Positions 1 through 3,047 of a stretch of 3,047 bases of DNA are shown piece by piece. The position numbers and the translations under genes were made by a program. The notes beneath the pieces are model-generated. The model did not search any database, was not told the DNA's origin, and saw only the letters and a list, made by a program, of their open reading frames with translations. How positions within the stretch are numbered: position 1 is the first letter of the stretch; each line of letters starts with the position of its first letter. Location of the stretch: NCBI RefSeq assembly GCF_003334335.1, contig NZ_QOWQ01000085.1, one strand, 5' to 3'. Source of the stretch: Escherichia coli. Its GTDB lineage: Bacteria > Pseudomonadota > Gammaproteobacteria > Enterobacterales > Enterobacteriaceae.

Positions 1-53
1 TCCATAAATTAACCTTCATTTGATGCTGGATTGAACATATCAAAATCAGGCAA

Positions 54-443
54 TTACACAAATCTATGTACAGGCTCACGGGCAATTTTACGACGGCGTT
101 CACGCCATAACCCCTCTTCTATCATCCACTTTCTGAGAGTTTCAACGGATAAAGATAAACCGTGTATCTCGCGCAATTTTTCGCACGCAAACGTAGGTCC
201 AAAATCAGCGTAACGGCCTTTGAGGAGTGAAATTACTGTTGCTCTGAATTCAGTAGAAAAGGAATTATTAGGACGCTTTCCACGTCGGTGGGAAACCAGA
301 CCAGAAGGCCCTTCATTTCTATACCGTTGCACCAGACGTTTAACCTGCCGAATAGAAATGCCAATGCGTGCCGCAGCTTGTTCCTGAATAATCTGAAGTC
401 GGTGGAGTTCCTTATGACTCATCGTAACAGTCTCTTTGATCAT
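54..443 (-). CDS. N-terminal HTH DNA-binding portion of a transposase/integrase-family protein (129 aa); likely a truncated IS or transposon remnant
   Basis: ORF-track protein MIKETVTMSHKELHRLQ...IGISIRQVKRLVQRYRNEGPSGLVSHRRGKRPNN has a helix-turn-helix signature typical of N-termini of rve/DDE-type transposases. The ORF ends at TAA (54-56) about where a catalytic domain would begin, and the 53 nt beyond it do not continue the protein in any frame. Start ATG 443..441 is preceded by a GGGGGA Shine-Dalgarno-like motif. Confidence 0.55.
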   Translation of the reverse strand: MIKETVTMSHKELHRLQIIQEQAAARIGISIRQVKRLVQRYRNEGPSGLVSHRRGKRPNNSFSTEFRATVISLLKGRYADFGPTFACEKLREIHGLSLSVETLRKWMIEEGLWRERRRKIAREPVHRFV

Positions 444-471
444 GAAAAATCCCCCAGAGAATTGTCTGGGG
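444..471 (-). promoter_or_regulatory. Hairpin plus T-tract immediately 5' of the transposase start; terminator-like and RBS-sequestering
   Basis: Minus-strand RNA reads CCCCAGA-CAAUUC-UCUGGGG (perfect 7-bp stem, plus 452-458 paired with 465-471) followed by GAUUUUUC and then AUG. The Shine-Dalgarno-like G-run lies in the 3' arm of the stem. Confidence 0.4.
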
Positions 472-531
472 ACATTTTAGAATGGTTCAAAGGGGACATT
501 ACAGCTTGGTGTTAACAATAGCCTGCTTCTC

Positions 532-547
532 CGTGCCTTTCGGCACG
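532..547 (-). other. GC-rich hairpin with GAAA tetraloop on the minus-strand transcript
   Basis: Plus CGTGCC-TTTC-GGCACG; minus RNA CGUGCC-GAAA-GGCACG (6-bp stem, GNRA-type loop). No U-tract follows, so it is not a classic intrinsic terminator. Confidence 0.3.
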
Positions 548-592
548 TAAGAGGCTAACCTACATGTGTCTAGCATGAAATTGGCCTCAGAT

Positions 593-627
593 TAATGTTA
601 AGCGTCTTGCAGGACGCGTAATGTTAA
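593..627. repeat. 9-bp direct repeat TAATGTTAA (593-601 and 619-627) flanking a short hairpin (602-618)
   Basis: Read directly: TAATGTTAA, then GCGTCT-TGCAG-GGACGC (stem includes one G-U pair), then TAATGTTAA. Function unknown. Confidence 0.45.
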
Positions 628-640
628 CTGGGGCTTTTCT

Positions 641-676
641 CTATCTGCCGTTGGTGTCCATGCCCGAGGCAGATAG
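641..676. repeat. Perfect 9-bp inverted repeat (CTATCTGCC / GGCAGATAG) with an 18-nt spacer
   Basis: 641-649 CTATCTGCC pairs exactly with 668-676 GGCAGATAG. It lies in ORF-poor DNA downstream of the small membrane protein gene (minus-strand sense). Confidence 0.45.
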
Positions 677-777
677 CCTCAAGCACCCGCAGTCATTCTA
701 CTTAACTAAGATTTCCCCGCAAACCGTTTTTGTCCAGCACAGTAAATATCCAACTAAACCAATGGAGTTCGCTGTAT

Positions 778-957
778 TTACCGCCAGTATTCAATGCACA
801 TGACCGCCATGAACACCCCTAAAAAAAGGGCATTTATATATCCAAATATTAATATCAAAACATCAACTTTTTCCATATACCTTGCTGTGAAGATGATGGG
901 CATACATGATGCGAACAACCAGAACGCAACAAACAAAAACTGCAATGCGTTTTTCAT
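778..957 (-). CDS. Small hydrophobic membrane protein, 59 aa, two predicted transmembrane helices
   Basis: ATG at 957..955 is preceded by AGGAGG with 4-5 nt spacing (minus: GTAGGAGGAATAATG). Protein MKNALQFLFVAFWLFASCMPIIFTARYMEKVDVLILIFGYINALFLGVFMAVMCIEYWR has two ~20-residue hydrophobic stretches separated by the charged loop RYMEKVD. The ORF-track version (778..996) starts at an upstream GTG with no ribosome-binding site; the internal ATG is preferred. Confidence 0.55.
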   Translation of the reverse strand: MKNALQFLFVAFWLFASCMPIIFTARYMEKVDVLILIFGYINALFLGVFMAVMCIEYWR

Positions 958-1211
958 TATTCCTCCTACAATCAATGTGCAATTACATTTAAACACACCT
1001 CAATTTGGCCGGACATATAAATATCTAAACCAGAAAAAATCACTTACATAGCGTTACAAACTCTTTAGTCTAAAGGTTCATCGTAAAACATTCCCCATAC
1101 TTATCAGTCCGTTCCGCGCCAGGTAGCTCATTGCCTTATCTGGCAACCTGTAATCAGGTTTCCGCTTTTTCAGTTGGCTGGTCGTTTAACCGACATAGTT
1201 AATCCATTAAT

Positions 1212-1499
1212 CTAGTTGCCGGATGTTGGTGGATTTTCGCGTTTTAGTTGTTCATAAAAGTGCACAGCTTTAACCAGTTCTTCTGATGTAACTGGGACTG
1301 GTGAGGCAGTGAATAAGGCCTGAATTTGATAGTTCGGCCTGTCGTTACAATCCTCTTTTTTCGGTACATATTTCCAGTCACCAGACCACTACTTCCCCTG
1401 AAAGTCCGTAACGCCTTTTTTCACGTAGCGATATCGCCATGCCACTGGTTTTGCTTGCCCCGCCGTTTCATGCCCTTCCTGATAATTAATCTCGCTCAT
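1212..1499 (-). pseudogene. Small phage-like ORF (95 codons) interrupted by one in-frame TAG at 1391..1389
   Basis: Minus frame: MSEINYQEGHETAGQAKPVAWRYRYVKKGVTDFQGK-TAG-WSGDWKYVPKKEDCNDRPNYQIQALFTASPVPVTSEELVKAVHFYEQLKRENPPTSGN-TAG. Its ATG (1499..1497) overlaps the upstream gene's TGA as ATGA. Coding-like sequence continues in the same frame after the amber codon. Confidence 0.4.
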
Positions 1500-1687
1500 T
1501 CATCGCCCCACTCATCACAATATGCTTCGACCGGAGTTTTTCCCGCTTCATAGTCATCACGCTAGGATTCGACATCAGCAGCACTTCCACCGCGTAACTC
1601 ACCATAGTCCATTAATAGTTCATCCCGCTCTTCAAAACTGATGTTATATTTAGCTGAACAAAAATCAGCCACTTTGTTCTTCCTCAT
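1496..1687 (-). pseudogene. Small acidic ORF (63 codons) interrupted by one in-frame TAG at 1564..1562
   Basis: Minus frame: MRKNKVADFCSAKYNISFEERDELLMDYGELRGGSAADVES-TAG-RDDYEAGKTPVEAYCDEWGDE-TGA. The final TGA (1498..1496) overlaps the next gene's ATG, which argues that the post-amber segment is the true C-terminus. Confidence 0.4.
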
Positions 1688-1736
1688 CGTCTTTTATTTC
1701 GTGGTATGAGTAATTGCAGTAGTTAAAGAAAATTTC

Positions 1737-1847
1737 TTATGCTCCGTCATGAATTTCCTCAGGTGTTGCGTCATCGTCCACTTCGAATACATCCTCAAAA
1801 TCTCCACCAGCTATTCCCGTTTCAATAATAATTTTGAACTTTCGCAT
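1737..1847 (-). CDS. Very acidic small protein, 36 aa
   Basis: ATG 1847..1845; MRKFKIIIETGIAGGDFEDVFEVDDDATPEEIHDGA with 11 D/E against 3 K/R. An AGGAGG lies upstream, separated from the ATG by a stable hairpin. Confidence 0.35.
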   Translation of the reverse strand: MRKFKIIIETGIAGGDFEDVFEVDDDATPEEIHDGA

Positions 1848-1854
1848 TTCACTA

Positions 1855-1876
1855 CCGCCCTTTCGGGCGGCCTCCT
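1855..1876 (-). promoter_or_regulatory. Shine-Dalgarno AGGAGG followed by a GAAA-tetraloop hairpin, then 7 nt, then the ATG of the 36-aa ORF
   Basis: Minus RNA: AGGAGG (plus 1871-1876), then CCGCCC-GAAA-GGGCGG (plus 1855-1870, 6-bp all-GC stem), then UAGUGAA, then AUG (1847). The hairpin would bring the ribosome-binding site to a functional distance from the start codon when folded. Confidence 0.35.
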
Positions 1877-1932
1877 GATGTTCTGAGGGTGCAGAAATCC
1901 ATCCGGTTAAGGATTAAATTTTATTTACAGAA

Positions 1933-1950
1933 CTGAATTTAATTATTCAG
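1933..1950. promoter_or_regulatory. 18-bp near-palindrome CTGAAT-TTAATT-ATTCAG in an AT-rich intergenic region; operator-like
   Basis: The outer 6-bp arms are exact reverse complements (1933-1938 and 1945-1950). The site lies in the ~260-bp AT-rich gap between the methyltransferase stop and the small-ORF cluster, where a promoter for that cluster is expected. Confidence 0.25.
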
Positions 1951-1981
1951 ATATACGTATCTGTAGCCTTACGAATCTACT

Positions 1982-2031
1982 CACTGGATGCCTCTTTCAT
2001 AAAAATAATCCAGTGGGTTTTATCGTTTTTT
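1982..2031 (+). terminator. Plus-strand-oriented terminator-like hairpin followed by a T-tract
   Basis: CACTGGAT (1982-1989) pairs with ATCCAGTG (2008-2015), an 8-bp stem with an 18-nt loop, followed by GGTTTTATCGTTTTTT. On the minus strand no U-tract follows, so the orientation is plus. The large loop lowers confidence. Confidence 0.3.
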
Positions 2032-2109
2032 CCCTGTTCGTTGACAGATAACAGGTTTTCTGTCTGTCAGTGCCAGAATCTGGCTTACCGGTATTTGCGT
2101 TTCATTCCA

Positions 2110-2466
2110 TTAAAAAATCAGAACGCCGTGCGGCCTCAACACCCGAAAGGCTTCTTTAAATCTCTGTCGCGAATCATCACGCCAGGCATCTTTATTCAGC
2201 CGTCCATATTTCTTTCCCATCCAGGCGTTATCACCAACACTCTCAAGATGCGGAGGGTCTAATACAACCATCGAAAAAGATGCGTCTGCAAATGATAATG
2301 CACGAAAATCTGCGATAATGTCAGGGCTGATAATCAAGCGTCTCCCATTGCGTAATGTGTATCCTTCTTTTCTGATATCGCTGAATATCGCCCGTTCGTC
2401 AGACTTATCGAACCAGAACATGCGGCTGCCACAGCACATATCAAGAATGGTTGCCGGTGCACTCAC
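2110..2466 (-). CDS. SAM-dependent methyltransferase core (118 aa), probably a phage-type DNA methyltransferase, apparently lacking a normal N-terminus
   Basis: Protein contains a motif-I-like LDMCCGS near its start, a DPPH motif resembling motif IV (D/N-PP-Y/F/H) of amino-methyltransferases, and VLRPHGVL resembling the common LKPGG motif. The only in-frame start is a GTG that overlaps the upstream ORF's stop (GTGA); a stop lies 7 codons further upstream in this frame. Confidence 0.55.
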   Translation of the reverse strand: MSAPATILDMCCGSRMFWFDKSDERAIFSDIRKEGYTLRNGRRLIISPDIIADFRALSFADASFSMVVLDPPHLESVGDNAWMGKKYGRLNKDAWRDDSRQRFKEAFRVLRPHGVLIF

Positions 2467-2729
2467 TGCGCCACGTCCTGAAAATTACCCTGATAGAAAG
2501 CCAGTATGCGCTGCATAACTTCGCTCTTCCGGCACTCGCGACAGATTATGTTTAGGCGACTGTCGTAGCGACGTATTTCTCCGTCAGGTGATGACCAGAT
2601 AAGGTCCGGATCAACCACAGCAGGTTTCTTCACCTTTGCCCTCGAGAGTTTTTTGCGGGCGTTTTGCCAGTCCTTACGCGCCTGTTCAGAGGGGAATAAC
2701 CCGTATCCGGAGCTTAAGTTGCACGCCAT
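2463..2729 (-). CDS. Hypothetical 88-aa protein; possibly the N-terminal part of the adjacent methyltransferase separated by a frameshift
   Basis: ORF MACNLSS...DLIWSSPDGEIRRYDSRLNIICRECRKSEVMQRILAFYQGNFQDVAQ ends with a TGA that overlaps the GTG of the methyltransferase frame. There is no clear Shine-Dalgarno before ATG 2729. Codon usage is otherwise coding-like. Confidence 0.4.
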   Translation of the reverse strand: MACNLSSGYGLFPSEQARKDWQNARKKLSRAKVKKPAVVDPDLIWSSPDGEIRRYDSRLNIICRECRKSEVMQRILAFYQGNFQDVAQ

Positions 2730-2787
2730 CGGGTGGGTTAAGCATAAATGTATTCCTGGTGCTAAATGGCCCGAAATTCAGGCAGAG

Positions 2788-3047
2788 ATGCGCATCTGGA
2801 AAAAACGTCGCGAAGGTGAACGCAAGGAAACCGGAAAATACACGTCTGTTGTTGATCTCGCCCGCGCCAGAGCCAATCAACAGTACACTGAAAATTCAAC
2901 AGGAAAAATCAGCCCGGTCATTGCTGCCATTCATCGCGAATACAAGCAGACATGGAAAACACTGGATGACGAACTGGCCTACGCTCTCTGGCCTGGTGAT
3001 GTGGATGCCGGAAACATTGACGGCAGCATCCATCGCTGGGCAAAAAA
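2788..3047 (+). CDS. 5' part of a phage-like hypothetical protein; continues beyond the window end
   Basis: Frame 1 is open from 2569 to the window end. First ATG at 2788 gives MRIWKKRREGERKETGKYTSVVDLARARANQQYTENSTGKISPVIAAIHREYKQTWKTLDDELAYALWPGDVDAGNIDGSIHRWAK with E. coli-like codons (CGC, CTG, GCC, GAA). The exact start is uncertain, since coding-like sequence in this frame begins near 2740. Confidence 0.5.
   Translation, partial: MRIWKKRREGERKETGKYTSVVDLARARANQQYTENSTGKISPVIAAIHREYKQTWKTLDDELAYALWPGDVDAGNIDGSIHRWAK

What the first reader, a model, noticed from the sequence alone, without database searches (positions are those of the whole stretch)
54..471. Truncated transposase N-terminus with its ribosome-binding site buried in a terminator-like hairpin
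Seen in sequence: the ORF encodes only the DNA-binding HTH region (129 aa) and stops before any catalytic domain. Its start is immediately preceded by a 7-bp GC stem plus U-tract that contains the Shine-Dalgarno-like G-run. Established knowledge: several IS elements sequester the transposase ribosome-binding site in secondary structure so that read-through transcripts from outside are not translated, and IS remnants are common in decaying prophages. Inference: an IS or transposon fragment. A catalytically dead HTH-only fragment could still bind the element's ends, but that is speculative.
Basis: partly seen in the sequence, partly recalled or inferred. Interest (0 to 1): 0.3.

Follow-up and report, generated by a model that had tools for sequence, protein, structure and literature searches.

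The report
Truncated transposase of a hok-targeting transposon
The 129-codon ORF is the decapitated transposase gene of an IS1202-family (ISEsa1-like) mobile element: ordinary as a pseudogene, but the element sits exactly on the start codon of the prophage toxin gene hokD, and in intact relatives it carries the classic relBE toxin-antitoxin genes.

Summary
ORF 54-443 (- strand, 129 aa) holds only the N-terminal HTH region of a transposase. Residues 1-122 are 100% identical to a 454-aa E. coli ISNCY/ISEsa1-family transposase. The last 7 codons and the stop come from the terminal repeat of an IS1414 copy that abuts it at 77/78.

The 7-8 bp hairpin (451-472) with the G-run and T-tract directly before the ATG is real. 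A CCCC:GGGG-cored version recurs in 17 of 19 distinct relatives.

The RNA function remains inferred.

Bases 444-517 are the element's left end: a 26-bp terminal repeat starting 5'-TGT, plus a second transposase-binding repeat. It abuts an orphan hok mRNA leader/sok (518-688, Rfam 104 bits), exactly at the hok start codon.

In intact relatives the same 15-bp sequence, GGAGAAGCAGGCTAT, recurs 3.27 kb away in front of hokD, after a right terminal repeat. The element carries flxA, ydfV and relBE. Uninterrupted hokD loci exist in about 4000 E. coli genomes.

Sister elements of 1.4-9.9 kb sit at the same position in other hok loci and in a Salmonella ldr locus. I found no description of this targeting.

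The parts
1..77 (-). End of an IS1414 copy (IS256 family). The transposase ATG is at 5-3 on the - strand. The terminal inverted repeat runs to the exact terminus at base 77 (outside-in: GAGCCTGTACATAGATTTGTGTAATTG).
   Evidence: Bases 1-77 are 100% identical to the ends of two IS1414 copies in NZ_CM136999. In L002 that copy has 19/27 terminal repeats and an 8-bp duplication, AGTGACAG.
54..443 (-). Chimeric 129-codon ORF. Bases 443-78 are codons 1-122 of an ISEsa1-like (IS1202 family) transposase, the HTH region only. Bases 77-54 give 7 codons (EPVHRFV) plus TAA, read from the IS1414 terminal repeat.
   Evidence: 122/122 residues are identical to P0005, 454 aa. Other genomes match the window only from base 78 on.
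451..472 (-). Hairpin: CCCCAGA (471-465), loop CAATTC, TCTGGGG (458-452), plus a 472.451 wobble. The Shine-Dalgarno-like GGGGGA (455-450) lies in the 3' arm. The T-tract 449-445 follows and the ATG is at 443.
468..486 (-). Inner (second) candidate transposase-binding repeat, ACCATTCTAAAATGTCCCC. Its last bases form the 5' arm of the hairpin.
   Evidence: It is a direct repeat of 492-510 (family D11). It is conserved nearly base for base in distant gammaproteobacterial relatives. An internal second site is a stated feature of the IS1202 family (PMC10132070).
492..517 (-). Left terminal inverted repeat of the element, TGTTAACACCAAGCTGTAATGTCCCC, with the outer end 5'-TGT at 517-515.
   Evidence: The junction is the same in every copy examined. 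It pairs with right ends GGTGACACTTCTGCTTTGCGTTGACA (E. coli) and GGGGACATTTCTGCTTTGCGTTGACA (Salmonella).
518..532 (-). Left copy of the 15-bp target duplication, GGAGAAGCAGGCTAT. This is the Shine-Dalgarno through 'AT' of the hokD start codon.
   Evidence: The second copy lies directly before hokD in L034, L001 and K-12. The reconstructed empty site is present at 99.6% identity in one piece in thousands of E. coli genomes.
518..688 (-). Orphan 5' leader of a hokD-type hok mRNA, which also holds the antisense sok region. It reads toward the transposase ORF. A promoter-like -35 TTGCGG (717-722) and -10 TAGAAT (695-700) lie just upstream; this is my own reading and falls below the scan threshold.
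   Evidence: Rfam RF01794 at 104.1 bits (gathering score 59), E 7e-24, over 688->517. The model ends at the hok AUG.

Best explanation
The ORF is the first 122 codons of the transposase gene of an ISEsa1-like element (IS1202 family, TnsB-like DDE transposase). It is cut off at window base 77/78 by the end of an IS1414 copy, whose terminal repeat supplies 7 junk codons and the stop.

Bases 444-517 are the element's intact left end. They hold a 26-bp terminal repeat beginning 5'-TGT and a second 19-bp transposase-binding repeat. Next comes a hairpin whose 5' arm is the CCCC end of that repeat and whose 3' arm is the G-rich Shine-Dalgarno sequence.

The element had transposed into a prophage hokD locus. 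It landed between the hok leader/sok region, which is still in the window at 518-688, and the hokD ORF. It duplicated the 15 bp from the Shine-Dalgarno to the 'AT' of the start codon. In intact relatives the element is 3.27 kb long and carries flxA, ydfV and relBE before its right end next to hokD.

These steps are shown: the element's identity, the truncation, the end architecture, the insertion site and its duplication, and conservation of the hairpin.

This step is inferred. The element always lands just downstream of a toxin promoter, in the same orientation. In transcripts entering from outside, the hairpin pairs the ribosome-binding site and so keeps transposase translation low. In the enterobacterial lineage, with its U-tract, it may also terminate those transcripts. 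This works like the read-through protection of IS10 and IS50. In this window the gene is dead, so the hairpin is a relic.
For: Identity and truncation. IS1414 junction.

Left end and repeats. Family features come from PMC10132070.

hok leader.

Target duplication and right end. Empty site.

Hairpin. With the hok leader attached, the fold keeps the hairpin and buries the SD and AUG, z = -4.1. Comparable hairpins of -8 to -17 kcal/mol occur in 23 of 25 left-end sequences. The CCCC:GGGG core occurs in 17 of 19 variants. The inner pairs differ between lineages: AGA/TCT in E. coli, G/C in Klebsiella, UG/CG in Salmonella and UUUUG/CGGGA in distant relatives.
Against: Both hairpin arms are constrained for other reasons: CCCC by transposase binding, the G-run as a Shine-Dalgarno. 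Conservation of the core is therefore weak proof of an RNA role. The inner-pair test is only modest (p about 0.03 in the window, 0.03-1.0 across lineages).

The Kosakonia lineage lacks the hairpin. A MAFFT/RNAalifold consensus found no structure because the 3' arms do not align.

No sigma-70-like promoter reached the scan threshold, so the native transcript start relative to the hairpin is unknown.

Whether the rest of the transposase gene lies beyond IS1414 cannot be seen from the window.
Confidence: 0.75

Rival explanations
1. The hairpin plus T-tract acts mainly as an intrinsic transcription terminator. It stops transcripts from the hok (or other outside) promoter before they enter the transposase gene, rather than masking the ribosome-binding site.
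For: It fits the terminator consensus: 8 pairs, 5 G-C, tail ATTTTTC. T-rich tails are kept in the E. coli, Klebsiella, Mixta and Kosakonia lineages. The hok promoter and leader read straight into it.
Against: Salmonella and all non-enterobacterial relatives keep the hairpin but have no T-tract. In the window the T-tract pairs with the upstream AAAAU in the predicted fold. The stem is short. A terminator 1 nt before the start codon would also stop any native transcript that starts upstream of it.
Confidence: 0.3
2. The hairpin has no RNA function. The complementarity is a by-product of a transposase-binding repeat ending in CCCC lying next to a G-rich Shine-Dalgarno. Alternatively it is a DNA-level palindrome, that is a degenerate third binding site in inverted orientation. 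That site would serve as an operator through which the transposase represses its own gene, as TnsB does at the Tn7 right end (recalled from memory).
For: Inverted repeat I12 (445-461 / 462-478, 76% complementary, no gap between the arms) includes the AAAAT/ATTTT parts of the binding motif. Both arms are explained by other constraints. Covariation support is only modest.
Against: The putative third site lacks the conserved ACA of the GGKGACAYYT core. Distant relatives have the hairpin but nothing resembling an inverted site. Runs of four or more G as a Shine-Dalgarno are unusual, yet they recur across lineages whose loops differ.
Confidence: 0.25
3. The 129-aa HTH protein is a retained, functional stand-alone DNA-binding protein, for example an inhibitor or regulator that binds the element's ends, rather than junk.
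For: It keeps an intact start, Shine-Dalgarno and HTH domains, and it lies next to two binding repeats. Truncated N-terminal transposase products act as inhibitors in other IS families (established knowledge).
Against: Its C-terminus is an accident of an IS1414 end. No complete E. coli genome in the collection shares this junction, so it is recent and strain-specific. The lineage also carries an in-frame 9-aa deletion beside the first HTH. In most genomes the gene is already a pseudogene. No right end or active partner element is visible in the window.
Confidence: 0.08

Closest known systems
ISEsa1 and the IS1202 family (ISfinder; Harmer & Hall 2023, PMC10132070)
   Same: PGAP names close copies 'IS1202-like element ISEsa1 family transposase'. 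The ends are 5'-TGT...ACA-3', the terminal repeats are about 26 bp, there is an extra internal binding site at each end, and the transposase is large (about 440-450 aa) with N-terminal HTH domains.
   Different: ISEsa1 is listed as 1609 bp with no detectable target duplication. Here the ends lie 1.45-9.9 kb apart with a 15-16 bp duplication, and the longer forms carry cargo: relBE, flxA, ydfV, metal-resistance genes and an ars operon. The window holds only the left end and 27% of the gene.
ISAjo2/ISAba71 group of the IS1202 family (dif/pdif-targeting)
   Same: They belong to the same family and are site- and orientation-specific, inserting at a fixed distance from a recognisable short target.
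   Different: Their target is the XerC side of dif sites with a 5-bp duplication. Here the target is the translation start of type I toxin genes (hok, ldr) with a 15-16 bp duplication.
Tn7 and its TnsB ends
   Same: The transposase is TnsB-like, the termini are TGT/ACA with multiple binding repeats at each end, and the element carries cargo and inserts site-specifically (PMC10132070).
   Different: No TnsA, TnsC, TnsD or TniQ genes are present. A sequence search found no match to any solved structure.
Read-through protection in IS10 and IS50 (ribosome-binding site sequestered in transcripts entering from outside; recalled from the literature, not re-read here)
   Same: A stem formed between element-end sequence and the Shine-Dalgarno lies just upstream of the transposase start codon.
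   Different: The families are unrelated. The position of the native promoter relative to the stem is not established here. The enterobacterial lineage adds a T-tract.
Chromosomal hok loci of E. coli K-12 inactivated by IS elements or rearrangement (Pedersen & Gerdes 1999; recalled from memory, not in the searchable library)
   Same: This too is a hok locus separated from its regulatory elements by a mobile element. hokD (relF) in K-12 lacks sok and its leader.
   Different: The disrupting element here is a single IS1202-family transposon sitting exactly at the start codon, and it brings relBE with it. K-12 keeps only its right part: the right repeat, the 15-bp copy and hokD.

Membership tests
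IS1202 family (ISEsa1-like) | Transposase homologous to the family's large TnsB-like DDE transposase (394-507 aa) | tested here: met
   The window ORF matches NF033594 positions 7-113 (E 6e-33). It is 100% identical over 122 aa to a 454-aa protein that scores 456 bits against a 250-bit cut-off. PGAP labels the 94%-identical copies ISEsa1 family.
IS1202 family (ISEsa1-like) | Catalytic integrase-core (DDE) domain present in this copy | tested here: not met
   The ORF ends at residue 122 of the transposase. The rve region lies at about 154-291 in full-length relatives. This copy is a fragment. The DDE(Q) motif itself was not inspected.
IS1202 family (ISEsa1-like) | Terminal inverted repeats of about 24-26 bp with outer ends 5'-TGT / ACA-3' | tested here: met
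   The left repeat is at 492-517 and starts TGT. The matching right repeats ending ACA are in L034, K-12, L157, L158 and L015. The right end is outside the window.
IS1202 family (ISEsa1-like) | Additional internal transposase-binding repeat near each end | tested here: met
   468-486 repeats 492-510. Two GGGGACAYTT sites are seen at intact right ends. Binding itself was not tested.
IS1202 family (ISEsa1-like) | Characteristic target duplication (family subgroups: 3-5, 16-17 or 27-28 bp; none reported for ISEsa1) | tested here: met
   Duplications of 15-16 bp flank intact relatives. The window holds the left copy at 518-532.
[quoted passage not shown] | hok mRNA leader / sok region recognised by the Rfam covariance model | tested here: met
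   RF01794 at 104.1 bits against a gathering score of 59.
[quoted passage not shown] | Hok toxin ORF following the leader | tested here: not met
   The model's AUG position reads AUU and is followed by the element's TGTTAAC end. There is no Hok-like ORF in the window. In relatives hokD lies 3.27 kb further on.
Intrinsic (Rho-independent) terminator | G+C-rich stem-loop followed by a U-tract | tested here: inconclusive
   It matches the consensus scan. However, the scan found 2 sites against 1.2 expected by chance, the tail is lost in several relatives, and termination cannot be measured here.
Ribosome-binding-site sequestration against read-through (IS10/IS50-like) | Shine-Dalgarno inside a stem whose 5' arm is present only in transcripts that start outside the element or upstream of the native start | tested here: inconclusive
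   The Shine-Dalgarno lies in the 3' arm. No promoter reached the threshold, so the native start is unknown.

The most novel reading that the evidence does not exclude
ISEsa1-type elements are not plain insertion sequences. They are a family of cargo-carrying, TnsB-like transposons that insert site- and orientation-specifically at the translation start (Shine-Dalgarno to ATG) of type I toxin genes (hok, ldr). This uncouples the toxin ORF from its leader and antisense control.

On this reading the textbook E. coli K-12 relBE(-hokD/relF) 'operon' is the right-hand cargo of such a transposon plus its target gene. This would explain why hokD lacks sok, mok and its leader in K-12.
Probability: 0.65. 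Interest if true: 0.65.

Novelty: new variant of a known kind. Interest (0 to 1): 0.45.

Why it matters
As stated, the finding is routine: a dead IS gene in a decaying prophage.

The context is what matters. It gives an exact occupied site, an empty site and the duplication for an IS1202-family element whose target duplication and true ends were reported as undetectable. It points to a second kind of target specificity in that family, type I toxin start codons, besides dif sites. It also suggests that relBE, one of the most studied toxin-antitoxin loci, travels as transposon cargo between prophages and large conjugative plasmids (658 plasmids carry the left end).

It also gives a concrete reason for a read-through-blocking hairpin. 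The element habitually lands behind a toxin promoter.

Tried and rejected
- **Consensus folding.** MAFFT plus RNAalifold on 19 left-end variants gave no consensus structure, because the variable loops misalign the 3' arms. I replaced it with per-sequence folding and an inner-pair shuffle test.
- **Second copy of the flank.** A search within 1.2-2.6 kb of the left end failed for all E. coli, Klebsiella and Kosakonia copies. It first looked as if the right ends had been lost. Widening the search found them at 3.27, 3.30, 6.09 and 9.92 kb.
- **Short inverted repeats.** An early reading took short inverted repeats near ydfW as the right end. I rejected it.
- **The exact IS1414/transposase junction.** No complete E. 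coli genome carries it.
- **Solved structures.** A sequence search with the full-length transposase found nothing.
- **Sigma-70 promoter scan of 1-1300.** It found no site. TTGAAC-N18-GACAAT inside the left end and TTGCGG-N16-TAGAAT before the hok leader are my own sub-threshold readings.
- **Stand-alone HTH regulator.** Considered and rejected (see rivals).
- **Spread by homologous recombination.** I asked whether the hok association could come from recombination rather than transposition. I rejected this as the sole explanation. The duplicated 15-mers differ between loci, but the two copies match within each locus where both survive intact (hokD, the two plasmids and ldr); in Kosakonia only 12 bp are shared and the right copy is degenerate.
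- **Literature.** Searches for IS1202/ISNCY together with hok, relBE or hokD found no description of this arrangement.

Full report
**What is in the sequence**

The window is a variant of the E. coli Qin cryptic prophage. Bases 78-3047 are 99.9-100% identical to hundreds of E. coli chromosomes. In those chromosomes, PGAP annotates a 1044-nt pseudogene at this place, 'ISNCY family transposase, missing C-terminus'. It lies between ydfW/flxA/relBE/hokD on one side and decayed phage genes on the other.

The ORF named in the finding runs on the - strand from ATG 443 to stop 56-54, 129 aa. Pfam sees only HTH domains, at residues 20-107. NCBIfam aligns it to positions 7-113 of the 368-position ISNCY transposase model, at 114.5 bits against a cut-off of 250. 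Full-length relatives are 430-454 aa. They pass that cut-off at 456-462 bits and have the integrase-core region at about residues 154-291. Residues 1-122 of the ORF are 100% identical to residues 1-122 of an intact 454-aa E. coli protein. Compared with most relatives, this lineage also lacks 9 residues (SLNRHITQE) next to the first HTH.

**Why it is truncated**

Other genomes match the window only from base 78 onward. Bases 1-77 are identical to the end of IS1414 (IS256 family). The IS1414 transposase ATG lies at window 5-3 on the - strand. In NZ_CM136999 an IS1414 copy with this same end has 19/27 terminal repeats and an 8-bp duplication, which fixes the terminus at window base 77.

The last seven codons (EPVHRFV) and the TAA are therefore read from the IS1414 terminal repeat, and the ORF is a chimera. 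No complete E. coli genome in the collection has this junction. In NZ_CM136999, the best overall match, the same IS1414 end in the same orientation lies 1385 bp further out. An IS1414-mediated adjacent deletion is therefore a simple explanation. This is an inference, and the window cannot decide it.

**The hairpin**

On the - strand, CCCCAGA (471-465) pairs with TCTGGGG (458-452) across a 6-nt loop, with a 472.451 wobble. ATTTTTC follows, and then the ATG. The G-run GGGGGA (455-450) is the only Shine-Dalgarno-like sequence at the right distance from the start codon.

Folding gives about -13 to -14.5 kcal/mol, z = -2.35. With the upstream hok leader attached, the stem is kept. It extends through AAAAU/AUUUU and buries the AUG, z = -4.1.

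A single terminator-like hit is within chance expectation: 2 found against 1.2 +/- 1.1. I therefore looked at relatives. Among 25 distinct left ends from Enterobacterales and distant sulfur-oxidising gammaproteobacteria, 23 fold into a hairpin of -8 to -17 kcal/mol between the CCCC that ends the inner repeat and a G-run just before the start codon. The loops and inner pairs differ by lineage: AGA/TCT, G/C, UG/CG and UUUUG/CGGGA. Holding CCCC and GGGG fixed and shuffling the bases between them gives p about 0.03 for the window's three inner pairs, with mixed values elsewhere.

The hairpin is therefore a real, conserved feature. The evidence that it works as RNA is moderate, because both arms are also constrained by other functions.

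**The element's end**

Bases 517-492 (- strand) read TGTTAACACCAAGCTGTAATGTCCCC. Bases 486-468 repeat the inner 19 nt, ACCATTCTAAAATGTCCCC. The same two-repeat architecture is almost invariant in relatives that are only 62-65% identical in protein. In those relatives many intact copies show right ends ...GGGGACATTTTAGAATTGGGTTGACA and 14-16 bp target duplications.

Harmer & Hall (PMC10132070) describe these features for the IS1202 family:
- TGT/ACA termini;
- terminal repeats of about 26 bp;
- an extra internal binding site at each end;
- a TnsB-like transposase.

PGAP labels the 94%-identical copies 'IS1202-like element ISEsa1 family'.

**What lies upstream, and why it matters**

Rfam places the 'sok' model RF01794 on the - strand at 688-517, at 104 bits. 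That model spans the hok mRNA leader from its 5' end to the hok AUG. In the window, the AUG position is exactly where the element's TGT begins.

The same abutment is found with different hok leaders:
- an E. coli IncHI2-type plasmid;
- a Klebsiella locus, seen on a chromosomal-size contig and on a plasmid;
- Kosakonia;
- an Enterobacter IncF plasmid;
- another Enterobacter plasmid.

It is also found with an ldr/rdlD leader in Salmonella.

The Salmonella copy is a plain 1447-bp IS flanked by (A)CAAGGCGGCTATATG, with the Ldr ORF intact right after it.

In E. coli with an intact transposase (L034), the left flank GGAGAAGCAGGCTAT recurs 3273 bp downstream. There it directly follows the right repeat GGTGACACTTCTGCTTTGCGTTGACA and directly precedes the G of the hokD ATG. 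Between the two ends lie the transposase gene, flxA, ydfV, relB and relE; ydfW is the C-terminal remnant of the transposase gene.

Three other elements have matching duplications at a hok start:
- an IncF plasmid: 3300 bp, with identical RelB, RelE and YdfV proteins;
- an IncHI2 plasmid: 6092 bp, with extra metal-transport cargo;
- the Kosakonia chromosome: 9923 bp, with a parDE-like pair, gnsAB and an ars operon. Here only 12 bp are shared and the right copy is degenerate.

The duplicated 15-mers differ between loci. The two copies match within each locus in hokD, the two plasmids and ldr, which argues for independent transposition events rather than spread by recombination.

A synthetic 'empty site', with the leader joined to hokD through a single 15-mer, is present at 99.6% identity in one piece in about 4000 E. 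coli genomes. It is annotated hokD and sits in the same kind of lambdoid prophage position. K-12 MG1655 keeps only the right part of the element: the right repeat, the 15-mer and hokD.

Two left-flank contexts, Enterobacter sp. Ag1 and Mixta/Acinetobacter, are not recognisable toxin leaders, and no duplication was found there. Distant relatives insert at varied sites. The toxin-start preference therefore seems to belong to the enterobacterial clade.

**How it most likely works**

Shown:
- the ORF is a dead, chimeric 5' fragment of an ISEsa1-type transposase gene;
- its upstream 74 nt are the element's left end;
- the element sits in the hokD translation start and reads in the same direction as the hok promoter and leader.

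Inferred:
- in a live element, transcripts entering from the toxin promoter contain both arms of the hairpin;
- the Shine-Dalgarno, and in the extended fold the AUG, are then paired and the transposase is not translated;
- in the enterobacterial lineage the added T-tract may also terminate such transcripts;
- native transcripts may start within or after the 5' arm, but no convincing promoter was found.

Two rivals cannot be excluded. One is a pure terminator. The other is a structure with no RNA role, either a by-product of the binding site plus a G-rich Shine-Dalgarno or a DNA operator. A role for the 129-aa product itself is unlikely, given its accidental C-terminus and strain-specific junction.

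**Comparison and novelty**

As a truncated IS gene, the finding is ordinary and already annotated as such in sister genomes. The surrounding anatomy is not described in the literature I could search. ISEsa1 is listed there as 1609 bp with no detectable duplication.

Here the true ends, a 15-16 bp duplication, variable cargo including relBE, and a repeated, oriented insertion at type I toxin start codons are documented by sequence comparison. This is a new variant within a known family. The transposition specificity still needs an experiment.

**Rest of the window**

The remainder is decaying lambdoid prophage. It holds a DNA methyltransferase fragment (2110-2466, - strand), a DUF977/Ren-like fragment (2463-2729, - strand) fused head-on to a RecE-type exonuclease fragment (2695-3047, + strand), and interrupted small ORFs.

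Noticed in passing
window 518-688 (- strand): An orphan hokD-type hok mRNA leader with the sok antisense region (Rfam RF01794, 104 bits) and no hok ORF after it. It is the regulatory half of hokD that K-12 lacks. A mok-like frame starting at ATG 574-572 would read across the junction into the element's end and stop at TAA 499-497 (25 codons; my own reading, not checked with a tool).
   Followed up: yes
L034 2427-5699; L162 (K-12 MG1655, NC_000913.3 1644500-1649500); L157; L158: relB-relE, with flxA and ydfV, lie inside a 3.27-kb ISEsa1-ended element. Its right repeat and a 15-bp duplication abut hokD. The same element, with identical RelB and RelE proteins, is on IncF and IncHI2 plasmids of Enterobacter and Citrobacter at other hok loci. 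K-12 retains the right part only.
   Followed up: yes
L015 1927-3373 (Salmonella enterica CP019410): A plain 1447-bp copy of the IS sits between the ldr leader/rdlD antisense gene and an intact Ldr toxin ORF, duplicating (A)CAAGGCGGCTATATG. This is a second, unrelated type I toxin family hit at its start codon.
   Followed up: partly
L155 8927-18849 (Kosakonia sp., JAENHT010000002): A 9.9-kb version of the element carries a RelE/ParE-type pair, gnsAB, an arsRDABC operon and an IS110-family insertion. It is again bounded by a hok leader on the left and a Hok ORF on the right.
   Followed up: partly
window 1-77 and L002 2763-4077: The IS1414 end abuts the transposase fragment. In NZ_CM136999 the same end, in the same orientation, lies 1385 bp further out (between flxA and ydfW). 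This suggests an IS1414-mediated adjacent deletion in the window's strain.
   Followed up: partly
window 382-392 versus L003 4316-4331 / L005: The window lineage has a 27-bp in-frame deletion in the transposase N-terminus (residues SLNRHITQE), flanked by an 11-bp repeat. The deletion is also present in the otherwise intact 454-aa allele.
   Followed up: partly
L166-L169, L160, L006/L156, L158 (plasmids and Klebsiella): IS3-family elements (ISKpn38, ISKpn8) are repeatedly inserted in or just outside the left terminal repeat of the ISEsa1-type element, in both orientations. This may be a hotspot.
   Followed up: no
L159 (Acinetobacter venetianus plasmid CP060163) and L087 (Mixta sp.): Both share the same non-hok left flank. 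In the Acinetobacter plasmid the left end is followed within about 300 bp by relBE with no transposase gene, which looks like a deletion derivative. No duplication was found.
   Followed up: no
window 778-957 (- strand): A 59-aa strongly hydrophobic ORF (MKNALQFLFVAFWLF...) lies just upstream of the hok promoter region. It has no PHROG match, is unannotated by PGAP in L001, but is called as a gene in L034.
   Followed up: partly
window 2463-2729 (-) / 2695-3047 (+): A DUF977/Ren-like gene fragment lies head-to-head and overlapping with a RecE-type exonuclease fragment. This is a deletion scar of the prophage. L003 shows a further deletion joining 546 to 2519.
   Followed up: partly
window 1145-1170 (+ strand): A second terminator-like site (AACCTGTAATCAGGTT followed by TCCGCTTTTT) lies in non-coding or pseudogene sequence.
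   Followed up: no

Follow-up and report, generated by a model that had tools for sequence, protein, structure and literature searches.

The window, a stretch of 3,047 nucleotides of E. coli prophage DNA, very probably carries two unrelated neighbours: the front half of a hok/sok locus that was split by a relBE transposon, and a separate gene for a 59-aa membrane protein. The module is familiar in kind, though new in this decapitated form, and it lies beside an unannotated family of small proteins. This unannotated DNA, present in about 13% of complete E. coli genomes, is the missing regulatory half of the hokD (relF) locus. A sequence-only reading of the window had pointed to the 59-aa ORF, its AGGAGG site and three hairpins, and all of them were found in their claimed places. 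It had taken the hairpins for a regulatory 3' UTR of the small gene. They are accounted for differently here.

The window matched hundreds of complete genomes with 99.9% identity. Annotated copies belong to a Qin-like lambdoid prophage adjoining rspB, and the window comes from the 'nin' region of such a prophage, with its genes on the minus strand. The minus-strand order is a DUF977 fragment, a methyltransferase, a DUF7167 pseudogene, a second pseudogene, the studied region and an 'ISNCY family transposase' pseudogene. It continues with ydfW, flxA, ydfV, relB, relE, hokD, rem, ydfU and Q. Positions 444-1078 of the window carry no RefSeq annotation at all. The island had been called ORF-poor, which is real; it is explained by the hok leader and promoter (518-734), an intergenic stretch (958-1243) and a frameshifted pseudogene (1244-1499). 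This pseudogene (1244..1499, minus strand), the upstream neighbour of the 59-aa gene, is a homologue of an 85-aa phage 640R1 protein. It was detected by tblastn as two segments in different frames, and PGAP also calls a pseudogene here. At the other end of the window, a DUF977 pseudogene (minus) and a 3'-5' exonuclease pseudogene (plus) lie within 2695-2981 and overlap at 2695-2714. From 2703 onward the window shows 99.6% identity to the ydfE region of K-12. Another prophage rearrangement junction lies here, at about 2695-2714/2703.

An Rfam scan gave one strong match, to RF01794, at 688->517 on the minus strand (104.1 bits against a gathering score of 59, E = 7e-24, full model, model positions 1-157). 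Intact loci, those of CFT073 and 933W, were on the same level with 106.7 and 113.5 bits. RF01794 is named 'sok antitoxin (CssrC)', yet its 157-nt model is the sense strand of the hok mRNA, from +1 to the hok AUG, so the strand of a match is opposite to that of Sok. In CFT073 and 933W the end of the model coincides with the annotated hok start. In the window it falls at the expected position of the hok AUG, which reads AUU. The hok mRNA 5' leader was thus placed at 518..688 on the minus strand.

The structure of the flank is beyond chance, as had been proposed. The 245-nt minus-strand RNA from 688 to 444 gave a folding z of -4.9 against shuffles, and it contains the RF01794 match. The first of the three hairpins is the 5' stem-loop of the leader (687-630, minus strand, with stems 630-649/668-687), and the second (547-534, minus strand) stands immediately before the hok Shine–Dalgarno sequence. 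The leader stem-loop between them is the target of Sok. When six loci were compared, the base pairs of the leader were maintained despite sequence changes. By homology, hairpins 1 and 2 are assigned to the hok mRNA leader. The flank that had been read as the 3' UTR of the 59-aa gene therefore belongs to a hok/sok locus next door, as its 5' leader (RF01794; 93% identity to hokW/sokW of 933W). A type I toxin–antitoxin signature had been suspected and is present, but it had been credited to the wrong gene. Likewise, the statement that Hok was not recognised holds for the 59-aa ORF and fails for the flank, which belongs to a hok locus. The sequence-only reading had also noted that a long ORF across the flanks in related genomes would speak against regulatory RNA. 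Relatives bear this out in part: there, the flank runs straight into the hok ORF.

In the hok/sok system of plasmid R1, Sok pairs with the leader at the mok start and blocks translation of mok and the coupled hok. The pairing also triggers RNase III cleavage. In the window, the sok antisense RNA gene was located at 568..640 on the plus strand, and the sokW annotation of 933W maps to 568-638. The longest hairpin of the region, at 583-636, had been overlooked; its plus strand is the Sok stem. The predicted Sok fold consists of a single-stranded 5' tail, this long hairpin and a U-rich tail (-30.5 kcal/mol, z = -6.1). An antisense RNA had instead been expected over 950-1060. That expectation was unsupported, because the plus strand contained neither an Rfam family nor a promoter-like site between 950 and 1100.

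The putative sok promoter (plus strand) has the -35 hexamer GTGCCT at 533-538 and the -10 hexamer TAACCT at 556-561. Position 533, adjoining the duplication described below, carries a derived plus-strand T->G that turned the -35 hexamer from TTGCCT to GTGCCT. It also altered the context of the hok Shine–Dalgarno sequence from CAAGGAG to CACGGAG. The change was found only in the main group of transposon-split alleles. Because of the mutated -35 hexamer, Sok output may be weak. The putative hok promoter (TTGCGG, 16-nt spacer, TAGAAT; 695..722, minus strand) was found with our own hexamer scan. It ends seven bases upstream of leader position 1 (688) and is conserved in CFT073, 640R1 and 933W. A strict sigma-70 scan of 400-1500 returned no promoter, that of hok included; a laxer scan recovered the hok promoter.

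The mok' remnant lies at 499..576 on the minus strand; it came from the ORF list, and the mokW annotation start of 933W maps to 576. Its frame begins with a start codon at 576-574, keeps about 19 native codons (576->518), enters the transposon end and stops at 501-499, giving 25 aa. A tblastn search of the window with Mok/Hok of phage 640R1 matched at 561-517 only. No Hok ORF follows the leader directly. AUU and then the transposon end stand in its place, and tblastn with HokD found no Hok in the window. One HokD match on the plus strand (1656-1748; E = 0.002 for the window alone) was dismissed, as a stop codon interrupts its frame. The 3' fold-back (fbi) element, which pairs with the 5' end of the full-length mRNA, is absent from the window, as the 3' portion of the transcript is encoded on the far side of the transposon.

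Inside the hok ATG, at 517/518, the homology to intact hok loci breaks off. At the break the window reads ...GGAGAAGCAGGCTAT|TGTTAACACC..., whereas intact loci read ...GGAGAAGCAGGCTATGAAGCAG.... The 15 bp before the break, GGAGAAGCAGGCTAT (518..532, minus strand), run from the hok Shine–Dalgarno sequence through the 'AT' of the start codon and constitute a target-site duplication. The second copy was found in strain VG48B2 (L001), 3274 bp away, adjoining the ATG of hokD. The hokD ORF of that strain, 3.27 kb further on, is preceded by ...GCGTTGACA|GGAGAAGCAGGCTATG. The right end of the element, TGTCAACGCAAAGCAGAAGTGTCACCTT, begins with TGT, matches the left end as an inverted repeat at 21 of 28 positions and abuts the 15-bp copy on the hokD side. 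The inserted unit is 3274 bp long and contains the transposase, ydfW, flxA, ydfV, relB and relE. The pre-insertion state was also seen: in L017, a near-identical leader is still joined to an intact hok. The split junction was present in 693 of 5426 complete E. coli genomes, and the flanks were 99-100% identical among its carriers. VG48B2, ML35 and ECOR13 are examples of carrier strains.

As to mechanism, a 3.27-kb element of the IS1202 family has very probably inserted between the hok Shine–Dalgarno sequence and the G of the hok ATG and duplicated 15 bp. The toxin ORF is now found on its other side, where it makes up the third gene of relBEF (hokD/relF). What is left in the window is incapable of killing and can yield at most Sok and a short leader transcript. 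The leader transcript would continue into the end of the transposon and probably terminate there, at the third hairpin and its U-run.

The transposon left end occupies 444..517 (minus strand), directly before the transposase ATG, and includes the left terminal inverted repeat TGTTAACACCAAGCTGTAATGTCCCC (517->492, minus strand). The sequence from 517 downward is that of an ISEsa1 left end (IS1202 family). A copy on a Klebsiella plasmid (L090) is identical to it, the third hairpin and the transposase ATG included. This hairpin and its U-run form a terminator-like site (472->451, minus strand). They had been counted as part of the small gene's UTR and proved to be part of a transposon end. The ISEsa1-like (IS1202/ISNCY family) transposase follows at 54..443 (minus strand), where its N-terminal 129 codons were identified with NCBIfam NF033594 (E = 6e-33); the transposase copy of L001 scored 445 bits with the same model. 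The transposase region is 94-98% identical in DNA to plasmid copies of ISEsa1. The element at 54-517 shows the features of the IS1202 family, namely a family transposase, imperfect 5'-TGT...ACA-3' inverted repeats and a target duplication. The 1.6 kb homologous to ISEsa1 were considered as the whole insert and rejected, since their right end has no inverted repeat in L001; the relE-proximal end has one and abuts the duplication. Window positions 1-78 match an IS1414 end (L002; strain HSP425). A deletion of about 1.4 kb next to IS1414 has apparently truncated the transposase gene, at about position 78.

A different use of the orphaned leader and sok was considered. They could be kept as a stand-alone antitoxin for anti-addiction, directed against the hok mRNAs of phages and plasmids that enter or share the cell and have the same Sok target. 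The leader scores as well as intact loci, the configuration is common (693 genomes), the Sok fold is strong, and E. coli genomes carry several hok loci each, with a median of 2 matching places. However, the high score may just reflect a recent insertion, the carrier flanks being 99-100% identical, and the sok -35 hexamer is mutated in the main allele. Moreover, no part of the leader varies more than the region targeted by Sok, so there is no general reason to expect cross-reaction. We therefore think it unlikely that the remnant serves as such an antitoxin, and prefer to read it as a relic of the split locus. Orphan sok genes could still matter for cross-talk among several hok loci in one cell.

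The same element was found elsewhere. An Enterobacter IncFII plasmid carries the same unit, 3301 bp long. Its transposase is intact there, and its RelB, RelE and YdfV proteins are identical. The insertion point is again the same, this time in an R1-type hok/sok locus that belongs to the plasmid, and 15 bp of that locus, GGAGAAGAAGGCCAT, flank the unit. An intact element of 3301 bp is present, for example, in NZ_CP055884.1. Units of 3.27-3.30 kb of the IS1202 family were observed between the Shine–Dalgarno sequence and the ATG of many hok genes (e.g. window 444-532; L001 3152-6455; L091 4520-7834). Left ends were collected from genome, metagenome and viral contigs. They gave 30 distinct flanks, about 22 of which read as hok start regions, in a single orientation throughout. 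The Rfam leader abuts the left end of the element in seven different loci, and duplications of 15-16 bp were present at four sites where both ends were seen. Tandem arrangements were observed at two places. In L139 (~11690-11755), a right end, 15 bp and a left end follow each other. In L124 (~6740-6806), a different element end (...GAACTTACACA) is followed by a similar 15-bp spacer and a left end. Their layout suggests repeated insertion into a regenerated target. A complete copy of 3301 bp was also found at a non-hok site (L150 1345-4645), flanked by the 6-bp direct repeat CGCCTT, so the choice of target is not absolute.

The element appears, from these insertion sites, to target the hok start region by target-specific transposition; spread between hok loci through homologous recombination instead of transposition is the weaker alternative. 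We think it likely that the 3.3-kb IS1202-family transposon ending at 517/518 inserts, with its relBE genes, specifically and in one orientation into the region from Shine–Dalgarno sequence to ATG of hok genes, and that relBEF is its product. If so, the element detaches a type I toxin from its antisense control and joins it to its own type II module, and orphan sok and leader relics, as in the window, are left behind. It would also explain why no target duplication was reported for ISEsa1, since the true right end would lie after relE. The paradigm module relBE appears to have arrived as transposon cargo, which gives the odd relBEF operon a concrete origin. It is a testable case in which the vehicle of one addiction module targets another addiction module. 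A literature search for ISEsa1 together with hok or relBE found no paper linking them.

The 59-aa gene lies at 778..957 on the minus strand, with its ATG at 957-955 and its stop codon at 780-778. Its Shine–Dalgarno sequence, AGGAGG (967-962, minus strand), stands four bases before the ATG. The gene is contained in an AT-rich cassette without assigned strand (735..1164; GC 33-39%), delimited by composition and by the limits of homology. The cassette is common to CFT073-type prophages and absent from 933W. At its edge, a hairpin and terminator scan picked out a plus-strand hairpin (1142..1170) that resembles a terminator and has a T-run, with no obvious plus-strand gene or promoter upstream. Beside this hairpin, 1164-1208 is an insertion or replacement of about 44 bp relative to CFT073.

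Hydropathy analysis and AlphaFold2 agreed with the earlier description of two hydrophobic helices. In the AlphaFold2 model (pLDDT 73.7) the helices span residues 2-24 and 31-58. The protein had no match in Pfam, PHROGs, PADLOC or NCBIfam, and for Pfam, Hok/Gef included, none even at E <= 10. Hok/Gef proteins have a single N-terminal helix and a periplasmic tail with a conserved Cys. A Hok/Gef identity was rejected, given no Pfam match, two helices and a hydropathy profile unlike that of HokD. A Foldseek search of BFVD with the model returned nothing below E = 1.9, helical hairpins being uninformative. A literature search with peptide strings of the protein gave no paper. Close copies of the ORF were found only in prophages of Escherichia and Shigella.

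The ORF had been called an orphan. This stands insofar as the family databases gave no match, but an exhaustive phmmer search revealed a paralogue, also of 59 aa and with 41% identity. The paralogue was present, unannotated, in 1045 of 5426 complete E. coli genomes; the 59-aa ORF itself was present in roughly 1500 complete genomes. In E. coli Nissle 1917 (L089 4001-4281, between ttcA and uspF) the paralogue is unannotated and reads MRKILMYLCISIW.... It is surrounded there by the decayed remains of a prophage, which include fragments of an integrase, of DUF1627 and of a metal permease. A match of the paralogue to TIGR03647 (14.5 bits, below the cut-off of 26) was taken as hydrophobic noise. A profile search with both subfamilies found no third one, and the family is confined to Escherichia and Shigella. 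It has 19 invariant columns. The paralogue does not preserve the antisense 85-aa ORF of the window, which one phage record annotates as 'hornerin'.

These data bear on whether the ORF is merely a chance frame in AT-rich non-coding DNA, in which case the island would hold no protein gene. RefSeq/PGAP leaves the ORF unannotated in L001, L002 and L003, and no family matches it. Within the lineage, five alleles differ by five substitutions, all non-synonymous and none synonymous, which are too few to decide on selection, and many variants in the databases are truncated. Several variants are frameshifted in the T7 run at 826-832 (C-terminus ...FFRGVHGGHVH); this could be phase variation or sequencing error. 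From such variants, the ORF may be dispensable. Against a chance frame, however, the paralogue has equal length, and the alignment is ungapped with start and stop in register. Identity by codon position was 0.58, 0.69 and 0.47 for positions 1, 2 and 3, that is, 2 > 1 > 3. DNA similarity is confined to the 3' half of the ORF and about 20 nt beyond, both copies are preceded by Shine–Dalgarno-like sites, and the paralogue persists in its 1045 genomes. A chance frame is thus improbable in our view, and by its coding pattern the 59-aa ORF is probably a real, uncharacterised small membrane protein gene. With its paralogue it makes up a family of small membrane proteins from E. coli prophages that lacks annotation.

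The gene is not part of hok/sok, because 933W lacks its cassette and no hok leader stands beside the paralogue. Judged by these copies, it is linked to hok only in this phage lineage. As it has a strong ribosome-binding site of its own and the laxer scan found no convincing promoter for it, the gene is probably read in the phage early-right transcript. Its product would be a separate inner-membrane protein with two helices, encoded in an AT-rich accessory cassette. Our best guess, from sequence features, is an oligomerising membrane accessory protein acting in exclusion or membrane modulation. The one basis of this guess is a conserved G39xxxA43xxxG47 face, which suggests helix packing or oligomerisation, together with the polar residues S17, C18 and N42 within the helices.

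The sequence-only reading had favoured a type I toxin, holin-like protein or exclusion effector under the control of the structured 3' UTR or of a plus-strand antisense RNA. The protein is indeed small and very hydrophobic with a strong Shine–Dalgarno sequence, and its glycine-zipper-like face is conserved. The terminator-like hairpin at 1145-1170 (plus strand) could end an upstream antisense or divergent RNA, and the frequent frameshifted variants could mean counter-selection of a toxic product. However, the hok leader and the transposon end fully account for the structured flank, the paralogue has no such flank, and the plus strand at 950-1100 showed no Rfam family or promoter-like site. PADLOC, PHROGs and Pfam gave no match. 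A holin gene would be expected in a lysis cassette, beside an endolysin or spanin, and this gene is not in one; its place is upstream of Q, with genes of the replication region on one side and hok on the other. The characterised E. coli type I toxins that we know of (Hok, Ldr, TisB and Ibs) have one helix each, whereas two are predicted here. We doubt, for these reasons, that the ORF encodes an effector controlled in this way, and retain the reading of two unrelated neighbours. Finding hairpins beside a small hydrophobic ORF is no evidence for control of the ORF by them.

Among known systems, class II holins and pinholin S21 resemble the 59-aa protein only in small size, two helices and a glycine-zipper-like helix face. 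The 59-aa protein differs in showing no sequence or fold match to them and in lying outside the lysis cassette.

For the hok/sok remnant, the closest system is hokW/sokW of 933W/Sp5 (AF125520; PMC8621323), an experimentally shown type I system in which the antitoxin activity of SokW partly needs RNase III and Hfq (PMC8621323). The two share 93% DNA identity over window positions 518-731, an equal position in a lambdoid prophage, the same Rfam family and, by GenBank annotation, the same leader, mok start and sok. They differ in that 933W retains the hok ORF right after the leader, which the window has lost, and that the 933W locus lacks an upstream 59-aa gene.

The counterpart of the remnant is hokD (relF) of the K-12 Qin prophage. 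It represents the second half of the split locus, and its ATG is preceded by the 15-bp copy and the element's right inverted repeat. On the hokD side, K-12 and L001 are 99.97% identical. Unlike L001, K-12 Qin retains neither the body of the transposase nor the leader nor the 59-aa gene; homology to L001 ends after ydfW. The loss extends from just beyond ydfW, taking most of the transposase gene, to about window position 2700. As K-12 lacks this region, the orphaned front half is invisible there. Pedersen and Gerdes are said to have ascribed, in 1999, the inactivation of hokD to a major rearrangement. The chromosomal hokA, hokC and hokE of K-12 are IS-inactivated, with IS150 or IS186 nearby. 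In these loci too, a mobile element disables hok, and the toxin ORF is not destroyed. The difference is that the element here is of the IS1202 family, carries relBE, has landed within the start codon and is found at this same point of many hok loci.

The transposon itself departs from the listing of ISEsa1, which gives 1609 bp without a target duplication (PMC10132070), against the 3.27-3.30-kb unit proposed here. Its behaviour resembles that of the ISAjo2 group, IS1202-family elements with dif/pdif sites as their targets (PMC10132070). Both have the same transposase family, 5'-TGT...ACA-3' ends and orientation-specific insertion beside one defined short site. The ISAjo2 group inserts at dif with a 5-bp duplication, whereas the element here uses the hok region from Shine–Dalgarno sequence to ATG, duplicates 15-16 bp and forms a 3.3-kb unit with toxin–antitoxin cargo.

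Follow-up and report, generated by a model that had tools for sequence, protein, structure and literature searches.

The closest described relatives of the locus studied here are an intact three-gene module of coliphages and the cryptic prophage Qin of Escherichia coli K-12. In phage vB_EcoS-689R5 the module consists of three small genes arranged head to tail, referred to below as g0 (DUF7167 family, 60 aa), g1 (58 aa) and g2 (119 aa). The intact g0 orthologue matches Pfam PF23768 (E=1e-14, residues 2-53); the only Pfam family found for g0 is this uncharacterised DUF7167 family. Neither g1 nor g2 had a match in Pfam, and none of the three genes had one in NCBIfam. The PHROG families matched were phrog_1997 (g0), phrog_519 (g1) and phrog_660 (g2), all annotated as "unknown function". 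A set of 80 IMG/VR contigs, collected by searching with the intact g2 protein, has an uninterrupted g0 in 77/80, g1 in 79/80 and g2 in 80/80, and the intact genes evolve under constraint (median pairwise dN/dS 0.13). A 4-nt overlap between g1 and g2 is annotated in 689R5 (L005, CDS 1328..1504 and 1501..1860) and in two further prophage records, L002 and L003. In functional relatives the module is a set of three small accessory genes of the early region whose stop and start codons overlap (by 8 nt and by 4 nt), placed between the DUF977/methyltransferase genes and the hok/sok locus, roughly at the position of the lambda nin region. Judging from the conserved overlaps, translation of the three genes is probably coupled in functional phages.

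The DNA examined here (the window) is a stretch of 3,047 nucleotides from E. coli (contig NZ_QOWQ01000085.1). It carries the same module on the minus strand, with g0 at 1847..1665, g1 at 1672..1496 and g2 at 1499..~1212, and its products are 81-88% identical to those of the 689R5-type module over the alignable parts. Each gene is interrupted by a single in-frame stop codon. An earlier reading of the sequence alone had noticed two adjacent genes with internal TAG codons; both are confirmed, and a third gene of the module, g0 with a TAA at 1739-1737, had been overlooked. We are confident that these are ordinary pseudogenes, each inactivated by a single stop-codon mutation in the course of ordinary prophage decay. 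The ATGA overlap that the sequence-only reading described as joining the two genes is present at 1496..1499 (minus strand) and is an ancestral feature of the module, as the annotated 4-nt overlap of 689R5 indicates. As the overlap suggests, translation of the downstream gene may depend on that of the upstream gene. The 8-nt overlap between g0 and g1 lies at 1665..1672 (minus strand), where the orthologues read ATGGCTGA and the window reads GTGGCTGA.

The first gene, g0 (1665..1847, minus strand), is a DUF7167 family pseudogene that corresponds to 60 codons in the orthologues, and its alignment with the intact protein spans codons 1-60. The nonsense codon is TAA at codon 37 (1737..1739, minus strand) and the ancestral codon is AAA (Lys). 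Lys is found at this codon in 82/85 loci and TAA is restricted to members of the window lineage. On identical sequence the NCBI annotation pipeline (PGAP) calls the gene "DUF7167 family protein, internal stop". Stop codons at other places in g0 were also seen among the IMG/VR contigs L030, L070 and L084 (TGA at codon 2, TAA at codon 58).

The second gene, g1, is a pseudogene of the 58-aa phrog_519 phage protein. The open frame at 1687..1496 (minus strand, 63 codons) translates as MRKNKVADFCSAKYNISFEERDELLMDYGELRGGSAADVES, a single internal TAG at 1564-1562, and RDDYEAGKTPVEAYCDEWGDE up to the final stop. The TAG (1562..1564, minus strand) is codon 37 of 58 and replaces an ancestral TGG (Trp). 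Trp occupies this codon in 82/86 loci; TAG is found in members of the window lineage and in one independent case, L045. The frame was first read from the ATG at 1687, and here the TAG is real but the start is lineage-specific. The ATG at 1687 occurs in the window lineage only (7/89 loci), five codons upstream of 1672 and in frame, and it originated by a GAA to GAT change in the overlapping end of g0. The conserved start is at 1672; the 82 loci outside the window lineage all have ATG there, and the lineage itself has GTG. The claim that protein-like sequence continues past the TAG holds for g1, as 21/21 residues are identical to the intact orthologue. PGAP left g1 unannotated between the flagged g0 and g2 on identical records. 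In L045 (IMG/VR contig 2703718816_000016, 1828-2001) the same Trp-37 codon was changed independently from TGG to TAG; this allele is 96.6% identical to the 689R5 protein and the window copy is 81% identical.

The third gene, g2 (1212..1499, minus strand), is a pseudogene of a 115-119-aa phage protein of family phrog_660. The frame 1499..1212 (minus strand, 95 codons) translates as MSEINYQEGHETAGQAKPVAWRYRYVKKGVTDFQGK, a single internal TAG at 1391-1389, and WSGDWKYVPKKEDC, and it ends in RENPPTSGN before a stop. The TAG (1389..1391, minus strand) is codon 37, a position that varies across the family (Q/P/M/S/A) and is CAG (Gln) in the nearest intact orthologues. Protein-like sequence past the TAG was also borne out here, with ~75% identity to the orthologue up to RENPP. 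Homology to intact orthologues stops after codon 91 (RENPP, ~1227) and the conserved C-terminal ~28 aa are gone; the phage copies keep the full C-terminus, ending in VETGAWKDAVDWVLKEACQAVNIGTKGD. The internal TAG of this frame is real, but the one at 1214-1212 does not mark the ancestral end of g2, given that intact orthologues have 115-119 aa. PGAP annotates g2 as a pseudogene ("frameshifted; internal stop"), with a call that reaches 1078.

The sequence-only reading had proposed that the TAG codons arose by single transitions (TGG to TAG and CAG to TAG) and had suggested a check for sense codons at these positions in orthologues. The check gave Trp and Gln as predicted, encoded by TGG in g1 and CAG in g2, and both TAG-creating changes are G:C-to-A:T transitions. 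In the window lineage, point mutations to stop have taken AAA to TAA in g0, TGG to TAG in g1 and CAG to TAG in g2; g2 has in addition lost its C-terminal end, and the sequence appears to have drifted since then without selection on the proteins. Each stop lies ~65-70 nt upstream of the start of the next gene, so coupling to the downstream gene would be broken as well. We infer that expression and function of the module have been lost, with a polar effect on coupling. N-terminal fragments of 36 residues (g0, g2) or 36-41 residues (g1) could still be made; they are unlikely to be functional because replacements fall within them, the g1 start codon included.

Relaxed selection was assessed by counting codons unique to the window lineage. 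There are 29 in all: 3 are stops, 7 are synonymous and 19 give novel amino acids, 16 of which fall at positions invariant in 79-82 intact orthologues. For intact pairs the nonsynonymous:synonymous counts were ~18:24 and 17:31 (range ~17-18 to 24-31; Fisher p = 0.024 and 0.003). The criterion was a codon not seen in any reference, a crude form of parsimony by which synonymous changes tend to be missed; in addition, 689R5-like alleles are over-represented among the references. Pairwise dN/dS had been considered as a decay test and was replaced by this lineage-specific count. It was uninformative, with a median of 0.16 for the window against intact orthologues and 0.13 as background; it is hardly raised because most of the divergence predates inactivation. 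Nonsense changes make up 5.7% of the possible point mutations in these ORFs, and at least three stops among 29 changes are expected with P = 0.23. It had been remarked that two lesions both being TAG was suggestive although not statistically compelling. The number of stops fits neutral chance, and we see no signal in two of the three being TAG.

Exact 61-mers around the stops were found in 496 (g1 TAG), 880 (g2 TAG) and 383 (g0 TAA) of 5,426 complete E. coli genomes; the lower g0 count may be caused by flanking SNPs. The suggestion of a very recent origin is contradicted by these numbers, which show the lesions to be fixed in a large lineage, and by the many replacements at residues that are invariant elsewhere. 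The g2 TAG is also present in the prophages L002 and L003, in which g0 and g1 are intact and ~8% different in DNA from the window, so it is either older than the other two lesions or has been moved by recombination. The g2 lesion is accordingly the most widely distributed, with the g0 and g1 lesions confined to one allele lineage of ~500 sequenced genomes. Strict nesting of the three lesions by 61-mer counts was considered and holds only partly; L089 and L090 carry all three stops. An assembly or sequencing artefact as the source of the stops has a probability close to zero, as the same bases occur in hundreds of independently sequenced complete genomes.

Other carriers of the g2 TAG have suffered further damage in this gene: a 57-bp deletion and a +2 insertion within an A-run in L003, and a pair of 1-bp deletions in L090. 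The frame past the g2 TAG is therefore not preserved in other carriers. Programmed frameshifting at the A-run upstream of the TAG (A8 in L003 compared with A6) was rejected, since the alternative frame has no orthologue-like protein; it is also contradicted by the intact orthologues, which read straight through in frame 0.

These lesions also bear on the possibility that the TAG codons are read through, by an amber suppressor tRNA of host or phage or by leaky termination, to give full-length proteins at a low or regulated level. That both stops first noticed are TAG, that the frame past each of them is still orthologue-like, and that the g1 stop is followed by C can be taken to favour read-through; a stop codon followed by C is a weaker termination context in E. 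coli. However, an amber suppressor would leave the TAA of g0 unread, g2 lacks its conserved C-terminus in all carriers whatever happens at the TAG, other g2-TAG carriers are frameshifted on both sides of it, and the replacements strike invariant residues. ARAGORN found no tRNA in the window, in the surrounding 12.9 kb or in the whole 48.7-kb record of the related phage PhiR42_1. For the host, the search covered the supE allele of glnV, using a glnV sequence with the supE anticodon that was validated by exact match to C600, DH5alpha and DH1. It matched 155/5,426 genomes, and all 60 matches listed are K-12 laboratory derivatives, among them C600, DH5alpha, DH1 and J53. The Qin prophage of K-12 lacks the module, whereas the amber alleles occur in 496-880 genomes. 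Expression only in an amber-suppressing background, as had been entertained, thus finds neither a prophage tRNA nor, among the matches listed, a supE host other than K-12 laboratory derivatives, and we consider read-through highly improbable.

It had also been proposed that the genes carry engineered or laboratory-selected amber alleles in the manner of the phage amber mutants lambda Sam7 or Pam80. Nothing but the identity of the codon speaks for this. The identical sequence is present in wild isolates from Mozambique human stool, calf housing, wastewater, chicken, river water, pig and food, and the genes have no known function worth targeting. With natural isolates from people, livestock, water and food as carriers, an engineered origin is barely conceivable.

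In orthologue numbering all three stops fall at codon 37 (K37, W37, Q37), 175 and 173 nt apart. We treat the shared codon as a coincidence because there is no local sequence similarity between the sites and the lesions differ in their genome distribution.

A more demanding alternative is that the stops are adaptive. In one form, they would be the footprint of host selection that silenced a harmful, translationally coupled phage early module; the spread of the g2 TAG across backgrounds, the independent g1 hit in L045 and the position of all stops at codon 37 are the points in its favour. We regard this form as quite unlikely. If it held, a host-toxic or host-takeover function could be suspected for the intact DUF7167/phrog_519/phrog_660 module. 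Slightly less credible still is the general proposition that alleles of either kind have been maintained, the host having silenced a harmful early module or the 36-41-aa N-terminal peptides having gained a function. It can draw on the knock-out of all three coupled genes, on the occurrence of the g2 TAG in at least 880 genomes and two prophage backgrounds (in principle a sign of selection rather than hitch-hiking), on the TGG to TAG change at the same g1 codon in L045 and on the g0 stops in the IMG/VR contigs L030, L070 and L084. Yet the number of stops is in line with the neutral expectation (P = 0.23), and 8 novel replacements upstream of the g1 stop, that of the start codon among them, affect invariant residues, which speaks against conservation of the N-terminal peptide. 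The wide distribution is explained equally well if a fixed cryptic prophage has been inherited vertically and lambdoid prophages have recombined with one another. Neutral decay of the module remains our preferred explanation.

The genomic context is that of a defective prophage. The 851 bases around the three genes were matched in 2,622/5,426 complete E. coli genomes, with 505 records at 99% identity or above. In strain 300709, which has an identical record (L001), the locus is flanked on one side by rem, hokD, relE, relB, ydfV, flxA, ydfW, an ISNCY transposase fragment and IS150, and on the other side by the methyltransferase gene, a truncated DUF977 gene, a truncated RecE-like gene, an excisionase, an integrase and rspB. 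Both the site and the flank match those of Qin, the cryptic prophage of K-12, and the window belongs to a decaying lambdoid cryptic prophage of the Qin type that adjoins rspB in many natural E. coli isolates. A full-length version of 48.7 kb has been deposited as Escherichia phage PhiR42_1, derived from ECOR13; it has lambda-like structural genes and a sequence identical to the window across the module, and it carries all three stops. A literature search for PhiR42 gave no match.

Compared with PhiR42_1, the window has a 4.6-kb deletion with its junction at 2703-2712, where 10 bp are common to both flanks. The missing ~4.6 kb contain the N-terminus of RecE/exoVIII, ydfD, ydfC, ydfB, cI, cro, cII, O and the start of the DUF977 (LygF) gene. 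As a result of the deletion, what is left of DUF977 at its 3' end (2463..2729, minus strand) and a RecE-like remnant on the plus strand are fused head-to-head. At the other end of the window, the N-terminal 129 aa of an ISNCY-family transposase are encoded at 54-443 (minus strand), and positions 1-77 are the end of an IS256-like element that corresponds to IS1414 in strain HSP425 and is unmatched in most genomes. Given the deletion of the cI/cro/cII/O region and the ISNCY and IS1414 fragments, the prophage element in the window is defective. In the source of the window this second IS (IS1414) abuts or truncates the ISNCY element. A promoter and terminator scan of 1000-2150 gave nothing above shuffled expectation that bears on the stops.

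Several neighbouring features were noted as well. A sok antitoxin RNA was found at 517-688 (minus strand; Rfam match, 104 bits, E=7e-24) with no adjacent hok coding sequence. Homology to the intact hok locus of L002 extends no further than the hok start codon (~518), the point at which the ISNCY element sets in, and in strain 300709 the matching hokD coding sequence is ~5 kb off, directly after relBE. The sok region appears to be the regulatory half of the hokD (relF) locus, now separated from the rest of it. Pedersen and Gerdes, in 1999, are said to have described hokD as inactivated by a major rearrangement. The IS150 of strain 300709 is located at window ~588-593, within the orphan sok/hok leader; the window has no IS150. 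Between the g2 remnant and the sok region there is an unannotated 59-aa ORF at 778-957 (minus strand), MKNALQFLFVAFWLFASCMPIIFTARYMEKVDVLILIFGYINALFLGVFMAVMCIEYWR, with two hydrophobic stretches; in the corresponding region of PhiR42_1 an ORF is annotated on the opposite strand instead. Upstream of the module, a SAM-dependent methyltransferase ORF of 118 aa (2110-2466, minus strand) covers positions 52-165 of the 229-position phrog_954 profile. Annotation of the near-identical strains L089 and L090 gives this gene a frameshift and an internal stop, so the ORF may be another remnant.

Public annotation has largely captured this case, since g0 and g2 are already flagged by PGAP in RefSeq as pseudogenes with internal stops; g1 is a pseudogene missed in the RefSeq records. 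The module offers a clean textbook example of how accessory genes of a cryptic prophage decay step by step. The intact module is widespread and well conserved (dN/dS ~0.13), and its natural knock-outs show that neither the host nor carriage of the prophage requires it.

The locus can be set beside four known systems. The Qin prophage of K-12 occupies the same site adjoining rspB, has the same rem-hokD-relBE-ydfV-flxA-ydfW block and a RecE-like (ydfE) remnant, and has decayed in the same manner, by IS insertions, deletions and point-mutation pseudogenes. It differs in that the whole three-gene segment is deleted in K-12 and only 2703-2981 of the window are shared, whereas the window retains the genes as nonsense pseudogenes. 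The intact coliphage module of vB_EcoS-689R5 has the same gene order and overlaps, but the phage genes are uninterrupted and the g2 C-terminus is complete. Classical amber mutants propagated on supE/supF hosts likewise have TAG in place of a Gln or Trp codon in a phage gene, created by a single transition. Unlike them, the alleles of the window are natural and fixed in wild lineages without supE, and they are accompanied by a TAA stop, C-terminal loss and drift, with no sign of conditional expression. Programmed read-through or recoding shares with the window an in-frame stop followed by protein-like sequence; here, in contrast, the orthologues have sense codons and no conserved stop, and the downstream frame is not conserved among the carriers.

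Follow-up and report, generated by a model that had tools for sequence, protein, structure and literature searches.

When a gene for an orphan DNA methyltransferase is followed on the same strand by three small genes, two of them encoding strongly acidic proteins, the question arises whether the four once formed a single anti-restriction module, as the initial annotation of this E. coli locus had proposed, or what else such a block might be. It occupies positions 1212-2729, on the minus strand, of the window, by which we mean the whole 3,047-nucleotide stretch of DNA that was analysed. Very probably the block is a decayed nin-type accessory segment that belonged to a Qin-type defective lambdoid prophage of E. 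coli and, within it, to the rightward delayed-early operon. Its assignment to Qin follows from the surroundings, since in the RefSeq annotation the window lies between ydfW/flxA/relBE/hokD on one side and a recE-like fragment, xis, int and rspB on the other. Its placement in the nin-type part of this operon is based on the gene order in relatives that have kept the neighborhood, which read cI / cro / cII / O / DUF977 / (methyltransferase) / small ORFs / hok / ydfU / rusA / Q. The genes of the block are thus found there between the replication genes and Q, on the same strand; in the window itself the O side is deleted. The same gene order around the small ORFs bears out the earlier view of the block as a phage-derived, operon-like early unit.

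The ORF listing of the window shows the minus-strand ORFs of the block packed tightly on one strand, with stop and start codons that overlap in GTGA at 2463-2466 (DUF977/methyltransferase), over 8 nt between genes A and B, and in ATGA at 1496-1499 (B/C). This is in accordance with the published style of nin regions, which are tightly packed and have overlapping stop and start codons (PMC8022706). The block resembles the lambda ren-ninA..ninI-Q segment and the nin genes of P22 and L in its position in the rightward early operon, from the replication genes to Q, in being non-essential, mosaic cargo, and in the ATGA-type packing seen here at the DUF977/methyltransferase, A/B and B/C borders. It differs from them in being pseudogenised and severed from pR by a deletion, and A, B and C have no homologue among the nin proteins of lambda and P22. 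The promoter pR is not in the window, having been lost with this deletion, and promoter-like sites were no commoner in a consensus scan of the window than in shuffled sequence; terminator-like sites, counted as consensus matches alone, numbered 7 against a shuffled mean of 2.4.

Table 1. Features of the locus in window coordinates, with the evidence for each.
Feature	Position	Strand	Evidence
Gene C, PHROG 660 family pseudogene	1212..1499	-	PHROG 660, PGAP
Gene B, PHROG 519 family acidic protein pseudogene, 58 codons	1496..1672	-	PHROG 519, family alignment
Gene A, DUF7167 pseudogene, 60 codons	1665..1847	-	PF23768, PHROG 1997, PGAP
Cassette leader, conserved	1848..1950	-	homology limits vs L003, L004, L011; fold; sequence
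Orphan class I SAM-dependent (REBASE-type) DNA methyltransferase pseudogene	1977..2466	-	frame reading, PHROG 954, PADLOC, PGAP
DUF977 / Ren-like ('LygF', YdaW-type) gene, C-terminal fragment, 5'-truncated	2463..2729	-	PHROG 142, PGAP
4.6-kb deletion junction	2703..2712	.	10 bp common to both flanks; alignment to L002
RecE-like exonuclease VIII gene, internal fragment	2703..3047	+	phage matches, PGAP

The deletion is apparent from the alignment to L002, where window positions 78-2712 correspond to L002 5079-7713 and positions 2703-3047 to L002 12324-12668. According to the L002 annotation it removed the 5' part of the DUF977 gene, O, cII/YdaT, cro/dicC, cI/dicA, ydfA-D and the 5' part of the recE-like gene, and the RecE-like fragment, which is on the opposite strand, now adjoins the block at the former site of the promoter-proximal genes. 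Phages Tritos, Evi and mEp460 have exonuclease VIII genes that are 97-98% identical to this fragment, and PGAP labels it '3'-5' exoribonuclease domain protein, missing N-terminus'. On the other side of the junction, the stretch 2463-2729 had been counted as part of the methyltransferase, which has to be corrected: it is a separate DUF977/Ren-like fragment that matches PHROG 142 ('Ren-like exclusion protein', E 3.2e-20) at profile positions 59-115 of 116 and is called 'DUF977 family protein, missing N-terminus' by PGAP. True DUF977 homology spans 2463 to about 2712, the ATG at 2729 being fortuitous and situated within junction sequence; the intact gene encodes 140 aa in the compared loci L003, L004 and L011.

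The methyltransferase pseudogene starts with GTG at 2466, overlapping the DUF977 stop by 4 nt. Both motif I (ILDMCCGS) and motif IV (DPPH) are present in the window copy, but its frame is broken. By alignment to the intact 164-aa gene of L011 and the 156-aa gene of Erwinia phage 49 two lesions were placed, a change of Lys119 to TAA at 2110-2112 and a 1-nt insertion near 2030-2036; for strain C11 PGAP describes the methyltransferase as 'frameshifted; internal stop'. The remaining 118-aa ORF (2110-2466) matches PHROG 954 ('DNA methyltransferase', E 6.7e-58) at profile positions 52-165 of 229. The intact 164-aa relative, WP_001275732.1, whose DNA is 88.6% identical to the window over 1974-2711, matches PADLOC MTase_II (PDLC03288, 2.6e-73, positions 3-164 of 169) and oMTase (PDLC03730, 3.8e-49, positions 5-152 of 153). 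In the contexts examined no restriction endonuclease lies beside the methyltransferase, its neighbors being DUF977 and small ORFs, and together with the PHROG and PADLOC matches this confirms it as an orphan. Phage orphan methyltransferases (PADLOC oMTase/MTase_II, PHROG 954) are alike in profile match, in motifs I and IV and in having no partner endonuclease; unlike the intact ones, the window copy ends after residue 118 and is frameshifted. The family occurs in 252 phage records, in temperate phages of many phyla, and at 156-164 aa its members are exceptionally short and show no clear target-recognition domain. Pfam gave weak matches to generic methyltransferases, and PDB sequence search gave no solved relative. 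The 118-aa ORF is called an intact protein by PGAP/RefSeq in many genomes (WP_001310834.1). This entry is the product of a truncated pseudogene, about 45 conserved C-terminal residues short, annotated as intact; because of that annotation the fragment may, as a formal possibility, be credited with residual activity.

Between the methyltransferase and the small genes lies a mosaic joint at 1950-1974, as homology to L003, L004 and L011 stops at 1950 and that to L011 restarts at 1974. The leader that follows (fold -23.3 kcal/mol, z -2.6) contains AGGAGG at 1871-1876 and then, at 1855-1870, a GC hairpin of 6 bp with a GAAA loop, before the ATG of gene A at 1845-1847. That three small genes follow the methyltransferase on its strand, and that a 36-aa ORF among them (1737-1847) contains 11 D/E, had been correctly seen. 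This ORF is a part of gene A, and both A and B are acidic when intact, A with 19 D/E in 60 aa (net -14, pI ~4.06) and B with 16 D/E in 58 aa (net -12, pI ~4.06). In gene A Lys37 has become TAA (1737-1739), apart from which 5 of the 59 aligned residues differ from the intact relative. The latter matches Pfam PF23768 (DUF7167, E 1.2e-14) over residues 2-53; gene A also matches PHROG 1997 (E 8e-31) and is labelled 'DUF7167 family protein, internal stop' by PGAP. In gene B an invariant Trp has been replaced by TAG (1562-1564), and the start, which lies within the 8-nt overlap with A, is GTG where relatives have ATG; the 41-aa ORF of the first reading began at an ATG upstream of it, at 1687. Gene B matches PHROG 519 (E 4.5e-23), and its family (65 representatives at E <= 0.001) keeps F13, W16, W37, Y41, G44 and P47 (near-)invariant down to about 35% identity, W37 being invariant. 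No RefSeq annotation covers B in any Qin copy; intact homologues appear as hypothetical proteins in other strains, and homologues are present in 198 phage records. Gene C, the ATG of which overlaps the TGA of B, is interrupted by TAG at 1389-1391, loses homology to the intact 119-aa relatives near 1225 and is described by PGAP as 'frameshifted; internal stop' (1078-1499). It matches PHROG 660 (E 1.2e-42) and has 643 homologues, some of them fused to DUF551 or Ead/Ea22 domains.

The initial annotation had allowed each gene one lesion at most. This holds for A, B and C in so far as each has one nonsense codon, to which the 3' divergence of C and the altered start of B have to be added; the methyltransferase has two lesions. 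The search for intact versions advised there did recover intact homologues of A, B and C (60, 58 and 119 codons) in many phages and genomes. AlphaFold predicts for A a beta-beta-alpha-beta-alpha fold (pLDDT 79) and for B a three-helix bundle (pLDDT 87), both compact single domains of 58-60 residues. In the literature searched no paper names DUF7167 or the RefSeq accessions, and nothing specific was found on Qin together with a methyltransferase, or on the nin region together with anti-restriction.

Judging from its distribution, A-B-C is a separate mosaic unit that moves by itself among enterobacterial phages. The methyltransferase directly adjoins the trio in 379 of 5426 E. coli genomes, and all five of those listed are 99-100% identical to the window. 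In more than 1500 of the 5426 the best match has 90-95% identity, and those listed have the trio without the methyltransferase. The same is the case in phages vB_EcoS-640R1, vB_EcoM-606R7 and pPE4, while in strain E01 the two are about 3 kb apart and O157 strains have the methyltransferase without the trio.

As to what A-B-C did, our best guess, which is a tentative one, is that they would have been small and acidic and would have acted by binding proteins of the host or of competitors and modulating them; for A and B, size, charge and position in the early operon point to protein binding. Evidence that A-B-C act on restriction enzymes was not found. They could also be accessory factors for the phage's own replication, recombination or regulation, comparable to lambda NinB/Orf, NinG/Rap and NinH and without any conflict with the host, which we consider unlikely. 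A position directly behind the replication genes in a nin-type region would suit such factors, as would the gene C fusions with modules characteristic of that region, DUF551 and Ead/Ea22-like ones, and some nin-region genes of lambda and P22 do work in recombination (PMC8022706). However, A, B and C showed homology neither to NinB, NinG or NinH nor to any fold that binds or processes DNA, the net charges of B and A speak against direct DNA binding, and in virulent Ackermannviridae the homologues of B are situated among small unknown genes near the head genes, away from the replication genes. It is quite unlikely that A (DUF7167), B (three-helix, acidic) and C are small acidic inhibitors of a new family, directed at a protein of host defence or at a host protein that binds nucleic acids, be it as a new DNA mimic or as a Gp2-like inhibitor of polymerase or nuclease, which would then be used by temperate lambdoid and virulent Ackermannviridae phages.

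That the methyltransferase and the acidic small proteins made up one anti-restriction module, with DNA mimics of the Ocr/ArdA type and silenced recently, seems very unlikely. T7 Ocr and ArdA are small, strongly negative proteins that are expressed early and form elongated helical dimers. A and B are like them in size, charge and timing of expression, and they are encoded beside an orphan methyltransferase and have conserved intact homologues; the high acidity that a DNA mimic needs is found in both, but it is unspecific. They are unlike Ocr and ArdA in sequence and profile and also, as far as models of the single chains tell, in predicted fold, which is a compact small domain in A and a three-helix bundle in B and does not suggest an elongated DNA-shaped dimer. 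Searches of Pfam, PHROGs, NCBIfam, PADLOC and PDB gave no match of A, B or C to a known anti-restriction, DNA-mimic or other defence family by sequence, profile or fold, and returned DUF7167 and PHROGs of unknown function alone, so the DNA-mimic part of the proposal was not sustained. Nor was that of a single module, since the adjacency belongs to the 379 genomes of which the five listed are nearly identical to the window, and the parts are separate elsewhere. T7 Gp2, which had been considered as a lead, was rejected because hhalign of DUF7167 against it gave a probability of 0.3% and the PDB profile search did not recover it; scores for the small phage inhibitor folds T7 Gp2, T4 Dmd, AcrIIC3, AcrIC9 and AcrIE2 were in the non-specific range. 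A conjugative leading-region context, too, was rejected, since the plasmid-borne homologue of A (Klebsiella) sits in a prophage nin-like position. Among the matches of B, P0290 and P0303 had at first seemed candidate 'polyvalent proteins'; they are repeat proteins of Listeria/Bacteroides type, and the matches are therefore compositional. That the small ORFs arose by chance in non-coding prophage debris is scarcely credible and refuted by conservation, for although they are 36-41 codons long and interrupted in the window, and B is unannotated by RefSeq in Qin copies, the intact versions are conserved with family-level HMM matches, the B family residues are kept to about 35% identity, and A and B have confident AlphaFold folds.

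Returning to the decayed nin-type segment, we suggest that in its functional ancestor transcription from pR would have passed through cro, cII, O and the DUF977 gene, then through the small orphan methyltransferase and the translationally coupled A (DUF7167), B and C, and onward past hok/sok to end with ydfU, rusA and Q. The role of the methyltransferase would have been to modify replicating phage DNA and so to shield the progeny from some host restriction systems, as is suggested by its family; phage orphan methyltransferases are generally held to be protective. In this lineage every gene came to carry a nonsense codon; the 4.6-kb deletion then took away the promoter with the genes for immunity and replication, and the downstream side was broken by IS elements. 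Expression or function of anything in the block is not expected now.

Silenced the block is, as had been suggested, but 'recently' is correct only in part. The four nonsense codons are identical in L001, L002, L005 and L009, strains with different later rearrangements, and for this reason they belong, as far as these comparisons tell, to a widespread lineage in which they are fixed, and arose before the deletion took the promoter away. The block is also an ordinary one, because with the same lesions it is already known from hundreds of sequenced strains. It matters little in itself, being a stretch of pseudogenes, most of it so annotated by RefSeq, that is fixed in a cryptic prophage already well known, and as a dead copy it adds nothing on the function of A-B-C; the intact trio is very common and would be worth including in a screen of early accessory genes of phages. 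The Qin (Kim) variant of ECOR13 (PhiR42_1), C11, VG48B2 and others is 99-100% identical to the window, with the same pseudogenes and the flanks ydfW, flxA, relBE and hokD. The deletion is common to the window and VG48B2-type strains and absent from C11 and PhiR42_1, and the window differs from this Qin variant by an extra IS1414 end at 1-77.

The window is set in a defective lambdoid prophage of the Qin (Kim) type. Its bases 78-3047 are 99.9-100% identical to chromosomal DNA in hundreds of E. coli strains, and in 369 of the 5426 complete genomes at least 80% of the window is covered by one single place. In strain VG48B2 the left flank carries ydfW, flxA, ydfV, relBE, hokD, rem, ydfU, ydfT (Q), cspB/F and essD, and the right flank a 5'-truncated RecE-like exonuclease gene, xis and int, followed by rspB. 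To judge from gene order in phages and prophages which kept the neighbourhood, for example prophage PhiR42_1 of ECOR13, phages vB_EcoS-640R1 (640R1) and vB_EcoM-606R7 (606R7) and strains C11 and E01, the block is probably a nin-type accessory stretch of the rightward delayed-early operon: cI, cro (dicC), cII (YdaT), O and DUF977 are followed by the methyltransferase or other cargo, the small ORFs, and then hok, ydfU, rusA and Q. Overlapping stop and start codons, a hallmark of nin regions (PMC8022706), are matched in the block, where genes A and B share 8 nt and genes B and C an ATGA. At 2703-2712, where the two flanks overlap by 10 bp, a 4.6-kb deletion fuses the DUF977 gene to the interior of the recE-like gene, in opposite orientation, and through it pR and the immunity and replication genes are gone from the window. 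In a consensus scan promoter-like sites in the window were no more numerous than in shuffled sequence.

Features of the window and their lesions
Feature	Position	Strand	Remarks
IS256-family IS1414 end	1-77		100% identity to many copies
ISNCY/IS1202-like transposase pseudogene, N-terminal fragment	54-443	minus	
Gene C (PHROG 660 family)	1212-1499	minus	TAG at codon 37; 3' end departs from intact relatives
Gene B (PHROG 519 family)	1496-1672	minus	TAG in place of invariant Trp; start GTG, not ATG
Gene A (DUF7167)	1665-1847	minus	TAA at codon 37
Intergenic stretch	1848-1976	minus	conserved leader in gene-A-proximal part, 1848-1950
Methyltransferase pseudogene	1977-2466	minus	
DUF977/"LygF"/Ren-like gene, C-terminal part	2463-2729	minus	PHROG 142; PGAP "missing N-terminus"

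The methyltransferase begins as a 118-aa ORF (2110-2466, minus strand) whose GTG start overlaps the DUF977 stop and which holds motif I (ILDMCCGS) and motif IV (DPPH). Past the TAA at 2110-2112 the frame matches the C-terminus of intact relatives from Erwinia phage 49 (156 aa) and E. coli E01 (164 aa), until a 1-nt insertion near 2030-2036, downstream of the TAA, shifts it. In strain C11 PGAP labels it "frameshifted; internal stop", whereas in other places the 118-aa ORF is given as an intact protein. The RefSeq entry for this 118-aa protein, WP_001310834.1 ("class I SAM-dependent methyltransferase"), intact by annotation in many genomes, represents the N-terminal portion of a pseudogene whose reading frame is broken first by a nonsense codon and further on by a frameshift. 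The region 2463-2729 does not belong to the methyltransferase but to the DUF977 gene. Matches to Pfam were generic and weak, and no solved relative was found by sequence. Since an intact relative matches REBASE-derived PADLOC models over its full length (MTase_II 2.6e-73, oMTase 3.8e-49), the protein matches PHROG 954 "DNA methyltransferase", and an endonuclease gene was found beside it in none of the contexts examined, naming it an orphan DNA methyltransferase is reasonable. A total of 252 phage records contain relatives (from Streptococcus, Listeria A118, Enterococcus, Vibrio and Gordonia, among others). The part of the initial annotation that sees a phage early region with an orphan methyltransferase is supported. 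A protective, anti-restriction role may be supposed from general knowledge of such phage enzymes.

The methyltransferase and the trio of genes A, B and C are not one module. The trio is present without the methyltransferase in 640R1, 606R7 and Actinobacillus phage vB_Apl-pPE4; in E01 the two lie about 3 kb apart with Ead/Ea22-like genes between them, and in O157:H7 strains the methyltransferase occurs in a different context without the trio. Some part of 1230-2466 is matched in 2687 of the 5426 complete genomes, the joint arrangement in only 379, and the five of these listed all share 99-100% identity with the window. More than 1500 genomes have their best match at 90-95% identity; those among them that are listed carry the trio by itself. 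Homology breakpoints at 1950 and 1974 mark a mosaic joint between methyltransferase and trio. The trio itself travels as a unit with coupled reading frames, and a functional link, if there is any, is within A-B-C.

Intact versions of the small ORFs, a search for which had been proposed, are common for all three genes. Gene A has intact homologues in 76 clusters, nearly all with PF23768. Gene B, with homologues in 70 clusters of the 90% collection and 65 representatives at 50% identity, is a true family of 50-65-aa proteins in which W37 is invariant and F13, W16, Y41, G44 and P47 nearly so; some of its homologues lie amid small unknown genes in virulent Ackermannviridae phages of Salmonella, Klebsiella and Shigella. 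Gene C has 643 homologues; it either stands on its own (119 aa) or makes up the C-terminal module of proteins of 148-171 aa, some with DUF551 or Ead/Ea22 domains. Searches of Pfam, PHROGs, NCBIfam and PADLOC linked none of the three to a functionally characterised family. A conjugative leading-region setting for the gene A homologue of Klebsiella plasmid pKPN-498 was rejected, as it has a nin-like prophage position after replication protein P.

The acidity reported initially was confirmed: the 36-aa ORF has 11 D/E, intact A has a net charge of -14 in 60 aa and intact B of -12 in 58 aa, while C is mildly acidic. Charge and position are all that favour the proposed anti-restriction module with DNA-mimic proteins, the missing conservation of linkage counts against it, and a specifically anti-restriction function of A, B and C seems improbable. 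Our best guess, a tentative one, is that they are small acidic protein-binding modulators produced early in infection.

VG48B2, HSP425, PhiR42_1 and C11 agree exactly in all four nonsense codons and in the 9 bases on either side of each. As the region with O, cII, cro and cI is still present in PhiR42_1 and C11, the inactivation is older than the 4.6-kb deletion and the various IS events, and it is fixed in the lineage. The "recent silencing" of the initial annotation thus agrees with the still easily recognised frames and not with the age of the lesions; at most one lesion per gene is true of A and, except for the start-codon change, of B, not fully of C, and not of the methyltransferase with its two. 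The initial observation was largely correct. What the window contains is a defunct copy for which public genomes already have annotation.

In the leader of gene A, an element at window 1855-1876 (minus strand) consists of AGGAGG, 23 nt before the ATG, and a GAAA-looped 6-bp GC hairpin between the two. The element is conserved in all relatives (MFE -23.3 kcal/mol, z -2.6), and folding of the hairpin would give the Shine-Dalgarno sequence normal spacing. Decay seems frequent in gene C, even beside intact copies of A and B: it is frameshifted by an AA insertion in 640R1 (locus L003, 5188-5445), from which the exact TAG context of the window is absent, and annotated "frameshifted; internal stop" in E01 (locus L011, 1-25). 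Phage vB_Apl-pPE4, whose deposited host is Actinobacillus pleuropneumoniae, has a copy of the A-B-C cassette (locus L006, 3914-4724) that shares about 90% of its nucleotides with E. coli prophages and lies in a neighbourhood that looks E. coli lambdoid, which hints at an E. coli prophage origin or a mis-assigned host.

An unannotated, strongly hydrophobic ORF of 59 aa (778-957, minus strand; MKNALQFLFVAFWLF...), which looks like a protein with two transmembrane segments, occupies part of the interval from gene C to the sok locus and has the same orientation as these. In 640R1 it is the opposite strand that is annotated, as "hornerin", an annotation that looks spurious; PHROG matches were found for neither ORF. 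Window 517-688 (minus strand) matches the Rfam model of the sok antitoxin RNA, RF01794, strongly and over its full length (104 bits, E 7e-24), and in relatives a hok/mok "host killer" ORF comes next after sok (L003, 4364-4576). As homology to L003 ends at window 518, adjoining the ISNCY fragment, the toxin ORF appears to have been cut away and the sok/leader part alone left. The IS1414 end sits inserted within the ISNCY/IS1202-like pseudogene; no genome of the collection shows their exact junction in a single stretch, and the source strain therefore carries one IS insertion more than VG48B2-type strains.

What the first reader, a model, noticed from the sequence alone, without database searches (positions are those of the whole stretch)
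1845..1902. Ribosome-binding site, GAAA-tetraloop hairpin and start codon arranged in series, nested inside a 16-codon upstream ORF
Seen in sequence (minus strand): AGGAGG, then CCGCCC-GAAA-GGGCGG, then UAGUGAA, then AUG of the acidic 36-aa ORF. Unfolded, the ribosome-binding site is about 23 nt from the AUG (non-functional); folded, the spacing is about 7 nt. A 16-codon upstream ORF (ATG 1902..1900, MDFCTLRTSGGRPKGR, stop TAG 1854-1852) spans the ribosome-binding site and the hairpin and terminates 4 nt before the AUG. Established knowledge: hairpins between Shine-Dalgarno and start codon that restore functional spacing are documented in phage T4 (genes 38 and 25), and upstream-ORF termination-reinitiation is a known coupling mechanism. 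Inference: structure-dependent translational control of the small acidic gene. A second GAAA-tetraloop hairpin of the same style occurs at 532-547.
Basis: partly seen in the sequence, partly recalled or inferred. Interest (0 to 1): 0.45.

Follow-up and report, generated by a model that had tools for sequence, protein, structure and literature searches.

The report
Hairpin-split ribosome-binding cassette in prophage
A very stable RNA hairpin lies between the ribosome-binding site and the start codon of a small, now broken prophage gene. The same site-plus-hairpin cassette precedes several unrelated genes in related E. coli phages, so it is probably a portable "looped-out" translation start like two known in phage T4, while the upstream mini-ORF looks like a chance by-product.

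Summary
The sequence features are all present at the stated coordinates on the minus strand: AGGAGG (1876-1871), CCGCCC-GAAA-GGGCGG (1870-1855), UAGUGAA, then AUG (1847-1845). The hairpin is predicted at -12.4 kcal/mol and about 100% formed.

The window is a decayed Qin-like E. coli prophage. The "36-aa acidic ORF" is the N-terminal part of a 60-aa DUF7167 gene killed by AAA->TAA.

In more than 300 related phage loci, the same AGGAGG+hairpin cassette precedes at least three unrelated gene families: DUF7167, a 72-aa membrane protein and Ead/Ea22-like proteins. The start codon always lies 6-9 nt after the stem, with no other Shine-Dalgarno (SD) sequence in between. The same families also occur with ordinary contiguous SDs and no hairpin.

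Energetically, AGGAGG is the only favourable anti-SD site. This fits a split translation-initiation region (TIR) like those of T4 genes 38 and 25.

Covariation is weak: one compensatory G-C->A-U change, not significant against shuffles. Nothing is tested experimentally.

The 16-codon uORF depends on one G->T change found in about 8% of copies and has no SD, so it is not part of the design. The second GAAA hairpin (532-547) belongs to a hok/sok leader (Rfam RF01794).

Verdict: probable new member of a known kind, of moderate interest.

The parts
1871..1876 (-). Shine-Dalgarno sequence AGGAGG, directly abutting the 5' base of the hairpin
   Evidence: Sequence. Anti-SD hybridisation is -9.7 to -10.3 kcal/mol and net -3.5 to -4.5 after opening cost; it is the only favourable site within 70 nt upstream of the AUG. 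A GGAG/AGGA-type core is kept in nearly all cassette copies.
1855..1870 (-). Hairpin CCGCCC-GAAA-GGGCGG: six G-C pairs, a GNRA tetraloop, and a likely seventh G1871-U1854 pair
   Evidence: Predicted at -12.4 kcal/mol with pair probabilities >=0.988. Present in about 200 DUF7167 upstream regions with variants that still fold (-3.3 to -12.4 kcal/mol). One compensatory G-C->A-U change; loops GAAA, GGCA and GUCA.
1848..1854 (-). 7-nt A/U-rich spacer UAGUGAA between the stem base and the start codon.
   Evidence: Spacer length is 6-7 nt before DUF7167, 6 nt before the 72-aa gene and 8-9 nt before Ea22-like genes.
1845..1847 (-). AUG start codon of the DUF7167 gene
   Evidence: PGAP and phage annotations start here. 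Distant homologues begin with the same MRKFK....
1665..1847 (-). DUF7167 (PF23768, phrog_1997) pseudogene. Codon 37 is AAA->TAA at 1739-1737, which leaves the 36-aa ORF 1737-1847; intact relatives are 60 aa.
   Evidence: Of 199 cassette-bearing copies, 172 are intact 60-aa ORFs and 16 carry this truncation.
1877..1950 (-). Conserved ~75-nt leader that travels with the cassette. It holds an AU-rich hairpin (1950-1933), the invariant block UUUAAUCCUUAACCGGA (1918-1902), and a GA(G/U)GG...CCCUC stem (1903-1899 with 1889-1885).
   Evidence: BLAST of the 640R1 leader matches window 1950-1853. Conservation was measured in 77 distinct leaders. The same leader precedes other genes.
1852..1902 (-). 16-codon uORF (MDFCTLRTSGGRPKGR). 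It is allele-specific and is not regarded as functional.
   Evidence: The AUG is created by G->U at 1901. It is present only in the window-type sequences (L001_n15 and L002_n1 of 204 upstream sequences). No purine-rich SD lies upstream.

Best explanation
This is a split (non-contiguous) translation-initiation region carried on a portable intergenic cassette of lambdoid E. coli phages.

Proposed mechanism. On the polycistronic early transcript, the six-to-seven-pair G-C hairpin capped by a GNRA tetraloop folds as soon as it is made. The 30S subunit pairs its anti-SD with the AGGAGG at the 5' foot of the helix. Because the helix loops out, the AUG 6-7 nt beyond the 3' foot lands in the P site. 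The linear spacing of 23 nt therefore behaves like about 7 nt, as in T4 genes 38 and 25.

What is shown: the anatomy, the predicted stability, conservation of the cassette, its recurrence in front of unrelated genes with a constant short spacer, and the lack of any alternative SD.

What is inferred: that ribosomes actually initiate this way, and that the hairpin is required.

In this window the cassette is an intact relic. Its gene (DUF7167) has a nonsense mutation, and the prophage has lost its early promoter region.
For: - Anatomy and stability.
- AGGAGG is the only net-favourable anti-SD site (-3.5 to -4.5 kcal/mol). The SD-like 3' arm GGGCGGU costs +5.8 kcal/mol because the hairpin must melt.
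- The SD+hairpin+spacer is kept before DUF7167 in about 200 loci, most of them intact 60-aa ORFs.
- The identical cassette precedes a 72-aa membrane protein (spacer 6 nt), Ead/Ea22-like proteins (8-9 nt) and a fourth ORF (8 nt). No GGAG-like element lies between stem and start in any of them, and annotated starts agree.
- The same three families, and distant DUF7167 homologues, also occur with ordinary SDs 4-8 nt from the start and no hairpin. The cassette minus its 16-nt hairpin (AGGAGG|UAGUGAAAUG) looks like those ordinary sites (GGGGAG|UGAAAGAUG, AAGGAG|AGUGAUGUG).
- In leader context A the nearest upstream stop codon is about 90 nt away, so coupling cannot replace de novo initiation.
- Stem variants are mostly pair-preserving (C->U giving G-U). 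One G-C->A-U double change is found, and both possible intermediates also occur.
- No promoter, terminator or Rfam family explains the element.
- Precedent: T4 gene 38 (22->5 nt) and gene 25 (27->11 nt), validated by mutagenesis (PMC3014915).
Against: - There is no experimental evidence.
- Covariation is not significant: 95.8% of hairpin cells are paired, but 209 of 500 column shuffles do as well on the whole structure (the upstream stem scored together with the hairpin). Only one pair changes on both sides.
- Pair-breaking variants persist in some lineages: A-C in about 16 loci, plus GGACGG, GGGCAG and CGGCCC.
- The copies are closely related and spread by recombination, so recurrence is not fully independent evidence.
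- The 3' arm is more conserved than the 5' arm. That is also what a sequence-specific role for GGGCGG would give.
- Predicted pairing of AGGA with an upstream UCCU or CCUC (about 50%) could mean the SD is partly masked.
Confidence: 0.55

Rival explanations
1. The cassette is mainly a short conserved boundary (linker) sequence at which lambdoid phages exchange accessory genes by homologous recombination. On this view the hairpin has no specific role in translation.
For: - All four combinations of two upstream contexts (leader A, or the end of an upstream ORF ...AACGATTAATGTC) with two downstream genes exist.
- Homology breakpoints fall exactly at the SD (ArgO145) or at the 3' foot of the hairpin (Citrobacter braakii L337; Rac-SA53).
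- Boundary sequences have been proposed for lambdoid phages (Clark et al. 2001 and Susskind & Botstein 1978, as cited in PMC3029335).
Against: - Being a recombination joint follows from any shared 25-100-nt segment and does not exclude a translational role.
- It does not explain why a perfect SD abuts the stem.
- It does not explain why the start codon is always 6-9 nt beyond the stem.
- It does not explain why no gene that acquired the cassette has its own SD.
Confidence: 0.15
2. The hairpin is inhibitory or neutral. It keeps the strong SD too far away, or sequesters a weak SD (GGCGG) in its 3' arm. These accessory genes would then be translated only weakly, or only when an upstream ribosome or a helicase opens the stem.
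For: - Structure in the initiation region usually lowers translation (general knowledge).
- The 3' arm GGGCGGU sits at an ideal 6-7 nt from the AUG, hybridises at -7.1 kcal/mol, and is more conserved than the 5' arm.
- In a hairpin-less homologue, GGGGGAG occupies the equivalent position.
- In the ArgO145 context an upstream gene ends 4 nt before the SD.
Against: - Opening the stem costs about 13 kcal/mol, so use of the 3' arm is net unfavourable at +5.8 kcal/mol.
- The GGGUGG, GGACGG and UGGCGG variants weaken that putative SD further, yet their ORFs stay intact.
- In leader context A there is no upstream ribosome within about 90 nt.
Confidence: 0.12
3. The hairpin, perhaps together with the invariant leader block, is an operator for an RNA-binding protein. 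Candidates are a phage translational repressor acting on several accessory genes at once, or a boxB/boxA-like loading site for an antitermination factor.
For: - The same hairpin precedes several genes, which is regulon-like.
- The GCCC-GNRA-GGGC core resembles lambda boxB (from memory).
- The 17-nt block UUUAAUCCUUAACCGGA is invariant in 77 distinct leaders, more conserved than the hairpin itself.
Against: - Loop sequences vary (GAAA, GGCA, GUCA), and stems tolerate changes.
- The position tied to an SD and an AUG is unexplained by an antitermination role.
- Nut sites are not repeated before individual genes.
- There is no Rfam match and no candidate protein was identified.
Confidence: 0.08
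4. The element acts on transcription or RNA stability: an intrinsic terminator, an attenuator, or a stem that protects the cistron after processing in the AU-rich leader.
For: It is a very stable GC stem-loop downstream of an AU-rich, RNase E-like stretch. The whole 296-nt intergenic region folds unusually well, with z = -3.97.
Against: No U-tract follows the stem on either strand, and the terminator scan finds nothing there. A stability role would not require the SD/AUG geometry.
Confidence: 0.07
5. One reading: translation of the 16-codon uORF through the SD and hairpin, followed by termination-reinitiation 4 nt upstream, couples expression of the downstream gene.
For: The uORF exists in this window and ends 4 nt before the AUG.
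Against: - Its AUG arises from a single G->U change found in only 16 of 204 upstream sequences; elsewhere the codon is AGG.
- No SD precedes it.
- The window-type allele (GGAUGG) is the one found in the decayed Qin-like prophages DH5alpha and strain 300709, where DUF7167 is annotated with an internal stop; 16 of 199 cassette-bearing copies are truncated to 36 aa.
Confidence: 0.03

Closest known systems
Split translation-initiation regions of phage T4 genes 38 and 25 (Nivinskas et al. 1999; Malys & Nivinskas 2009; reviewed in PMC3014915)
   Same: The SD is too far from the AUG in linear sequence (T4: 22 and 27 nt; here 23 nt). A stable intervening hairpin fills the gap and leaves an effective spacing of 5-11 nt (here 6-7 nt). 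The element is phage-encoded and intercistronic. It is present in a clade of close relatives and absent from more distant homologues, which use ordinary sites.
   Different: This one is found in temperate lambdoid phages, not T-even phages, and shares no sequence with the T4 elements. It is a repeated, portable cassette in front of at least three unrelated genes rather than a single-gene feature. It comes with a conserved ~75-nt leader. It is untested experimentally.
Short conserved boundary (linker) sequences at module junctions of lambdoid phages (Clark et al. 2001; Susskind & Botstein 1978; cited in PMC3029335)
   Same: It is a short conserved intergenic sequence shared by different gene contexts. 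Mosaic breakpoints coincide with its edges, and all combinations of flanking modules are seen.
   Different: The boundary-sequence idea concerns recombination only. Here the shared segment has a specific SD-hairpin-AUG geometry that points to a role in translation.
Non-contiguous initiation regions of E. coli rpmE and thrS mRNAs (PMC7297116)
   Same: A stable stem-loop interrupts the elements of a translation-initiation region.
   Different: In rpmE and thrS the stem separates an AU-rich enhancer from the SD and serves as an operator for an autogenous repressor. Here the stem separates the SD from the AUG, and no repressor is known.
hok/sok type I toxin-antitoxin leader (Rfam RF01794), relevant to the second hairpin at 532-547
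   Same: The hairpin CGUGCC-GAAA-GGCACG aligns to the last stem-loop of the Rfam model (consensus ..ccugccgaAAGGCAAgG..).
   Different: It lies upstream of the hok SD, not between an SD and an AUG. It is unrelated to the DUF7167 cassette. The hok reading frame itself is cut off here by an ISNCY element.
Lambda boxB (nut-site hairpin with a GNRA-like loop)
   Same: It has a short G-C stem (GCCC/GGGC core) capped by a GNRA-type loop in a lambdoid early transcript.
   Different: The loop is a tetraloop, not a pentaloop, and its sequence varies. There is no adjacent canonical boxA. The position is immediately before start codons and is repeated. The resemblance is recalled from memory only and was not tested.

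Membership tests
Split (hairpin-bridged) translation-initiation region, T4 gene 38/25 type | The linear SD-to-start distance is too long for function (more than about 15 nt) | tested here: met
   There are 23 nt between AGGAGG and the AUG. The distance is 22-25 nt in the other gene contexts.
Split (hairpin-bridged) translation-initiation region, T4 gene 38/25 type | A stable hairpin fills the interval, so the effective SD-start spacing becomes about 5-11 nt | tested here: met
   By prediction only: -12.4 kcal/mol, pair probability >=0.988, 6-7 nt left. The spacing is 6-9 nt in all contexts.
Split (hairpin-bridged) translation-initiation region, T4 gene 38/25 type | No alternative SD at normal distance from the start codon | tested here: met
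   The anti-SD scan with opening energies finds only AGGAGG favourable; the 3' arm is net +5.8 kcal/mol. The spacers UAGUGAA, UAAGAA, UAAUGAAAA and AACAGAUA lack GGAG-like cores.
Split (hairpin-bridged) translation-initiation region, T4 gene 38/25 type | The structure is conserved phylogenetically, with compensatory changes | tested here: inconclusive
   95.8% of cells are paired and all variants still fold. Only one pair has a double change, and shuffles match the observed values (209 of 500). Some mismatched variants persist.
Split (hairpin-bridged) translation-initiation region, T4 gene 38/25 type | Stem-disrupting mutations lower translation and compensatory mutations restore it; the structure is confirmed by probing | not testable with these tools
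   This needs reporter fusions, toeprinting and DMS/SHAPE probing.
Upstream-ORF termination-reinitiation coupling | A translatable uORF (start codon with its own ribosome-binding site) is conserved with the downstream gene | tested here: not met
   The AUG is present in only 16 of 204 upstream sequences (AGG elsewhere), and no SD lies upstream.
Intrinsic (Rho-independent) terminator | A G+C-rich hairpin followed by a U-tract | tested here: not met
   The stem is followed by UAGUGAAAUG on the minus strand and CCUCCUGAUG on the plus strand. It is not reported by the terminator scan.
hok/sok leader (Rfam RF01794), for the second hairpin 532-547 | Match to the covariance model above its gathering score | tested here: met
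   104.1 bits against a gathering score of 59, E = 7e-24, window 688-517 on the minus strand. The hairpin aligns to the model's last stem.
DUF7167 (PF23768 / phrog_1997) protein, for the downstream ORF | Sequence match over the full ~57-60-aa domain with an intact reading frame | tested here: not met
   The family match is clear. The window copy has an in-frame TAA at codon 37, so it is a pseudogene.

The most novel reading that the evidence does not exclude
The ~100-nt leader plus SD-hairpin is a mobile 'plug-and-play' expression cassette of lambdoid phages. It would supply a self-contained, context-insulated split ribosome-binding site to whatever accessory gene is recombined behind it. It would also serve as a common operator: through the invariant UUUAAUCCUUAACCGGA block, the UCCU/CCUC sequences complementary to the SD, and the GNRA hairpin, a phage or host RNA-binding factor could switch a whole set of unrelated accessory genes on or off after transcription.
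Probability: 0.15. Interest if true: 0.65.

Novelty: new member of a known kind. Interest (0 to 1): 0.4.

Why it matters
Hairpin-bridged Shine-Dalgarno sites have been treated as a T4 curiosity; the T4 review read here describes only genes 38 and 25. If this cassette works the same way, the arrangement also exists in temperate lambdoid and Stx-type phages. There it would be a reusable module placed in front of several unrelated accessory genes.

Practical consequences:
- Gene callers mis-start these genes. The databases hold 87-146-aa calls that read through the hairpin.
- RBS-strength predictors that assume contiguous spacing would score these genes as untranslatable.
- A compact, very stable, context-independent split RBS could be useful as an insulating part in synthetic biology.
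- It offers a concrete, testable example of a boundary sequence at which phage mosaicism occurs.

For this particular window the element is a relic in a dead gene of a decayed prophage, so it has little biological consequence for the host.

Tried and rejected
- Covariation test of the hairpin and the upstream GAGGG/CCCUC stem on 45 distinct sequences. It was not significant, and the apparent compensatory change in the upstream stem (L062) turned out to be a register shift.
- Rfam searches of the window and of the canonical leader. Nothing matched except hok/sok.
- Promoter and terminator scans. Nothing was found at the cassette.
- A longer protein starting upstream and reading through the hairpin (the 87-146-aa database calls P0002, P0003, P0076). 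Rejected because the window has an in-frame TAA just upstream, the commonest allele has TAA immediately before the AUG (UAGUUAAAUG), and distant homologues start at MRKFK.
- The variants that lack AGGAGG (L024, L028, L032) as evidence against the SD. They result from an IS10-like insertion inside the hairpin.
- A genome-contig scan with the leader block. Of 16 hits, nearly all were chance matches in unrelated phyla; only Citrobacter braakii and an E. coli-phage-like contig were real.
- Literature searches for DUF7167 and for the hairpin sequence found nothing.
- One Python search with fuzzy regular expressions timed out and was replaced by BLAST.

Full report
**What the window is.** The 3047-bp window comes from a Qin-like lambdoid prophage of E. 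coli. Bases 1200-2500 are 100% identical to many chromosomes, and bases 78-2712 are 99.9% identical to phage PhiR42_1. Annotated relatives give the following gene order on the minus strand:
- a DUF977/LygF gene (2463-2729, N-terminus missing);
- a class I SAM methyltransferase (2110-2466);
- a 262-nt gap;
- a DUF7167 pseudogene (1665-1847, PGAP 'internal stop');
- a second frameshifted pseudogene (1078-1499);
- a hok/sok remnant;
- a partial ISNCY transposase (54-443).

In the window's own lineage (for example strain 300709), the DUF977 gene is fused at about position 2712 to an N-terminally truncated exonuclease gene on the other strand. The immunity region and the early promoter are therefore gone. 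This is a decayed, cryptic prophage.

**Checking the observation.** On the minus strand I read AGGAGG (1876-1871), CCGCCC-GAAA-GGGCGG (1870-1855), UAGUGAA (1854-1848) and AUG (1847-1845). I also read the uORF: AUG 1902-1900, then 16 codons, then UAG 1854-1852. The hairpin alone folds at -12.4 kcal/mol. In a 106-nt context every pair has probability >=0.988, and the last G of the SD tends to pair with the first U of the spacer. An all-G/C perfect 6-bp hairpin appears in only 2.2% of dinucleotide shuffles of the window. The 36-aa ORF, however, is not a gene in its own right. Read through its TAA (1739-1737), it continues in frame to a 60-aa product. That product matches intact 60-aa DUF7167 proteins (PF23768, phrog_1997) at 95-97% identity, and relatives have AAA where the window has TAA.

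**Conservation before DUF7167.** I collected upstream regions from 204 loci (IMG/VR, Logan, GenBank phages; some contigs were fetched twice). Nearly all carry AGGAGG-hairpin-UAGU(G/U)AA-AUG. The stem variants are:
- CCGUCC, CCGCCU and CUGUCC, which give G-U pairs;
- CCACCC/GGGUGG, a compensatory G-C->A-U change, in 9 loci;
- its two intermediates, CCACCC/GGGCGG and CCGCCC/GGGUGG;
- a few pair-breaking forms (GGACGG, GGGCAG, CCGUUC/UGGCGG).

Loops are GAAA, GGCA or GUCA. All variants still fold, at -3.3 to -12.4 kcal/mol. A formal count on 45 distinct sequences gives 95.8% of hairpin cells paired, against 39-58% for slid controls. Only one pair changes on both sides, and column shuffles reach the observed values in 209 of 500 trials. 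Covariation therefore does not prove selection for pairing. The sequences are simply too similar. The few loci without AGGAGG (L024, L028, L032) carry a 1.3-kb IS10-like element with a 407-aa IS4-family transposase. It is inserted inside the hairpin, with terminal inverted repeats and a duplicated GCCCGAAAGG.

**The uORF.** Its AUG comes from a G->U change (GGAGGG->GGAUGG, position 1901). That change is seen only in the window-type allele, in 16 of 204 upstream sequences. This is the allele of the decayed Qin-like prophages (DH5alpha and strain 300709), where DUF7167 is annotated with an internal stop; 16 of the 199 cassette-bearing copies are truncated to 36 aa. No SD precedes the uORF. In ArgO145 a real upstream gene ends with UAA 4 nt before AGGAGG. 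In 640R1 the upstream gene ends about 90 nt away. The uORF is therefore incidental. An in-frame N-terminal extension through the hairpin, which some gene callers annotate as 87-146-aa proteins, is excluded for two reasons. The commonest allele has UAA immediately before the AUG, and the window has an in-frame UAA upstream.

**The key comparative result.** A pattern scan that excluded DUF7167 starts and a tblastn survey of all held loci show the same (A/G)GGAGG-CCGCC(C/U)GAAAGGGCGG-UA... unit in front of other genes:
- a 72-aa membrane protein (MTTLFRKE..., ArgO145 gp12; spacer 6 nt);
- Ead/Ea22-like proteins (M(T/A)ELTKEQ...; spacer 8-9 nt);
- a fourth ORF in Rac-SA53 (spacer 8 nt).

In every case the annotated start lies 6-9 nt beyond the stem, and the spacer holds no GGAG-like sequence. 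The same families also occur with ordinary contiguous SDs 4-8 nt from the start and no hairpin (for example AAGGAG-AGUGAU-GUG and AAGGAG-UAACAA-AUG). Distant DUF7167 homologues do the same (GGGGGAG-UGAAAG-AUG and others). Removing the 16-nt hairpin from the cassette leaves AGGAGG-UAGUGAA-AUG, which looks like those ordinary sites. The geometry is what one expects if the ribosome 'does not see' the hairpin.

**Energetics.** I combined anti-SD hybridisation energy with the cost of opening local structure. AGGAGG scores net -3.5 to -4.5 kcal/mol. The SD-like 3' arm GGGCGGU scores +5.8 kcal/mol, because the hairpin would have to melt. No Rfam family, sigma-70-like promoter or intrinsic terminator accounts for the element, either in the window or in the canonical leader.

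**The cassette as a recombination joint.** Two upstream contexts exist. Context A is a ~75-nt leader: AU-rich, with the invariant block UUUAAUCCUUAACCGGA and a GAGGG...CCCUC stem. Context B is the end of an upstream ORF (...AACGAUUAAUGUC). Both combine with either downstream gene in all four ways. Homology to ArgO145 stops at the SD. In Citrobacter braakii the leader and hairpin are followed by unrelated sequence. This matches the 'boundary sequence' idea for lambdoid mosaicism (cited in PMC3029335). It is compatible with a translational role and does not exclude one.

**Most likely mechanism.** The best reading is a split translation-initiation region. AGGAGG pairs with 16S rRNA, the hairpin loops out, and the AUG 6-7 nt past the stem reaches the P site. 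T4 gene 38 (22->5 nt) and gene 25 (27->11 nt) work this way, and in those cases stem-destabilising mutations lower translation (PMC3014915). The anatomy, predicted stability, conservation, recurrence and lack of an alternative SD are shown here. Actual initiation and dependence on the stem are inferred. I put this at about 0.55. The rivals are:
- a pure recombination linker;
- an inhibitory hairpin or a weak SD in the 3' arm;
- an operator for an RNA-binding factor (the leader block is more conserved than the hairpin, and AGGA is predicted to pair about 50% of the time with an upstream UCCU or CCUC);
- an RNA-stability element;

**The second hairpin.** The hairpin at 532-547 (CGUGCC-GAAA-GGCACG on the minus strand) is the last stem of the hok/sok leader. 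The Rfam model RF01794 matches window 688-517 at 104 bits against a gathering score of 59. It lies upstream of the hok SD, and the hok reading frame is cut by the ISNCY element at about 517. It is unrelated to the DUF7167 cassette.

**Novelty and verdict.** No paper in the searchable library holds the hairpin sequence or mentions DUF7167. The element is best filed as a probable new member of the known class of hairpin-bridged SD sites. It is notable for being a repeated, portable cassette in temperate phages. In this window it is an intact relic in front of a dead gene. Interest is moderate (0.4): the mechanism is not new and is untested here, but the recurrence before unrelated genes makes it a clean, testable case.

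Noticed in passing
window 517-688 (minus strand), with 54-443: This is a hok/sok type I toxin-antitoxin leader (Rfam RF01794, 104 bits). Its hok reading frame is cut off at about 517 by a partial ISNCY-family transposase gene. Homology to IS-free phages (640R1 and others, which carry a 'host killer protein') begins at 518.
   Followed up: partly
window ~2700-3047: There is a deletion or rearrangement junction here. The DUF977/LygF (Ren-like, phrog_142) gene, lacking its N-terminus, abuts an N-terminally truncated exonuclease (RecE/ExoVIII-like) gene on the opposite strand. About 90 E. coli genomes share this junction. It removes the dicA/dicC immunity region and the early promoter.
   Followed up: partly
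L032 ~167-1490 (also L024, L028, L123): An IS10-like element (407-aa IS4-family transposase, ends CTGAGGAATTCCC / GGGGATCCCTCAG) is inserted inside the GC hairpin of the cassette, with GCCCGAAAGG duplicated on both sides. It separates AGGAGG from the DUF7167 start.
   Followed up: partly
window 1902-1918 (minus strand); 77 distinct leaders from the loci: The 17-nt block UUUAAUCCUUAACCGGA of the leader is invariant in all 77 distinct leaders, so it is more conserved than the hairpin or the SD. It contains UCCU, which is complementary to the SD, and loosely resembles a boxA-type UCUUUAAC motif (from memory). Its function is unknown.
   Followed up: no
window 1903-2125: The whole intergenic region between the methyltransferase and the cassette folds unusually well (z = -3.97). 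It holds several hairpins: GACAGA..UCUGUC at 2043-2068, CACUGGAU..AUCCAGUG at about 1982-2015, and CAGAUA-UACG-UAUCUG at 1948-1963. On the plus strand the 1982-2015 stem is followed by GGTTTTATCGTTTTTT, which looks like a terminator for a plus-strand transcript.
   Followed up: no
window 2121-2144 (minus strand): A terminator-like stem followed by UGAUUUUUUA overlaps the last codons of the methyltransferase gene. If it is active, the downstream cassette genes would need read-through or antitermination.
   Followed up: no
proteins P0002, P0003, P0004, P0009, P0076: Public gene calls of 84-146 aa for DUF7167 start upstream and read through the SD and hairpin (…EHQEAARKGGSEMRKFK…). These are probably mis-annotated starts caused by the unusual initiation region.
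   Followed up: partly
[not shown]
   Followed up: partly
window 1078-1499 and 1562-1687 (minus strand): The genes downstream of DUF7167 are also decayed. One is a frameshifted pseudogene matching phrog_660. The other is a degenerate copy of the 58-aa MADFGSTKYN... gene, which in intact phages overlaps the DUF7167 stop codon (AUGGCUGA).
   Followed up: no
GenBank PP818812.1: A record named Actinobacillus phage vB_Apl-pPE4 carries the hok region and the leader cassette at 90-94% identity to E. coli Qin/Rac-like phages. This is surprising for a Pasteurellaceae host and may reflect contamination or mislabelling.
   Followed up: no

Follow-up and report, generated by a model that had tools for sequence, protein, structure and literature searches.

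Remnants of two adjacent phage genes, lygF and a small methyltransferase gene, in a decaying Qin-type prophage of Escherichia coli

The interval 2110-2729 of the window (the whole stretch of 3,047 nucleotides of E. coli DNA analysed here) holds what is left of two independent phage genes, formerly translationally coupled and both now remnants in a decaying prophage. We give a probability of about 0.9 to the reading that the interval is the wreck of two adjacent, independent genes that once belonged to the early-right operon (replication/nin side) of a prophage of the lambdoid Qin/Rac type. Gene 1 would be lygF, encoding a 140-aa DUF977 protein at the position of lambda's ren, just after the replication genes. 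Gene 2 would encode a stand-alone class I SAM-dependent methyltransferase of ~162 aa, with the motif LDMCCGS and a motif IV of the amino-methyltransferase type, DPPH, and would normally be translated from a GTG that overlaps the upstream stop codon (GTGA) and stands behind AGGAGG. A first-pass annotation of the same DNA had correctly located two overlapping open reading frames on the minus strand and had proposed a single ancestral gene of about 200 aa broken by a frameshift; the sequence feature is real, and the proposed split-gene mechanism is wrong. The features on which this rests are as follows.

2729-2463, minus strand: 88-aa open reading frame (ORF88) with an ATG start, from the list of open reading frames
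2463-2712, minus strand: 3′ remnant of lygF/DUF977, residues ~58-140 of 140, annotated by PGAP as "DUF977 family protein, incomplete, missing N-terminus"
2713-2729, minus strand: chance ATG (2729-2727) and first codons (MACNL...) of ORF88, on the antisense strand of the exonuclease gene
2703-2712, no strand: junction of a ~4.6-kb deletion, an imperfect 10-bp microhomology CTCCGG(A/C)TAC common to lygF and the exonuclease gene
2703-3047, plus strand: remnant of a recE-like exonuclease (exodeoxyribonuclease VIII) gene, without its 5′ end and running off the window
2474-2479, minus strand: degraded Shine-Dalgarno sequence AGGACG, where intact E. coli alleles have AGGAGG at equal distance from the GTG
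2463-2466, minus strand: 4-nt start/stop overlap GTGA, the GTG (2466-2464) lying over the TGA (2465-2463) of LygF
2110-2466, minus strand: truncated methyltransferase ORF of 118 codons with a GTG start and a premature TAA at its end (RefSeq WP_001310834.1)

Both ORFs are truncated, the 88-aa one lacking the first 57 residues of its family and the 118-aa one the last ~44 of its own, and the matches of both to their families are far above chance. A profile search places ORF88 in PHROG 142 (E = 3.2e-20), and the 118-aa ORF matches PHROG 954, "DNA methyltransferase" (E = 6.7e-58, positions 52-165 of the 229-position profile) and PADLOC PDLC03288 (MTase_II, E = 4.5e-45, positions 3-122 of 169 only). 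The three motifs that had been picked out by eye, LDMCCGS (residues 8-14), DPPH (residues 70-73) and LRPHG (residues 110-114), all fall on invariant or near-invariant family columns, and the ORF thus carries both the motif I and the motif IV (DPPH) of the small phage methyltransferase family. The core indeed has no ATG start, the first in-frame ATG being Met10 inside LDMCCGS. Upstream the frame is closed by TAA 2487-2485, with six sense codons before the GTG; the open frames therefore overlap to 2484, as had been noted, but the overlap of the two genes amounts to just 4 nt. GTG is the usual start of the family in E. coli homologues, where it stands seven bases after AGGAGG, and the Cronobacter alleles begin with ATG.

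A split of one ~200-aa methyltransferase gene by a +1/-1 frameshift, with ORF88 as the N-terminal part and the 118-aa ORF as the catalytic core, would explain the overlapping frames and the GTG in place of an ATG, and it could draw on the N-terminal extensions of 50-80 aa found in some distant family members (about 50%-60% identity) and on the ~50 positions of PHROG 954 that precede the match. The intact relatives nevertheless contradict it. In a search of 5.8 billion proteins, 1630 relatives of the window methyltransferase were recovered, and the intact homologues, 157-167 aa in length, align with it from its residue 1 at 100% query coverage; they begin at the same residue, so the idea that the core reaches N-terminally past the GTG falls away, and the extensions of distant members are heterogeneous and mutually dissimilar. 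Among 267 family proteins, the N-terminally extended ones included, not one subject aligns across both frames (best LygF/ORF88 match E = 0.67). ORF88 itself belongs to a separate, well-defined family, DUF977/PHROG 142, with intact members of 140 aa. At L012 and L013, two loci of E. coli (87% identity), DUF977 (140 aa) and the methyltransferase (162 aa) are encoded side by side by separate genes with a 4-nt overlap, and the same arrangement recurs in an O121:H19 strain; in these intact relatives the upstream DUF977/LygF protein has 138-140 aa and the methyltransferase 157-162 aa. The methyltransferase also sits behind quite different genes: in P22-like prophages an 82%-identical, 161-aa enzyme lies in the early-left region, preceded by DUF2737 or by unrelated ORFs (98-205 aa), and in Cronobacter it follows an unrelated 177-aa ORF. 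Because the two are consistently separate genes with independent starts, an outcome that the first-pass annotation had itself counted against a split, that reading is refuted and retains next to no probability.

The overlap is a recurrent feature of the gene. It is found as GTGA or ATGA in loci L012, L013, L004-L009, L014-L017 and L020, and every P22-like and Cronobacter case has a 4-nt overlap with the upstream gene. The other suggestion made for this interval, a small coupled partner followed by a GTG-initiated methyltransferase, accordingly holds as far as the GTG, the AGGAGG and the 4-nt overlap are concerned, all three being conserved in E. coli, but DUF977 is not an obligate neighbour. 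This also bears on the possibility that DUF977/LygF, as a DNA-binding specificity partner, and the methyltransferase, as the catalytic subunit, belong to one obligate system of two proteins, with the overlap serving stoichiometric co-translation. The pair is adjacent with the 4-nt overlap in Rac/Qin-type prophages, the N-terminal part of LygF weakly resembles the DNA-binding family phrog_2391 (E = 8.6e-6), and the methyltransferase itself contains no target-recognition domain. Against this, methyltransferases 75%-82% identical occur without DUF977 in P22-like prophages and Cronobacter, the family is also present in phages of Gram-positive hosts, and in many phages that have lygF the methyltransferase segment finds no match at the DNA level; we regard an obligate system as highly improbable and retain two independent genes.

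The 88-aa ORF is a chimera, an artefact of the deletion junction. Its residues 6-88 match residues 58-140 of LygF (140 aa) from phage PhiR42_1 with 100% identity. This phage (from ECOR13) is 99.9% identical to the window over 1900-2712 and has the undeleted arrangement O, LygF (intact, 140 aa), methyltransferase. Homology to lygF ends at window position 2712, and homology to the recE-like exonuclease, on the opposite strand, begins at 2703. In a three-way comparison the same microhomology was found at both PhiR42_1 breakpoints (4678-4687 and 9298-9307), from which we conclude that the window carries a deletion of ~4.6 kb. Lost with it are the 5′ part of the exonuclease gene, ydfB/C/D-type genes, cI/dicA, cro/dicC, a cII/ydaT-like gene, O and the first 57 codons of lygF. 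This deletion between short microhomologies took the start of lygF, and an antisense ATG that is in frame by chance produced the 88-aa ORF. Intact LygF covers positions 1-134 of 134 of Pfam DUF977 (PF06163, E = 9.5e-29), and the window copy spans residues 58-140 only. ORF88 shares with the DUF977/LygF/PHROG 142 family ("Ren-like exclusion protein") the position directly after the replication genes, but differs in that the first 57 residues are absent, including the part that resembles DNA-binding proteins, and in that another gene, on its antisense strand, supplies the start codon. The name "Ren-like" reflects the position or the annotation of the family; NCBIfam has no match for LygF, and our literature search on DUF977/LygF brought up nothing beyond genome announcements and unrelated papers on lysozyme g.

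Judged from gene order, the window is a remnant of a Qin-type defective lambdoid prophage, located between flxA/ydfW and xis/int/rspB. Strains with this Qin variant include VG48B2 and ML35. In VG48B2 the order is relBE, ydfV, flxA, ydfW, then a partial ISNCY transposase, two pseudogenes and the 118-aa methyltransferase, followed by DUF977, the 3′-5′ exonuclease gene, xis, int and rspB, with both DUF977 and the exonuclease labelled "incomplete, missing N-terminus" by PGAP. Segments 99.9%-100% identical to the window are carried on the chromosome by 369 of 5426 complete E. coli genomes, and in most genomes the match starts no earlier than position 78 of the window. The window resembles the defective prophages Qin and Rac in its flanks (relBE, hokD, flxA and ydfW on one side; exonuclease, xis, int and rspB on the other) and in its decay by IS insertion, internal deletion and point mutation. 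It differs from them in that the whole immunity and replication block (dicA, dicC, the ydaT-like gene and O) is gone through the 4.6-kb deletion while the lygF-methyltransferase remnants are kept. The whole stretch around the methyltransferase is a pseudogene graveyard, with the following further features.

1-443, minus strand: N-terminal part of an ISNCY-family transposase (ORF from 443 to 54, 129 aa, then a stop), with the IS end at about 444-517; annotated by PGAP as incomplete, missing the C-terminus
1078-1499, minus strand: hypothetical gene between the IS and the methyltransferase, annotated "frameshifted; internal stop"
1665-1847, minus strand: DUF7167 gene between the IS and the methyltransferase, annotated with an internal stop

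Two further observations concern the segment next to the IS. A match to the sok antitoxin RNA of the hok/sok type I toxin-antitoxin systems (Rfam RF01794, 104 bits against a gathering score of 59, E = 7e-24) lies on the minus strand at 517-688 and extends to ~708; window 518-708 is 98% identical to a region of phage HannyBb that contains the first ~59 nt of a gene for a "MokW-like host killing protein". This homology breaks off at ~517, at the start of the IS, so it seems that the IS removed the hok/mok toxin frame and left the sok/leader part in place. An unannotated minus-strand ORF of 72 aa at 778-996 (~59 aa from an internal ATG) is very hydrophobic (MKNALQFLFVAFWLFASCMPIIF...FLGVFMAVMCIEYWR) and resembles a small membrane protein; the RefSeq record has no feature there.

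The methyltransferase gene is indeed broken, but the break is at its 3′ end, as a nonsense codon and a 1-nt insertion, and not at the 5′ end. The lesions and what follows them are listed here.

2110-2112, minus strand: premature stop TAA replacing the invariant Lys119 (AAA in intact alleles), beyond which the frame goes on as WNETQIPVSQILALTD...
1977-2109, minus strand: what is left of the 3′ part (codons 120-162) of the ancestral methyltransferase gene, now silent and broken by the 1-nt insertion
2026-2031, minus strand: frameshift, an A6 run with one extra A (GGGAAAAAACG against intact GGCAAGAACG), from the DNA alignment to L012
1977-1979, minus strand: ancestral stop TAG of the ~162-codon methyltransferase gene

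Past the TAA at 2112-2110 the first frame reads WNETQIPVSQILALTDRKPVICQRTGK, and the +1 frame then reads NDKTHWIIFMKEASSE up to a stop; with the ancestral TAG at 1979-1977, the ancestral gene spanned 2466 to 1977. Lys119 is invariant across 50 diverse family members. Besides the stop at this position, the window protein has six amino-acid deviations at columns that are at least 97% conserved in 92 intact homologues, which themselves average 0.57 such deviations with a maximum of 5. The damage in this lineage comprises the change of Lys119 to a stop, the downstream 1-nt insertion, a weakened ribosome-binding site and six replacements at conserved positions. Measured against intact alleles, the window allele has a dN/dS of 0.13-0.19, compared with 0.08-0.14 among intact alleles, which is only a weak signal of relaxed selection; since the ratio is only modestly raised, inactivation is recent relative to the divergence of the alleles, most of which predates it.

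The relative age of the lesions can be read from sister alleles. A database variant of the window allele (P0012: ...GVLIFEWNETQ...QRTGKKR, then a stop) has the A-run frameshift but GAA (Glu) at codon 119, so the frameshift probably preceded the nonsense mutation, or else the stop arose via GAA. Both PhiR42_1 and strain AL.H8 have the two point lesions without the 4.6-kb deletion. On these comparisons the likely order is frameshift, nonsense mutation, deletion. Programmed frameshifting or slippage at the A6 run (A AAA AAC) was considered and rejected, since intact alleles have no A-run at that place (GGC AAG AAC), and since a +1 shift would be needed and the stop codon lies 26 codons upstream.

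Selection might have kept the 118-aa protein as a working "minimal" methyltransferase, or as a SAM-binding protein, that is short by nature. This deserves consideration because RefSeq annotates it as an intact CDS, because motif I and DPPH are kept together with the acidic residue that follows β2, and because about 380 complete genomes carry the allele nearly unchanged (at least 99% identity), while some 480 E. coli alleles reach at least 95% identity; phage HannyBb, too, has kept a truncated fragment. That conservation, however, probably reflects recent common descent. The protein ends within the predicted β5 and lacks β6, β7, the invariant K119-W120 and P138, so that it has neither the full-length coverage nor the C-terminal strands of the family, and we infer that the product is inactive; going by the predicted structure of a homologue, it would be unable to fold. 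There is a second lesion downstream, as expected of a dead gene, in addition to the six substitutions and the weakened Shine-Dalgarno sequence. The promoter region of the operon is deleted, for which reason the locus is probably poorly expressed, and a promoter/terminator scan of 1850-3047 gave promoter matches at chance level only and none upstream of ORF88. PGAP, moreover, is inconsistent: the window's allele has a normal protein accession, while the AL.H8 allele, 98.8% identical to it, is called a pseudogene ("frameshifted; internal stop"). A functional minimal protein is thus very unlikely, and a dead gene is the reading that we keep. In phage HannyBb (L003, 2934-3140 and 3164-3586) an intact 140-aa LygF-type gene lies beside a 68-aa "DNA methyltransferase" fragment, which suggests that the methyltransferase was lost independently more than once and is dispensable.

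The structural consequences of the truncation were evaluated on an AlphaFold2 model of an intact 162-aa allele (P0010, m09382862451e; 50-sequence alignment), which has a pLDDT of 93.3 and a pTM of 0.88. The model has a class I Rossmann-type methyltransferase core, with motif I at β1 and β4 ending in DPPH, a long helix (residues 95-109), β5 (residues 110-121) and a β6-β7 hairpin (residues 140-156). Truncation after Phe118 would cut the predicted β5 and remove β6 and β7. Residues 1-80 are modelled as β-strands only, including an extra hairpin at 34-46, with no helices at the usual places of αA-αC; such a helix-free N-terminal half, as predicted, is unusual for a class I fold. Structural neighbours are generic class I enzymes, with Bud23 among the top Foldseek hits, and no DNA methyltransferase stands out in the fold search. 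The model also indicates that the intact enzyme has no target-recognition domain of its own.

Sequence profiles are similarly unspecific. Pfam gave no significant family for the methyltransferase (best Methyltransf_11, E = 0.19), nor did NCBIfam (TIGR01934 at 15 bits against a cutoff of 158), and a search of PDB sequences with the family profile returned nothing significant (best 1ve3, E = 0.021). For N6_N4_Mtase (PF01555), none of 50 members scored at E ≤ 0.001 and 11 of 50 at E ≤ 0.1, the best being 1.6e-3. YfdM of the phage Dam family, encoded by the K-12 CPS-53 gene yfdM and reportedly studied as a putative Dam-type methylase, was rejected as a relative (BLASTP E = 9.3; YfdM is PHROG 111, not 954). 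Our literature search found no experimental study of the intact ~160-aa family and nothing on the DPPH motif together with methyltransferase, and queries for WP_001310834/yfdM gave only yfdM and unrelated papers. A close known system is the RefSeq ~160-aa class I SAM-dependent methyltransferase, which corresponds to PHROG 954, PDLC03288 (MTase_II) and PDLC03730 (oMTase). The window copy agrees with this family in start position, LDMCCGS and DPPH and in its orphan context in early regions of temperate phages; it differs in covering about two thirds of the profile, in lacking Lys119-Trp120 and the C-terminal strands, and in its second frameshift.

We agree with the first-pass annotation that the motifs do not fix the substrate as DNA, RNA or protein. 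The motif (D/N/S)PP(Y/F/W/H) is typical of enzymes that methylate exocyclic or amide nitrogens, and amino-methyltransferases with this motif IV include the N6-adenine and N4-cytosine DNA methyltransferases as well as the m2G RNA methyltransferases Trm11, RsmC and RsmD. The absence of an endonuclease partner, also pointed out earlier, holds in every context that we examined: no nuclease of the R-M type lies beside the methyltransferase, in the window or in five different homologous contexts. The intact family would most likely methylate exocyclic amino groups in the nucleic acid of phage or host early in infection, without a cognate nuclease. Going by the PHROG and PADLOC labels, DNA is the likeliest substrate, although an unproven one, as no experimental test was found and the family name "DNA methyltransferase" of PHROG 954 is an annotation.

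The locus represents ordinary prophage decay, by microhomology deletion, nonsense mutation, homopolymer frameshift and IS insertion, and it is already annotated, though inconsistently. Its value lies in annotation: WP_001310834.1, listed with 118 aa as a "class I SAM-dependent methyltransferase", represents a truncated protein, and the overlapping GTGA start/stop is normal operon architecture rather than the sign of a frameshift. The dead copy in the window is unable to reveal the substrate of the intact family, an uncharacterised minimal methyltransferase of about 160 aa with DPPH and no target-recognition domain. The wider point is that this family is very widespread in temperate phages, those of Proteobacteria, Firmicutes, Actinobacteria, Bacteroidetes and Akkermansia (the non-enterobacterial examples listed being mostly 45%-64% identical). 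PHROG 954 occurs in 254 phage records, with hosts that include Streptococcus, Vibrio, Acinetobacter, Listeria and Gordonia as well as Enterococcus, Staphylococcus, Porphyromonas, Bacteroides and Akkermansia. It is rather unlikely that the family lacks sequence specificity or that its substrate is RNA or protein instead of DNA; if either were the case, it would be a widespread early-phase enzyme of host takeover or anti-defence and not a classical orphan DNA methylase.
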